Assembly (NCBI GenBank): GCA_965205865.1
Contig: CBDBHR010000030.1
Coordinates: forward strand, 96,001 to 160,000
Source: a bacterium
Lineage (GTDB): Bacteria > SAR324 > NAC60-12
Direction of reading: 5' to 3'
Length of the DNA: 64,000 nucleotides
Part shown: in pieces, positions 1 to 64,000 of the stretch
Position numbering within the stretch: the first letter of the stretch is position 1
Layout: each line of letters starts with the position of its first letter
Made by a program: the position numbers and the translations under genes
The notes under the pieces: generated by a model
Database searches by the model: none
Told to the model about the DNA's origin: nothing
The model's input: the letters and a program-made list of their open reading frames with translations, nothing else

Positions 1-225
1 CCTCTCTGCGGTCTGCAGTTGCCGATCCTGGTCGGGGGCGCGGTGATCATGGAGAACATTTTCTACCTGCCGGGGGTCGGGCGTCTCCTGGTGAATGCCC
101 TCAATGAGAGAGACTACCCGATGGTCTCCGGAATCAACCTCTTTTTCGCCACCGGGGTGGTGGGGATCAATCTACTTATCGACCTGGTCTATGCCTTCTT
201 GGACCCCAGGGTGAGGTATGAATAG
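1..225 (+). CDS. Peptide/nickel ABC permease (DppB/OppB-like), C-terminal part, runs in from the window edge
   Basis: LPILVGGAVIMENIFYLPGVGRLLVNALNERDYPMVSGINL...LDPRVRYE; clearly paralogous to the intact permease at 27368-28324. Confidence 0.9.
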   Translation, partial: PLCGLQLPILVGGAVIMENIFYLPGVGRLLVNALNERDYPMVSGINLFFATGVVGINLLIDLVYAFLDPRVRYE

Positions 226-312
226 TCGCTGGCGTTCTGGCCAGGGCTGTACCTGACGATTGTCATCTACAGTCTCAACATGTTCGGTGACGCGATGAGA
301 GACCTGCTGGAT
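226..312 (+). pseudogene. DppC-like permease C-terminal remnant
   Basis: Reads LAFWPGLYLTIVIYSLNMFGDAMRDLLD, matching the end of the DppC at ~11570-11655; the rest of the gene is absent. Confidence 0.8.
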
Positions 313-385
313 CTCTCGTCACCTTCTCTTTACACCCCCATTTTCAAATGGTATCTTCTTACGTCATTTTTGATTTTCTATGGGG
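313..385 (+). promoter_or_regulatory. Repeated sigma70-type promoter module, copy 1
   Basis: TTTACA(329-334)-17 bp-TATCTT(352-357) with TG before the -10; homologous to 5435, 13554 and 18828. Confidence 0.55.
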
Positions 386-557
386 ATGAACAATCGGTGG
401 GAGGCCAGGCGACTCTTTGGCAAGGCAGAGCACATCTCGCCTCATCCCATGCTTTATTTATGAGGCTACTCACCTAAGCTGGGACATCCAATGATTTCAG
501 GGAGTCAGGTTTTTTAACACCGTAAGGATTGACAGCGTCTTTGTCATTCCCGCGAAG

Positions 558-2294
558 CAGGCTGTTGCAGATTTTTTTGCCTGCATAACGGGGCATACAA
601 TCAGTGAGAACGGGGTATGATCCCAATTCTCATCATAATGATGAAATGGTTTTTGATCTTTAAAATTGTTAGAATCATATAAACCTTTGCGTATGAAGCG
701 TAGAGAAAGCGAATCAATCGAATCACCTCAAGGAGGCGATAGAGAATATTGAGGTTGTGAGCAATGGCCATGAGCATAAATTCGCCTTTGACTTGTCTCT
801 GCCCTCGAAATCGAAATGAGGTAAAACCGAGATTGGCCTTCAAGTTGCCGAAGACCGGTTCGACGGTACTCATGCGCGTTTTGAGTCGTTGTTTGGCTTC
901 TGGGGTTTGCAATTTATTGCGCATGGCTTCGGCGTAGGGCTCGCGCTCTTGGCGATGGATCTGTTTGAGTCGCGAGCGATTCTTCGGGGGCAGACACCGC
1001 TGAGCGAGGGGACAATCTTCACAGGATGGGGCCTGATAGGTGCTCCCTTGGGCCTGGCCCCGCTTGAAGTTACGCTGAAAGGAGAGCTGTTGCCCATTGG
1101 GACACTGATAGACATCATTTTTTGCATCGAAGAAAAAATCAGAACGTTCGAGCTTTCGATCGTTTTGCAGTAATTCTTCCAGGGGGGTCGGCTGGAGAGG
1201 GTTGGCTCTATTTTGCGGTTGCGGGTCGGCAATGACGGCATCAATCTGATGCTGCTCGATATAGTTGAGTTGCTCAAAACTATGATAACCGGCATCCATA
1301 TTATAACGACGTTGCCGATCTTCGGGAAGGTGGGTTTCTGCCTGTTGATGCATCGGCGCAAATTGTTGGGTATCGTTGGCTTCGCAGACCACCTCAGCGG
1401 CCACAATCAGATGAGTGGCACGATCGACGGCTGCCTGCACATTATAACCGGGTGTGTTAATCGAGGGCATCATGCGTGCGTCGGCATCGGTCAGATTGAT
1501 CTTATGGCCATCCCGATGTTCGGGTTTGAGGGTTTGCTGACGCGCTTGAAGATCTTGCTGAGATTGGAGAATCGTTGCTTCGAATTGCTCAAGACGGGCT
1601 TTTTCGCCACGAAGGGCGGCTAAGTCTTCTTCATCGCCTTGATGATCTTCAGACTCGCAATTTAGAGGGGAGGCGATCGATTGACGCGTTTTTTCTAAAA
1701 GACGTTCTAATTGTTCTGCATTTTTCGAGCGTTTCTTACTGGCAGAGGTTTTCAGCTTCGAACCGTCAAGGTTTATTTCAGCGAAACCGGAGACCTGCTG
1801 ATCAATGGCCATTTGAATCAATTGCTCAAAATAGAAGGGCAGGCGTTGCAAATGACGACGACGGAACCGGCTCAAGGCACAGTGGTCGGGGGTCAGATGC
1901 GCTGAAACATAGATATAACAAAGATCGCGTTTACAAAGTTTCTCCAAAACACGACTACTCTCAATGCCTTCACTGTAGGCATAAAACCAGGTCGCTAACA
2001 GAATCGCCGGATCATAGGCATCCCCCCCTTGCGATTTGTAGGAGCCATAAAGCGAGGATAAATCCAAGCGGGAAACGAAATCTACCACAAAACGGCATTT
2101 ATCGTTATCCGGGATCAAGTGGTTCAAATCGGTGGTGGATAATTGGAGGGTGGAACGATCATTACTCAGAAAACCCATAATAGAAATCCATTTTTACTAT
2201 GGTTATATGAAAAGTGGACTCAAACCAGATACTAGACTATGAAAAGTGTAGCAAAATCCACCTGGAAAAAGCAAATAAAATCTGCAACAGCCTG
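558..2294 (-). mobile_element. IS1182-family insertion sequence, apparently intact
   Basis: TIR CAGGCTGTTGCAGATTTT at 558-575 and inverted at 2277-2294; 4-bp target duplication GAAG at 554-557 and 2295-2298. Confidence 0.9.
601..2178 (-). CDS. IS1182-family DDE transposase
   Basis: YDPAILL..WFYAY/PDHCALSRFR N-terminal domain, LDGSK, DAGY, CP..C..C zinc motif, R..TVEPVFG..K. Confidence 0.92.
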   Translation of the reverse strand: MGFLSNDRSTLQLSTTDLNHLIPDNDKCRFVVDFVSRLDLSSLYGSYKSQGGDAYDPAILLATWFYAYSEGIESSRVLEKLCKRDLCYIYVSAHLTPDHCALSRFRRRHLQRLPFYFEQLIQMAIDQQVSGFAEINLDGSKLKTSASKKRSKNAEQLERLLEKTRQSIASPLNCESEDHQGDEEDLAALRGEKARLEQFEATILQSQQDLQARQQTLKPEHRDGHKINLTDADARMMPSINTPGYNVQAAVDRATHLIVAAEVVCEANDTQQFAPMHQQAETHLPEDRQRRYNMDAGYHSFEQLNYIEQHQIDAVIADPQPQNRANPLQPTPLEELLQNDRKLERSDFFFDAKNDVYQCPNGQQLSFQRNFKRGQAQGSTYQAPSCEDCPLAQRCLPPKNRSRLKQIHRQEREPYAEAMRNKLQTPEAKQRLKTRMSTVEPVFGNLKANLGFTSFRFRGQRQVKGEFMLMAIAHNLNILYRLLEVIRLIRFLYASYAKVYMILTILKIKNHFIIMMRIGIIPRSH

Positions 2295-2448
2295 GAAGGC
2301 GAGAATCCAGGGGATTGAAACGAACCCTGGATTCCTGATCAAGCCAGGAATGACAACGCTCGCGGTTGTCGCTAGTTCATGATTTTAACATTTTGTCCCA
2401 CTTTTGGCAGATAGTCATTTATCACACTCTCAAACAGGCCATTCACCA

Positions 2449-3822
2449 ATGAAAACAAACAAAAAGAAAGTCAAAGACATCATCGGATTGATTGACCATT
2501 GGGTGGATTACCAAACCTATATCAAAGAAATTCCCAGTGTGGCTGTTGGCATTTTTATGGAAGATGAGACCCTTTTCCAAAAAGCCTATGGTTATGCCAA
2601 TTTGGAAACCCAAACCAAAGCCACCCCCTCGACTTTATATCGAATTGCTTCTCGCTCCAAATTATTCACGGCCACCGCGATTATGAAGTTGTATTCGGAG
2701 GATAAATTGTCTCTGGATGATCGCGTCTCTCAACACTTGGAATGGTTCCAATCCCCCCATGATGAACAAATGGAGCATATTCGCATCAGGCATTTATTAA
2801 CGCATTCCAGCGGGATCACGCGGGACAGTGATTATGGGCATTGGATCACCCAGCAATTCCCCAGCTTTGATGAAATGAAAGCAATGATTCAAAAGGGGAT
2901 CACGGTTTTTGGCATCAATGAACATTACAAATATTCCAACATCGGATTCACCATTCTTGGCATGATTGTCAGCAAAGTCAGTGGTCAATCGTACGAAGAC
3001 TATATTTTAGCATTGGTCCATTCCCTCGAGATGGAACACACTTACCCCGACCTTTCAGAAGAAAATCTTCCACAGCATGCCACCGGGTATGGCCTGAAAT
3101 TCCCCAATGAACCCAGGCCAGTGTTTAAGCATACCTCGGCCAATAGTATGAATAGCGCCACAGGACTGAGTAGCAATGTGGAAGATTTGATCAAATTTTA
3201 TCAAGCCCACATGTTTGGCAATGATCGCTTATTTCCTGATCTGTACAAACGTGAAATGCAGCGAGTGCAATTTCAAGATAGAGATTTTCAAAGGGGACTT
3301 GGGTTTACGATCAATAAAATGGGACAACTCTCCTATGTCTTTCATGGAGGGGGTTATCCGGGGTTTGCGACTTTCTCGGGATTGAATCAAGAGCACAAAT
3401 TGATCCTTGTCGTTTTAGTGAATGCCATCAATGGCCCCGCACAAATGCTTTTTACCGGGATCTCTGATTTGATCCATCATGCCCTTACCCATTATGAGGA
3501 TTACGGATCAAAATCCAAAGCAACTCAGGAATTGATGAAATCGATAGATTTTTCAGAAATCCAGGGATTTTATTCTTCTGTCTGGGGAGTTTCATTGTCT
3601 CATAAAGTTCGGGATTCCATTGTGAGCAGCGAACCCGGTTCTGACAATCCTGCTGGGACCTTACAAATCTGTCAGCATGAAAGAGATCTCGCATTCAAGT
3701 TTCCCACAACTAACCCAGATGAATCGCCAGGAGAAATCCTCAAATTTGAAAAGAATGAGGAGGGTGATTATCAAATCAACTACTGTGGGGCAATTTGGAA
3801 AAAATTTGAATTCCCATACTAA
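2449..3822 (+). CDS. Serine hydrolase, class C beta-lactamase/AmpC-like fold
   Basis: SxxK (ASRSK), LLTHSSG, YSN and HGG motifs; no obvious signal peptide. Confidence 0.85.
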   Translation: MKTNKKKVKDIIGLIDHWVDYQTYIKEIPSVAVGIFMEDETLFQKAYGYANLETQTKATPSTLYRIASRSKLFTATAIMKLYSEDKLSLDDRVSQHLEWFQSPHDEQMEHIRIRHLLTHSSGITRDSDYGHWITQQFPSFDEMKAMIQKGITVFGINEHYKYSNIGFTILGMIVSKVSGQSYEDYILALVHSLEMEHTYPDLSEENLPQHATGYGLKFPNEPRPVFKHTSANSMNSATGLSSNVEDLIKFYQAHMFGNDRLFPDLYKREMQRVQFQDRDFQRGLGFTINKMGQLSYVFHGGGYPGFATFSGLNQEHKLILVVLVNAINGPAQMLFTGISDLIHHALTHYEDYGSKSKATQELMKSIDFSEIQGFYSSVWGVSLSHKVRDSIVSSEPGSDNPAGTLQICQHERDLAFKFPTTNPDESPGEILKFEKNEEGDYQINYCGAIWKKFEFPY

Positions 3823-3842
3823 ACATAAAAGAAGAGGTATTG

Positions 3843-4619
3843 ATGGCAGGAGTTAAAAACAGGGTGGCTTTAGTGACTGGAGCTGGAAGTGCGCATGGTA
3901 TCGGTTATGCCACTGCTATTTTACTGAGAGCTGCTGGCGCCAAAGTAGCCATCACATCAACGACAGAAAGAATATATCAAAGGTTGGAGGAAATGGGCGG
4001 GAGCGCGGAAGACACCTGCGCCATAACCGCCGATCTCACCGACACCAAATCAGTCATTTCATTAATTGAACAGGTTGAAGGGGCTTTAGGTCCGATTGAT
4101 ATTGTGATCAACAATGCAGGGATGGTGCAAACTGGCAGGGAATTACCCCGTTTATTGCTTCATGAAACAAGCGATGATCGCTGGCGGTACGGAATCGATA
4201 TCAATCTCACCAGCGCATTTCTGGTAACCCGAGGGGTTCTTCCGGGCATGATGGCGCGTCAGTATGGCCGTATTGTACAAGTGTCCTCGGTCACTGGGCC
4301 TCTGGTTGGTATTTCAGGCAGCACGGTCTATGGGACAGCAAAGGCAGGCATGCTTGGCATGACTCGATCACTGGCTGTTGAAATCGGCAGTTACAACATC
4401 ACGGTAAACTGTGTGGGGCCGGGTTGGATTCAGACATCATCCAGCAGTGAAAGTGAGATTACTGCTGGAAAATATACACCGGTTGGTCGCCCGGGCACAC
4501 CCAATGAGGTTGGTCATGTCGCTGTCTTCCTTGCTGGCGAAGAGGCAAGTTATGTGAGCGGTCAGCTGATCGTTGTTGATGGTGGCAATACGGTACAAGA
4601 ATATAAAGTTGCCTTGTAG
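3843..4619 (+). CDS. Short-chain dehydrogenase/reductase (FabG-like)
   Basis: TGAGSAHGIG, NNAG, YGTAK (YxxxK). Confidence 0.9.
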   Translation: MAGVKNRVALVTGAGSAHGIGYATAILLRAAGAKVAITSTTERIYQRLEEMGGSAEDTCAITADLTDTKSVISLIEQVEGALGPIDIVINNAGMVQTGRELPRLLLHETSDDRWRYGIDINLTSAFLVTRGVLPGMMARQYGRIVQVSSVTGPLVGISGSTVYGTAKAGMLGMTRSLAVEIGSYNITVNCVGPGWIQTSSSSESEITAGKYTPVGRPGTPNEVGHVAVFLAGEEASYVSGQLIVVDGGNTVQEYKVAL

Positions 4620-4707
4620 TTAATGTCAAGTGGAAAGGTGGGCTCCAAATAACCTTGATAGCCGGCCATTGCTAATGTGGCTAATTCCTGAAAAATGAGG
4701 GATATCT

Positions 4708-5392
4708 ATGGATTACATTCAGTTTGGCTCGACCGGTCTCAAGGTAATTGGACACCGATCACATAGACCTCTACCTCGCTCACCACCCGGACCCTGCAAC
4801 ACCGCTTGAAGAGACGGTGACTACCTTCGATCACTTGGTCAAGGCCGGTAAGATCCGCTACTACGGATTCTACAATTTCAAGGCCTGGCAGGCCACCAGA
4901 GCGTTATGGGTGGCTGATCGTAGCAGGCTTGAGCCGGCGGTTTGTCTGCAAGCCCCCTACAATCTAATCGACCGGAGGTTGGAAGAGGAGGTGTTCGGTC
5001 TCGTGAGGGACCAGGGACTTGCCTTTATGGCGTATAGTCCTCTGGCAAGGGGACTCCTGACGGGGGTCTACTCACCCGAAGAACCCCCTCCGGGAGACAG
5101 GCTATGGGGTTCAAAATGGAGGCATCGGTTCGAGGGGCAACTGCAGGGCCGTCCTGGTCTCATACTGGCGACGATACGCGAAATCGCGGCCGAACAGGGA
5201 AAAACGCCTGCCCAGGTAGCGCTGGCATGGGTGCTTGCTCGTCCTGAGGTCACTGTAGCGATCCTCGGTTGTGACGATACGAACCAGCTCGACGAGAATC
5301 TAGGCGCGCTGGGCTGGAATCTGAGTGAGGATCAATTGGACCGGCTGAATCGCCTCTCCGAACCCGCAAAGCAAACTAGGATATACGATTGA
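4708..5392 (+). pseudogene. Aldo/keto reductase with internal deletion
   Basis: RBS + MDYIQFGSTGLKV joined out of frame to LDTDHIDLYLAH...YSPLARG...AQVALAW; the N-terminal catalytic segment is missing. Confidence 0.85.
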
Positions 5393-5434
5393 AAACGGGA
5401 CCGTTAAATGATGAAGCCAAAAAATCAAAAAATG

Positions 5435-5507
5435 CTCTCGTCACTTTCTCTTGATAGCCCCATTTTCAAAGGTTATTCTCTTGCGTCATTTTTGATTTTC
5501 CCATGGG
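5435..5507 (+). promoter_or_regulatory. Repeated sigma70-type promoter module, copy 2
   Basis: TTGATA(5451-5456)-17 bp-TATTCT(5474-5479). Confidence 0.55.
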
Positions 5508-5692
5508 ACCATTATGATAATTGCTGATGCTGAAATTCTCGAAGCGAATCCAATGTTCCTCATTGTTCTTTATTTCCGCTTTTGCTATAGTGCTCCCTTG
5601 ATACTACGTGAGAAACGAGGTAGGCGATGACAGCAGCCCTACAACAAACATTCAAAAGGCACTCGTGAAAAGAATAGCAAGGGGGTGAAACT

Positions 5693-6292
5693 ATGCCGGG
5701 AAGACAAAGACCATCCGATTTTAAAGAGCTTCAATTTAAATCATTGCTGGAGGTAGCAGCCTTCCTGCAAAACCGGGACATTTCTTCAGTCGAACTGACC
5801 CAATCTCTCCTCAAGCGCATTGAATCCCTGGATGGGAGGCTGAAAAGTTATGCCACGGTGATGGCCGACCAGGCCCTGGCTGCAGCGGAGCTGGCAGATC
5901 AGGAGCTGGCGGAGAAGAAGTATCGAGGTCCTTTACATGGGATCCCTATCGCGGTGAAAGATCTGTGTTTTACGAAGGGGATCCGAACGATGGGGGGAAC
6001 GGCGGTACTGGCCGATCATATTCCCAATGAGGATGCGACTGTCGTGACACGGCTGGCAGAAGCAGGGGCTGTTTTGCTGGGCAAGCTCAATCTGACGGAA
6101 GGAGCCATGGGGGGCTATCATCCTCACTTTGAGACTCCCTTGAATCCCTGGAATCCGGGCGTGGGGTCGTGGGCTTGAAGCTAACCTGGGGTTGGACACC
6201 CGCTCAGTGAACCTCTCCTTTGCCAGGTCGGCCATGCCTACGAGCAGGCGACGGAATGGCATACCCTGCGACCGAATTTAGAAGAGGGATAG
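5693..6292 (+). pseudogene. Amidase pseudogene
   Basis: Copy of 13812-15242 lacking ~112 bp (GGSS-type signature region) and ~720 bp. Confidence 0.92.
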
Positions 6293-6528
6293 GCATTGTC
6301 TTTTCCAAATAGGCCTTGACCACTTCTGAGGTATTAACTTCTTCGATACCGCCGATATCTACGCGCATGAACAGTATGGGGTCTCTGAGGAAACCCTGGG
6401 ACGCTGGTTTGCCCAGGAATCGCCTGGTCTCAAATCCACCCTTTTCAAACCAGCACAGAAGAAAAGCGCTAAAAAATTCAGGAGGACCTTCCTCTATCCT
6501 GTCTGAAGAGATTTCAGTCCGTGGCAAG

Positions 6529-6699
6529 CTAAGCGGCCAATTTACGTTGTCTACGCCTTAACTCGACCATTCGGTAGAAATTATAGGCGATAACTTTATC
6601 CATGAGTTCCGCTCGCGCATTTTCTATTCCCCGGCGCATCACCTCCCCAAAGTCAAATCCATGCTTGATGGTAAACATTAAGGATTCGACAGCTGAACG
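6529..6699 (-). pseudogene. DDE transposase C-terminal fragment (IS5/ISNCY-like)
   Basis: RSAVESLMFTIKHGFDFGEVMRRGIE/(frameshift)ARAELMDKVIAYNFYRM...*; RxxxE and A-Y-N motifs. Confidence 0.65.
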
Positions 6700-6704
6700 A
6701 CCAT

Positions 6705-7128
6705 TTCCGGAATTTTGATAAAGCGGACTATTGTATTCTTCTTCAGAAATTGAATGTTTCTTCTCTTGTCCCCTGGATCTTGCCCACTTGAGCAGCGCGG
6801 CAAGATAGGTGGAGCGAAACCCGGTTCGTGCTGGAATCTGCCGCTACGCCAAAGATTTTCCCTGGTCTAGCGCCCGATTTCATCTGGGGATGATTGATAG
6901 AGCTCCCTTGGTTCAACAAAGTCAATGGTTTGGGAGTTCTGACGATTGGAAGGAGTCTCAATGAGGAGTCTCATGATTTAGAATGATTTCGAGCGCATTT
7001 TCGGACGGGTCGACCCTTAGGAGATGACCGTTTTTTGAGAAAGGCGGAAGCCATGAGCAAACGAGAATGGAGACCCAAGAAACCAGGGAGACCTAAAAAA
7101 GATAGAAATTAGTAACTGTCCCCGGATT
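6705..7128 (+). pseudogene. REP-associated tyrosine (Y1/RAYT) transposase relic
   Basis: ERNPVRAGICRYAKDFPWSSARFH and RTGRPLGDDRFL...PKKPGRPKK*; ends in ACTGTCCCCGGATTT, whose reverse complement recurs at ~30729-30743. Confidence 0.75.
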
Positions 7129-8298
7129 TTATCTCCAGGGCCAGTGGTCGGGTATCAGTTGGAGGAGAAAATTATCAACCGGCCAACACGAAATTCCATC
7201 TACCAACAGCTTTTCGGTTCCTCGATAGAGCAATATCGTGTTTGCCTCAGGATAATCATCTTGAAACACTTTGAGTGATCTCAAGGTTTTTGGGTGGATC
7301 TGTTTGGAATTTTTAACCTCCATCGCATAGAAATGGTGGTTCCCATATAATACAATATCAACCTCTGACCCTCCCCGCGACCGCCAAAAATAACAATTTA
7401 CATTACCATCAGAATAATCGCACCAAGATTTTAAATGTTGTAAAACCAAACCCTCCAAGGCCATACCCCCTATTTCGTCTGGGCTGTCAATGGGCCCTTT
7501 GGGACGCAAATGGTTGTAAACACCGGCATCAAACAGATAAAATTTCGGTTGCGCTGTCATGGCGCGTCTGGCTCGTTTTGAAAAGACCGGTAGCTTATAT
7601 CCCAATAGTAGATCTTCAAGAATCGATAGATAATTCTCAACAATTTTTCGGGATACCTGGCAATCTCTGGCAATATTGCTGAGGTTTAAAACACTGCCGT
7701 GTGAAAAACTAATTACTTCCAGAAAGCGAGCAAAGGTCCCGATATCTCTGACTAACGCCTCTTCCTTGACTTCTTCCTTCAAATAAAGAGAGATGTAAGT
7801 AGCCAGCGTCTTATCAGGTTCACTTGCCGAAACAATCAACGGAATCAACCCATTTCTGAGTACCGCATCAAGTGAAAAATCGGCACCCATTTCGGAAGCT
7901 ATAAATGGATGGAAGCGGGTTAATAAGGCGCGGCCGGCTAATAGATTGACGCCCCCACGGCGCAATTTTCGAGTACTCGAACCGGTCAGAATAAACTGAT
8001 GGGATTTGTGCTCCTCAATCAAACTGTGGATGCTGTCCAGCATCGCAGGCACTTTTTGAACTTCATCAACAATGTAACGTTTTATTTGCGGGTTTGCGGT
8101 GACGATTTGTTTGATTCGCTCCGGGTAGGCAACGTGGTTTCTAAAAGTACTGTCGTCCAACAAGTCTATGAAATACGCGTCCGGAAAAGTTTTTTTTAGC
8201 CAGGTTGACTTTCCTGTACCTCTTGGACCAAATATAAAGAAGCTGTCAACAGGAGCGTTAAAAAATCTTTTGAAATATCTGTCCATTATATACACCAT
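7129..8298 (-). CDS. AAA+ ATPase (AAA_14 + DUF4143 type) with C-terminal PD-(D/E)xK-like domain
   Basis: GPRGTGKS, IVDEVQK, LTGSS, K.YLFDAG, EVD...EVK. Confidence 0.88.
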   Translation of the reverse strand: MVYIMDRYFKRFFNAPVDSFFIFGPRGTGKSTWLKKTFPDAYFIDLLDDSTFRNHVAYPERIKQIVTANPQIKRYIVDEVQKVPAMLDSIHSLIEEHKSHQFILTGSSTRKLRRGGVNLLAGRALLTRFHPFIASEMGADFSLDAVLRNGLIPLIVSASEPDKTLATYISLYLKEEVKEEALVRDIGTFARFLEVISFSHGSVLNLSNIARDCQVSRKIVENYLSILEDLLLGYKLPVFSKRARRAMTAQPKFYLFDAGVYNHLRPKGPIDSPDEIGGMALEGLVLQHLKSWCDYSDGNVNCYFWRSRGGSEVDIVLYGNHHFYAMEVKNSKQIHPKTLRSLKVFQDDYPEANTILLYRGTEKLLVDGISCWPVDNFLLQLIPDHWPWR

Positions 8299-8693
8299 TC
8301 TCTCACAAATTTTAACTGAATAAGTAAATATTGAGTATCAATTTTACCATTTCAGGTAAAAAAATCAAGCTATTTTAGAATATTTGATATAGAAGCTTTG
8401 ATCAAGAACGTGTCGCCAAGCGAGAATGAGCAGATGTAGCAATACGGCTATGATGGCGCGTTTACTACCCACACGACTAAGCAAAGATTTATTTTTTTTT
8501 GAAAATTTAGTCTTATCAGGAGAAGCCTATGGTGAAATCACGTCAGCAGAAAATACATTTTTATTCCTTCAACTTAAATAACAAGAAAGGCAAAATTATG
8601 GAGATGACCCAAAATAATAGAAGCCATGATAGGGGGACGAAATCACTTTCGAAATCCCTGTTTAATTCAATCGTATTTGGAAAGGAAATTATC

Positions 8694-10475
8694 ATGAAAA
8701 AGATGAATAATCATAAAAGCAAATCAACCTTCAGTGCAATCCTGCTGTCCCTCATCCTGATGGTGGCTGCCCTCGGGGTGGGTTTGGCCATTGCGGCTGA
8801 GAAAAAGATGGTCAAAGACCCCACAACCGGCGAGATGGTGAGTGCGCCGGAATACGGCGGGACATTGACCTTTCAACAGGGGGGTTTAATCTAAATTGTG
8901 ACCCCTATTTCGGCTATCCAGGCCCAACCGACGGCGTCGGAGAGAAGCTCGGTATCGTGAACTGGGGAGTAGATCGAGACGTATGGGACCTGAAAACGCT
9001 CTTCACGCCCCCCACATACATGAAAGGGAGGCTTGGCGGAGAGCTGGGAAATCTCCCCGGACGGTCTCACCTATACCTTCCACATCCGCAAGGGCGTTCG
9101 CTGGCATGATAAAGCGCCGATGAACGGCCGTCCATTGGCTGCAAAGGATGTCGAGTATAACTTTCACCGTATATTAGGTTGGGGAAAGTTCATAGACGCC
9201 GGACCGACCGCCTTTGGTGGTGCTGACCCACTCAACGTCATCCCCTTCGAATCGATCACGGCCACCGACGATTCGACGGTTGTGATGAAGCTGACGGAGC
9301 CACGCCTCGACGCGCCGCGGGTTTTGCTCCTCGACCAATTTACGACCATAATGCCCCCCGAGGTGATCGAGCAACATGGCGACGTAAAGGATTGGAGGAA
9401 CCTGGTTAGCACCGGGCCCTTTATGCTGACGGACGTGGTCGAGGGGAGCAGCATAACCTATACCAAGAATCCCGACTACTGGGGCTATGACGAAAAGTAC
9501 CCCGAGAAACGCTTGCCCTACGTTGACGAGTTAAGGGGAACGGTTATTACAGAAGACGCCTCAATTCTGGCGGCACTACGCTCAGGCAAGATTGATTTCA
9601 GAACGTGGAGTACTTCTGTAGACTCGGCAGAAAGCATGCGGAAGACAAACCCCGAGATCGCGGTGCACACGATATGGTTTCGGTCCAGTGATTCTTTTGC
9701 TCCTGACCATCGCAGGCCGCCCTTCAACGACATCAACGTGCGCCGCGCCATGCAGATGGCGCTGGACAACGAGAACATCGCGGCGACTTACTGGAAGGGT
9801 TTTGCAGACCCGACACCTGCGGGGATGGTAGGGGTGGACGGGTACTACATCCCCTTCGAGCAGTGGGACGAAGAGGTCAATCAATACTACCTGTATGATC
9901 CGGAAGCTACCGAGGAGCTTCTGGATAAGGCTGGCTATCCGCGCGGCGCCGACGGCACGAGATTCAAGACCACCCTGAACTACGGGTCTTGGGCAACCTT
10001 GGACTTTGCATAAATTGCTGCCGCCTATTGGTCTGAGATTGGCGTCGAGGTCGAGATTGATGCACTGACCTGTGCCGAATATCACGAGAGGCTATTCGGG
10101 CGTACCGGGGAAGGCATGTACAGTGCCATTTCGGGCAAAAAATTCGATCCTATCATGGTGGTAGGTTGGTATCACTCGGATTCACAGTGGAACCGCGGCG
10201 GATCCCAGTGGCCTGAGTTGGACGCCATGGTCTGAGCCGCCCTGAGCGCTCGTACGCCCGAGGAGGCGCAGGGGCTGATTGCCGAGACAGACGAGTACGC
10301 GATATCGCGGCACTGGCTGATATGGGGTCCCATGTCCCCAATATTCTACTACGCCCAGCCGTGGGTTGTCGGCTACAACGGTGAACTCGACAACGGCTTA
10401 GGGTGGGGGAAAGATGCAACACTGTTCGCCCGCCTCTGGATCGATAGTGCGCTGAAGAAAGAAATGGGGCACTAG
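8694..10475 (+). pseudogene. Family 5 ABC substrate-binding protein (DppA-like), disrupted
   Basis: Signal peptide + KDPTTGEMVSAPEYGGTLT, LAESWE, GPF; reading frame broken at ~8890, in-frame stops at ~10011 and ~10234; ends LWIDSALKKEMGH*. Confidence 0.88.
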
Positions 10476-10569
10476 CGGGTTTCAAGCTGGGGGCCCCAAG
10501 GCCCCCGCATTGCTTCCGAGCCCCGCTTTAGAGCGCCTTCCCAATCACATCCACCACTCCGAATTTGTC

Positions 10570-11746
10570 ATGAGAGCGTATATCATCCGGCGCTTACTGC
10601 TGATCGTCCCGACCCTGTTCATCTTGAGCATCCTGGTCTTTCTCTCGGTGCGCTTCATCCCGGGAGATGCCATAGACGCAATGTTGGGTAAGTCCGAATT
10701 CATGGCCGCGGAGGTGGACCGTGACGCGCTCGAGCGCATGCTCGGACTGGATGTGCCCGTCCACGTGCAGTATGGACGCTGGATTGGAGACATCCTCCGG
10801 CACGGCAGCCTCGGCCACTCACTGATTGGCAACCGTGGAGCGGTGGAGGAGAAGATCATCGAAAGGCTGCCGGTGACCATCGAGCTCGGTGTGCTGGCAA
10901 TCTTCATCGGGCTGGCGATCGCGCTGCCGGTCGGCATTTACTCGGCGATGCGCCAGGATACCGCCGCCGACTACGCGGGGCGCTCAGTCGCCATCCTCGG
11001 GCTGGCCACGCCCAACTTCTGGCTGGCAACCATGGTGGTGCTCTACCCGGCCCTTCGGGGCTCGTATTTCCTTAGTGGTGGGTCTGGCCGCAACCACGCT
11101 CAATGTGTTGGTCGCGCTCCTGGTAGGCGGCACGTCCGGATTCCTTGGGGGGAGAGTGGACCTGGCTGCGCAACGCTTTGTCGATGCCTGGATGGCTTTC
11201 CCGGGGCTGCTGCTCTTGTTAACCATCATGTCGGTCGTGGGGCAGGGCTTGCTCCAGATCATCGTGGTCCTGGGGATCGCTGGCGGCACCGGGGGCTCCC
11301 GAGTCGTGCGAGGGGCGGTGATCGGCATCAAAGAGAATGACTATTTTCTAGTAGCCTGGGCCGTGGGCACCCCCACGAGCCAAATCCTGACCCGCCATGT
11401 GCTGCCCAATATCATGGCACCGATCATCATCATCTTCTCAATCAATATCGGCGGGGTCATCATTGCCGAAGCCTCGCTGAGCTTCCTGGGATTCGGGCTG
11501 CCCATCAAGGTTCCCAGCTGGGAAGGGATGCTCAGCCGCGAAGGGCGCCGCTTCATGGAGCAAGCCCCCTGGCTGGCCTTCTGGCCGGGGCTTTTCCTCA
11601 CGATTGTCGTCTACTCCCTCAACATGTTCGGCGACGCCCTCAGGGACCTGCTCGGCCCCCGACTGAAGGGCGGTCAGGGCAGCTACGGCGCCGCAAAGAA
11701 ACGCAAACGAGGCCTCCTCGCCCGACTGATCAACCCCATTGGTTAA
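10570..11746 (+). pseudogene. Out-of-frame dppB'-'dppC deletion fusion
   Basis: DppB N-terminal half (MRAYIIRR...PNFWLATMVVLYPA) joined at ~11050 to the DppC C-terminal two-thirds (GARISLVVG...EASLSFLGFG). Confidence 0.88.
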
Positions 11747-11850
11747 CGCTGTCTCTCGGAGGCGGACGAATGCTCTGACGATATAAACACTCATTTTATT
11801 GGTCTGGGCCGAATTAAGAACATTTGCCGCCTGCAAGGCTCCATGACGCG
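11747..11850 (-). pseudogene. ORF6N-domain DNA-binding protein fragment
   Basis: HGALQAANVLNSAQTNKMSVYIVRAFVRLRE resembles the ORF6N-family C-terminal motif. Confidence 0.6.
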
Positions 11851-12100
11851 CCAGGCAATCCAACGCTTTTTGAAAAAAAGTCAACTCAAGGGGTTGACAT
11901 CTTCCTCCTGAAATTGTATTAGTTGGAAAGTATTTTGGGAAGGCGATAAAATGAAAAAAATCAGCTTCCTGAGCAATCTTGTTGTCATCCCCTCTTCATG
12001 ACTCGTGAGTCGAAAGTTCTCGAGGGTCATCCGAGAAGGCTTCCCACTCGAGGGAGTAAAGAAGGGGGGGAATGATTAATCTGTAATAGGGAGTAATCTT

Positions 12101-12565
12101 ATGAAATCGAAGTTCAAGTTCAAGCGGTTGGATCACATAGGATTAGCAACGGCCGATGCTGAAAGATTCCTCGATTTCTACAGCGGAATCCTCGGCTTTG
12201 AAGTCCGGGAGCGGTGGACGGTGAAAGGCAATGAGCGGTTGAAAGAGGTGGCCAACCTTTCACTCAACGCTCCGAAGGCCGGGGAAGATGGCTCGATCAT
12301 CGAGTTGTTTTCGATCGACCCGGATGCGCCGGCCAATCCCGATTACAAGGAACCTGCCCTGGAGCAGACCGGCTTTCGGCTCCTCGCGCTCGAAGTTGAC
12401 GACATGGACGAAGCGATTGCCTATCTCGAGAGTAAAGGTATCGAAGTCCACTCGGCGCACCCGAGCAATCCGGCTCGCTGGTTCAGGGACCCGGATGGGA
12501 ACCAGATCGTCGTCTTCCCCTCCAGCGTCTATCATATGTACAAGAGACTGGATGAAACCCATTAG
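12101..12565 (+). CDS. VOC/glyoxalase family protein
   Basis: DHIGL...FYSGILGF, IELF, WFRDPDGN. Confidence 0.88.
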   Translation: MKSKFKFKRLDHIGLATADAERFLDFYSGILGFEVRERWTVKGNERLKEVANLSLNAPKAGEDGSIIELFSIDPDAPANPDYKEPALEQTGFRLLALEVDDMDEAIAYLESKGIEVHSAHPSNPARWFRDPDGNQIVVFPSSVYHMYKRLDETH

Positions 12566-12575
12566 AGGAGTTTCT

Positions 12576-13553
12576 ATGACAGGGACCCTGGAACAGCGCT
12601 CCTTCGGGCGTACAGGTGAGACGGTCGGCGTTGTCGGGCTGGGTGGCGCCGCTTTGTATAAGCACTCCTATGAACAAGGGGTAGAAACCGTCAAACATGC
12701 GCTTGATCTGGGTGTTAGCTATTTCGATACCTCTCCCGCTTACGGTAAAGCGGGCGAGGATGGCCGTTGGATAGACAGGTGTAAATCGCAGTTAATCATG
12801 GGTGAGGGGCTTGATGGGACCACGAAACCGCATCTCCTTGCTACAAAGCTAATAGACTATACGACGGTAGAAGACTGTCTCGCCCAAATACAAGACAACC
12901 TACGTGCTCTGCGTCGCGATAGGGTCGACGTACTCCTGGGGCACGACATAGAGAAGGCAAAAGCCTGGATACCCGACGCGCGGGACGATAGCCGGCTTCT
13001 CGACCTGGATGAGGAGTTCGACTACCAGAACGCAACCCTCATTCAGGCGCTTCGTGAAGCAAAGGCGCAGGGGCTGTGCCGTTACATTGGCCTCAGTTCA
13101 AACCAGTCCGCGCCCTTGGCTCAGGTCCTGAACCGGGTAAAACTCGACATGTGCCTGTCGGCTCACGAGTATTCGCTGCTGGCCCGCCGTTCCCCGCAGG
13201 TGATGCTGCCGGTCATTCGTGAGCAGGGGATTGCTTATGTCGTGGGAGGAATTTTCTCCAACGTTGGTCTGGGCGTGTCAAATGAAGCCTCGCCGTTTCA
13301 GCTCGCCCCCAAAGGTCCTCTGGCTCAGGTTGGCGGGATATTCGCGGATGCTCGCCTCCTCGAGTTGGCCCGGGCGACTGGTATTTCGGTCGCAGCATTG
13401 ACGGTTCGCTTTTTGATCGCTAATAAAGAACTGTCGACCATCCTTGTGGGTGCGTCCACACCCGAGGAACTCGAGGAGAGCGTCGTGGCCGCGCAGGCAG
13501 GTCCGCTCCCGTCTGATATTCAGCAAACCCTGGAAGCGCTCACCTCGCCATGA
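12576..13553 (+). CDS. Aldo/keto reductase
   Basis: GAGGAG RBS; RSFGRTG, YFDTSPAYG, LATK, IGLS. Confidence 0.88.
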   Translation: MTGTLEQRSFGRTGETVGVVGLGGAALYKHSYEQGVETVKHALDLGVSYFDTSPAYGKAGEDGRWIDRCKSQLIMGEGLDGTTKPHLLATKLIDYTTVEDCLAQIQDNLRALRRDRVDVLLGHDIEKAKAWIPDARDDSRLLDLDEEFDYQNATLIQALREAKAQGLCRYIGLSSNQSAPLAQVLNRVKLDMCLSAHEYSLLARRSPQVMLPVIREQGIAYVVGGIFSNVGLGVSNEASPFQLAPKGPLAQVGGIFADARLLELARATGISVAALTVRFLIANKELSTILVGASTPEELEESVVAAQAGPLPSDIQQTLEALTSP

Positions 13554-13626
13554 CCTCGTCACTTTCTCTTGACAGACCCATTTTCAAATGTTATCGTCTT
13601 AGGTCATTTTTTATTATGCTATGGGG
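13554..13626 (+). promoter_or_regulatory. Repeated sigma70-type promoter module, copy 3 (best consensus)
   Basis: TTGACA(13569-13574)-17 bp-TATCGT(13592-13597) with extended -10 TG. Confidence 0.65.
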
Positions 13627-13811
13627 CCATTATGATAATTGCTTGATGCTGAAATTCTCGAAGCGAATCCAATGTTCCTCATTGTTCTTTATTTCCGCTT
13701 TTGCTATAGTGCTCCCTTGATACTATGTGAGAAACGAGGTAGACGATGACAGCAGCCCTACAACAAACGTTCAAAAGGCACTCGTGAAAAGGATTGCAAG
13801 GGGGGGAGACT

Positions 13812-15242
13812 ATGCTGGGAAGACAAAGACCATCCGATTTTAAAGAGCTTCATTTTAAGCCATTGCTGGAGGTAGCCGCCCTCCTGCAAAACCGGGACAT
13901 TTCTTCAGTCGAATTGACCCAATCTCTCCTGAAGCGCATTGAATCCCTGGATGGGAGGCAGAAAAGTTATGCCACGGTGATGGCCGAGCAGGCCCTGGCT
14001 GCAGCGGAGCTGGCAGATCAGGAGCTGGCGGAGAGCAAGTATCGGGGTCCTTTACATGGGATCCCTATCGCGGTGAAAGATCTGTGTTTTACGAAGGGGA
14101 TCCGAACGATGGGGGGAACGGCGTTACTGGCCGATCATATTCCCAACGAAGATGCGACTGTCGTGACACGGCTGGCAGAAGCAGGGGCTGTTTTGCTGGG
14201 CAAGCTCAATCTGACTGAAGGAGCCATGGGGGGCTATCATCCTCACTTTGAGATTCCGTTGAATCCCTGGAATCCGGGCGTGTGGTCGGGGGCTTCCTCC
14301 AGCGGATCAGGGGTTGCTACCGCGGCAGGACTGGCCTATGGGACCCTGGGAAGCGACACGGGCGGCTCCATCCGCTTCCCGGCTGCCGCCTGTGGGGTCG
14401 TGGGCTTGAAGCCAACCTGGGGCAGAGTCAGCCGCTATGGAGTTCTGGCCCTGGCAGAGTCGCTGGACCATGTCGGTCCACTGACCCGCAGAACCGCCGA
14501 TGCGGCAGTGATGCTCCAGGCAATCGCCGGTCACGATCCGAAAGACCCTACCTCGCTTCCTGTCCCGGTTCCGGACATGGTGAAAAACCTGAATGCCGGG
14601 GTGAAAGGTGTCCGGATAGGGTTCGATGAACAAGGTCTGGGGCAACACGCCGATGCGGAGTTGACCGAAGCTGTCGCTTCCGGAGTGCGGGTCTTAGAGC
14701 AGCTTGGCGCCGAAGTGATCGAAATTCAGTTCCCCGATGTGGATGAATTTTTACCCGCCTGGCCCACCCTCTGCTCTGCCGAAGCGGTATTAGCCCATGA
14801 AGCGACCTATCCCTCCCGTTGTGATGAGTATGGGCCCTGGTTTCGCGGTTGGCTGGATATGGGAGCAAAGGTCAGTGGCGCAGAGTACGCCAGGGCCAAT
14901 AACCTGAGGGCTGCCTGCAATGGCCGGTTTCGAGAAATCTTTGAGACCATTGATGTGTTGGCTTGTCCCTCGATGCCCGGACCCCCATTTCCGGTGACCC
15001 CTGAAAAGTTATATGGCCCCATGGATGAATATGACCCTTCTTTGCAAAGATTCACCATACCTTTTGATTTCAATGGCACTCCGACACTCTCGGTTCCGTG
15101 TGGGTTCAATCAGGACGGCTTGCCCCTGTCCCTCCAGTTCGTCGGACACCCGCTCAGGGAACCTCTCCTTTGCCAGGTCGGCCATGCCTACGAGCAGGCG
15201 ACGGAATGGCATACCCTGCAACCGAATTTAGAAGAGGGATAG
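13812..15242 (+). CDS. Amidase (amidase signature family)
   Basis: GIPIAVKD, GASSSGS, GSDTGGSIRFPA, GLKPTWG. Confidence 0.93.
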   Translation: MLGRQRPSDFKELHFKPLLEVAALLQNRDISSVELTQSLLKRIESLDGRQKSYATVMAEQALAAAELADQELAESKYRGPLHGIPIAVKDLCFTKGIRTMGGTALLADHIPNEDATVVTRLAEAGAVLLGKLNLTEGAMGGYHPHFEIPLNPWNPGVWSGASSSGSGVATAAGLAYGTLGSDTGGSIRFPAAACGVVGLKPTWGRVSRYGVLALAESLDHVGPLTRRTADAAVMLQAIAGHDPKDPTSLPVPVPDMVKNLNAGVKGVRIGFDEQGLGQHADAELTEAVASGVRVLEQLGAEVIEIQFPDVDEFLPAWPTLCSAEAVLAHEATYPSRCDEYGPWFRGWLDMGAKVSGAEYARANNLRAACNGRFREIFETIDVLACPSMPGPPFPVTPEKLYGPMDEYDPSLQRFTIPFDFNGTPTLSVPCGFNQDGLPLSLQFVGHPLREPLLCQVGHAYEQATEWHTLQPNLEEG

Positions 15243-15269
15243 GCATTGTCTTTTCCAAATAGGCCTTGA

Positions 15270-16145
15270 CCCCTTCTGAGGTATCAACTTCTTCGATACC
15301 GCCGATATCTACGCGCATGAACAGTATGGGGTCTGAGGAAACCCTGGGACGCTGGTTTGCCCAGGGGGATGGAAGGCGCGATGCGATCGTGCTGGCAACC
15401 AAGGTCTACAAGGAGTTCTTGAAGGAGGGACTCCGTCCGGAACCGAATCGGCAATCACCGGCGATAGGCGCGGTGAAGATCCGCCGGCAGGTGGAGTCGT
15501 CGCTGCACCGGCTGCAAACCGACGTCATCGATCTCTATCAAATGCACCACATCGACCGGGAGTGTCCCCTGGGAGGAGACCTGGCAGGCCTTCGATACGC
15601 TGGTGAAACAGGGCAAGATCCACTATGTCGGCTCCTCTAACTTTGCCGGATGGCACATTGCCACGGCCTGTCAGGAGGCCTCCCGGCGTAACCTGATGGG
15701 ACTGGCGAGCGAACAGACCAGGTACAACCTTGCTTGCCGTACACCGGAGTTGGAGGTGATCCCCGCCTGCCGGCATTACGGACTGGGATTGCTAACCTAT
15801 AGTCCGGTGCATGGGGGGGTTCTTGGCGGCATTCTGCAAAAACCTCCGAAAGGCGGACGCCGGGAAAAGTCAAAGTACAAAGAATTTCTGAAAAAACACC
15901 GCAACCAGGTCGAACAGTACGAGGCCCTCTGCAAGAAACTGGGTGAGGAGCCTGCCGTGGTGGCCCAGGCCTGGCTCCTGCGCAATCCGGCGGTGACTTC
16001 CGTCATCATTGGGCCTCGCACCCTGGAGCATTTGGAGAGTTCGATCCGGGCGACCGAGATCACCCTGGATGAAGAGACGCTAAAGCAACTCGATGAGTTC
16101 TGGCCAGGACCGGGAAGTGAAGCCCCGGAAGCTTATGCCTGGTAG
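15270..16145 (+). pseudogene. Aldo/keto reductase, N-terminally truncated and frameshifted
   Basis: NFFDTADIY, VLATKV, IDLYQMH and GKIHYVGSSN are spread over different frames. Confidence 0.85.
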
Positions 16146-16738
16146 TCGGATAAAAACTCTATACAGAGGTCACAGACCCCATGAAACGAACGATCCGTGG
16201 GGTTGGGCACTACCGGATTGGAATGGAGAAGGACGGTGAGATCCGGTTTCCGTATGCTGACTTTATCCCCCAAATCCAAAAGAAAGCCCATGTCCAATCC
16301 CATGATTCGCCCTCGAATGAGGGGCTCTGAGAGGAATCACTGATGATGGATTCGCGAGTTTCCATGGAGCCTCCATAAGAATGATGGGGAAAAAATACTG
16401 ATTATCAAACATAACATATCAGAGGGGAAACAGCAACTAGTGATAGAGGCGACAGCCATTACGAGTAAAAATTGCTTAACATAAATCGGATATTCCCTAA
16501 AAAATAATCGTTGACTTACTGTTCCGGATCTGAGATAAAATTTAAATGACTAATCGGAAAATTGGTAGTCACCCTCTGGAGTGTTGGTGCGTGTTCTCAG
16601 CAAAATTGACCCTCCGGAGTGTTGTTATTTTGCAAATAGACGGCGTTTTCCGGTGCGTTTCCCCCGGTTTTCAGGGTAACAACACTCAAGAGGGAGACCA
16701 TTTGAAATCAAAAAGCGCCTTTTTCCTTATTTGACATC

Positions 16739-16813
16739 ATGAGCGTTATATTTGGGAGTAACTCGCTGGATCGAAGAAGTGTCGTCCCTCTGGGACTAGC
16801 TGAGGAGGAGGAG
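16739..16813 (+). mobile_element. 3' end of an IS200-like Y1 transposase plus REP palindrome
   Basis: ERYIWE* followed by GTCCCTCTGGGAC; near-identical inverted copy at 26817-26889. Confidence 0.7.
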
Positions 16814-16882
16814 GGGTCCTTGGGTGCCCTCTATCTTCCTTCCTGGCTGCTCCATTTCTATAGGATCTTCTTCCTTTAGAAC

Positions 16883-17560
16883 CTACAATAAATGAAATTC
16901 TTTTAGCACGTTTTCAAGAGGCGGGTCGGTGGCGGCCAGTTTGCGTAAAGCAGCAATCAAGTCTTGCAGACGATTGTCTTTTTTGATTTCTTGGACAGCC
17001 TGAGCTACAGCCCGCTCGATCATCGCTTCTTCTTTAGGGACGGCCTCGCGTTCCAGCGTTTCCAGGGTCTCTTCTTTTGCTTTCCGAATAATGGTACGTC
17101 GATCCCAATAAGCAAATCCGATCACTCCCAGGGTCAGGGCCGTAAAAATGCCGGCAATCAGTTGCAACGTATCCATCATCTGTTCAAAGCGTTTATCCAC
17201 TTGTTCAAAGCGCTTATCTACTTGTTCAAAGCGTTTGTTCATATCTTCCCGTAATTCGACAAAGCGCTTGTCCATCTGCTCCGAGCGTTTGTTCATGTCT
17301 TCCTGTAATTCGATAAACCGCTGATCCACCTGTTCAAAGCGTTGATCCACCTGTTCAAAGCGTTGATCGGTGGCTTCCATAAAGAGAGTCAAGGTCGTTT
17401 CCAACCGAATGATGCGCTCTCGATCTTCCTGGGTAAATCCAATGGTGGGTTGTCCATAAACCGGCAGAGCCTGCAGCCCCATGATCCCTGCTCCGAAGAA
17501 CAAGATCCAACATTTTTTCATAACCTCTTTCCCAATCTGAATAGCGACAGTAGGTCCCAT
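16883..17560 (-). CDS. Membrane-anchored coiled-coil protein with DxRFEQV heptad/hendecad repeats
   Basis: GAGGAGG RBS, signal-like N-terminus, tandem DQRFEQV/DKRFEQV, TM segment LIAGIFTALTLGVIGFAYW. Confidence 0.75.
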   Translation of the reverse strand: MGPTVAIQIGKEVMKKCWILFFGAGIMGLQALPVYGQPTIGFTQEDRERIIRLETTLTLFMEATDQRFEQVDQRFEQVDQRFIELQEDMNKRSEQMDKRFVELREDMNKRFEQVDKRFEQVDKRFEQMMDTLQLIAGIFTALTLGVIGFAYWDRRTIIRKAKEETLETLEREAVPKEEAMIERAVAQAVQEIKKDNRLQDLIAALRKLAATDPPLENVLKEFHLL

Positions 17561-17573
17561 ACCTCCTCTTTGT

Positions 17574-17717
17574 GTAACTATTTAGGTGCGAGTTTCCTGG
17601 GTTTGCGGGTATTTTCCTTGGAAAAAGCGCAAAAAATCATTCACTTTTAAGGTATTTTGACGCAATTTAGAGGTTCTGTCGCCCTCTAGCCCAGTGTTTT
17701 AGCACCTAAATAGTTAC
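17574..17717. mobile_element. 144-bp MITE with IS66-type ends
   Basis: Perfect 16-bp TIR GTAACTATTTAGGTGC; 8-bp direct repeat CTCTTTGT at 17566-17573 and 17718-17725. Confidence 0.85.
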
Positions 17718-17790
17718 CTCTTTGTTTAACCTTGATGGTGATTGGCCATTATACCCCTTCTTTCCTGACTCTCCATCCTTTTCTTTCCTC

Positions 17791-17850
17791 TCAAAACTCA
17801 AAATTGAATATCCCCCTGCTTGGTATCATGTGATGAATCGGGGCAGACCA
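17791..17850 (+). pseudogene. Y1/RAYT transposase N-terminal fragment
   Basis: KLKIEYPPAWYHVMNRGR matches the typical R.LRIEYPGAWYHV.NRG start. Confidence 0.7.
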
Positions 17851-17859
17851 GGAAACGGG

Positions 17860-18095
17860 GTCATTCAGGCTTTGATTCAATCCCCGCTCATTTATTTTGA
17901 TGAAACCTCCCTCTTTGAAAACAAACAACGTCATTGGCTTCACTCGGCCTCGAGCAAAAAATTTACTCGATCGTTTGATCCTCTATGAAAAGGAAAGCTT
18001 GTTGTTCATGCATGACTTTCAAGTTCCTTTTGACAACAACCAAGCCGAGAGAGATATCCGCATGGTCAAATTGAAACAGAAAATCTCCGGCGGCA
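17860..18095 (+). pseudogene. IS66 transposase (TnpC) relic with internal deletion
   Basis: YFDETSL...HWLHSAS joined to AKNLLDRL...[23 protein letters not shown]. Confidence 0.85.
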
Positions 18096-18096
18096 T

Positions 18097-18420
18097 GTTT
18101 ACGACGAGCTTGCTCATTCGTGGCGAAGTCTGAAACTAACTGATCCCGTTACGGTGGTGGATAAAACGGGGGTCAGGCGCATAACGTGGTTGGGGACGGA
18201 ACATCAGGAAGGTTAAGCGAGATAAGCAGGGAGACCTCTGCCTTTGGTGAGAGGTAGAGGAGTCAAAACCCTGATAGTACCGTAATGGAGTTGTGTTTGG
18301 CAAGAGGGTAAGGATATTGTGACGCCATCGGGAAACCAGATGGCCAACAGGGAAAACAAACACAAACCCAAGTTGACAAACAGGCTTCATGAAACGCGGA
18401 TACCTGATACGAGGTTGGGA
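18097..18420 (+). mobile_element. Probable group II intron 5' fragment
   Basis: Purine-rich non-coding tract starting GTTTACGACGAGC, with GAGTC..ATAGTACCG and GGTAAGG...GGGAAACC...AACAGGGAAAACAAAC motifs typical of bacterial group II intron ribozyme domains; no RT ORF. Confidence 0.5.
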
Positions 18421-18439
18421 TATATACCGCAATGACAAA

Positions 18440-18820
18440 AGAGGGTTGGCATTGACGAAAGAAATGACGGGGTAAATCGCAATGACGAGGAGGAGTGTGA
18501 CATGAGGGCCTATATCATCAGGCGGTTATTGCTGGTAATCCCCACCTTGTATATATTGAGCATCCTGGTCTTTCTCTCCGTCCGCTTCATCCCGGGCGAC
18601 GTAGTAGACGTAATGGCGGCCAGGTAAGGATTTAGCGGGGGATGGCTTTATTGACCGTGAAGCTCTTGAGCATATGCTGGGATTAGACGTGCCTGCCCAC
18701 CTGTAATATGGACGCCGGATAGAAGTGTTGCCGACTCCTGACCGGGTCACCGGTGAGTCCCACTTCAACGGTATCCTCCAGGGCACCCTTGGCGAATTGA
18801 TACTGCCTGGCCATTGGTCG
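18440..18820 (+). pseudogene. DppA tail plus degraded DppB N-terminus
   Basis: LTKEMTG* then MRAYIIRRLLLVIPTLYILSILVFLSVRFIPGD with stops. Confidence 0.82.
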
Positions 18821-18827
18821 ATAAATG

Positions 18828-18900
18828 CTCTCGTCACTTTCTCTTTACAGACCCATTTTCAAATGTTATCGTCTTGCGTAAATTTTTAATTTTCCTATGT
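18828..18900 (+). promoter_or_regulatory. Repeated sigma70-type promoter module, copy 4
   Basis: TTTACA(18844-18849)-17 bp-TATCGT(18867-18872); about 60 bp upstream of the aminotransferase ATG. Confidence 0.6.
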
Positions 18901-18932
18901 GAACAGAACACCAGTCAAGCAAGGTAAGTTTT

Positions 18933-20168
18933 ATGAACAAATTGAAAAACAAAAAGGATCAAGAGTATGTTCGTCGTGCAAAAGAAGTCATTCCCGGTAC
19001 GATGTATGGCCACATGTCGGTTCAAAGGCAAATGCCGTCAGGGTATCCCCAGTTTTTTGAACGTGCGGAGGATTGTCGATTGTGGGATGTGGACGGGAAT
19101 GAGTATATCGATTTTATGTCTGCGTATGGCCCGATGATCCTGGGATATCAACACCCTGTTGTGGAGGAAGCGGCACGTCGCCAAAGTTCAAAATTAGAGA
19201 TAGCCAGCGGGCCTGCTCCGGTGATGGTGGAATTGGCGGAACAGCTGGTAGAACAGGTTTCTCATGCAAAGTGGGCCATGTTTGTCAAGAATGGCAATGA
19301 TGCGACTACGACCTGCATTACCATTGCCAGAGCGGCAACCCGTCGCAAAGTTATTCTCCTGGCTGAAAATGCTTATCATGGCTCAATGCCCTGGTGCACC
19401 CCAAACAAGAAGGGCGTTGTCGAAGGAGATCGAGCCCATTTGCTCTACTATCAATACAATAATGTAGAAAGCCTCCTTGAAGCAGCAGAGCGAGGGAAAC
19501 AGGATTTGGCGGGAATCGTCGTTTCTGCCTTCAAACACGATACGAGGGTCGATCAAGCAATGCCGACTCTCGAATTTGCAAAAGCGGCACGTCAGCTATG
19601 TGATGCCAATGAGGCGGCCTTGATCCTGGATGACGTCCGGGCGGGTTTGCGTCTGAGCTTGGATGCCAGTTGGACGCTCCTGGGGATTCAGCCGGACCTC
19701 ACAGCCTGGGGAAAAGCGCTGGCCAACGGTTTGAGTCTCTCCGCAGTGACGGGCAATGAAAATTTTCGACAAGCCGCTGCCAGTATCTTCGTCACCGGAT
19801 CCTTTTGGTATCAAGCCTCCCCCATGGCAGCAGCCTTAGCCACGTTAACTTTACTTGAAGAAGCCAAAGCCCCGGAGTATTTGGAAAAAATTGGCCATCA
19901 ATGGCGCCTGGGTTTGTCAGAACAATCCCAGTATCATGGCATCCCGATCCGACAAACCGGGCCTGTGCAAATGCCGATGGTCCTCTTTGATGACGATCCT
20001 GATTTTGAGAAAGGATTTCAATTTTGCCAGGCTGCCTTGGAAAAAGGAGTGTATTTGCACCCCTGGCACAATTGGTTCCTTTCCCTGGCGCACACCAGTG
20101 AAACGATAGAAAAAGCCTTAGAGGCCACCAATCACGCTTTTGAAAAATTAGCGCAAAGCCGGAAGTGA
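18933..20168 (+). CDS. Class III PLP-dependent aminotransferase (HemL/GSAM-like)
   Basis: WDVDGNEYIDF, YHG, LILDDVRAG, PDL...GKALANG. Confidence 0.9.
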   Translation: MNKLKNKKDQEYVRRAKEVIPGTMYGHMSVQRQMPSGYPQFFERAEDCRLWDVDGNEYIDFMSAYGPMILGYQHPVVEEAARRQSSKLEIASGPAPVMVELAEQLVEQVSHAKWAMFVKNGNDATTTCITIARAATRRKVILLAENAYHGSMPWCTPNKKGVVEGDRAHLLYYQYNNVESLLEAAERGKQDLAGIVVSAFKHDTRVDQAMPTLEFAKAARQLCDANEAALILDDVRAGLRLSLDASWTLLGIQPDLTAWGKALANGLSLSAVTGNENFRQAAASIFVTGSFWYQASPMAAALATLTLLEEAKAPEYLEKIGHQWRLGLSEQSQYHGIPIRQTGPVQMPMVLFDDDPDFEKGFQFCQAALEKGVYLHPWHNWFLSLAHTSETIEKALEATNHAFEKLAQSRK

Positions 20169-20169
20169 A

Positions 20170-21741
20170 ATGACTAATCGACGTGACCAAACTTACTATG
20201 AATCATCCATCTGGTGCTACACCGACAAGTTGAGCTTTTTGCCAGGTGAAACCATCGCATTTCGTGTCTCCAGTCCGGAACCTGCGTTTGCTTGCAGGAT
20301 TTCTCGTCTCGGCGCCCAGGAAGTTGTTGTCTTTGAACAAGGTGGCTATAGCGCCGCGCCCCAAGAGATTCCTGACGATGTTTACCGAACGGGTTGTCAT
20401 TGGCCCGTTGCGTTTGAACTGAACATTCCCGTGGAATGGAGGAGTGGTTATTATCGTGCGCAGCTGATTGCGGAAAATTCGGATTGCGAGCATTTTGTGG
20501 TGATCAAAAATCCGACCCCGGGAAGACAAGCCAAGCTTGCTTTTGTACTCGCAACCAATACCTGCCATGCCTATAATGCTTGGGGAGGGATGTGCCTCTA
20601 TGGGACGGACGATCCGAAAGCCTTTACGAATCCTAAGCTTGATTTGAAAGGAGATCGATCTCCGATTTTGTCCCTGGAGCGGCCGTTTTCCCGCTATCTG
20701 ATCGCCTCGCCGGTGAAGATGCGTTTGGGTGCGAGGACACCTCGCGGGTTTCTGGAAAATGCAAACAGGGCGGACTTCGCGCTTAATCGAGTATTGGAGC
20801 TGGATTTTCCGATATGGGAACCGTGCGCAGGCTTTCTCAATAATTGGGAACATCAGTTTGTGGTATGGGCTGAAGCAAATGGCTATGAGTTGGATTACTA
20901 TGCCCAGTACGATCTGGATGAAAACCCGGAGTGCTTATTCCCTTATCAATGTTATCTGAGTGTCGGCCATGATGAATATTGGTCCTGGGCTGAACGCGAC
21001 GCCGTAGAATCATTTACCGAACAAGGCGGCAAGGCGTTCTTCATGTCTGGGAACACCAGTTATTGGCAAGTGCGTTTTCACCAAGAAGGCAGGGAGATGG
21101 TGGGTTATAAATACGACACATTGGAAAAAGATCCCATTGTGGGCACCAAGGATGAAAAATACATGTCCGGCATGTGGTCTGATCCGCTGACGGGTCGACC
21201 TGAAACCCAGATGACGGGAACGACTTTCACCCGGGCAGGCTATGCCAGAATCGGTTTGACTGCTAGTGCAGGGGTCGGGGGTTATACCGTATACCGGCCG
21301 GACCATTGGGCTCTTGAAGGCACAGAGCTTTGTTATGGGGATGTGTTTGGGCAAGAGAATATTTTGTGTAGTTATGAAATGGATGGGTGCGCCTACACCA
21401 TCCGGGAGGGACTGCCGGTTCCTACAGGGGAAGATGGGACCTCACTCGACTTTGAGATCATCGCCACCGCGCCTGCATCCCTCGGTGAACCTGAAAACAC
21501 AAAACTGCCAGGAAGGATTGGCAATGTTGATGACTCTTTCGTGGCAAAACGGATTTTTGGGGCTGATACGAAAGAGAATCGTGATCGAGCGAGGCGAGGT
21601 CAAGCCACCATGGGCACCTTCAAAAAAGGACGTGGAGAAGTTTTCTCGGTGGGCACCACCGAATGGGCTTGGGGTTTAGCCGAGGGAAATCCTTATGTCG
21701 ACCGCATCACCCGAAATGTATTGGATCGGTTCTTGAAGTGA
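20170..21741 (+). CDS. N,N-dimethylformamidase large subunit-like protein
   Basis: WRSGYY, TNT.HAYNAWGG..LY, LS.ERP, SVGHDEYWS, SGNT.YWQVR, YE.DG, VFSVGT..W...L. Confidence 0.82.
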   Translation: MTNRRDQTYYESSIWCYTDKLSFLPGETIAFRVSSPEPAFACRISRLGAQEVVVFEQGGYSAAPQEIPDDVYRTGCHWPVAFELNIPVEWRSGYYRAQLIAENSDCEHFVVIKNPTPGRQAKLAFVLATNTCHAYNAWGGMCLYGTDDPKAFTNPKLDLKGDRSPILSLERPFSRYLIASPVKMRLGARTPRGFLENANRADFALNRVLELDFPIWEPCAGFLNNWEHQFVVWAEANGYELDYYAQYDLDENPECLFPYQCYLSVGHDEYWSWAERDAVESFTEQGGKAFFMSGNTSYWQVRFHQEGREMVGYKYDTLEKDPIVGTKDEKYMSGMWSDPLTGRPETQMTGTTFTRAGYARIGLTASAGVGGYTVYRPDHWALEGTELCYGDVFGQENILCSYEMDGCAYTIREGLPVPTGEDGTSLDFEIIATAPASLGEPENTKLPGRIGNVDDSFVAKRIFGADTKENRDRARRGQATMGTFKKGRGEVFSVGTTEWAWGLAEGNPYVDRITRNVLDRFLK

Positions 21742-21762
21742 AGTTCACTCTTCACTGATGGG

Positions 21763-21809
21763 GAATGAAGCCTGATACTCCGACGCTTGCTGCGGGGAGT
21801 GGCTTCATT
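21763..21809. terminator. Hairpin downstream of the DMFase-like gene (terminator or REP-like)
   Basis: AATGAAGCC...GGCTTCATT outer stem with inner ACTCC/GGAGT. Confidence 0.45.
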
Positions 21810-21954
21810 GAAGCTATTCATCAGCAAGAAGCCGCGACATGGTGTCTCCCACATGAGCTGGCAGAGCGTCAATAGTTGAAATATCGGCTAGAAGACCAGT
21901 GAAATTGGGCATTGCAAAAGAGTCTGAAAATCACTGGAATCAAATTTTTAACAA

Positions 21955-22460
21955 ACATGGCTCGACTCCCTGGTGCACTCCGGTCCAGGAAGGGGTGGTT
22001 GAAGGAGACCGTGCCCCATCTGGTCTATTATCAGTATAACAATGTGGAAAATCTTCTGGAAACGGCTGAGCGATATCTGATATGGATGTTTTTTGCTGTC
22101 GTTCTTGCCGAGCACGATTTGGCAGGGATCGTGGTTTCCGCGTTCAAACACGATGCGAGAGTCGATCAGGAAATGCCTCAACCGGTATTTGCGAAAACGG
22201 CTCGGAGAATCTGTGATGAAACGGGAGCCGCTTTGATCCTGGATGATGTGAGAGCCGGGATGCGCTTGAGTTTGGATGCCAGTTGGACCCTGGTGAATTT
22301 CCAACCGGATCTCACTACCTGAGGGAAAACATTGGCCAATGGCTTGAGCCTCTCTGCAGTGACCGGAAACGATGCCTTTCGAAAAGCGGCCGCTAGTATT
22401 TTTGTCACAGGATCGTTTTGGTACCAAGCTCCTCCGATGGCAGCAGCCTTAGCAACTTTT
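21955..22460 (+). pseudogene. Degraded paralog of the class III aminotransferase
   Basis: HGSTPWCTP..., YYQYNNVE, SAFKHD, LILDDVRAG; frameshift, TGG>TGA at ~22320, both ends missing. Confidence 0.88.
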
Positions 22461-22462
22461 TT

Positions 22463-22575
22463 GTTGTTGTTTAATTTAGTTGAGGTTTAAGTTGTTATTT
22501 CCCCTTTGTCAAAGGGGAGCTTATGGATCTTCATCTTTACACCCCTTCAATTTGTTTAGCAATCCTTTGCCTCCG
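22463..22575 (+). repeat. ~110-bp direct repeat with 24716-24830 (SDR tail plus intergenic hairpin)
   Basis: TTGTTGTTTAATTTAGTTGAGGT...CCCCTTTGTCAAAGGGGAGC...TTTACACCCCTTCAATTTGTTTAGCAAT occurs at both sites. Confidence 0.92.
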
Positions 22576-23389
22576 GCTGATGAGGTCCTGCCAGGGGCGA
22601 TTGTGGCACGTTAGTCCGGAATCCACGCGCAAGTTGAGTCCGGTGGTGTGAAGGCTCTCATCGCTTGCCAAATACAAGGCAGCGTAGGCAATGTCTTCCG
22701 GGGTGCCTGCCCGTTTGAGCCCTACATTCTCATCAAAAAATTCGGTAAGCCGTTGCGCCCGAATGGCATTTTCCTCATCAGATTGGGAATGATGCCCCCC
22801 CCAAAAGATTGGGGGTGACGATGGCACCTGGAGAAATGCAATTGACCCGGATGCTATGTTCGCCCTGTTCAACCGCCCAGACCTTGGTCATATGGATCAC
22901 CGCGGCTTTGGTACCGCAGTAAAGGGGGCCGGAACCATCGGTGGTCACCCCGGCGGTGCTGCCATTGTTGATGATACTGCCCCCGCCTTGCTGTTTCATG
23001 ATCGGCGCCACGTATTTGATGCCAAGGTAACAAGAAGCGAGGTTGGTTTTAAAGAGGGCGTCGAAATCTTCCATCGTAAATTATTCCGCCAGGACATACT
23101 TCTGCCCAATCCCGGCATTGTTGAACAGTACATCAAGGCGTCCCCACTTTTCCATGGTGGTGTCGACCAAGGCCTTCACATCGGCTTCGACGGAGACATC
23201 GGTGCGCTTGAAAATCGCATTCTCGCCGAGCCTATTGGCCAGGGCTTGTCCGGCTTCCTCACCTCGGGCGGCAATCACCACCCGGGCGCCTTCCTCGACA
23301 AACAATTCTACAGTGCCGGTCCCCATGCCACTGTTGCCTCCGGTAACGATGGCCACTTTGCCGGCCAGTCTTCCATTGTTTTTTGTCAT
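22537..23389 (-). pseudogene. SDR with two frameshifts, paralog of 23862-24704
   Basis: TGGNSGMG, NNAG, YCGTK in three consecutive ORF pieces, with breaks at ~23080 and ~22800. Confidence 0.88.
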
Positions 23390-23437
23390 TGTCTTCTCCT
23401 CTTTATTTTAGGATTATTTTGATGTTAATTTTAGCGC

Positions 23438-23835
23438 CTGAGCCGCCTGATCCACGGGGCTCGCATCTCGCTATTCGTCGGGCTGACGGCGACCACGCCG
23501 CATGTTGTAGTCGCGGCGTTGATCGGCGGCACCGCCGGTTTTCTCGGTGGGAGATTCGACCTGGTGGCGCAGCGCTTCATCGACGCGTGGATGGCGATGC
23601 CGGGGCTGTTGTTGTTGCTGACGATCATGTCGCTGACGGGCCCTGGCTTAGTGCAGATCATTCTCGTTCTCGGTTTATCCTCCGGCGTCACCAATTCCAG
23701 GGTGGCGCGCAGTGCCGTCATCGCCATCAAGGAGAACGACAACTTCCAGGCAGCCCTGGCGGTTGGAACCAGCAAGAGCCGGATCTTCATCCGCCATGCG
23801 CTGCCCAATATTATGCCTCCGATCATCATTCTGGT
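23438..23835 (+). pseudogene. Internal DppC fragment
   Basis: LSRLIHGARISL...RHALPNIMPPIII; no start or end. Confidence 0.85.
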
Positions 23836-23861
23836 TGAGGCGCCAAGCGGTGAAGGGAAGC

Positions 23862-24704
23862 TCACTCTCCAGCAATTTTTTGATTTCTTTCAATGTGTCC
23901 ATCGACCAATTCCGATGAGGGAGCCATCCGCACTGTGATGCCCGCATCGACCATCAGATTGTGTCCGGTAGTGTGGCGGCTTTCATCGCTGGCAAAATAT
24001 AAGGCCGCATAGGCAATGTCTTCCACGGTACCTGCATGGCTAAGCGGTAACACTTTATCAAAATATTCAGCCAACCGTTGGGTCCGGCGTTCGTTTTCCT
24101 CGGCAGATTGCGTATGGTGGCCTCCCCAGAAAATGGGGGTGACGATCGCTCCCGGGGAAATGCAATTGATGCGAATCCCAAATTCTGCCAACTGGGTGGC
24201 CCAGACTTTTGTCATATGGATCACCCCGGCTTTGCTTGCCGCATAGAGCGGGCCTGAACCATCAGTGGTCACTCCGGCGGTGCTGCCATTGTTGATGATG
24301 CTGCCACTGCCCTGCTTTTTCATCACTGGCGTCACATATTTGAGAGCAAGAAAACAGGAACCGAGATTGGTCATCAATATCCGATTGAAATTTTCCACGG
24401 TAAACTCTTCCGGGGGAAGAAAGGGTTCTCCGATCCCGGCATTGTTGAACAAGACGTCCACGCGTCCCCATTTGTCTACGGTGGCGTCGATCAACGTATT
24501 GACGTCGGCTTCCACCGAGACATCGGTACGGATGAAATGAGCATTTTCGCCCAATCGGTCTGCCAATGCCTGTCCGAGTTCTTCTCCCCGGGCGGCAATC
24601 ATCACCCGGGCGCCTTCGGCAACATATAATTCCACCGTGCCCGCACCCATGCCACTGTTGCCTCCGGTGACGATCGCAACTTTGTCTGCAAGTCTTCCTG
24701 CCAT
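23862..24704 (-). CDS. Short-chain dehydrogenase/reductase
   Basis: AGGAG RBS; TGGNSGMG, NNAG, YAASK. Confidence 0.92.
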   Translation of the reverse strand: MAGRLADKVAIVTGGNSGMGAGTVELYVAEGARVMIAARGEELGQALADRLGENAHFIRTDVSVEADVNTLIDATVDKWGRVDVLFNNAGIGEPFLPPEEFTVENFNRILMTNLGSCFLALKYVTPVMKKQGSGSIINNGSTAGVTTDGSGPLYAASKAGVIHMTKVWATQLAEFGIRINCISPGAIVTPIFWGGHHTQSAEENERRTQRLAEYFDKVLPLSHAGTVEDIAYAALYFASDESRHTTGHNLMVDAGITVRMAPSSELVDGHIERNQKIAGE

Positions 24705-24888
24705 TGTGTTCTCCTTTGTTGTTGTTTAATTTAGTTGAGGTTCAAGTAGTTATTTCCCCTTTGTCAAAGGGGAGCTTATGGATCTTCATCTTTACACCCC
24801 TTCAATTTGTTTAGCAATGCTTTGCCTCCTTCTGATGAAAAAGATTTATAATCGCCCTGAAAATGTTTCTCAAGCTTTTTTTTAAATG

Positions 24889-25148
24889 GGGCAGACTTGC
24901 AAGTTTGCAAAAATGGGAGCCAACGTATTTTTCGATGACAGCGACTCTCGTCGCTTTTATCAGTCTCCGATTTGAAATCTGCAACAATCCGGGAAGTGGC
25001 AAATGCTCTCACGCGAGATGATTCTACTATCAGTCGTGGCGCGCATAAGTTGAGAGAAAGATTGAAGGAATCCACAAATCTCCAAGAGCGGTTAAAAGAA
25101 CTCAACCTAAAAATGTTTTCTTAAATTCACAAACTTGCAAGCCTGACC
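24889..25148 (+). mobile_element. Internally deleted Y1/RAYT-type element with inverted ends
   Basis: GGGCAGACTTGCAAGTTTG and CAAACTTGCAAGCCTGACC (17/19 inverted match) enclose NGSQRIF/DDSDSRRFY and an HTH-like ATIREVANALTRDDSTISRG. Confidence 0.65.
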
Positions 25149-25315
25149 ATTTCATATTCTTTTACAACCTGTGGTAAAGTCACACCATTTGACTGAATGA
25201 TCACAATTCGTTGATGATACATTAAAATCAAAGCAGACGCTTATTCTATTGTGAAACAATAGTAGTTGCATTTGTCAGGCAGTACTAAGAATTTAAAATC
25301 AATGAGGTAAATCTT

Positions 25316-25702
25316 ATGGGAAGAATTATGGCGTCCGTCAGCATCAGTAACGTGCTGGATATCGAAAAAAAAATACGCTGTGATACGCTGGTTGATACCG
25401 GAGCCTCTTTGCTGGTGCTGCCTTCGGCATGGCGAGATAGGTTGGGTGAACTGCCCGTGATTCGTCAGCTTGAAATGGAAACAGCAACGCAAGATGCTGT
25501 CGAAGCAATAATCTGCGCACCTGTAAATCTCCGGATCGAGGAATTCCCTCCGATCGTGACTGAGGTCGCTTTTGTGGAAATGACCCCGAAAAACGGAGAA
25601 TATGAGCCCCTTCTCGGATACATCCCACTTGAGCAGTCTCAAGCTGCTGTCGACATGCTCGGGCAGCGGCTCGTTTTTGTTAAGCGGCTGGACCTCAAAT
25701 GA
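25316..25702 (+). CDS. Clan AA (retropepsin-like) aspartic protease
   Basis: LVDTGAS catalytic motif and PLLG..PLE. Confidence 0.82.
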   Translation: MGRIMASVSISNVLDIEKKIRCDTLVDTGASLLVLPSAWRDRLGELPVIRQLEMETATQDAVEAIICAPVNLRIEEFPPIVTEVAFVEMTPKNGEYEPLLGYIPLEQSQAAVDMLGQRLVFVKRLDLK

Positions 25703-25840
25703 CATCGTCGAACATGGCACTGGGGCTGATCCTGATTACTCGCCGCTTCGCTATGAGCATTCAGGAAAACTCAGTTTGTCGTTAGCGGGAATATTGCTTA
25801 TCCGGTACAGATATCAAACTAAAGGAAAGGGATGCTCAAA

Positions 25841-25990
25841 ATGAAAGGACAATTCGAAGATAAAGTCGCACTGATAACGGGTGGAAGTTCAGTGATTGGT
25901 CGGGCAACTGCCCTGGCGTTGGCCAGGGAAGGGACAATGGTCGTGGTTGCCGATCTCAACGTTTCTGAGGGCGAGAAAATTAAGCTCTGA
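25841..25990 (+). pseudogene. SDR N-terminal fragment
   Basis: MKGQFEDKVALITGGSSVIGRATALALAREG..VVVAD then stop. Confidence 0.8.
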
Positions 25991-26041
25991 TCAAAGTTAG
26001 CGGTTTTCGAGAGCAACCCGGTGGAGATTGCCTTTTAGGCG

Positions 26042-26736
26042 CTATGCCTCCGACATGATGACGGCACCAATGTTGATGGAGAAGATGATGATGAGGGGCG
26101 GCATGATATTGGGCAGCACATGCCGCCTCAGGGTGGTGGGCAAAGGACTGCCCAGGGCTTTCGCCGCCAGAAAGTAATCATTCTCTTTAATGGCGATCAC
26201 GGCGCCCCGCACGACTCGGGAGCCGCCGATGCCTCCAGCGATCCCCAAGACCAGGATGATCTGTGGCAAACCCCGCCCCACGATGGACATGATGGTTAAC
26301 AAGAGCAGTAGTCCCGGGAAGGCCATCCAGTCATCGACAAAGCGCTGTATGGCCAGGTCACTTTCCCTCCCAGGAATCCGGAAAGGCCGCCGACCAGGAG
26401 CGCGACGAGCACATTGAGCGTGGTCGCGGCTAGACCGACCCCTAAGGAAATCCGCGCTCCGTGGATCAGGCGGCTCAATAAGTCCCGCCCGACGTGGTCG
26501 GTTCCGAGGAGATACTGGGCCGAGGCCTCCTGCATCCGGTCTCTCAAGTGGATTTTATTATAAGGATAAGGTGCCAGCGCATCGGCAAAGAGACTGAGCC
26601 CGATCAAGAGCAGGATGATCACCCCGCCGAGCATCCCGAGGGGTTTCTCCTTGAGAAGCCTGATGAAGAAATCCGCAAACCGGCCCCGTCGCTTGGGCAT
26701 ACTTTCTACTGATGGTGTTTCTTGGGTGTTGCTCAT
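26042..26736 (-). pseudogene. DppC-like permease, frameshifted (~26360) and 3'-truncated
   Basis: LGTDHVGRDLLSRLIHGARISL / AFPGLLLLL...RHVLPNIMPP...SEA*. Confidence 0.88.
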
Positions 26737-26759
26737 GTTCTCGATTTTTCTATAACACA

Positions 26760-26938
26760 GTCCCGGAGGGACAAAAGGGAATAGCCCAGCAATTCATTGC
26801 TGGGAAAGGGAAACTCCCTCCTCCTCAGCTAGTCCCAGAGGGACGACACTTCTTCGATCTAGCGAGTTACTGCTAAATATAACGCTCATCATATTCGAAA
26901 TTATGCTTGCATGGAACATGAAACCTCATTGTTGTGTC
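26760..26938 (-). mobile_element. Collapsed REP-flanked IS200-like Y1 transposase
   Basis: Minus strand KHNFEYDERYI* (~26871-26908), followed by palindromes GTCCCTCTGGGAC, CCCAGCAATGAATTGCTGGG and GTCCCTCCGGGAC. Confidence 0.7.
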
Positions 26939-27320
26939 GTCCCTCCGGGACTTTGAAGGAGACTGTCATTTGTTCCCAGCGATGAATCGCTGGGAACTTC
27001 CTTTCGTCCCTCCGGGACTTCTGCTGACAAAGGAGACTGTCATTTGTTCCCAGCGATAAATCGCTGGGCTACTTCCTTTCGTCCCTCCGGGACTTCTGTT
27101 GACAAAGGAGACTGTCATTTATTCCCAGCGATGAATCGCTGGGTTACTTCCTTTCGTCCCTCCGGGACTTCTGCTGACAAAGGAGACTGTCATTTATTCC
27201 CAGCGATGAATCGCTGGGCTACTTCCTTTCGTCCCTCCGGGACTTCTGCTGACAATGGAGACTGTCATTTGTTCCCAGCGATGAATCGCTGGGCTACTTC
27301 CTTTCGTCTCTCCGGGACTT
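26939..27320 (+). repeat. Tandem array of 75-bp palindromic REP-like units (5 units plus a terminal half unit)
   Basis: GTCCCTCCGGGAC starts at 26939, 27006, 27081, 27156, 27231 and (one mismatch) 27306; units also carry CCCAGCGATGAATCGCTGGG. Confidence 0.95.
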
Positions 27321-27367
27321 CTTCTGGCAGACGAATCTCAAACCTGTATTTACCAGAAACATAACGA

Positions 27368-28324
27368 TTATTCATACCGGATCCTGGGGTCCAAATAGGC
27401 ATAAATGAGGTCGATGATGAGATTGTTCAACAAAACGATGCAGGCGAAAAACAGGTTGACCCCGGAGACCACCGGGTAATCCCGGTCTGAGAGGGCATCC
27501 ACCAGGAGACGGCCCAAGCCCGGCAGGTTAAAGAGGTTTTCCATGATGACGGCGCCTCCGACCACGAGAGGCAACTGCAAGCCGACCAGGGTGACGACCG
27601 GGATGAGGGCATTTTTGATGGCGTGTCTCAGCACGACCGTTTGTTCCTTGAGCCCCTTGGCCCAGGCGGTCCTGATGTAGTCCTGCCGCAGCACCTCCAG
27701 CATCATGGTGCGAGTCAGGCGCATGGTGCCGGCCGAGAGGGCCGTCCCCAGAATCAGGCTGGGAATGACCAGGATCCCCAGGTGGCCCCACGGGTCTTCG
27801 GCAAAAGGCACCAACTCCATCGGGGGCGACCAGCCCCACCAGATGGCCGGGTAGATCATCACCATCGTTCCCAGCCAGAAGTTGGGGGTGGCCAGGCCGA
27901 GAATCGCCAGGATGCGGCCCGCGTAGTCCGCGACCGTATCCTGGCGCACCGCCGAGTAGATGCCGACAGGCAGCGCGATCACCAGCCCAATGAGGATGGC
28001 CATGATGCCCAACTCCAGGGTGATAGGCATACGATCGAAGAGCCGCTCCTCGATCGGCCAACCTCCCAGCAGCGATTCGCCGAGGGTGCCGCGCAGCAGG
28101 ATGCCGCCGATCCAGCGTCCGTACTGCACATGGATCGGCAGGTCCAGTCCCAGCTTCCGCTCGACTGCTTCACGGTCAACCCTGCCTCCCCCAAATTCTA
28201 TCCGACCCGCTATGACGTCTATGACATCGCCCGGCAGGAAACGTACCGAGAGAAAGACCAGGATGCTCAAGAGAAACAGGGTCGGGATCAGCAGCAAGAG
28301 CCGCCTGGTGAGATAGGCACTCAT
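27368..28324 (-). CDS. Peptide/nickel ABC permease (DppB-like), intact
   Basis: MSAYLTRRLL..., EAA-type motif QDYIRTAWAKGL...RHAIKN, LDPRIRY. Confidence 0.92.
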   Translation of the reverse strand: MSAYLTRRLLLLIPTLFLLSILVFLSVRFLPGDVIDVIAGRIEFGGGRVDREAVERKLGLDLPIHVQYGRWIGGILLRGTLGESLLGGWPIEERLFDRMPITLELGIMAILIGLVIALPVGIYSAVRQDTVADYAGRILAILGLATPNFWLGTMVMIYPAIWWGWSPPMELVPFAEDPWGHLGILVIPSLILGTALSAGTMRLTRTMMLEVLRQDYIRTAWAKGLKEQTVVLRHAIKNALIPVVTLVGLQLPLVVGGAVIMENLFNLPGLGRLLVDALSDRDYPVVSGVNLFFACIVLLNNLIIDLIYAYLDPRIRYE

Positions 28325-28380
28325 GGGACGGATCTCATCATTTTTAAAATTAGCAGGGAAACGCGGGGTATCCTGGAGTG

Positions 28381-28402
28381 GACCGGGCATTACTGCCCGG
28401 TC
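28381..28402. terminator. Intercistronic hairpin between dppA and dppB
   Basis: GACCGGGCA-TTAC-TGCCCGGTC perfect 9-bp stem. Confidence 0.55.
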
Positions 28403-28425
28403 CACAAGTGCTTCCAGTCGGCCTG

Positions 28426-30270
28426 TTACTGGGTCCTGTCCTTCAACTCCTGGTCAATCCAGAGGCGGACAAGGACGTCATATTCCCTCACGTTTCCTAT
28501 GTGGAATTCACCATTAAAACCTTTCACCCACGGCTGGTTCACCTGATACTCTGGAGTAATAGGACTCCATACCTGAAAATGCTGCTTTATGAGATACCCG
28601 TCAAACGCCTTAAACGCCTTCACTCGCTCCTCCTCGGTGGTAGCGGCCTGAAAGGCATCATAGGCGGCGGTCAGCTCAGGGGTATCGATTTGGCCCACTA
28701 ACTCCTTGCAACCCCACGTACAGTTTATGCGGTACAAGCTTACCCACCAGGCAGGGTCGGAAGGAAAACCCAGGTTGCCAGAGCTCATCTCATAAACCTC
28801 TGTATTCTTACGTTCTACCCAAGTGGGAGTGTCCATTACAGTGGTCTCTACATCAACACCGATTTCAGCCCAGTAGCCGGTCACTATTTCTACATAACCA
28901 AAATCATAGGCGTTGCGAAAGTCAAAGGTGACCTTGAGTCGAACGCCGTCTGCGCCGCGCGGATACCCAGCCTCCTCGAGGAGCTTCTCAGCACCTGCCG
29001 GGTCATAGGTATAGTATTGCTTGATCTCTTCGGGAAACTCTTCAAATGGGGTGACATACCCCGGGACGGAAATCCCTCCCATCGGCTCCACACTTGCAAA
29101 ACCGCCATAGTAGGTGTCGTTAATCGTCTCGAGGTCCAATGCCATCTGCATGGCGCGCCGCACCCTGATGTCATCAAAGGGTGGCTTGCGCACGTTCATA
29201 ATCTGGGTTAAATCCGTACGCTGGAAATAGTTGCTCACCTGGAGGTCGGGGTCGGTCCGCTGGAGGCTCCTTATAACATCGAGGATTTTTATAGCAACGC
29301 CTTGGCCGGCGCCATGTATGATATCAACCTTACCCGTGCGTAGGGCCGATACGCGGGTTGCTTCTTCGGCCATGAACAGGCTCCTTAGCTGGTCAATATA
29401 GGGCAGGCGGTTCTCCGGGTATTTTTCGTCGTGGCGCCAATAGTCAGGATTCCGGACATGGGTTTTGGAGACGCCTTCGACAGATTCTTTCAGCATAATG
29501 GGCCCGGTGCCGACCACGTTTCGCCAATCCTCATAGTTGCCGTATTTGTCGATTACCTCCCGGGGTAATATGAACATCGAAACGTCTTGGAGGATAGCCC
29601 TCAGCGCATCGAGAGATGGCTTCGTCATCTTCATAACAATCGTATATTTGTCGCTGGCCTCTATCGATTCCCATGGCAGGTTGGCCGCATCGTATTTCCT
29701 GACGGAAGGTTCGGTGAATTCGCCCATCCCGAGATTCCGCTGAAAGGAGTAGACCACGTCGGCAGCGGTTAGCTCGCGACCATTTACGAGCCGGCTGGCC
29801 TCACTGTCCGGATCGAGAGCGAAGTGAACCCCCTGGCGGATGTGGAAGATGTAAGTCAGTGGGTCGGGCGTTTCCCAACTTTCCGCCAACTGCCCGGTTA
29901 TGGCAAAATCAGGGAGATAAGTAGTTCTAAAGTCAAACTTGTCTCTGGCTATTCCCCAGTCGCCCCAGGCGAGCCTCTCATTCACGCTACCGATGCCGGC
30001 GGAGGCCGGAAGGTGGCCAGTAAGAAAGGGGTCTGTGCCAACGTTTTTATTTTGGTAGGGATAAGTTAACGTCCCGCCATACTCCGGCGCGGTCACGACC
30101 TTACCCGTGCTGGGGTCCGTCACATACTTCTGGGCTGCAGCCGGGCTGACCCAGAAAGCGGTCACCATCAGGGTGATGGTGAGCAATAATGATTGCAGTT
30201 TTGCAGCAGACCAGGCGCCTGCCGGGTTCAGCCCCACGAGGGAGGCGACAAGTTTCTTTAGAATACCCAT
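28426..30270 (-). CDS. Family 5 ABC substrate-binding protein (DppA-like), intact; alternative in-frame start at 30456
   Basis: AGAGG RBS before MGILKK; signal peptide ending AAA-QK; PEYGGTLT, LAESWE, GTGP, PFDDIRVRRA. Confidence 0.9.
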   Translation of the reverse strand: MGILKKLVASLVGLNPAGAWSAAKLQSLLLTITLMVTAFWVSPAAAQKYVTDPSTGKVVTAPEYGGTLTYPYQNKNVGTDPFLTGHLPASAGIGSVNERLAWGDWGIARDKFDFRTTYLPDFAITGQLAESWETPDPLTYIFHIRQGVHFALDPDSEASRLVNGRELTAADVVYSFQRNLGMGEFTEPSVRKYDAANLPWESIEASDKYTIVMKMTKPSLDALRAILQDVSMFILPREVIDKYGNYEDWRNVVGTGPIMLKESVEGVSKTHVRNPDYWRHDEKYPENRLPYIDQLRSLFMAEEATRVSALRTGKVDIIHGAGQGVAIKILDVIRSLQRTDPDLQVSNYFQRTDLTQIMNVRKPPFDDIRVRRAMQMALDLETINDTYYGGFASVEPMGGISVPGYVTPFEEFPEEIKQYYTYDPAGAEKLLEEAGYPRGADGVRLKVTFDFRNAYDFGYVEIVTGYWAEIGVDVETTVMDTPTWVERKNTEVYEMSSGNLGFPSDPAWWVSLYRINCTWGCKELVGQIDTPELTAAYDAFQAATTEEERVKAFKAFDGYLIKQHFQVWSPITPEYQVNQPWVKGFNGEFHIGNVREYDVLVRLWIDQELKDRTQ

Positions 30271-30324
30271 AGAAACCTCTTTCAATTGAGGGTGAAGAGA
30301 ATGATTCACCCGCCCTGGGGCGAA

Positions 30325-30375
30325 TCGGATCCCCGCTCCCCGCTTTCGCGGGGACAAGTTTGCGAGGACAAGTTT
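30325..30375. repeat. REP-like palindrome inside the extended dppA reading frame
   Basis: Minus strand CTTGTCCCCGCGAAAGCGGGGAGCGGGGATCC; same style as the 541-2356 palindrome. Confidence 0.6.
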
Positions 30376-31050
30376 TTGTACAGCAGACACGACGTCTGCC
30401 ACGATCAGCCCCACTAAAGAGGTGAGACATAACGAAAACGATGTTTTCTGTTTCATAATATTACTCCATCATTTCAGATTAAAAATTTTGGTAACTATTC
30501 AGGTCTCTGAAAAACCCGTTTAGTTCAATATCGGTGAAAAAAGATTCCCGGGGAGGATCGATCGTTTTCAATTCCTCTCACGATATTGTTCAATCGATCG
30601 AGCGGGAACCCCCTCTTTCACCAAAACAACTTAGCGAAAGCATGATTCTAGCACTACTACTACGCAATGTCTACCCCCGGCTGTAAAATAAATGCGGGAT
30701 TCGCAAAAAAAAATCAATAAATCTGCTCAAATCCGGGGACAGTCAGAAGCCGTTCAGTTCAATAACGTTGAAAAAAGATTCCCGGGAAGGATCCATTACT
30801 TCACTTCCTCCCGCACCTATTTTGAATCGAGCGGTGAGAAAGATAGAATTTTTTTGCGCAAAGGGTGTCTTCATCACTCAAAAGAATTGAATTTGCGATT
30901 GCAGGTGTGCTACAAACTATTTTTCTTTCAGTCAGTTCTGAGCAAGCAAATGGTACCGTTATTTGCACGAGGTCCAATTGGGCTTCTTGTTTTTGTGATG
31001 GTTGTTGCTTACAGAATCACGGTAAAAACATTCATAAAAAGGAATAATAT

Positions 31051-32091
31051 ATGAAAAAAACATGGATATTGATTAGTTTGCTTTTGTTTTTCTCAGCACA
31101 AATTTGGGCCGAAACGAAGGTTGCTCTTATTTTTGATGCAGGTGGAAAATTTGACAAGAGCTTCAATCAATCTGCCTGGGAAGGGGCAGTGAAAGCGAGA
31201 GATGAATTGGGAATCACGCTCAAAGACGTGGAACCCGGAGACACGAGTGCCATTGAAGAAGCGTTCCGCGCTTTTGCAGGGCAAGGTTACGACATACTAT
31301 TTGGTATTGGTTTTGCCAATGCGCCCAGTGTGGAGAAAGTGGCATTGGAATTCCCCAATGTCAATTTTGCCATCGTGGACAGTGTTGTTGATTTGCCAAA
31401 TGTGGCTTCTTTGGTTTTCAAGGAGCATGAAGGATCTTTTCTGGTCGGCATGATTGCCGCTATGCGTTCCCGTGAAATCGATGGTCAACGAAAAGTGGGA
31501 TTCATCGGAGGGATGGATATTCCCTTGATTCATAAATTCGAGGATGGATATCGCCAAGGGGCGCAATTGGTCCAACCGGGTATTGAAGTGATTGCCAATT
31601 ACGTGGGAAACACCCCGACCGCCTGGAATGATCCCGCAAAAGCTAAAGAGATCGCCACTTCTCAAATCTCGAAAGGCGCTTCTGTCATTTATTCGGCTGC
31701 CGGTGCATCCGGAAATGGTTTGTTTGATGCCATCAAAGAAACCAATCCCAAAGGGCCGTGTCTACCCAAAACAGAAAATATGAACCGCATGGATTCTTGT
31801 GTCTATGCAATCGGAGTGGATGCCAATCAAAATTACATAATCCCCGGTCAGGTGCTGACCTCCATGCTCAAACGCGTCGACGTTGCCGTGTTCGAAACCA
31901 TCCGGCGCGTCGACGATGGTAGTTTCCAAGGGGGAATCAACGTCTTTGATTTGACAAACAATGGTGTGGGTTATGCCTTGGATGAGCATAATCGACCCCT
32001 GGTGAGCAAGAAAATGCAAGAAGTGGTGGACGAATACCGGATGAAAATCATCAATGGTGAAATTATGGTAAAAGATCCCACTGCCCAATAA
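31051..32091 (+). CDS. BMP-family nucleoside ABC substrate-binding protein
   Basis: DKSFNQSAWEG, F.EHEGSFLVG, GFIGGM..P.I..F, AIGVD.NQ, TSMLKRVD. Confidence 0.93.
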   Translation: MKKTWILISLLLFFSAQIWAETKVALIFDAGGKFDKSFNQSAWEGAVKARDELGITLKDVEPGDTSAIEEAFRAFAGQGYDILFGIGFANAPSVEKVALEFPNVNFAIVDSVVDLPNVASLVFKEHEGSFLVGMIAAMRSREIDGQRKVGFIGGMDIPLIHKFEDGYRQGAQLVQPGIEVIANYVGNTPTAWNDPAKAKEIATSQISKGASVIYSAAGASGNGLFDAIKETNPKGPCLPKTENMNRMDSCVYAIGVDANQNYIIPGQVLTSMLKRVDVAVFETIRRVDDGSFQGGINVFDLTNNGVGYALDEHNRPLVSKKMQEVVDEYRMKIINGEIMVKDPTAQ

Positions 32092-32112
32092 GTAAGAAGG
32101 AACCATAAGATA

Positions 32113-32134
32113 TAGGGAGGAGCGCTCCTCCCTA
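32113..32134. terminator. Intercistronic palindrome after the BMP gene
   Basis: TAGGGAGGAGCGCTCCTCCCTA perfect palindrome. Confidence 0.55.
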
Positions 32135-32183
32135 TTCTTTGAATGACAGGCTGAGGTAGAGCGCTGTCATTGCGGAGGAATCC

Positions 32184-33701
32184 ATGTATGCCGTCGAGAT
32201 GAAATCCATTAGCAAGAATTTTGGAGAAGTGAAGGCCAACGATGCCGTGGATTTGCAAATCAAAGCAGGGCAAATCCATGCCATCGTTGGCGAAAATGGC
32301 GCCGGGAAGACCACCATTATGGAAATTCTCTATGGTTTTTATCAAGCGGATTCCGGTGAAATCATTATATTTGGCAAGTCCGTCCGGATAGAAAATTCGC
32401 ACAAAGCGATCGATTTGGGCATCGGTATGGTCCATCAACATTTCATGCTCATTCCGCCATTGACGGTCACCGAAAATATTATTTTGGGCATGGAGCCGAT
32501 TCGGCGTGGCGGAATCCTGAAAATGCAGGAGGCGGTGGAAAAAATCGAAGAAATTTCTAAAGAGTATGGACTGCAAATTGATCCTTCAGCTGTTGTGGAA
32601 ACACTGCCGGTGGGGATACAGCAGCGGGTAGAAATTCTAAAAGCCCTCTACCGTGGCGCGGAGATCCTGATTCTGGATGAACCCACATCCGTCCTCACCC
32701 CGTTGGAAGTACGCAGTTTTTTCCAAATCCTAGGCCGCTTGGTGGAGCAGGGAAAAACCATCATTATCATTACTCATAAATTGAATGAGGTGCTGGAAAT
32801 TTCCAGTGAGGTGACCGTGATGCGTGGTGGAAAAAAGGTAGGGCATTTGGCTACCAAAGACGCAACCCTGGAATCTTTGGCTACTATGATGGTAGGACGA
32901 GACGTGTTACTGAAGGTTGACAAGCATCCTGCTAATCCCGGGGAGGCGCTCCTGCGGGTGGAGAATGCCTCGATTCAGGTGGAGGGCCAAGCGAAGTTAA
33001 AGAATGTTTCATTTGAAGTGCGGGCAGGAGAAGTACTTGGAATTGCGGGAGTGGAGGGCAATGGTCAGACAGAGATCGTTGAAATCCTTACAGGTCTGCG
33101 AACAGTGGATTCCGGCAAAGTTTTGTATCGAGAGCTAGCGATCACCAATGCTTCCGCGAGGCGGATCAAAGAGCACAAAATCGGCCATATTCCAGCAGAT
33201 CGAAAAGCGCGTGGCTACGTGCCCAATTATAGCAATGCGCAAAATTTGATCCTCGGTTTTCACTACCGGTCCCCATGTTGTCGTCAAAACGGATTTTTTG
33301 ATTTTGTCGCCATTGAAAACAATGCCCGGCGTTTGATCGAAGAATACAATATTCAGCCTCCCTTTAGCGAATTGCCCACCAATAAGTTATCGGGAGGCAA
33401 TCAGCAGAAATTGATTGTGGCCCGCGAATTCAACCAGCATCCCGAGTTGTTGATTGTTTCCCAACTCACCCGAGGGGTGGATATTGGCGCAATTGAGTTC
33501 ATCCATCAGAAAATCTTGGATTTGAGGGAGCAGGGAAAGGCGGTTTTGCTGATTTCTGCGGAGCTGGAAGAAATCCGTTCCTTATCAGACCGTGCAGTGG
33601 TTTTTTATGAAGGAGAAATTACCGGTGAAATCGATCTGGAACATTTTGACGAAAAAGCAATCGGCTTGATGATGACCGGACAAATGAAAAAGGTCGCATA
33701 A
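32184..33701 (+). CDS. Nucleoside/sugar ABC ATPase (two ABC domains)
   Basis: [30 protein letters not shown]. Confidence 0.95.
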
Positions 33702-33757
33702 GCAAATTTCCGTTTTGAAAACTGCCCCAGTTATAAATAGTCCCTGGCTCCGCAAAT

Positions 33758-34801
33758 ATGTTTCAAAAATACGAAGTGATCACACTACCGTTACTGGCGG
33801 TACTGGCGTCTTTGATTGCGGGGGCTGTACTGATTCTGTCGGTGGGAGAAAACCCACTGGAGGCCTACTGGTTTTTTCTTCAAAACTCATTTTTTTCCGT
33901 CAGCGGTATTGGCTACACCTTGTTCTATGCCACCCCATTGATTTTCACCGGACTGGCGGTTGCATTTGGTTTTCACTGCGGCTTGTTCAACATCGGAGGA
34001 GAAGGGCAACTGCACATGGGCGCCATGATGCTCGCCTTGGTGGCAATCTGGCTGAATGGAGTGTCGGCATGGATCCTGATCCCGGTCTGCTTTCTAACGA
34101 CTTTCCTCGCCGGAGGCGTCTGGGGTGGGATTCCAGGCTATTTGAAAGCCAAATTCGGGGGGCATGAAGTGATCAATACCATCATGATGAATTTCATTGC
34201 CTTCGGTCTGACAAATTACCTGGTGGTCGGTCCCTTCCACCGTAAAGGGACGCAGGTTTTGGAAACCGAGTTTATCCCGGAAGCGGCGAGAATCCCGAGA
34301 CTGCACGACTGGATTTCCAGGGTTCCGGAATCGTTACCGCTGAATTTGGGATTTTTGGTAGCACTGGTGACGTGCGTGTTTGTTTATTTATTGTTGTGGA
34401 AAACCAAATGGGGGTATGAGATTCGGGCTGTGGGCGCCAGTATTTCGGTTGCGGAATATGCTGGCATTCCTGTGAAACGGAATATGATTCTGGCCATGTT
34501 TCTTTCGGGAGGGTTTGCCGGATTAGTGGGGGTGCATGAAGTGATGGGGTATCGATATACTTACCATGACAGTTTCTCCAATGGCGCCGGATTTATCGGC
34601 ATTGCGGTGGCTTTGCTGGGGCGCAACCACCCAGTCGGAATTATTCTCGCCTCGTTGCTTTTTGGCGCCCTCAGTCGGGGAGGGTTGTTTCTTGATATGC
34701 AGTTTGAAAGCCTGTCCCGGGATTTTGTCATGGTACTGCAAGGCGTAATTGTCCTTTTCGTTGCCATGGATCAGTTGTTTAAAAAATTATTCCGCTTGTA
34801 A
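33758..34801 (+). CDS. Nucleoside ABC permease
   Basis: GLFNIGGEGQ, HEVINTIMMNFIA, GIAVALLGRNHP. Confidence 0.93.
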   Translation: MFQKYEVITLPLLAVLASLIAGAVLILSVGENPLEAYWFFLQNSFFSVSGIGYTLFYATPLIFTGLAVAFGFHCGLFNIGGEGQLHMGAMMLALVAIWLNGVSAWILIPVCFLTTFLAGGVWGGIPGYLKAKFGGHEVINTIMMNFIAFGLTNYLVVGPFHRKGTQVLETEFIPEAARIPRLHDWISRVPESLPLNLGFLVALVTCVFVYLLLWKTKWGYEIRAVGASISVAEYAGIPVKRNMILAMFLSGGFAGLVGVHEVMGYRYTYHDSFSNGAGFIGIAVALLGRNHPVGIILASLLFGALSRGGLFLDMQFESLSRDFVMVLQGVIVLFVAMDQLFKKLFRL

Positions 34802-34816
34802 GCGTGCAGGGACTTC

Positions 34817-36049
34817 ATGAAGAAAGAGACCACATCGGAACTTCGGGAAATCATCAAACAACTTCCTAAAACCGACCTCCATGTCCATCTGGACGGTTCG
34901 ATCCGTCTGGAAACCCTGATTGAAATTTCAAAAAGGGAAAACCTCGATCTTCCTAGTTATACGGTAGAGGGTCTGGAAGAGATTCTTTTCAAATCGCACT
35001 ATGAGAGCTTAGAGGAATACCTGTCCACGTTTGCCTATTCATGCGCTGTGATGCAAAAACCGGAATATTTAGAGCAGATTGCCTATGAATTCGCCCGTGA
35101 CAATCAAAATGAAGGGGTGCGGTATGTGGAGGTTCGCTTTGCGCCGCAATTGCTGATCAATCAAAACCAAAATATGGAGACGGTGCTGGAACATGTCAAT
35201 AAAGGGTTGTTGAAAGCACAGCAGAAATTCAATCAGCGACCTGATGTGCGCTGCGGGCAGACACCTCCTTTTTACTATGGCCTGATTGCTTGCGCGATGA
35301 GAAATTTTGGTCCGGTTTCAACGTACTATAAGACGATGATTGATTTACTGGCACACTCCGAGATGCTTGAAATCCGTAAACTGGCGTCCATGGAATTGGC
35401 CAAGGCGGTGGTACGGATTCGGGATGAGCAGGGAATTCCAATTGTTGGATTTGATCTGGCAGGAGCCGAAGCGGGGTATCCGGCAAAAGATCATTGGGAA
35501 GCTTATCAATATGCGCATGAATCCTTCATGCACAAAACAGTGCACGCGGGTGAAGCCTACGGCCCGGAATCCATCTTTCAGGCCATCACGGAGTTGCACG
35601 CCGACCGGATCGGACATGGTTATTATCTCTTTGATGCCTCAAAGATCAAAGATCCACGCATCGCAGACAAAGAACAATACATTTCGGATTTATGCCAATA
35701 TATTGCCGACCGGCGGATTTCCATTGAAGTTTGTCTCACCAGTAACTTGCAAACCAATCCGGCGATCAAGAGAGTGGAAAATCATAATTTCCGTAAAATG
35801 CTGGAATACAACTTGAGTACCACTCTTTGTACAGACAATCGCACGGTCAGTAAAACCTCGGTTACGAATGAGATATGCCTGGCTATGAAAGGATTCGGTT
35901 TGAAAAACCGGTCCTTGAAGAATTGCATCACTTATGGTTTCAAACGAAGTTTTTTCCCTGAAAGTTATACGGAGAAACGCCAATACGTGCGTCGATGCAT
36001 CGACTATTATGAACAATTAACCGAGGGGATTCTTGATTTGGAATCTTGA
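34817..36049 (+). CDS. add: Adenosine deaminase family protein
   Basis: LPKTDLHVHLDGS, Y.EVRFAPQ, GFDLAG.E, HAGE, RIGHG, TDN. Confidence 0.9.
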   Translation: MKKETTSELREIIKQLPKTDLHVHLDGSIRLETLIEISKRENLDLPSYTVEGLEEILFKSHYESLEEYLSTFAYSCAVMQKPEYLEQIAYEFARDNQNEGVRYVEVRFAPQLLINQNQNMETVLEHVNKGLLKAQQKFNQRPDVRCGQTPPFYYGLIACAMRNFGPVSTYYKTMIDLLAHSEMLEIRKLASMELAKAVVRIRDEQGIPIVGFDLAGAEAGYPAKDHWEAYQYAHESFMHKTVHAGEAYGPESIFQAITELHADRIGHGYYLFDASKIKDPRIADKEQYISDLCQYIADRRISIEVCLTSNLQTNPAIKRVENHNFRKMLEYNLSTTLCTDNRTVSKTSVTNEICLAMKGFGLKNRSLKNCITYGFKRSFFPESYTEKRQYVRRCIDYYEQLTEGILDLES

Positions 36050-36981
36050 AAGGTATGTGGGAAATATTCGACTTGGAATTAATCAGTTCCGGAGTGCGGC
36101 TTTCGACTCCGTTGATTTTAGCAGCTTTGGGCGGGATGTTTTCGGAACGCTCGGGAGTTGTCAATATTGCCTTGGATGGGATCATGATTTTCGGGGCATT
36201 TGCTGCCGCCTCGGTTGCTTATGAGCTGGGAAACCCGTGGATGGGGCTGCTCGCGGCAGTGATTGTCGGAGGATTGATCGCGCATGTCCATGGGGTGGCC
36301 AGTATCCGCTATCAGGCCGATCAAATCGTCAGTGGAACCGCCATTAACCTGCTGGCCATCGGAGTGCCGGCTATGTTGGCCAACGCCTTATATGGCTCGA
36401 CCAGCATTACCCCCAATTTAGTATTGCCCTTACCGGTAATAGAACTTCCCTTGATTTCAAAAATCCCGGTATTGAACGTGCTTGTGGGGAAATATTCTTT
36501 TCTGGTGTACTTTGCATTTCTGATGGTACCGCTTTCTTGGTTTGTCTTGTTCAAGACCAGTTTTGGTTTGCGCTTGCGTTCTGTGGGAGAAAACCCCGAT
36601 GCCGCGAATACGGCTGGAGTGAACGTCTATTTGATGCGATTCTATGGAGTGTGGCTCAGTGGTATGCTGGCCGGGTTGGGCGGTGCCTTTCTCTCCATTG
36701 CGCATGGTAGTGCCTTTGTGCGCAATATCTCGGCAGGACGAGGATTCATTGCCCTGGCTGCTTTGATTTTCGGAAGATATAACCCCAAATTGACCTTAGT
36801 GGGTTGTCTCTTGTTCGGCATTGCCGATGCGTTCCAAATCCGGGTTCAGGGCGCCGTTGATATTCCCGTACAGTTTATTCAGATATTCCCTTATGTATTG
36901 ACGATGGTCGTTTTAGCCGGTCTGATTGGAAAGGCAAAGGTTCCGGCAGCCGATGGCATTCCTTATACGCAATCCAAATAA
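36046..36981 (+). CDS. Nucleoside ABC permease
   Basis: SERSGVVNIAL.G, GLRLRSVGENP, GRGFIALAA. Confidence 0.93.
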   Translation: MKGMWEIFDLELISSGVRLSTPLILAALGGMFSERSGVVNIALDGIMIFGAFAAASVAYELGNPWMGLLAAVIVGGLIAHVHGVASIRYQADQIVSGTAINLLAIGVPAMLANALYGSTSITPNLVLPLPVIELPLISKIPVLNVLVGKYSFLVYFAFLMVPLSWFVLFKTSFGLRLRSVGENPDAANTAGVNVYLMRFYGVWLSGMLAGLGGAFLSIAHGSAFVRNISAGRGFIALAALIFGRYNPKLTLVGCLLFGIADAFQIRVQGAVDIPVQFIQIFPYVLTMVVLAGLIGKAKVPAADGIPYTQSK

Positions 36982-36988
36982 GAGAGAC

Positions 36989-37618
36989 GTGCAGCTTCTA
37001 AAAAGTGTTCCGAGCCTTTTCTTGTTGTGCCTGGTTTCTTACGGGGGAAGCTTGCAGGCTCAGACAGAATCTCCACAGCCAAGTGCTGAAAAACAATCCC
37101 ATAGAAACGGAGATAAAGCGTCCGAAGTCAATTTATCCGAAATAAACTGGGATGAGGAAGAGACTGAAGAAACCGAGTCAACCTCTGTCAGCGACTTGCA
37201 AAACATTAACTGGGATGAAGAAGATGCAGAGGATTCAGCCATCGGAGAGGCGGAATCCGACTCAGAAAGCGGAACATCGACTTCCAGCTTGCAAAGTATA
37301 AATTGGGATGATGAAGATAGTGATGACGAATCGGCAGACTTCATTCATCCCCCTGAAAGCCGGGAAGCGAGTGAGGAATTGTCAGAAGGAGAAATCATGC
37401 TCATTCACTGGAGCGGAAGTATCCTTTTTTTGCTTTACATCTCTATGAGTTTAGGGAGCGGTTACTTTCTCAGAAATTCGAAATTGTCGGAGCGTTTTCC
37501 ACCGGATATTTTGATCATATTGCATACCCTCTGGCCTCTGGAATGGGCCATGCTACCTTTTTTCAGAAAAAGAAAAGGCGTTGAAGAAAGATTTGCGCCA
37601 TCGAGGCAGGAAGATTGA
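36989..37618 (+). CDS. Hypothetical membrane protein with acidic region and three INWD motifs
   Basis: Signal-like N-terminus, LSEINWDEE/LQNINWDEE/LQSINWDDE, C-terminal TM; tightly packed in the operon. Confidence 0.65.
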   Translation: MQLLKSVPSLFLLCLVSYGGSLQAQTESPQPSAEKQSHRNGDKASEVNLSEINWDEEETEETESTSVSDLQNINWDEEDAEDSAIGEAESDSESGTSTSSLQSINWDDEDSDDESADFIHPPESREASEELSEGEIMLIHWSGSILFLLYISMSLGSGYFLRNSKLSERFPPDILIILHTLWPLEWAMLPFFRKRKGVEERFAPSRQED

Positions 37619-38209
37619 ATGAGAGCGGAACGATTGAAAGAACAACTGGCGTTTCTTGTAGAAATTGATAAGCTGAAAGGAATTGTGAGACGGACACATT
37701 TGCTGGAAACGCCACGTTTGGAAAACTCGGCGGAACATAGCTGGCACATTGCGATGATGGCGCTTTTGCTCAGTGAACATGCAGAGGAAGAAATCAACCA
37801 GCTTCGGGTCCTCAAAATGCTGCTGATTCATGACATCGTGGAAATCGATGCCGGGGACACATTTTGTTATGATCAAGAAGGCGCCATGGATAAAGAGCGT
37901 CGTGAAATAGATGCGGCAGTCCGGCTTTTCGGATTGCTGCCAAGCGACCAAGGAAATGAATTGAGAGCCCTTTGGGACGAATTCGAAGCCCAAGAAACTG
38001 CTGAGGCAAAATTCGCCGGAGCAATGGACCGTCTGATGCCATTGTTGCACAACTACCATAGTCAGGGAAAAGGGTGGAGAGAGCATGCAATAACCCGATC
38101 GCAGGTCGTAGAGCGAAATAAGCATATTCAAGCCGGTTCAGCAGAGCTCTGGCAATATGCGAGTGAAATCATCGAAAAATCCGTGGAAAAAGGGTATTTG
38201 GCTCCTTGA
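37619..38209 (+). CDS. HD-domain phosphohydrolase (HDDC2/YfbR-like)
   Basis: ENSAEHSWH, LIHDIVEIDAGD, A.A.DR..P. Confidence 0.9.
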   Translation: MRAERLKEQLAFLVEIDKLKGIVRRTHLLETPRLENSAEHSWHIAMMALLLSEHAEEEINQLRVLKMLLIHDIVEIDAGDTFCYDQEGAMDKERREIDAAVRLFGLLPSDQGNELRALWDEFEAQETAEAKFAGAMDRLMPLLHNYHSQGKGWREHAITRSQVVERNKHIQAGSAELWQYASEIIEKSVEKGYLAP

Positions 38210-38270
38210 AAGGCATGCGGATTTGCGAGGGATGTTTCATTTTATGAACCAATCAATGAAAGAGGTTGCT

Positions 38271-39854
38271 ATGAAAAAAATAATTTATTTTTCAGTGCTG
38301 CTCATTTTTGTACTGGTTGGCAAGGGAGTTTATCCCTATCAGGAAGGAAAAACTTATAAGCTAACACTTTTGCATACCAATGATCATCACGGCAGATTTT
38401 GGAAAAATCAAAACAATGAATATGGCTTGGCGGCACGAAAGACACTGATTGATCGTATCCGAAAAGAAGTCATTAGGGCTGATGGTTATGTGCTGCTTTT
38501 ATCAGGAGGAGATATCAACACGGGGGTTCCGGAGTCGGATTTGCAAGATGCCGAACCTGATTTCAAAGGGATGCGAATGCTCAGATATGACGCCATGGCC
38601 GTGGGCAATCACGAATTTGACAACCCCCTGGATGTGTTGCGTCAGCAAGAAAAGTGGGCCGCATTCCCTTTTTTGTCTGCCAATATTTTTCAAGAAGGAA
38701 CCGAGAATACTCTTTTTCGGAGCCATGTTACCTATTCTTATGATGGCATGAAAATAACCATTGTTGGATTCACAACAGAAGATACGCGAATTATAGGGAA
38801 TCCCGAATTTATAGGTGGTATTGAGTTTCGTTCACCGCTGGAAGTGGCGCAAACCCTGATCCCCAAACTGCGAAAGCAAACCAATATCCTGATTGCGGTG
38901 ACACATTTGGGACATTACCAAAATGCGAAATATGGTAGCAATGCTCCTGGCGACGTCACACTTGCCAGGTCTGTCGACGGCATCGATATCATTGTCGGGG
39001 GTCATTCTCAAAATCCCCTCTTTGAACCAGACATCCAAAATGGAACGATAATCGTGCAAGCTCATGAATGGGGAAAGTACGTGGGAAGGATGGATCTGAC
39101 ATTCCTTGACGACCAATTGACGATGAAAAGTTTCCGCTTGATTCCAGTGAATTTAACCAAGCAAGTCAAAGATGAGAAAACCGGGGAAGACAGGCGGGTT
39201 TTTCAGGAACAAGAAATTCCGGAAAATGAAGAAATGCTGACTTTCCTGAAGCCCTTTCAGGAAATCGGGAATAAAGAATTGGAACGTGTCGTAGGCCAGA
39301 GCAATGGCGTATTTGTAGGAGAAAGAACGATTGTGCGAAACAATGAAACCAATCTGGGAAATTTAATCGCCATTGCTCAAATGGAAAAAACAAATGCGGA
39401 TCTGGCAGTGATGAACTCAGGCGGGATCCGGGAAAATCTTCCTGCAGGGGACATCACCTATAAGGATGTATTGATTGCGCAGCCTTTTGCCAATACGATC
39501 TGCACAGTCACTTTTAATGGTGATGAATTGAAAGACTATCTCCAAGCGGTTGTCAACAAAAAGAAAGGCTCCGGTGCCTTTGCGCAGTTCACCAATGTGG
39601 AGTTACGTATGAATGGAGAGACCCTGATTAGCGCAATTGTGGCAGGAGAACCGGTGTCGGCCGATAAAACATACAAACTGGCGATCAACAGCTTCATTGC
39701 TGCTGGTGGTGATGGGTATCCGGTAGTAAAAGCACATCCCGATTTTGTCGACACTGGCTATGTGGATGCGGATTTATTACGAGAGTACATTGTAAAAAAT
39801 TCTCCTTTGCAAGTCGAAGCTTTTGCTCCCACCCATGATGTGATTCAGGAATGA
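38271..39854 (+). CDS. ushA: 5'-nucleotidase/UDP-sugar hydrolase
   Basis: LHTNDHHG, GGDINTGVPESD, GNHEFD, GGHSQ, NSGGIR; signal peptide. Confidence 0.93.
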   Translation: MKKIIYFSVLLIFVLVGKGVYPYQEGKTYKLTLLHTNDHHGRFWKNQNNEYGLAARKTLIDRIRKEVIRADGYVLLLSGGDINTGVPESDLQDAEPDFKGMRMLRYDAMAVGNHEFDNPLDVLRQQEKWAAFPFLSANIFQEGTENTLFRSHVTYSYDGMKITIVGFTTEDTRIIGNPEFIGGIEFRSPLEVAQTLIPKLRKQTNILIAVTHLGHYQNAKYGSNAPGDVTLARSVDGIDIIVGGHSQNPLFEPDIQNGTIIVQAHEWGKYVGRMDLTFLDDQLTMKSFRLIPVNLTKQVKDEKTGEDRRVFQEQEIPENEEMLTFLKPFQEIGNKELERVVGQSNGVFVGERTIVRNNETNLGNLIAIAQMEKTNADLAVMNSGGIRENLPAGDITYKDVLIAQPFANTICTVTFNGDELKDYLQAVVNKKKGSGAFAQFTNVELRMNGETLISAIVAGEPVSADKTYKLAINSFIAAGGDGYPVVKAHPDFVDTGYVDADLLREYIVKNSPLQVEAFAPTHDVIQE

Positions 39855-39930
39855 GATTCCACAGTCATGAAAACCCTATGAATTTGGAGTGGCCACTCCG
39901 GGCCACTTCTTCCCACTCGAAAAATCCTTC

Positions 39931-41016
39931 ATGCTTTTATCGACCCGTGAAGAATCCCGCGATCTGATTCCAGTCCTTGGTCAGGTACGAAATCTGGTTT
40001 TTGATCTCAACAGCTTGCCGGCGATTCGTTCGAAAGAGGAACTGGAATCCCTCAAGCAAATTTTCCTGGTATTGATTGAACGAGATTTCCATTTGACTGT
40101 CGTTTGGGAGGAATCCGATTATCCTGTGGAGTGGAGAAATCACAATGAATTGACAGTGATCCGTATTCCCCGTGATGACGCTATCTCGATATTCGAAAAT
40201 CCGATTCTTCTTTCCACAAAGTATTTCTGGATTACTGAAAATCCGGCCATTCAGCAACAACTGGCAGAACAGGATTGCTTATTTGCATATGGTAACCTCA
40301 CTGCTCAACAGATACCTGGCATCCATTATGAATATTTGAGGGATTTGCTGGAGCTTTTCAATCCAAGCCAGCATACCGCAAAGCTGTTGAGTGAAATGAT
40401 TGTCGACTTGAAATCCCCAGCCCCTCGACAACCATTGATTATAGGCATTGGTGGGCCAGATGAATGTGGGCATGCGTACTTCATTGAAGCACTGCTCGAG
40501 GCATTGGAAAAACAAGATATTCTGGTAGAAGGTCTGGATTTGACTGAATTGATTTCCACAGAGTTCCATACCCGGAAGTACTGGCGTTCTGATGAGATCG
40601 AGCAATGGATGATGAACGAGTGTCTACTTCCATTTTCAGAAGGACATCGTATTTTCATGGAAAACCCGCCCGAGTTTATGAAACCCTATGAAACCAATGT
40701 CTACCCCTTCTTTCTGGCCCCGGAAATGGTCCTGGTTGTTTGGGGTACCGCTCTATTTTTACCACGGCTCCAGCAAATCATGGATACTGGGATTTTATTG
40801 GAAGTGTCGCCGAAAGCAGCAACTGCCAGACTATTTGGCCTTGACGAACGGGAAAATTTTGATCCGGATTTCGTTCGTAAATATGAGAAGAATGACGGGC
40901 GCCTTTATGAGGATTATCTGCAAAAATATAAAGTAAGGGACTGGGTGGAGCAGCGGGTGGATTTTGATAATTTCCACGCATTCCAACTGAAAAGCCAGGG
41001 GGCTCAAAGGTTATGA
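39931..41016 (+). CDS. Hypothetical protein resembling a degenerate HAD + uridine kinase-like fusion
   Basis: LVFDLNS (HAD motif I-like) and IIGIGGPDECGHA (P-loop-like, no GKT). Confidence 0.6.
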   Translation: MLLSTREESRDLIPVLGQVRNLVFDLNSLPAIRSKEELESLKQIFLVLIERDFHLTVVWEESDYPVEWRNHNELTVIRIPRDDAISIFENPILLSTKYFWITENPAIQQQLAEQDCLFAYGNLTAQQIPGIHYEYLRDLLELFNPSQHTAKLLSEMIVDLKSPAPRQPLIIGIGGPDECGHAYFIEALLEALEKQDILVEGLDLTELISTEFHTRKYWRSDEIEQWMMNECLLPFSEGHRIFMENPPEFMKPYETNVYPFFLAPEMVLVVWGTALFLPRLQQIMDTGILLEVSPKAATARLFGLDERENFDPDFVRKYEKNDGRLYEDYLQKYKVRDWVEQRVDFDNFHAFQLKSQGAQRL

Positions 41017-41471
41017 AAACGGCGCATGTCCGCTTCCAGAATTTTTTCCTCTTCGGGGCTCAGTGGAAGGTCTTCCTGCAGTTCATTCTCTTGTTTTTTT
41101 GCCCACTGCCGGCTTTTATGAAATAAGAAAACAAGCCCAGCCGCCATTGCCAATCCCGGCAAGAACCACAGCAGCAAGTTAAAACCCTGCCTCGGTGGAC
41201 TGCGCAGAATCCATTCGCCATAACGTTCAACAAAATACGCGCGAATTTCGTCATCCGTGGCGCCGGATTGCAACATATCTTTGATTTTATTGCGAATCTG
41301 TACGGAAAAACCTGCTTCCGAATCCTTCACGGACAATCCCTGACAAGTGGGACATCGGAATTGATTGAACAAATCCTTGAGACGCGATTCCATTTCAGTC
41401 TCGGAAAGTGCTCCTGCCCCAGTGGCAAAGAGCATCAGAATTGCCGCCAGTAATGTGAAAAATCGAGTCAT
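41004..41471 (-). CDS. ccmH: Cytochrome c maturation protein CcmH/CycL
   Basis: RCPTCQG.S..DS, YFVERYGEWIL..PP, LLWFLP. Confidence 0.92.
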   Translation of the reverse strand: MTRFFTLLAAILMLFATGAGALSETEMESRLKDLFNQFRCPTCQGLSVKDSEAGFSVQIRNKIKDMLQSGATDDEIRAYFVERYGEWILRSPPRQGFNLLLWFLPGLAMAAGLVFLFHKSRQWAKKQENELQEDLPLSPEEEKILEADMRRFHNL

Positions 41472-41496
41472 GCGCTTACCAATGATTTGAAATAAT

Positions 41497-42051
41497 TCAA
41501 TTTTCCGGAGTGGACGATTCCAACAACGCCTGTACTTGTCGGGTCATTACTTCCTCGGTCACTCCTCCGACCTGTTTGTAGTGGACGATTCCCCGAGCGT
41601 CGATAAAAAATGTTTCCGGTACCCCATAGATGCCATAATCCAGCGCAATGCCGCCTTTCTCATCATCCAGGGCCAGAAAATATTGCTTGCCAAAGCGCTG
41701 GGCAAATGCCTGAGCCTGCAACAATTTGTCCTGAATGGCAATGCCCAGGACGTAAATCCGGTTTTGCTGTTTTTCGTAATGTTGATGATAGGCTTCCAGA
41801 ATGCCGGCCTCGGTTCGACATTCGAGGCACCAGGAAGCCCAAAAATTGAGCACCACCGGTTTTCCCTTGAGATCACTGAGCTGCAGGGAAGCGCTGCCAT
41901 CCATGGCTACCACTTTAAAATCAGGAGCAAGCTTTCCGATCAAGGGAGAAGGCACATGTTTGGGATTGGATGTCAATCCAAAAGCCAATAAGCCAATAAA
42001 ACCAAGGACTACCACAATCACGCACCAGAATTTCAGAGATTTCAATAGCAT
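41497..42051 (-). CDS. ccmG: Thiol:disulfide interchange protein CcmG/DsbE
   Basis: N-terminal TM, SPLIGK.AP, NFWASWCLEC, YGVPETF. Confidence 0.88.
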   Translation of the reverse strand: MLLKSLKFWCVIVVVLGFIGLLAFGLTSNPKHVPSPLIGKLAPDFKVVAMDGSASLQLSDLKGKPVVLNFWASWCLECRTEAGILEAYHQHYEKQQNRIYVLGIAIQDKLLQAQAFAQRFGKQYFLALDDEKGGIALDYGIYGVPETFFIDARGIVHYKQVGGVTEEVMTRQVQALLESSTPEN

Positions 42052-42075
42052 ACGGCAATACAGGAATCGATTAAT

Positions 42076-44073
42076 CTATACAGACCGGTTTGATTCGGAG
42101 ATATATTGAGTGCTGAGGGCGTCCTGCCGCACTTTCAGGGATTTGGGACGATACGTCATCGAAATAGCCACTCCCAATGTAAATAGCGGTAGAGACATCC
42201 AGGCCCACCCTACCAGCGGATTGATCCGTACTTTGAGCACTGCTATTTGCGTATCTGGGTCATCGCTGTGCACAACCAAGTACAAGTCTTCCCAAAAGCT
42301 ACGCCGGATGGCCACTTCCGTGAGGGGATCCGGTTGAGTCGGATAAAAGCTCTTTGCAGGTTTCATGACTTTCAGCAATTGGCCGTTTCGATAAACTTCA
42401 ATTACGGCTGCCCGATGGGTGGCATTGCGGACTTGGAATTCTTCCATCCCCCGGAAAACGAGTTGGTAACCTCCTACAGTTTCGGATCGATTCAATTCCA
42501 TTGAGATATCTTTTTCAATGTCATAAAAACGGCCGGCAAATCCGATGAACATCAACACCACTCCAAGATGGATTGTCAAACCTCCGTAACGCCGGGAGTT
42601 GCGCATGATGACATAAAAAAAAGCGGTCCCAATATTTACTGATAACTGCCGGGCTTTGAGTTGGGTGGCTTTGTACAATTCAAACACAATGGTCATTGTA
42701 ACAAAAAGTGCAATCCAAATAATCAAGAACGCCTGCCATTCCCGGGAGATCAGAAAGGCAAGCCCCAAAGTGCCAGCCGTGGCCAACAACATGGGAATCT
42801 GGAAGTTTTTCCGTAAACTCGCGAAGCTGGTTCGTCTCCAGGCAATCAAGGTGCCGATTCCCATCAAAAAGAACAATAGATAGCCCATTGGCGCGGTCAC
42901 AGTATTGAAGAAGGGCGCTTGAATAGAAAGTTTAGTTCCCCGGACGGCTTCTGCTAAAAGAGGAAACGTCGTACCCAATAGTACGGTAAAGGCAATTCCT
43001 ACAAAAAGGATGTTTTGAGCCAGGAAGGTGTTTTCTCGGCATAGCAAGGATTCGAGTCGGTGGTCTGATTCCAAAACACGTATGCGCTTGAAAAGTAAGA
43101 CCATGGCAATCAGCAGCACAAAAGCCAAAAATGCCAGGAAAAAAGGGCCGATCTCGGATTGAGTGAAGGAATGCACGGAGTTAACTACTCCGGAACGGGT
43201 GAGAAAAGTGCCCAGGATGCTCAAGCCGAAGGTTATGATGATCAGCACGACATTCCAGATTTTGAGCATATTCCGTTTTTCCTGTACCATCACTGAATGA
43301 AGAAAAGCGGTCCCTGTGAGCCATGGCATCAAAGCGGCATTTTCCACCGGATCCCATGCCCAATAGCCTCCCCAGCCCAATTCTTCATATGCCCATTGTC
43401 CACCTAAAATCAATCCCAGAGAGAGAAAGTACCAGGAAAACAAAGTCCATCGCCGGGTGGTGACAATCCATTCGTTGTCCAGTTTTCCCCGCATCAATCC
43501 TGCAATGGCAAAAGCAAAAGGTACGCTGAAACCAATATATCCCAAATACAAGGAGGGAGGATGGGCGATCATGGCCAAGTGTTGTAGTAGGGGATTCAAG
43601 CCCCGCCCTTCCAAAGGATTCGTCGCTTGCGGCGCAAAGGGATTGGACCACACGACCAAGAGTGCCAGCAAAAAGACCATGATGAAATTGAGGACGGCAA
43701 TGACATAGGGGATGATCTGACGGTTGGTATGCTGGTAACGGAAGGCCACTATCATGGCAAATCCACTTTGTACAAAGGCCCAGAGCAGCAAAGATCCATC
43801 CATCCCGCCCCAAAAGGCCGTGACCTTATAAAAAAGGGGCATGTCGGTGCTCGAATTCTCCCAGACATAACTTATTCGGAAATCACTGCTCACAAAGGCA
43901 TGGATCAGCGCAATGCTGGCTGCAGCCAGCAAGAAAAAATTGAAAATCGTTGCATATTGGGCGGAGCGTATCAAATTCCAGTTGTTATGCCGCACTCCGA
44001 AATATGGAACGATGCTGCCGTATAAAGCAACTGCCAATGCAACCATCATTGTCATGTAACCGATATCCGCCAT
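42076..44073 (-). CDS. ccmF: Heme lyase CcmF
   Basis: GLNPLLQ, HPP, WAYEELGWGGYWAWDPVEN, SVHSF. Confidence 0.96.
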   Translation of the reverse strand: MADIGYMTMMVALAVALYGSIVPYFGVRHNNWNLIRSAQYATIFNFFLLAAASIALIHAFVSSDFRISYVWENSSTDMPLFYKVTAFWGGMDGSLLLWAFVQSGFAMIVAFRYQHTNRQIIPYVIAVLNFIMVFLLALLVVWSNPFAPQATNPLEGRGLNPLLQHLAMIAHPPSLYLGYIGFSVPFAFAIAGLMRGKLDNEWIVTTRRWTLFSWYFLSLGLILGGQWAYEELGWGGYWAWDPVENAALMPWLTGTAFLHSVMVQEKRNMLKIWNVVLIIITFGLSILGTFLTRSGVVNSVHSFTQSEIGPFFLAFLAFVLLIAMVLLFKRIRVLESDHRLESLLCRENTFLAQNILFVGIAFTVLLGTTFPLLAEAVRGTKLSIQAPFFNTVTAPMGYLLFFLMGIGTLIAWRRTSFASLRKNFQIPMLLATAGTLGLAFLISREWQAFLIIWIALFVTMTIVFELYKATQLKARQLSVNIGTAFFYVIMRNSRRYGGLTIHLGVVLMFIGFAGRFYDIEKDISMELNRSETVGGYQLVFRGMEEFQVRNATHRAAVIEVYRNGQLLKVMKPAKSFYPTQPDPLTEVAIRRSFWEDLYLVVHSDDPDTQIAVLKVRINPLVGWAWMSLPLFTLGVAISMTYRPKSLKVRQDALSTQYISESNRSV

Positions 44074-44371
44074 ATCTATGAGACGTGATGAAGTTCAGTA
44101 AGGAAGTAGTATGCCTGATTAGTGCTTGAACTGAAACCCGCTCCCTCGATGTCAGCAAAGGGGAATATTGACAATATCCTCGTATTCCTGATTTTTCAAG
44201 AGAGGAAAGGGTTTTTGATCAGACACTGATTGGTTCCGGCATATGTTTTCGTCGAAAATCTAAAAATACTTCACTATCCGGGATTCCTCAAGTTATTTTG
44301 GCAAATTCTTCTCTTTTGCCAGATAGATTCCGGTACTGCGTAACTGAATAATTAAAGGAGTTGAACTTGTA

Positions 44372-44508
44372 TCGTATCATTCGATGAAAAAAGCACGATG
44401 GGCAGCGAACGAATCCCGATGAGGAAACCAACGATTGGAGATCCATGTGTGGGAGAATCGAACGCATGGTTCGGAGGACAGGGAGGCAAGAGCCTTCCTG
44501 TCCCCCAT
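44372..44508 (+). mobile_element. Group II intron 3' fragment (degenerate domains V and VI)
   Basis: GAGATCCATGTGTGGGAGAATCGAACGCATGGTTC followed by GGAGGACAGGGAGGCAAGAGCCTTCCTGTCCCCCAT (44438-44508). Confidence 0.7.
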
Positions 44509-44607
44509 CAATAATAGAAAATCACAGGCTGCTGAATAAAAACAGTTTTTACTGAGACAGGCAGGGGGTGGTGGGTTTTATGTGAAACAAGTGGTGGAAA
44601 TGATTGA

Positions 44608-45396
44608 TCAGGGACGGCTGTTGGGTTTCAGGCTGATTTGCTGGGGCCGGGTGGAATGGGCGTTGACTCGGATGGGTGAATTGCCTTCATTGCGAATCAT
44701 GACCGCATCATTGATTTGAGGCGTTTTTAACGTTGCATATCGAATTCCCTGCATTTGAATATCTTGGTCATTGCCATTGTGTCGAACCAAAATGCGGACG
44801 GGCTGGGAAGAACTCATGCGGAAAAGGATCGACTTTTGATCGCTTTTATTGATGACGAACTCTGCCACTTGTCCAGGGGGAATCGTTTGTTCATGGTTCC
44901 ATTGCACTTGCTCTTGTGCTTGATTGAAGGAAATTTCGGCAATGGAGAATCGTTGCGATGAATCTTGTTGGGAAAGAAATAAGGGACCGAGTAGAAAGAA
45001 AATTATAAAACTTCCCAGAACCCCAATTGCCACCGGAAAGAGACGACTTTGCATGAGGGGTTTGAGAAAATAGATTTTATTGACAAGCCATCTCCGGGAG
45101 GAGACCAGGTAGGGTAGTGGTTCTCTTTCAGCAATCGCTTTCATGACTCCGGCATTGAAATGATTATCCAGTGTGTGGGAATCGAGGGATTGATGACAAG
45201 CACTAAGATCCAACTCAATGGCAGCCATTTCCTCCAATTGAGATTGACAATCCGGACAAGCAGTCGTGTGATGGTGGATCTGCCAGGTTTCTTTTTTACT
45301 GAGATCACCGTCCAAATGGCGGCTCATGAGGAATAATGCATCTTCGCAAGGGATAGTTTTTTGACGATTCATAAGAAATTGATTGGCGTTTTTCAA
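44608..45396 (-). CDS. Zinc-binding transmembrane anti-sigma factor
   Basis: C...MSRHLDGDL...HxxxCxxC (HTTACPDC), single TM, downstream of the ECF sigma; start uncertain. Confidence 0.82.
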   Translation of the reverse strand: MKNANQFLMNRQKTIPCEDALFLMSRHLDGDLSKKETWQIHHHTTACPDCQSQLEEMAAIELDLSACHQSLDSHTLDNHFNAGVMKAIAEREPLPYLVSSRRWLVNKIYFLKPLMQSRLFPVAIGVLGSFIIFFLLGPLFLSQQDSSQRFSIAEISFNQAQEQVQWNHEQTIPPGQVAEFVINKSDQKSILFRMSSSQPVRILVRHNGNDQDIQMQGIRYATLKTPQINDAVMIRNEGNSPIRVNAHSTRPQQISLKPNSRP

Positions 45397-45451
45397 AATG
45401 ATCTTTGTTTGACAGGAGGGTCTCTGTTGCCAATTTGATCATTCTCAATGT

Positions 45452-46063
45452 TTAAGTACCATGTTTTTTAGAAATGTTCATTTTTTTCTTATTGAGTGAC
45501 TTTCGGAGTATCATCCTCGCGCGAAACAATTTGCTTTTCACGGTTCCGACAGGAATATCCTGCATATTTGCTACCTCGTCGTAAGACAATCCTTCCATGG
45601 AAACCGCGACCAGAACCTCTTTCAGATCCGGGTCAAGTTGATCTATCGCTTTTTTTAAAAGGGAAAGCCGCTGTTTTTTTTCGGCGTATTCCAAGGGAGT
45701 GTCTTCTGTGGATTGATAGTTTTCCAACATCTGGTCCGAAACCATCTTGGAACGCCGTTTTCCAGCTCGGTTGATGTCATTGATGACTTTATTGCGCGCG
45801 ATCCCCAACAGCCACGTCAAAAACTTGGCGTTGCCCTGAAAGGTTTCCAGATTTTGAAAGGCGGCGATGAATGTTTCCTGCGCCAGATCTTCTGCTTGGA
45901 CCGGATCATCGATGAACTTGAGAAGAAAGCGAAACACCTGATTCCGATAGCGAGTGACCAGAATATCAAACTGATGGCGATCGCCCTTTAAAATGTCCTC
46001 GATCAGTGTCTGCTCTCCTGGCACCAGCGCCGATTTTTGCTGGGACTTTAAAGTAATGAGCAT
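45452..46063 (-). CDS. ECF RNA polymerase sigma factor (RpoE-like); start may be further upstream (46150)
   Basis: AEDLAQETF, F.TWL..IARN, EGLSY.EVA....P.GTVKS.LFRAR. Confidence 0.92.
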   Translation of the reverse strand: MLITLKSQQKSALVPGEQTLIEDILKGDRHQFDILVTRYRNQVFRFLLKFIDDPVQAEDLAQETFIAAFQNLETFQGNAKFLTWLLGIARNKVINDINRAGKRRSKMVSDQMLENYQSTEDTPLEYAEKKQRLSLLKKAIDQLDPDLKEVLVAVSMEGLSYDEVANMQDIPVGTVKSKLFRARMILRKSLNKKKMNISKKHGT

Positions 46064-46254
46064 ACAGACAACGGATGAGGAAATTGGTTTATTGTAAAAG
46101 ACTGTTTTCGAGTCCACGGTAGGATAGCTGTCAAATGCCATTTTGTCCATAATTTCTTTGTGGGAGAGGCATTGATTCCCGTGGGAAGTGAGCAAATTAA
46201 ACAGGCTTGATCCGATTACGAATCTCTCGGTTTTCATTAACGAACCAAGAAGCG

Positions 46255-48827
46255 TTATTTATCATTCAACGTACTCTTCAGGGCATCTGTAAATTCTTTT
46301 TCGTTCTCGGAATTATAGAATGGCATGCCGATCAAACGGAACTCCTTTTCTCCAAGAGTCAGCAGCTTGCAGTTAAACTCGGCAGTGATTTCTTTCAAGA
46401 AGGTTTCCTTCCACCGGTCATGTTCTTTCAGATGTTTGCCTTTGGGTTCAATGAAAAGTTGAAAAATAGAAAACTCGCCATCCTTCCGGCGCAGAAACAG
46501 GACAAAATCCGGTTGAAAGGCTTGCCCATCGTAAAAGTTGTAGATCGTGAAATGCCTCTCGTTGCGAATCAGATAGATTTCGTCGTACTCTTCCCGCATT
46601 TGTTGCATTTGCCTGTCCAGCATTCTCACAAAGGCCTTTTCTTCGCTGGTTCCGTAAACCGTGTTGAATGCAAACCAGTCTTTCTCTGAGACGAAATGCT
46701 TGAACTGCGCATCGTCCGCGGCGTGAGGGTTGTTGGCGTCGAACTTGAGGAGCTTGTCCTTGAAGACTGCCTTTACCCAGTGACGCTGAAAATCATTCGT
46801 CCCCTCGTATTCTGTAATTTGCTGGCGGATTTCGCTCTCGATTCGACTCAATAATCCCGTCAAGGCAGCAAATTTTTCGCGCGGTTCTTCTGCCAGGCGA
46901 TAGACATTACCCTGGAAGGTGATTTCAACCCACCCAGATAATCTTTGGAGACAATGAATTCGCGCATGGACTTCAGATTGGGAAAGTAGCGTTTGAGAGA
47001 CGCGAACGTAAAGAACGGATTGCGGGCAAGGGCAGTTTGCACGACGTTGCGCTCGACGTCTGCCACTTTCATATCATGGCGGTTTTCGTCTTTCACTACC
47101 ACGTTTTTGTCTTCGCTCTCGAGCACGGCCGTTGCCCCACCGTGACCTGTGGCGATGGTGTGGACATAGTTTCTGCGCGTCACGCCAAGATCCTGAAAAG
47201 ATCGGATACCATCGTAATTTTTCGCACGGCGATTGTTGCACCAGATCACGCCAGTTTTGTAGAAATCGCTTTGTTTGAACGGTTCTTTGAGTTTGAGTTC
47301 ACGAATCACTTCCCGTTCATCCATTACTCCTTCTTTTATCAGTGCTGCGCGAATTTCGGAAATGTAGTGTGAATCGTTGATACTGTGATAATGCAACTCT
47401 TCGATGACACGCATTTCGTTTTGCAGGTCTCCATCGAATTTACGGCGGAAACGGTCGTCACTCGCGCGCAAAACAAAGGGAAAATAACGCGCGCCACGCC
47501 CGATGAGTTGCGCTTCGGAGATCGTCGTCTTGCCAATTTTATTCTTCCCTGAATCCCGACCCTCGTAACAGCGTACGATATCGAACAGGTTCAGCACGTC
47601 CCAGCCTTCATTGAGTTTCTGCACGGCGAAAACGGCGCGGATGCGGTTGTCCCGGTCTTCAAGGGTATTGACCAGAATCTGGTGGTTTTCCTTCTCCTTT
47701 TCTTCGTTGACCGAGAGGCAATGGTCTTCCCGAAATTCCCGTTTCACACGCTCCACCAACTGCGCGTCGCCGATATGGTTGTCGTCAAAGAATTGAAACG
47801 CCCTCTGCACCAATGGGATGTCCGACTTGCGGATGTGAGCAACGTCTTCCGTGCTCAGCTCATCAACAAGGCGATGAAAATTGGCTTTGTTCTCTTTGGA
47901 TTGGTCAATCGTGCGCTGGGCCTTGAACAAAATAACGGGTTTGAGGTTGGTCTGATATTTTGCCGCCACCTCCTGTTTGTACTGGCTGAGAAGCAAGGCT
48001 TGCAGAATACGCTTGTTCAGGTCGAAGTCCGATTGCACGATGACGACGTCTTTTGAAAAACCGTCGTTGCGGAATTGGAGCAAGTCATAGCGAATGATGA
48101 CCTTGTTCCGATATTTTTCCACCATCGCGGGTGTTTCGTAGTCGTGCGTTGCGGTGAATTCCAACAGGAGGTTGTCCTCGTTCTGTCCGAAAATACGCTC
48201 GACGGTGTCCTCCCAACTCCCAAACATTTCTTTTTGGGACTTGGTCGTTACGTTGATGTGATGGGCTTCGTCGGCAATCAGCGCGATGCGGCGCTTGCGG
48301 AAGTCTGCAAAAGTGATGGCGTTTTCCTTCTCGGTTTTCAGATCAGAGTGTAGTTTTTGAATCGTTGTGAAACAGATGTTGATGTCGTCCTTGTTGACGC
48401 CTTCAAAGTGATCGACGGGCGAAATGCTAACACGGTGGTTATCGATGTGAATCTCTCGATGGAACAGGTATTTGATGCTGGCGGGGTTGAAAAAGTTTTC
48501 CTTTGTCTTTTCAATGATGTTGGTGGAATTGACGAAGAAGAGAAAATTGCGATAACCCTTTGCGTACAGGTAGAGAATCAACCCGGCCATAATCAGGGTC
48601 TTGCCGCTGCCGGTCGCCATGTTGAAGAGAAAATGCAGTGGCGACTCCTTACCCGGAAAGTCCTTTTCGAGACAATGAAAGAAGCGGGTAAAGGCGTCTT
48701 TCTGATAGGGGCGCAGTTCGAACTTGGGGTTCAGATTGTCAGTGAGATAGTTGGGAATTATTGTTTTTAATCCGCCGAATTTAGAAAAGGAATCTAGTTC
48801 TTCGAATAAAAACTTATCGGCCATCAC
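46255..48827 (-). pseudogene. res: Type III restriction endonuclease Res, split by a 1-bp frameshift at ~46927
   Basis: MATGSGKT, IADEAHH, TAT, EGWDV, QLIGRGAR; nuclease motif FQPDF...FIEPKG lies in the downstream ORF; adding one base gives ...YLGGLEITFQG...AALTGLL. Confidence 0.88.
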
Positions 48828-50817
48828 ATGTCTCTATGGAGTCTCCATAAAACACCCGGTTCAACGCTTTGTCTTCTTCGTTGACGGCAAAATCCTCATC
48901 CTCGATTTCCGAAAGGTTGACGTAGAGTTGGTTCTTATTCAGCAGTTCCGCGAGCAGCTTCTTTTGTTTGTTCAACCCGTTTTCTTCTTTGCCGATTTCA
49001 ATAAAATCATGGACCGTATCTTCTGGCAGTTTCGGGTTCACATACCAATTCAAAAAGGAATTTTCAGCGATGTCTCGCCAGAGGGACACAAGCTCTTCGG
49101 ATGATTGGGCGGCTTGGATTTTGTCCATGTAAGATTCATTGTATTGCATCAGTTCGCAATAGATAAAATCGCCGCCACCTTGCCAGTTGACGGATTTGGA
49201 GATGCCCCCGGTGTCGTATACAATATCCTTGAACAGCGTTTCGTCATTTTTAGCTCTGTTCCCGACGACTTTTTTTAGCCTTTCTAGCGTGATGGTCTCC
49301 ACATAATCCATCTGTTCAACCATCATCCATTGGCGGTTCATCTTGTGGGCAACGGCGGAAGTGGTGGCGGAACCTGCGAAGAAATCAAGAACGATGTCGC
49401 TTTCGTTGGAACCCATGTGAATGATGCGTTGAAGAAGACGTTCTGGTTTAGGAGATGAAAAGGGGTTTTCTGAGAACATACTTTTGATTTCATCTTTGGC
49501 CTCATGATTATGTCCCACCTCTTTATATCCCCAAATAGTAACTGGAGTAAGACCACCCATATCTCGTAAAAAAGTCTTTCTCTGAGGGACTTGATTTTTA
49601 CCTTCTCCTAACCATATCTCATCATTTGCTTCCATTCTTTTCATACTATCATCATTGAATCTTCGGTATGTTCCTGGAGGTGGCGACCAAGTCGAACCGT
49701 TTGCAAACGTATAGGATTTTATACTCGTACCACTTTTGGCATGTAGTGGGGTTGCTTTCCAAGGACCTTTAGGATGGTTATCTGGATTAGAGTAAGCATC
49801 ATCAACAACAGAAGTTCTAAGAAGTTTATTCAACTTCCACTTCTCTTTTTTCTTAACATACAGAATGATATGGTCATGGTTGTCCGAAAAGTATTTTGCA
49901 TCATTAGCTCTGGTATATTTTTTCTGCCAGACTACATTTGCCACAAAATTCTCCCTGCCAAAAACGTCATCACATAACACTTTCAAATAGTGTGCTTCGT
50001 CGTCATCGATATTGATCCAGATTGTCCCATCGTCCCGCAACAATTCCCTCGCCACTTCCAGCCGATTTTTCATAAACGTCAGCCAACTCGAATGGTTGAA
50101 GCTGTCGTTGTAACCGAACGAATCATTTCCCGTATTGTAGGGCGGATCAATATAAATCAGCTTCACCTTGCCCCGGAATTGATTTTTCAGCGTGTGCAAG
50201 GCCAGTAAATTGTTTCCCTTGATGATCAGATTTTCCCGTATCACACCGTTTTCGTCCCGCTTGATTTCCCTAACCTTTTCTTCGCCTTCGACTGTGTGAC
50301 GTTTCCAGTTTGTCAACACTTTCGGGTCAAACATGCGGTCAATCTCGTCATGCGCCAGCACCTCATTGAAGAAAATCTCCTTGCGTTTTTCCTCTTCTTT
50401 CGTCTGTCCACCCTCCAGCACGCAGTCTTTATAGGGCCAGACGAGGGACACCTCACCCCGTTCTCGTAGGAATTTACCGTCGATGTTCAAACCGATCTTA
50501 TTGCGAAAACGGGTGTATGAACTGGCGAGGAAATTTTTGTCGGAGATGTAGTCGATGAAGGTATTGAAATTGAAGACCCAGTGCCCTTCGATCTCATCAA
50601 AGAACTTTGCCTTGACGTCGATTTCACGGAGCAGCAGCCTGACTAGTTCGTGATCGATCTTCCATGCCCGGTCGATCACCGCCGCCTTGACCAATTCACC
50701 CTCCTCGTCAACGAAGCGAGGGTCAGTTTTAAGCAGTTCGATCAGTTTTTGGTAGAAGATGTTTTGCATGTTGTCGTCCTTATCACTTGTTTTTGCCAGT
50801 TCAGCATTTCGTGTCAC
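48814..50817 (-). CDS. mod: Type III R-M adenine methyltransferase Mod
   Basis: IYIDPPYNTG (motif IV) precedes DFFAGSATT (motif I); overlaps res. Confidence 0.93.
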   Translation of the reverse strand: MTRNAELAKTSDKDDNMQNIFYQKLIELLKTDPRFVDEEGELVKAAVIDRAWKIDHELVRLLLREIDVKAKFFDEIEGHWVFNFNTFIDYISDKNFLASSYTRFRNKIGLNIDGKFLRERGEVSLVWPYKDCVLEGGQTKEEEKRKEIFFNEVLAHDEIDRMFDPKVLTNWKRHTVEGEEKVREIKRDENGVIRENLIIKGNNLLALHTLKNQFRGKVKLIYIDPPYNTGNDSFGYNDSFNHSSWLTFMKNRLEVARELLRDDGTIWINIDDDEAHYLKVLCDDVFGRENFVANVVWQKKYTRANDAKYFSDNHDHIILYVKKKEKWKLNKLLRTSVVDDAYSNPDNHPKGPWKATPLHAKSGTSIKSYTFANGSTWSPPPGTYRRFNDDSMKRMEANDEIWLGEGKNQVPQRKTFLRDMGGLTPVTIWGYKEVGHNHEAKDEIKSMFSENPFSSPKPERLLQRIIHMGSNESDIVLDFFAGSATTSAVAHKMNRQWMMVEQMDYVETITLERLKKVVGNRAKNDETLFKDIVYDTGGISKSVNWQGGGDFIYCELMQYNESYMDKIQAAQSSEELVSLWRDIAENSFLNWYVNPKLPEDTVHDFIEIGKEENGLNKQKKLLAELLNKNQLYVNLSEIEDEDFAVNEEDKALNRVFYGDSIETCDGR

Positions 50818-50878
50818 TTGCCTATAAGTGCGACGTGCATTTTAGAGAAATATGCGAGTGATTCCGGCAGTGGGCGGA

Positions 50879-51487
50879 TCAATTGACGATCGAGTGAATG
50901 GTTTCACAAAGGTTTTGAATATATTCTACGGCCTGCACGGAGTCATTGCGGAAAATTGGCCAACGGATTCCAATTCCGGAATAGCTCGGATCCAAGTCGG
51001 CCTCATGCGTAATTTTGTTTCGACGTTCCACTATAAGTTGAAGCCGGGTTTTTACGTCTTGCACCGTCAGGCCGAGTTGCGAAGCAACAGACGGCCACAA
51101 CTCAGACGAGGAAAAGAGCCGTACCGCATCCGCTATCTTGCCTGGGTGTTGGAATGCCAAGTACCCATGTTTCTCACGGATTTCCGTCTCAAACCAGTTA
51201 TTCGTGCTTGATCCTGCGAGTCCTGTCATAGCTGCACCAATAGTCACTTGAAAGCGCTGGAATGCGTCGGTCGGAAGGTGTTTCCCATGGTATACTTCTA
51301 ACATTCCAAAGCGCACTATTTCGTGGATGTAGTGGTCAAGAGAACTAACGGCCAATACAATTTGCGTGCGTAAAAGATCGCTCGCATCCAAGACGGGGGT
51401 GGTCAATTGATCGAGTGCCTCATACAATCCACCAATGGCGCGTACTCGTTCAATATTTTCACGAAATTGTTGAATCGTTGCGAGCAT
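50879..51487 (-). CDS. Stand-alone HEPN-domain protein (predicted RNase)
   Basis: Helical protein with DLLR..IV..VS.LDHY.HE and an Rx4H motif RNKITH. Confidence 0.82.
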   Translation of the reverse strand: MLATIQQFRENIERVRAIGGLYEALDQLTTPVLDASDLLRTQIVLAVSSLDHYIHEIVRFGMLEVYHGKHLPTDAFQRFQVTIGAAMTGLAGSSTNNWFETEIREKHGYLAFQHPGKIADAVRLFSSSELWPSVASQLGLTVQDVKTRLQLIVERRNKITHEADLDPSYSGIGIRWPIFRNDSVQAVEYIQNLCETIHSIVN

Positions 51488-52541
51488 GATCGATGAGCTT
51501 TATTATTTTATCCGCACCGTCGGCGTACAAATCCCGAAACCGATGCATGGATTCCCTAGTTGTTTCAAGCACTACCCCTGTTTGTTCAAGTTGCTCGTCA
51601 TTTAAGCCAAAAACCGGCGCTTGGTGTTTTTGTGAAAGAGCAATCAGACTATTGAAGTCTGACATCTGAATGAGCGGTTGTCCTATTTGCAAGTTAACCT
51701 CTTCGTATACCCGACCTGGAAGTAACATATTATTTTCATTTAAAACAGGAATGAGCTTTGTCTTTATTCCTTTCTCTATTTCCTTGACCCACTCCTGGAA
51801 TGCGGCAGAAGGAAAATTTCCCTCTCGCAATCGATACTTCTGAACAATCGTTCCGAGAAACTTGGGGTTCTTATCAGGGAAAGGGTAACTTGCGTTCTTT
51901 AAAACAGGTAATGATTGTGCTTGTTTTGCCCAAGCTGACCACTTGGGCAACACGGATGCAAGGCTATTCGTTGCCATTACTGAGAAATAGTCCAGAGTCA
52001 TTGGTACGATAAAATAGTCACTCGTCATTATCAAATTTTGGTTTATCGGACTCAAGCTCGGATTCATATCCACCAGAATGAAATCAGCGTTGTACTTTTC
52101 AGCAGTCAGAGAAAAGAGGTGGTGCAGGGCTCCGGGCAAATTCTGGAGAGTCACCAGTGAGCCGGAAAGTTCCTGAGCAATACCCAAGATGACTTCGTAT
52201 TCAGCGAGACCAATGTGACCTGGTAAAAGGTGCATGTCAGGCTGGCCGTTGATTGATTCACAGACCACAGGTTCAATAGCCACTGGTCGAGATTCAAAAG
52301 CTGGTGAAAGACCGTCCCGGATGTTTCGCACTTCATCCGAAACATAAATTGATTTAAAATCCTCATTAAAATCCTCGAATCCCTTAAATCCGAGGACCAT
52401 GCCCGTGAGGTTACACTGGGGGTCGCAGTCGGCGATGATAACCCTCTTCCCCTTGTTTGCCAGCATCCAGCCGAGGTTGAAGGTGGTTGTTGTCTTGCCG
52501 ACACCACCCTTATGATTGAAAAGTGAAATTTGTTTCACCAT
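51459..52541 (-). CDS. Long ParA/Soj-like ATPase
   Basis: GGAG RBS; NHKGGVGKTT deviant Walker A, D.DPQCNLT, ILVDMNPS; ~360 aa; overlaps the HEPN gene by 29 bp. Confidence 0.9.
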   Translation of the reverse strand: MVKQISLFNHKGGVGKTTTTFNLGWMLANKGKRVIIADCDPQCNLTGMVLGFKGFEDFNEDFKSIYVSDEVRNIRDGLSPAFESRPVAIEPVVCESINGQPDMHLLPGHIGLAEYEVILGIAQELSGSLVTLQNLPGALHHLFSLTAEKYNADFILVDMNPSLSPINQNLIMTSDYFIVPMTLDYFSVMATNSLASVLPKWSAWAKQAQSLPVLKNASYPFPDKNPKFLGTIVQKYRLREGNFPSAAFQEWVKEIEKGIKTKLIPVLNENNMLLPGRVYEEVNLQIGQPLIQMSDFNSLIALSQKHQAPVFGLNDEQLEQTGVVLETTRESMHRFRDLYADGADKIIKLIDHARNDSTIS

Positions 52542-52664
52542 TTGATCAACTCCTTTCAAGTTACTTTAACAACTTGATGGTTAAAAATGTATGCATCGTA
52601 ATTGTGGGGGATGTGTTTTGAGCAAGTTAATCAGTTTCTCATTGAGTTTTATACATGTTGGGTC

Positions 52665-53575
52665 CTATTTCATCTCCTCATCAGCTCTCGCCAATAAAAG
52701 AATGTTTGAGGCAGTCAAGTGAAGCGCGTAGGCGGTTAAGGATTCCGGAACAGAGACTATTCCGGTTCCCTGTCCGTGCCCCGACTTTTGATTACGAATC
52801 GTGGGAACGCCAGCCTCCAACGTGCTCCTCAGACCCGTGAAATGCGACTCCATGAAGACTGGAATCAACTTGTACTGGTATACAATGTCAATCAGATACC
52901 TGGCGGAATCTTTATTACCGTATTTCCATCCTCTTTTTTTACAAATCGTTTTGAGACAACTCTCGAATGCTTTGAGGCAGTCGTTCAGGCACTCTTTATA
53001 CTTCTCGCTCGATAGTGCCCGTGCGCGCTTAAAAATTCCGTATTCGCTCCTTTGTACATCGGTGCGGAAAGCACACTCAATGCGGGCTTTATCACTTCAG
53101 AGTGGATCAACTGGGAATCCACCCTGATGATTTGGCCGGATTCGTACTGGAACCCCACGCCTTGTTCATGGAACCGGAAATTCAATTCATCAATCGCATT
53201 GTCAAATATTAGTCTATCTCTTTCTTGGAGGTTGTCATTTAGAAATTGGAATGAAAGTTCAATGACATCAATTACTTCTTCGACTTCCTTTGTTTGCAGA
53301 AAGAAGTTGGCGACTGACTCGAAGTCTGAATCATGGGGTTTGCCAAGCGTGAAGACACCGTATTCACGGCACAAGGCTTTGTGGATGAACACAAATTCGT
53401 GAGCATTGCTGTCGGGACCCCAATTGGGATTATAGTAGAGTTCCCCGAAAGCATCCTCCAAGATCTGGACAACTTGAACCCGTAATTGGTTGGGAATGGA
53501 CTCGTATTGGTACACGTCGGGAACTTCACCCCGACTTCGTTTCTGGCGTTTTGAGAAAAGGTCAGTGACCGGCAT
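52665..53575 (-). pseudogene. AbiJ-like abortive infection protein with C-terminal HEPN, 1-bp frameshift at ~53007
   Basis: FSKRQK...DVYQY..IP..LRVQ N-terminus; after the shift KYKECLNDCLKAFES...GVPTIRNQKSGHGQG (Rx5H). Confidence 0.78.
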
Positions 53576-53668
53576 ATTACACTCTTCCCCCGCGATTTTT
53601 ATATCGTTGTACTTGAATCTAGGTATGAAAGCCTTGACCTGTATTTATACCACTTCCCCCTCCTCATT

Positions 53669-54808
53669 TCAAGGCATTGGGGATCGGAAACGGCCGGTGC
53701 AGATTTGCTGGAACAGATTTTGAAAGAGGCAGCGCGCTTCTTTTGCATTGTATTTGAATTGCAGATCGAGATCCGCCATTCGAGTCACGATTTGTTCCAA
53801 TTCTTGCAGAGTGAAGGAGCGTGCTTGAGCCATCAAGCGTTTGCCCAGGAAGGGATGGATCTTGAGTTTGGGCAGGATCACAGAGGGGGGGAGATCTTGC
53901 TGTTGGAAGTAATGGATGCTCAATAACCTGCGAAATTGCTGGGAGACCAGGACAAACAAACCGACATGCCCCGAGGGGGTTTCCAGTAAGATTTGATCCA
54001 GTGTTTCCAGAGCCCCCACCAGATCTTTATGAGAGAGTGAGTGGGTGATGCGAAAAATAGAGAAGGACTTGGCGCCCCGCACGTGTTCGAGCAGTGTTTC
54101 CTCATTCAAGAGTAGCGCATTTTTGCGAGGATGATCCCCTTCGACAGACTGTAAAGACAACAGGGAGAGTTTTTCTAATTCCTGGTCCAGGATGTTGAGA
54201 TCAATGCCAAGCAATTCTATGAGCAATCGGGCAAGCTGTGGCGTTATCGAGATTTGTTTCTGCCGACCTCGGGCGATGATCCAGGCAATGGGTTTATCGT
54301 CGTCATAGGCCATAAATTTTTGGATACTGCCCCGGAGCTTTATGGTCTTCAGCAGAGGGGAACTGAGATCCTGCTCGCGCGTGGCCACCGCAGTCAGGAT
54401 GAAAAAACAGGAATCCGGAGGTGTGGTAAGGTACTTCAGCAGTGTATGAAACAAACGGTTGCCGGACAGCGTGGTCGGCTGAGTGATGACGGAATCCACA
54501 ACCTCGCGTTGGCGTTTCGCCGGACTGTTTTGTTTTCCCCGAGGCTGTTTCAGTTTTTCCAAATGATCCAAACGAATTATCTTGCGATCCGACAAAAAAG
54601 GCAGCGTGTCACAACTCAAGCAAAAGTCGTCCACTTTTTCATTTGCGCCTTCACTGTCGTCCTTGAGCAGTTCCGTGACGTCAAACCGTTGCAATGTGAA
54701 TTCCACATCGCGGTCCTCCAGAAGGGTCTGAATCAGCGTGGCCGCAGATTCGTCGATCTGCAATTGCTGATTGCCATAAAGCAATTGAATTGGTTTTGGA
54801 GTCGTCAT
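53669..54808 (-). CDS. holA: DNA polymerase III delta subunit
   Basis: LLYG, TLPFLSDRKII, L.QELEKL.L, IF.IT, KIHPF, LD...K. Confidence 0.85.
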   Translation of the reverse strand: MTTPKPIQLLYGNQQLQIDESAATLIQTLLEDRDVEFTLQRFDVTELLKDDSEGANEKVDDFCLSCDTLPFLSDRKIIRLDHLEKLKQPRGKQNSPAKRQREVVDSVITQPTTLSGNRLFHTLLKYLTTPPDSCFFILTAVATREQDLSSPLLKTIKLRGSIQKFMAYDDDKPIAWIIARGRQKQISITPQLARLLIELLGIDLNILDQELEKLSLLSLQSVEGDHPRKNALLLNEETLLEHVRGAKSFSIFRITHSLSHKDLVGALETLDQILLETPSGHVGLFVLVSQQFRRLLSIHYFQQQDLPPSVILPKLKIHPFLGKRLMAQARSFTLQELEQIVTRMADLDLQFKYNAKEARCLFQNLFQQICTGRFRSPMP

Positions 54809-57120
54809 GCGGAAGGCGGAGAGGTAAAGAATTTAAAGAAGGTCTGCACCAAATTTCTCACTTCTTCTGCCGAAGAAGCTTGCAGCGCGGATTTTGCCAG
54901 TTCTTCCGCTTCGGCAAGCGTGATATAGGAGAGCCGTTCTTTGACGACTGGTATCAGGGATGCGGTCATGCTCAGATAGCGCAGACCCATGCCAATCAGA
55001 ATGATGCATCCGTCCGGATCTGATGCCATTTCTCCACACAATTCGATTGGTTTATTGTGCTTGTTGGCGCATTCGATTAAATGTTTGATGAGATTGAGCA
55101 CTGAAGGGTGCAAGGGGTCATACAAATGGGCAACACGGGGATTGTTGCGGTCCACCGCCAGCACATATTGGGTCAAGTCATTGCTACCAATCGCAAGAAA
55201 GTTGATTTCAGAAATGAAGGCTTCACACATCACCACCGCAGCCGGGACTTCAAACATCATGCCTATTGGGATGTTCGGTGTTTCGATGCCCTCCTTTTGC
55301 AACTCCTGTCTGCATTCCTGAAAAATGTCACTGGCGAACCGGATTTCGTTGAGATGACTGATCATGGGAAAGATCAAAAAAATGTTTTTTCGACCCTTGG
55401 CATCGTTTTTTCTTTGCGATGCAGCAATGAGAATGGCTTTGACCTGTCTTTTCAGCAGTTCGGGATTTTCTATCTGCTGGCGGATGGCCCGATTTCCCAT
55501 AAATGGATTTCCCTCCTGGCTCAGACCCATATAAGGCGCTGATTTGTCCGCACCTATGTCCAAAGTACGGAATACGACTGACTGATGGCTTTCCACACTT
55601 TCAATGATTTTGGAATAGACCGCCACTTGCTCTTCAACGCTGGGGTAGTGATCCAGGGACAAAAAAAAGATTTCAGAACGATACAATCCAATGCCTTCTG
55701 CTCCATAATGAGGAATCGTACTGGTTTCACTGAGCAAGCCGATATTGGCCAGGACATGAATGCGGACCCCATCGACCGTTTGACAACTTTTCTCCCGATA
55801 CTCATCCAGGTGGTTTAGATATTCCTCTTGTTGCGATAACATTTTTTGAAATTCAGTATAGACTTCTTCGCCAGGATTGTTGATCAAATAGCCATGCTCT
55901 CCGTCCACTGCCAGAATATCTCCCTCATGAATTTCTTCAATTTCTTCATCGGTGATACAAACCGCGGGAATAAAACGAGATCTTGCCAATATCGCTGCAT
56001 GAGAGGCAGCTCCACCGGCGGAAGTGACAATCCCTTTAATTGTTTCGGAGTCGAATTGCGCCACATCTCCAGGTAACAATTGTTTGCTGACCAATATTCC
56101 TTCCTGCTGGGAGAATGAGATGCGACCATATCCCAAATGACGAAGGAGCCGATATCCCATGTCCTTCAAATCGACTCCGCGTTCACGCAAATAAGGATCG
56201 TTAATGGTTTCAAATGCTCGGAAATATTCTTCAATCACTTGATATATAGCCCATGCAGCCGACGTCCCTTTTCGAATATATCGAATGATTTTATTCTGAA
56301 ATCCATGATCTTCCAAAAACATGAGATGCGCGTGGAATATAGCCGCTTCTTCCGCACCCAGATATTGAGACACTTTGTCAATGAGTTCCAGTGTTTCGGT
56401 GGTGGTCTTTTCCAGAACCCGATGGAATATCTCCAACTCTTTTTCCGAGCTGTGATCTATTGTTTTTTCCGGTTCATCCAGAGCATGCTCCTGCACCAAA
56501 ACGGCTTTTCCCAAAGCAACACCAGGCGCAACCGGCGTTCCCGTGATGCGCATACTTTTTTTACCAAGAGGTGGGATGGTTAGTGAAGATTTATCGAGAT
56601 GTTCGATCAATAAAGCTTTGGAAATGACCCCCGCAATTTGAGAGGCAATCGTCACCAATATGTGTTCTTCCTCTTGTGTAAAATCACGGCTTTCCCGGGT
56701 GTGCAGACCAATCACCCCGAAGGCTTTACGGTGTTCGATCAGGGGAACTCCCAGAAAAGAGTGATACAAATCTTCATTAGTTTGAGGAAAGTGTTTGAAA
56801 CGGGGGTGGCTTTTCATCTCGGCAACCTGGACTGGTGTAGAGGTTTCCAGAACCAGTCCAACCAGTCCTTCGGAAGGGGACATTTTGACTTGGCCGACAG
56901 CCTCCTGATTGAGACCGTGAGTTGCGCGGAGGGTTAATTTGTTTTCATTGCCATCATAAACATAAATGGTGCAAGCATCCACATTGATCCGCTCTGCAAC
57001 CATTTTTGCCGTATGAAACAATGTTTCTTCAGCATCGTGGGATGATGTGATGACATGACTGATGTCAGCCAGCGTTTGTAGAGCCGATGTCTTTTCAGTG
57101 GAGAGGAAGTCATCTCGCAT
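54805..57120 (-). CDS. ptsP: PTS enzyme I-Ntr (GAF + PEP-protein phosphotransferase)
   Basis: N-terminal GAF domain, SHAAILAR phospho-His, GIGLYRSE, RTLDIGADK, IGSNDLTQY, CGEMA. Confidence 0.93.
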   Translation of the reverse strand: MRDDFLSTEKTSALQTLADISHVITSSHDAEETLFHTAKMVAERINVDACTIYVYDGNENKLTLRATHGLNQEAVGQVKMSPSEGLVGLVLETSTPVQVAEMKSHPRFKHFPQTNEDLYHSFLGVPLIEHRKAFGVIGLHTRESRDFTQEEEHILVTIASQIAGVISKALLIEHLDKSSLTIPPLGKKSMRITGTPVAPGVALGKAVLVQEHALDEPEKTIDHSSEKELEIFHRVLEKTTTETLELIDKVSQYLGAEEAAIFHAHLMFLEDHGFQNKIIRYIRKGTSAAWAIYQVIEEYFRAFETINDPYLRERGVDLKDMGYRLLRHLGYGRISFSQQEGILVSKQLLPGDVAQFDSETIKGIVTSAGGAASHAAILARSRFIPAVCITDEEIEEIHEGDILAVDGEHGYLINNPGEEVYTEFQKMLSQQEEYLNHLDEYREKSCQTVDGVRIHVLANIGLLSETSTIPHYGAEGIGLYRSEIFFLSLDHYPSVEEQVAVYSKIIESVESHQSVVFRTLDIGADKSAPYMGLSQEGNPFMGNRAIRQQIENPELLKRQVKAILIAASQRKNDAKGRKNIFLIFPMISHLNEIRFASDIFQECRQELQKEGIETPNIPIGMMFEVPAAVVMCEAFISEINFLAIGSNDLTQYVLAVDRNNPRVAHLYDPLHPSVLNLIKHLIECANKHNKPIELCGEMASDPDGCIILIGMGLRYLSMTASLIPVVKERLSYITLAEAEELAKSALQASSAEEVRNLVQTFFKFFTSPPSA

Positions 57121-57155
57121 TCCTCTCCTTTCCCTGCGAACTGCCTTTGCAGCAT

Positions 57156-57506
<351 letters not shown>

Positions 57507-57602
57507 TTATTTGATGGTTTTTGCCTAATCCGGCCTGACTCTCCCCACCACTCCTGAAAAGAGACCCGGAGGGACGGGGTATGAACCAAATGTTGCTTCA
57601 TC

Positions 57603-57618
57603 AGCAAAGAGCATGCCA
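57603..57618 (-). promoter_or_regulatory. Sigma54 (-24/-12) promoter upstream of glnB
   Basis: Minus strand TGGCATGCTCTTTGCT = GG-N10-GC consensus. Confidence 0.75.
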
Positions 57619-57835
57619 GAGAAATTTGCTGGTGCCAGCTCTTTTATTTTCTGGGATGCAGAGCCATTATACTTTCAGCTTGTTACTCGACTTTGACGGG
57701 AATTGCTCAAAAACAGGCTTTTTTCGAGAATAAGATTAAAAAACAGACGTTCCCGGATTGGGTCTGATTACGGCTGCCTCTCCCATCCATGATTCTCTTC
57801 ACGATAACCATGGTCGCGCTTGATAGGAATATAAA

Positions 57836-58906
57836 TTATCTGGTTTTAGAGCAGTTGTAAAGTCTTATGAATCGTTTCAAGAGCTTGGTTGAGGAATAAT
57901 TTCCAATCAAGTCGAAGGATTGAAAATGACCTCCATAGGACTCTACAAGCTTTTTTTCTTCGGCAATCCGTTTTTTCTCAAAACTTCCACCTTTGATATG
58001 CAACTGAGGTTTGATTTGAGTAAGAGAGGAAAGAGGAGTCTCTCCCGAAAACGGGACGACATAGTCCACGCATCGCAAAGCAGCCAGGGCTTGCATTCTT
58101 TCCTGTTGTTTGAATATAGGACGTTGTGGTCCTTTTTGGGCCATGATTGATTGGTCATCATTGACCAGCACCAATAACACACCTCCCCATGCTTTAGCTT
58201 GCTGCAGGTAGCGCAAGTGGCCAAGATGGAGGATATCAAAGCTGCCATTGGTGGTGATCAGGAATTCCTGCAGTTCGTGTTGCTCATCGACAAACGCGGA
58301 TAGCTCTTCCGGAACGAGAATGGGCATTGGAATTGTTTCGTCCAGGTAAGGGGAGAATTCTTCAGATTGAATGATGGAAGGATAAGAAATTTGCAATTTT
58401 TCTGCGATCCTGGAAAATGCATATTCTGTGGCGTTCACTTCACCGACCGGGACTTCAATGTGTTCGACAGGTACATCATCGGAATTCCCGGAAGGAGTTT
58501 GGACAAAGGCCGTACGGCAATGCGATGTTTCCATTTGTGGAGAGGTGAATTTCAGGAACTTATCGGGTTTAAAAATCTTCAGAAAATTGTCCACGCCACC
58601 GGACAGGCATACAACGGCATCAACATGTCGAGTACCCAAAAGCATTTCTGCTCTTTCCTGGAATTGGCATAAGGGGCGATGTTTGCCATATTTGTTCTGC
58701 ATGAATGCATCCGCAAATAAACCGACAATCAAAAAATCGCATCGCGTTTTGGCAGCATGAAGCGGGATGTGATGGGCAGCTTGGAACAGATCAAACTCTC
58801 CGGTGAGGAATCCGTTGGTGCCGGAAGGGGGTTTTTTTTGCAGATGAGCCACTAAGGCGTGAGGGGTTTCAAAAAAATGTGAGAGAGACATGCTGTATAG
58901 AGACAT
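57836..58906 (-). CDS. Tandem cytidylyltransferase-like protein (RfaE/HldE domain II, twice)
   Basis: C-terminal TNGSFDILHLGH..KGP.RP..SST; N-terminal degenerate GEFDLFQAAH..RP...ER. Confidence 0.8.
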   Translation of the reverse strand: MSLYSMSLSHFFETPHALVAHLQKKPPSGTNGFLTGEFDLFQAAHHIPLHAAKTRCDFLIVGLFADAFMQNKYGKHRPLCQFQERAEMLLGTRHVDAVVCLSGGVDNFLKIFKPDKFLKFTSPQMETSHCRTAFVQTPSGNSDDVPVEHIEVPVGEVNATEYAFSRIAEKLQISYPSIIQSEEFSPYLDETIPMPILVPEELSAFVDEQHELQEFLITTNGSFDILHLGHLRYLQQAKAWGGVLLVLVNDDQSIMAQKGPQRPIFKQQERMQALAALRCVDYVVPFSGETPLSSLTQIKPQLHIKGGSFEKKRIAEEKKLVESYGGHFQSFDLIGNYSSTKLLKRFIRLYNCSKTR

Positions 58907-59205
58907 TAAGAGCTTCGAAGAAATGATCCTTTCAGATGAGAAAGATCACGGATGAAAATGGCTCCTGTCATTGGGTTGTCCGAAAATAATTGTTTTTGTA
59001 TCTCTTTTATTAAAAATTTTGACATGAACGGAAAAAATTTGCCAAACAAATTGTCTGCAAGAGACAGGTAAATTATTGGCATTTGGAAATGAATTCCCTC
59101 CAAATGGCATTCATCGTTCTGTCTTTTTTCACTAAAAATGTTATACTTGGAAAAAATTTAATTCACACTGAAGGCATAGATGCTTTGCGGTTTTCATGGA
59201 ATAAA

Positions 59206-61935
59206 ATGAAAATTCATTGGATGACCTTTTTAATAGGCAGCCTGCTTTTGAGCAACTGCACTCAACACCCGAATCCTATTCCAAGTAAATCCTCACCGTC
59301 CTCCCTCTCAACCCTCGACCGACTCTCTGAAGATGAACGCTTAAAAATTGCGATCCGTATCAATCCTCAGCATTGGCTGGGATATTATCGGCTTTCGCAG
59401 CACTACCAAGAGCATCAGCAATGGGAAGAAGCATTGAAGAGCCTCTTCCAAGCTCAGGAAGCGACGATTGCGCTCAGCCGTCCGCCTTCAAAAGTGATAT
59501 TGCGAGAATTGGGTAATTTATATCAACTGCTAGGTCAGGATGAGAAAGCACTGGCCCATTACAATCAAGCCATTGCGCAACTTCCTGCGGTTGCTGGTGA
59601 AAATGCGGAATTGTACTTAGACCGAGGGAAATTGTTTTTGAAGCTAAAACGTTTTCCTCGAGCGGAAGCCGACTTTAATAACGCTCTTGCCCAGGATCCA
59701 AAATCTTTTGAAACCAATTTGCTACTTGCATTCTCGAAAATCCAACGGCAAGAACTGAATCAGGCTTTGGAATTTCTGGTCAAAGCTGCCGGTATCGATC
59801 CAAACTATGCGGAGGTCTGGCGCCAAATCAGTTTGATCCGGGAACGTCTGGGGGAATATACGCTTGCTGTCGAAGCCATGCGCAAAGCTGTGGAATTGAA
59901 TCCGGACAATTTTGAATTTTTGAAATCCTACGCGTTCCTCCTTGAAGAACATGGAGATACTTCCGAATTGGAGTTGGTTTTCCAAGCAATGTTGCACTTG
60001 TTTCCTGAAAATGCCTGGGTGCATGCTCATTATGGTAACTTGGCTTTTCATCTGCAGCAATATGCTCTGGGAACAAAGCGCCTCAAACAAGCTATCGAGT
60101 TACGTCACGATTATGCATGGGCTTATTTTCGTCTGGGTGCTCTTAATGCCGAGCAACAACAATGGGATCAAGCGGCTGGCTTCTTCCAGGATGGATTAAA
60201 ATATGAAGCCCATAACCTGTGGGCCCGCAAACAATTGGGATTTTCCCTTGAATGGCAGGGGAGAAGCGAAGAGGCAATTGAGCATTACCAATATGTGATT
60301 GATCAAGACGTCAGAGAAGCGAGTGATGAAGTGATTTTTCGCCGCTTGGCGCAATTATATTGGTCGGAATTGCATTTTGAACAAGCCATTGAAATCCTGA
60401 AGAAAGGACGTCAGGATTTCCCCGAAAATCGTGAGTTGTCTTTGCAGTTGGCTCGTTTTTATGAAGCACTTCAACAGTTGGAACAAGCCAAAGAAATCTA
60501 TCTCGATATGATGGAGCATTTTTCCGACAACAGTGAATTATTGTCTCATTTGGGGTTTCTGGAAGAACAACTGGGCAATCTCAAACAAAGCGAGTTTTAT
60601 TATAAGAAAGCCTTGCGTATGGATCCGCAAATGTCAACGGTGCGACAGCAATTGATTCGATTGCAACTGCGTAGCGAAGAACGATCAGAAGCAGAACCAG
60701 AATTGCAGCGCTTTCTCAAAAACAACCCTACAGCCGAATGGGGCTATGCGCAATTGAGTTTGTTGAAATTACAGCAAAAAAAAGAAAAAGAATCGTTGAA
60801 GATCCTGAAAACCGGCCTGTTTCACAATCCTCAGTCTTCCCGGCTTTATGAAATTTTAGGCTTGACCTATGAGAAGCTCGGGGAATGGGGACAAGCCCTT
60901 GCCGCCTTCGAAAAGACCACGCGCCTCTCATCAGATTCTGCTTTTTTGTCGGCGCACCGGGGAGTGGTCTTGAGTGAACTTTCCCAGCAGCAGCAAGCCC
61001 GTAAAGCCCTTTTGAATGCCTTACTTCATTCAGATATGGAACTATCGACTTTCTACCACTACATGCTCCTTGAAAACACGAATTCTCAGCAAAAGTGGTT
61101 TGGCGCGGCACTTGATGAAATCCGTCCAGTGCTCAAGCAAATCCTTTTGCATCAAAACCGGGACCTTTTGCCCGTTATTGCATCAGCCCCTTTGGATCCA
61201 ACAACGGAGGAAATACTGAAAATTGTATGGCAATTGACAATGGGACAACGCAGGGAGGCAATGAAGCATGTAGAAACCCTTCTCGAAGAGTTAGATGAGT
61301 CTGAAAACTTGCCGCCTTGGGCTTTGTTTCAAATCGGCTACGTCTATGAACTCGATGACAATTATCGAGACGCAGAAAATTATTACCTGAGGGTGCAGCA
61401 GCAGATCCCGGAGTTTTCCTGGATACAAACCCGTTTGGCAAGAATTTTTGAAAAACAAGGCAATTTTGAGAAGAGCGTTGCTCATTATGCGGATTTTGTC
61501 CGCCATTTCGAGGAACCACTATGGGCGCTTTCCCGCTTGGCGTTTCACCTTAGAACTATTGGTCGGGACCAGGATTCGATTCGAATCTATCAGAAAATCC
61601 TTACCTTCAGACCGCAACATGCTGAAAGTTTGAATAACTTGGCATGGATTTATTTGACAACCGGAAACTTAAAGACGAGAAAGCTGGAACAAGCTCTCAG
61701 TTATGCCAGGCAGGCAGTGAATTTGCGGCCCTCTGAAGAGTATTTGGATACTCTGGCCGAGGCTTATTTTCAGTCCGGACAAATTGACATGGCCCTTGAT
61801 ACGATCAAGGAGGCTATTTTTAAAACCAATTCTCAAACTGGACAGTTTCAATACTTGATGCAGCAATATCGACGCTTTCGCAAAGGCGATTTACAATCAT
61901 TGCCGGATACGGATGTTTTAGATATTTCTCAATAA
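59206..61935 (+). CDS. Large TPR-repeat protein, probable lipoprotein
   Basis: Signal with LLLSNC; many 34-aa TPR repeats; LNNLAW, YLDTLAEAY. Confidence 0.85.
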   Translation: MKIHWMTFLIGSLLLSNCTQHPNPIPSKSSPSSLSTLDRLSEDERLKIAIRINPQHWLGYYRLSQHYQEHQQWEEALKSLFQAQEATIALSRPPSKVILRELGNLYQLLGQDEKALAHYNQAIAQLPAVAGENAELYLDRGKLFLKLKRFPRAEADFNNALAQDPKSFETNLLLAFSKIQRQELNQALEFLVKAAGIDPNYAEVWRQISLIRERLGEYTLAVEAMRKAVELNPDNFEFLKSYAFLLEEHGDTSELELVFQAMLHLFPENAWVHAHYGNLAFHLQQYALGTKRLKQAIELRHDYAWAYFRLGALNAEQQQWDQAAGFFQDGLKYEAHNLWARKQLGFSLEWQGRSEEAIEHYQYVIDQDVREASDEVIFRRLAQLYWSELHFEQAIEILKKGRQDFPENRELSLQLARFYEALQQLEQAKEIYLDMMEHFSDNSELLSHLGFLEEQLGNLKQSEFYYKKALRMDPQMSTVRQQLIRLQLRSEERSEAEPELQRFLKNNPTAEWGYAQLSLLKLQQKKEKESLKILKTGLFHNPQSSRLYEILGLTYEKLGEWGQALAAFEKTTRLSSDSAFLSAHRGVVLSELSQQQQARKALLNALLHSDMELSTFYHYMLLENTNSQQKWFGAALDEIRPVLKQILLHQNRDLLPVIASAPLDPTTEEILKIVWQLTMGQRREAMKHVETLLEELDESENLPPWALFQIGYVYELDDNYRDAENYYLRVQQQIPEFSWIQTRLARIFEKQGNFEKSVAHYADFVRHFEEPLWALSRLAFHLRTIGRDQDSIRIYQKILTFRPQHAESLNNLAWIYLTTGNLKTRKLEQALSYARQAVNLRPSEEYLDTLAEAYFQSGQIDMALDTIKEAIFKTNSQTGQFQYLMQQYRRFRKGDLQSLPDTDVLDISQ

Positions 61936-62033
61936 TAGGAGCGTTTTAAAACAATATATTGCATTTCCTCTATTGACACCCTCCTCATCATCGATTACCA
62001 TGAAACACTCGTAAAATGACCTGATTCACTTGC

Positions 62034-62270
62034 ATGGGCAAGCAGTCTGCTTTCAACCTTTACTTGATGAAACTCCTCATGACAGAAGCACTGTCTGAAG
62101 ACGAAATGTTTAGACGGGAAGCTTTGCGTTGGTATCACGAAACTAATACTACGCCACAACGCCTGATTGCCGAAGAAACAATTGTGGAAGTTTACAAAAA
62201 AATCAAAGAATATGCGCAAAAAGACCCTCTGTTGAGAGAATACTATCAGGCTAATCATATGAAAATGTGA
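62034..62270 (+). CDS. Hypothetical protein
   Basis: Short ORF co-directional with its neighbours; start uncertain. Confidence 0.45.
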   Translation: MGKQSAFNLYLMKLLMTEALSEDEMFRREALRWYHETNTTPQRLIAEETIVEVYKKIKEYAQKDPLLREYYQANHMKM

Positions 62271-62342
62271 CGCAGGTCTGCAAAGTGGAAAAGTGCAAAG
62301 CCCATACGACCGATAAATTATTATCACATAAACCAACAAATC

Positions 62343-62717
62343 ATGCTACTGACACCGGAAATGGAAGAGTTATTGCCCAAATTGGGGGTTACGATCCGTA
62401 AACACTATAAAGTTCTTAAAAGAGAATTTGAACAAATTGATGAAATTGAAAATTTGAATCCTGCTTCATTGCAATGGGCTTTTGACTATATTGAAAATAT
62501 GAAACCGATTTATGTTGAAGGGAAATATCTGGCCCTTTACAAAACTATGCTCTCTTTTTTACAGCTCACCTTGGCACAAAGATTGAGCACTATTTTTTCT
62601 CAAGCGGCTTTTCGCGATTTTGTATTTTGGTCTGACAAACTTTCTCAATTTAAAGAGAGAGAAAAATGGTGGTTTTACGCAAGCAACGTGATTTCTGAAG
62701 CAGGAAAAAATGAATGA
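62343..62717 (+). CDS. Hypothetical protein
   Basis: 124-aa ORF overlapping the start of phhB. Confidence 0.6.
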   Translation: MLLTPEMEELLPKLGVTIRKHYKVLKREFEQIDEIENLNPASLQWAFDYIENMKPIYVEGKYLALYKTMLSFLQLTLAQRLSTIFSQAAFRDFVFWSDKLSQFKEREKWWFYASNVISEAGKNE

Positions 62718-63042
62718 ATTAGCCCAAAGACGATGTGTGCCCTGCAAGGGAGGAGTGCCTCCTTTAAAAGGTGAAGCACTGATGTCGGTTCACAAAAAAT
62801 TAGAAAACGGTTGGCAGGTTATTGAGGAACATCACTTGGAGAAGGAATTTGCCTTTAAAAATTTCCGACAAGCTCTGGATTTTACCAACAAGATAGGAGA
62901 AGTCGCAGAAACGGAGGGGCATCATCCCGATATTTACCTTGCATGGGGAAAAGTCAAAGTGTTAGTCTGGACCCATAAAATCAATGGCTTGACAGAAAGC
63001 GATTTTATTTATGCTGCTAAAACCGACCAATGCTACAGTTGA
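62710..63042 (+). CDS. phhB: Pterin-4-alpha-carbinolamine dehydratase
   Basis: C.PC.GG, F.FKNF, AE.EGHHPDI, WTH.I.GLTESDF. Confidence 0.92.
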   Translation: MNELAQRRCVPCKGGVPPLKGEALMSVHKKLENGWQVIEEHHLEKEFAFKNFRQALDFTNKIGEVAETEGHHPDIYLAWGKVKVLVWTHKINGLTESDFIYAAKTDQCYS

Positions 63043-63304
63043 CAAGGGCAGAAGTTATTGGTCAACAATTTTGCAGTAGACAAACACCTCGTTCGGGTAC
63101 GCCGTTGCGGGCGTATCACAATTTTCAATCCATGGAACGCAGATTCAATCACCCTTGGGACTTCGAGGGGGTCTTTCCTCTGGTTTCTGAAAACAGCAGT
63201 ACAGTGTAGGGAAATTTTTAAGTCTCTGCCTGCCAAAAGCAGCACAACCTTTTTCAAGTTCTTCTTAAAAAGAGAATCCTTCACTTTCTAAATGAATGCG
63301 TCGT

Positions 63305-64000
63305 ATGCAGGATTCCCGGAATTTTGTTATTGGCACCAGCGGCCATATTGATCATGGAAAAAGCACTCTTGTGCAGGCATTGAGTGGCACGGACCCTGAC
63401 AGACTTGCGGAGGAAAAAAGCCGGGGAATCACTATTGATCTGGGTTTTGCCCATTACCTTGATGAAAATGGAACTCGATTCTCCTTCATCGATGTGCCGG
63501 GTCATGAAAAATTTGTCCATAACATGCTTGCAGGAGCAGCTGGTATCGATGCGGTGCTTTTGGTCATTGCCGCGGATGATGGCGTCATGCCCCAAACCAG
63601 AGAACATTTGGATATTTGCAATTTGCTCAATATCCGTTCCGGATTAGTGGTTTTGACCCGATGTGACTTGGTGGAAGATCCCGAAATGATCGAATTGTGC
63701 AAAGAAGAAATCAAAGAATTGGTTGTAGAAACTTTTTTGGAAAACGCTCCCATCATCCCTGTTTCAGCCGTAACAGGTGAGGGATTGGGGTCCTTGCAAA
63801 CAGAGTTGGCGAATCTTTACCAGCAATTACGACCTCATGAGTCTGAAAAACCCTTTCGATTCATGGTGGATCGTTCTTTCACAATCAAAGGGTTTGGTAC
63901 AATAACCACCGGTACTTTGCAGGACGGACGGTTGAATTTGGGACAGATGAACAAAGAAGAGCTGATTTTGCAATTTCCTGCGGAAATTCCAATCCGCATT
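63305..64000 (+). CDS. selB: Selenocysteine-specific elongation factor (runs off the window end)
   Basis: [57 protein letters not shown]. Confidence 0.93.

Follow-up and report, generated by a model that had tools for sequence, protein, structure and literature searches.

Does the pair formed by a ParA-like ATPase gene and a HEPN gene in this SAR324 genome serve the type III restriction-modification (R-M) system that follows it, or is it a system in its own right, and what would a ParA-type ATPase do for a HEPN protein? A preliminary description of the window, i.e., of the whole 64,000-nucleotide stretch of DNA analysed here, had presented the pair as an undescribed anti-phage module: a split, NTPase-gated RNase, possibly backing up the type III enzyme as a fail-safe. 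The evidence assembled below sustains the notion of a gated two-gene unit, removes the claim that the arrangement is undescribed, and does not sustain a fail-safe for type III restriction as a general property of the pair.

All window genes discussed here lie on the minus strand. The ATPase gene occupies 51459..52541 and the HEPN gene 50879..51487 (202 aa), both being defined by the list of open reading frames and by Pfam matches, which in the case of the HEPN gene is PF18735. At its longest, the ParA-like frame spans 51459..52559 and encodes 366 aa from a TTG; the ATG at 52541, which is preceded by the Shine-Dalgarno sequence AAAGGAG, is on sequence grounds the likelier start and gives a protein of 360 aa. 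The end of the ATPase gene and the beginning of the HEPN gene overlap by 29 nt (51459..51487, as read in the sequence), exactly as first described, which indicates a single operon and probably translational coupling. Upstream of the pair, and outside the module, is a gene of the AbiJ_NTD4/STM4504 family (52665..53575). Its N-terminal part is found at 53575..52985, and its C-terminal DUF7014 part, with the motif RNQKSGH, lies in another frame at 52994..52668 (stop 52665). The Abi gene that was said to precede the pair is present, but it is frameshifted.

Downstream, and likewise outside the module, is the type III R-M system (46255..50817). Its mod gene (50817..48814; PADLOC MTase_III, 4.3e-179) begins with a GTG at 50817 and is separated from the HEPN stop (50879) by 61 nt, in agreement with the earlier estimate of about 60 bp. 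The res gene is split into two pieces, 48827..46860 and 46863..46255 (655 and 202 aa), which cover positions 26-638 and 721-862 of the REase_III model in two ORFs; its relative in another locus carrying the pair, L004 (65%/53% identical), is a single ORF. Scans of positions 46000-54000 returned 14 promoter-like sites where 9.6 +/- 3.5 were expected, and 8 terminator-like sites where the expectation was 9.4 +/- 3.3; both results are uninformative on operon limits. We read the region as a small defence island in decay, in which the AbiJ-like gene and res are frameshifted and the ATPase/HEPN pair is intact.

The upstream protein of the pair matches the Pfam families AAA_31 (6.2e-29) and CbiA (2.8e-15), in both cases exceeding the cut-off. 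Its Walker A segment reads N9-H-KGGVGKT17, with KGGVGKT at residues 11-17; a DxD-P-Q element is found at residues 38-42 (DCDPQCN), and Walker B is represented by D158. In an alignment of 26 sequences, K11, K16, D38, D40 and D158 are invariant, and so are N9, V14 and Q42. These motifs assign the window ATPase to the ParA/MinD-type SIMIBI P-loop ATPases with a deviant Walker A, and the preliminary description of a ParA/Soj-type protein of about 360 aa, longer than a partition ParA, was accurate. Soj has about 250 aa; the extra length of the window protein resides in an insert at approximately residues 45-132 and in a C-terminal helical extension at approximately residues 246-357. The AF2 model has a mean pLDDT of 69, residues 41-132 being poorly modelled. 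Foldseek searches of this model against the PDB returned 3pg5 (E 7.6e-11) and Soj, 2bek (E 8.4e-10), with a probability of 1.00, by which the predicted fold is classed as Soj/ParA-like. The nearest solved structure is 3pg5 (profile E 2.2e-22), an uncharacterised protein of 361 aa from Corynebacterium diphtheriae (DIP2308). It resembles the window ATPase in its length class and in its VDCDPQCN motif, but the alignment of the two spans residues 3-199 only. Column conservation averages 0.625 for residues 251-360 versus 0.776 for residues 1-250, and the C-terminal extension holds many near-invariant positions.

The downstream protein matches PF18735 HEPN_RiboL-PSP at 5.7e-9 (36.6 bits versus a gathering cut-off of 28.4) and phrog_13503 at 9.8e-35. 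Its Rx4-6H motif, R155-R156-N-K-I-T-H161-E162, contains at residues 156-161 the RNKITH that had been reported as intact, and R155, R156, H161 and E162 are invariant in an alignment of 23 sequences; catalytic motifs are thus conserved in both proteins of the pair. The AF2 model consists of helices only, with a mean pLDDT of 82.8. Its Foldseek matches, which are weak (E 0.28-1.3, probability up to 0.90), include HEPN toxins, AF_0298 and AbiF, and a profile search against PDB sequences returned nothing significant (best E-value 0.2). PF18735 is present in 119 of 120 HEPN homologues among the matches listed, and the Atlas clusters nearest to the protein are RiboL-PSP-HEPN, one cluster having PF18737 in 11% of its members. 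A search at E <= 10 returned PF18735 and, weakly, Apea; the related PF18737, which we take to be the Pfam model covering MAE_18760, was not matched even at this threshold. The HEPN family is broad, comprising 1481 representative clusters from many phyla at E <= 0.001, and the best 150 of these 1481 representatives have lengths of 117-315 aa. Fused ATPase-HEPN forms or longer HEPN forms were absent from 1316 candidates, which constitutes weak evidence. Based on its sequence, the HEPN protein is predicted to be an RNase effector or toxin.

Neighbourhood statistics, suggested in the preliminary description as a check, show that the pair is conserved. Thus, among 65 related loci gathered with the HEPN alignment, 63 have a ParA-like gene immediately upstream of the HEPN gene and in the same orientation, while the remaining two (L041 and L063) are truncated by the end of the contig. 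The loci come from Latescibacterota, Chloroflexota, Poribacteria, Desulfobacterota, Planctomycetota, Acidobacteriota and Pseudomonadota, and linkage at this frequency places the pairing far beyond chance. The junction between the genes is tight: the ATPase stop is inside the HEPN ORF in 47 of 59 loci, and the gap is at most 35 nt in 10 of 59, together accounting for 57 of 59. The two proteins also diverge together, their pairwise identities being correlated (Spearman 0.69, 54 pairs of proteins), with a mean identity of 0.654 for the ATPase versus 0.530 for HEPN. Decay of the pair is asymmetric. Both genes are intact in 53 loci; a broken HEPN gene next to an intact ATPase gene is seen in 5 loci (L025, L055, L057, L061 and L064), and the reverse in none. 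Should breaks be proportional to gene length, the probability of finding five out of five in HEPN would be 0.006. This pattern is the one expected if prior loss of the upstream gene is lethal; some of the HEPN frameshifts may be assembly errors, since the loci with a broken HEPN gene were assembled from metagenomes. A third conserved gene was not found, as clustering of 938 ORFs yielded no further family shared by more than 7 loci. Taken at the level of comparative sequence analysis, these data support an obligate two-gene unit of ATPase and HEPN. It should be noted separately that an ATPase better conserved than its HEPN partner is unusual for antitoxins, and would also fit the ATPase as the main actor.

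Most copies of the pair are chromosomal, inserted among housekeeping genes, and mobile elements carry it as well. The Pf-type inoviruses AY324828.1 and PV296014.1 encode an ATPase of 343 aa and a HEPN protein of 175 or 202 aa, with the genes overlapping by 8 nt, in genomes of approximately 10 kb that have no R-M system; the inovirus version is 35% identical to that of the window. A HEPN match was found in 14 plasmid records, 13 from Burkholderia, of which 12 are from B. glumae; the Burkholderia plasmids are conjugative, and the one plasmid inspected has adjacent ATPase and HEPN genes. All phage and plasmid HEPN copies tested match PF18735, at 37.7-52.7 bits. P22-like phages have relatives of the ATPase without a HEPN neighbour, located just after the c2 repressor gene, which suggests that the ATPase can act with other partners or alone. 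A literature search on HEPN proteins in Pf-type filamentous phages found nothing relevant, and one on the RiboL-PSP family yielded only an unrelated preprint.

As a kind, the pair has already been predicted computationally. A ParA/Soj-HEPN dyad was predicted as a toxin-antitoxin (TA) system in 2013 (Anantharaman et al. 2013; PMC3710099), the proposal being that a change in the ATPase that depends on nucleotide controls HEPN. This dyad resembles the window pair in that the ATPase gene is upstream, in the antitoxin position, and HEPN keeps Rx4-6H. The paper ties ParA/Soj to the MAE_18760 HEPN family, whereas the window protein matches PF18735, i.e., RiboL-PSP-HEPN; the entry for the Ribo L-PSP-HEPN family reads "operon with ParB", and one supplementary file of the paper makes no mention of the family. 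More recently, a preprint of October 2026, which is purely computational, presented ParA-effector systems of two genes, distinguished seven kinds of effector, HEPN being one of them, and predicted for these systems an anti-phage or anti-plasmid role (Li, Burroughs and Aravind 2026; bioRxiv 10.64898/2026.10.19.760177). The neighbourhood given there for the ConB1 branch, a two-gene combination of ParA with an enzymatic effector, is matched by the window pair and its relatives (63 of 65 loci); the rapidly evolving C-terminal extension of that branch is not matched by the window ATPase. Experiments on the two-gene ParA-HEPN form or a close relative were not found in the literature searched, and the earlier expectation of a pair predicted by computation but uncharacterised at the bench agrees with this.

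The preprint (10.64898/2026.10.19.760177) also refers to a Salmonella ParA-HeH subtype-4 system with a HEPN tRNA anticodon nuclease as already characterised; we infer that this is RemAIN. In RemAIN of the Salmonella Gifsy-1 prophage, as described in PMC13043305, the RemA ATPase, the RemI immunity protein and the RemN HEPN anticodon nuclease form one phage-defence unit, and the association of an ATPase with a HEPN nuclease is shared with the pair. RemAIN differs in having three genes, including the separate immunity (HeH) protein, whereas the window pair has no third conserved gene; the two are set apart by description. By description, too, RemAIN is the nearest experimentally tested relative of the pair. 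In HEPN-MNT TA systems, a small HEPN RNase toxin is likewise under an upstream nucleotide-using enzyme, and HEPN-MNT toxins (7bxo_D, 5yep_C and 6m6u_D) are the top structural matches of the HEPN model, albeit weak ones. Their partner is a minimal nucleotidyltransferase and their HEPN has approximately 130 aa, as against a ParA-type ATPase and 202 aa in the window. PrrC and RloC similarly couple an NTPase to a HEPN-type RNase in defence. In each of these, an ABC-type ATPase and the nuclease form one polypeptide, and PrrC, whose link to R-M is also discussed in PMC3710099, belongs to a type I R-M locus; the window pair, by comparison, consists of two genes, its ATPase is of the ParA type, and its relatives show no R-M link that holds across loci. 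A check for a named system in PADLOC gave no full-length system match for either protein, HEPN having no match in PADLOC-DB v2 at E <= 0.01. Membership of the ATPase in PADLOC PDC-M28 was considered and rejected, since PDC-M28B matches only over 40-49 P-loop residues.

Three other readings of the locus have to be weighed. Neighbours within 3 kb of the pair (332 ORFs, 62 loci) were compared with a far zone at 4.5-8 kb (145 ORFs), categories being assigned by reading Pfam names. TA genes are commoner near the pair (10/332 versus 0/145 at a distance of at least 4.5 kb; one-sided Fisher p = 0.026), and mobile-element genes account for 15/332 near and 2/145 far ORFs (p = 0.069). A guardian role like that of PrrC, in which the pair would monitor the adjoining type III system and free the RNase when a phage inhibits restriction, is suggested by the window itself, where no terminator-like site lies on that strand between HEPN and the closely following mod. 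It is also suggested by L004, whose ATPase is the one most similar to that of the window (81% identical) and whose gene order is res, ATPase, HEPN, mod; this locus keeps beside the pair an R-M system of the window lineage, with a mod N-terminus 75% identical to that of the window in addition to the related res. Both linked type III systems are damaged, however, the L004 mod being interrupted by an IS and the window res frameshifted. Across loci, R-M domains occur within 3 kb of the pair in 7 of 62 and are absent from 55; they belong to four differing kinds (type III, type ISP, Eco57I-like and Mrr), R-M ORFs show no enrichment close to it (9/332 versus 5-6/145 at 4.5-8 kb; one-sided p = 0.77-0.87), and the inoviruses have the pair without any R-M system. 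We consider this role very unlikely, and the fail-safe proposed earlier for the type III enzyme is not supported as a general property. Even less credible, to the point of being nearly dismissed, is a ParA of the ordinary partitioning or positioning type beside which an unrelated small gene happens to lie. The generic ParA-family matches (NCBIfam NF041546 ParA_partition, 9.2e-16; phrog_164 "ParA-like partition protein") and the Soj-like fold speak for it, but the NCBIfam match attains 58 bits versus a cut-off of 180 and covers only residues 11-49. Moreover, none of the 332 neighbour ORFs has a ParB domain and the window genes flanking the pair (AbiJ-like and mod) are not parB, as had been noted from the beginning; the HEPN partner is constant in 63 of 65 loci, and most copies sit among chromosomal housekeeping genes.

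The third reading places the ATPase first. According to the preprint (Li, Burroughs and Aravind 2026), the ATPase would coat invading phage or plasmid DNA by means of its C-terminal extension, and HEPN would be a back-up suicide effector called upon when this fails. The motif markers given there for PriB1/ConB1, namely N as the first residue of Walker A, V inside that motif, and Q two positions beyond DxD, are all borne by the window ATPase, a correspondence at the motif level only. The ATPase is, in addition, the better conserved partner and persists alone in five loci, and the HEPN-less relatives behind the c2 repressor gene of P22-like phages occupy a typical position for lysogen-expressed defence. 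The model requires a rapidly evolving C-terminal extension, though, whereas residues 251-360 are well conserved here, and no alignment of the DNA-binding residues was possible. By itself, it also leaves unexplained why the ATPase gene is never lost first, and the preprint proposing it contains computation rather than experiment. In our opinion, this reading is possible but doubtful.

The pair is, in our judgement, probably a self-contained two-gene module in which an ATPase controls a HEPN RNase toxin, acting in the manner of a TA or abortive-infection system. The invariant catalytic residues, the mobile carriers, the excess of TA genes nearby and the prediction of 2013 all speak for this reading. 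Co-occurrence in a fixed order, tight junctions, correlated divergence and decay of HEPN only argue for an obligate unit and for probable gating, and it is in this part that the split NTPase-gated RNase of the preliminary description holds; the ATPase probably holds HEPN back or gates it. The HEPN protein would be a toxic RNase, probably a dimer pairing two Rx4H motifs, like other HEPN enzymes, and the ParA-like ATPase its cognate, nucleotide-dependent controller. In the resting cell, the ATPase would keep HEPN in check, in the role of an antitoxin and perhaps by direct binding; the prediction of an ATPase-HEPN complex, which scored 0.02 versus a mark of 0.32, counts neither way on binding. 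Infection, or loss of the module, would alter the ATP-bound, dimeric or DNA-bound state of the ATPase and free HEPN, which would then cut RNA and stop growth, resulting in abortive infection or addiction. Genomes, phages and plasmids presumably exchange the module as a cassette.

A simple TA picture is incomplete, because an ATPase in which all catalytic residues are conserved exceeds what a passive antitoxin needs. A bolder version of the ATPase-controlled module, which we put forward as speculative and rather unlikely, would see in the ATPase not a plain antitoxin but a sensor switch, powered by ATP, which licenses the HEPN RNase once it has read a sign of invasion. Candidate signals would be foreign DNA or a redox or metal cue perceived via the invariant cysteines of DCDPQCN. 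Such an immune system, reduced to two proteins and disseminated by filamentous phages and plasmids, would differ in mechanism from HEPN-MNT, PrrC and RemAIN. In the lineage of the window and L004, it might additionally back up type III R-M.

HEPN RNases are common in bacterial immunity, and how they are silenced and switched is known for only a few. The pair offers a compact and very widespread case of HEPN control, with a controller that is a ParA-type ATPase, of a class best known for DNA segregation. This class has been proposed as an immune "fulcrum" only in the 2026 preprint (10.64898/2026.10.19.760177). As the module comprises just 1.7 kb, toxicity, neutralisation, nucleotide dependence and phage protection are directly testable, and a bench result would give the two-gene ParA-effector class its first experimental footing.

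All six ORFs listed in this part of the window lie on the minus strand. In transcription order (53575 to 46255), they are a 196-aa ORF assigned by domain matches to the AbiJ_NTD4/STM4504 family (53575..52985), the ParA-like ATPase ORF (52559/52541..51459), a 202-aa HEPN ORF (51487..50879; PF18735), the type III methyltransferase gene mod (667 aa, 50817..48814; PADLOC MTase_III, 4.3e-179), and two pieces of the type III restriction gene res, recognized by model matches (655 aa, 48827..46860, and 202 aa, 46863..46255). Direct reading of the DNA indicates that the ATPase likely starts with the ATG at 52541, behind AAAGGAG, which gives 360 aa; its stop codon (51461..51459) lies 29 nt inside the HEPN ORF. 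The arrangement reported in the preliminary description, a ParA-like ATPase ORF overlapping a HEPN ORF upstream of a type III restriction-modification (R-M) system, is confirmed in its ORFs, domains, and 29-nt overlap. The neighbors named there, the R-M system and an Abi gene, are also present, but res is split between two frames and the Abi gene is frameshifted. The two res ORFs, which cover model positions 26-638 and 721-862, share 4 nt (TTGA) immediately past an A5 run near 46875. Because the res relative in the Poribacteria locus L004 is a single ORF of 876 aa (65% identity with one piece and 53% with the other), the window's res is either frameshifted or mis-assembled. The AbiJ_NTD4/STM4504 gene (52665-53575, minus strand) is frameshifted near 52995-53010, with its DUF7014 C-terminal part, containing RNQKSGH, in another frame; the gene is therefore either a pseudogene or mis-assembled.

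The ATPase and HEPN genes are an obligate two-gene unit. A search with HEPN alignment A1 against one genome per species yielded 65 loci, spread over at least seven phyla. In 63 of them, tblastn showed the HEPN gene to be immediately preceded, on the same strand, by one for a ParA-like protein; the other two (L041 and L063) begin at contig ends. In an all-against-all clustering of 938 ORFs from the loci and the window, two families alone were shared by all and no third gene was conserved, the next largest family occurring in 7 loci. The ATPase stop codon falls within the HEPN ORF at 47 of 59 junctions, and at 10 others the genes are separated by no more than 35 nt; only L004 (379 nt) and L012 (855 nt, with an IS gene) have wider spacing. 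In the latter (L012:7139-7995), an IS4/5-family transposase gene (DUF4096) separates two genes that each remain intact. The two proteins show correlated pairwise identities (Spearman 0.69), and the ATPase is the better conserved partner (mean identity 0.654, compared with 0.530 for HEPN).

Both genes are intact in 53 of the 65 loci. HEPN is broken beside an intact ATPase in five (four frameshifts and one truncation), although many loci come from metagenome assemblies and some of these breaks could be assembly errors; the reverse, damage to the ATPase beside an intact HEPN, was found in none of the 65. Contig edges cut the ATPase in four loci, and the remainder comprise L041 (at an edge), L063 (an N-truncated HEPN at an edge), and L065 (both genes degraded). 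If breaks were proportional to gene length, the probability of all five falling in the shorter gene would be 0.006. This asymmetry is as predicted for an addictive toxin/controller pair.

The HEPN protein matches PF18735, HEPN_RiboL-PSP (5.7e-9; 36.6 bits, cut-off 28.4), as do 119 of 120 homologs among the matches listed (446 word-indexed homologs). Residues R155, R156, H161, and E162 are invariant. The predicted model consists of helices only (pLDDT 82.8) and weakly resembles HEPN-MNT toxins, AF_0298, and AbiF (E of at least 0.28). A profile search returned 1481 representative clusters at E ≤ 0.001, the best 150 of which range from 117 to 315 aa. The least conserved stretch is formed by residues 81-100 (column conservation 0.40), within which the homolog P0029 carries a 22-residue insertion. 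The protein also matches phrog_13503, of unknown function (9.8e-35).

The ATPase, which matches AAA_31 (6.2e-29) and CbiA, keeps all catalytic motifs (N9, K11, V14, K16, D38, D40, Q42, and D158) and has thousands of homologs, with about 70% identity across phyla. It contains additional sequence at approximately residues 45-132 and a helical C-terminal extension at approximately 246-357; the extension, with a column conservation of 0.625 versus 0.776 for the core, is the less conserved part but by no means hypervariable. Residues 341-360 are the least conserved stretch (0.45). The closest solved structure, 3pg5, is that of DIP2308, an uncharacterized protein of 361 aa that shares the unusual motif VDCDPQCN. 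Three cysteines are invariant: C39 and C43, within DCDPQCN (residues 38-44; window 52400-52430, minus strand), and C94. Soj-type ParA proteins are not known to have a cysteine at the first two positions. These residues may have a metal or redox function.

Mobile elements also carry the pair. Two carriers are Pf-type filamentous phages of Pseudomonas. In the prophage record AY324828.1 (L066:2477-4028), identified by tblastn with the HEPN sequence, the gene annotated as "Soj (ParA)-like putative regulatory protein" has downstream of it, at the att end, a 175-aa HEPN ORF without annotation; this ORF ends early, about 400 nt short of the att site. The inovirus PV296014.1 (L069:2676-4308) encodes a 343-aa ATPase and a 202-aa HEPN protein, with an 8-nt overlap and an adjoining integrase gene. 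Plasmid matches to HEPN came from 14 records, 13 from Burkholderia (12 of these B. glumae), and 9 of the 14 carry conjugative typing; in the one record inspected, an "AAA family ATPase" gene adjoins that of a "HEPN domain-containing protein." All phage and plasmid HEPN copies tested are PF18735. Full-length ATPase relatives with 35% identity and the same C-terminal signature are encoded immediately behind the c2 repressor gene in P22-like Salmonella phages, with no HEPN beside them. A DUF3024 gene precedes these relatives (e.g., L068:2521-4074, ST160, NC_014900.1) and may be an alternative partner for this type of ATPase.

The preliminary description also raised a possible fail-safe role for the type III enzyme. 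One R-M lineage does adjoin the pair in both the window and L004, with differing gene orders and damage to both systems; in L004:3576-11549 the pair lies between res and mod, the latter interrupted by an IS (HTH_Tnp_4/DDE_Tnp_4). R-M domains (type III, type ISP, Eco57I-like, and Mrr) occur within 3 kb of the pair in seven loci (L004, L005, L006, L007, L017, L058, and L059). We compared 332 ORFs (100 aa or longer) lying no more than 3 kb from the pair (62 loci; L034, L064, and L065 had none) with a random 145 of 181 ORFs at least 4.5 kb away (51 loci), the categories being assigned by reading Pfam names. R-M ORFs numbered 9 near and 5-6 far (one-sided p 0.77-0.87), so the counts reveal no specific tie to R-M systems, and guardianship of R-M is, in our opinion, quite improbable. 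Toxin-antitoxin (TA) genes numbered 10 near (in seven loci) and 0 far (p = 0.026), mobile-element genes 15 and 2 (p = 0.069; transposase, integrase, or resolvase genes in 11 loci), and other defense-like genes 7 and 1 (p = 0.25; AAA_21 in L013 and L014, HNH in L028, LonB-like and YhcG in L029, KAP NTPase in L053, and SIR2_2 in L056). The counts thus place the pair in small hot spots of TA and mobile-element genes and, in a looser sense, in variable regions. The remaining neighbors are housekeeping genes, such as sulfatase genes in Poribacteria and the suf operon in three Latescibacterota. In these related genomes (L001, L012, and L044), the pair is inserted inside or beside that operon (SufB/D, SufS), and an N6_N4 methylase and a TdeIII-type restriction gene lie about 5 kb away. 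In one Syntrophus genome (L010:4779-6227), the pair has an RtcB RNA ligase gene some 700 nt upstream, a single case that may be coincidence.

The finding is real and well delimited, and it is of a computationally described kind rather than the undescribed system first supposed. Anantharaman et al. 2013 (PMC3710099) proposed the ATPase as the antitoxin of a new TA system. Li, Burroughs and Aravind (bioRxiv 10.64898/2026.10.19.760177, 22 Oct 2026) describe "ParA-effector" systems of two genes whose effectors include HEPN, which the window's pair resembles by that description; ParA is proposed to intercept invader DNA, the effector being a back-up suicide device. The nearest experimental system is RemAIN of Gifsy-1, which, as described in PMC13043305, combines an ATPase (RemA), an immunity protein (RemI), and a HEPN anticodon nuclease (RemN). 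PADLOC-DB v2 contains no model for the pair, and the literature searched contained no experiment on the two-gene form. We consider it fairly probable that the pair is an ATPase-controlled HEPN RNase module, in which the ATPase would control the putative RNase in the manner of a toxin and its controller, probably serving abortive infection or element maintenance. The leading alternative casts the ATPase as the principal effector, acting by binding DNA, with HEPN in reserve. This reading agrees with the ParA-effector proposal and seems to us unlikely; it differs from the controlled-RNase model mainly in which protein protects. A plain partition role, despite the ParA-like fold matches, is the least credible and highly improbable. 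The value of the ATPase-HEPN pair is that a unit so far predicted from genomes only is both compact and widespread.
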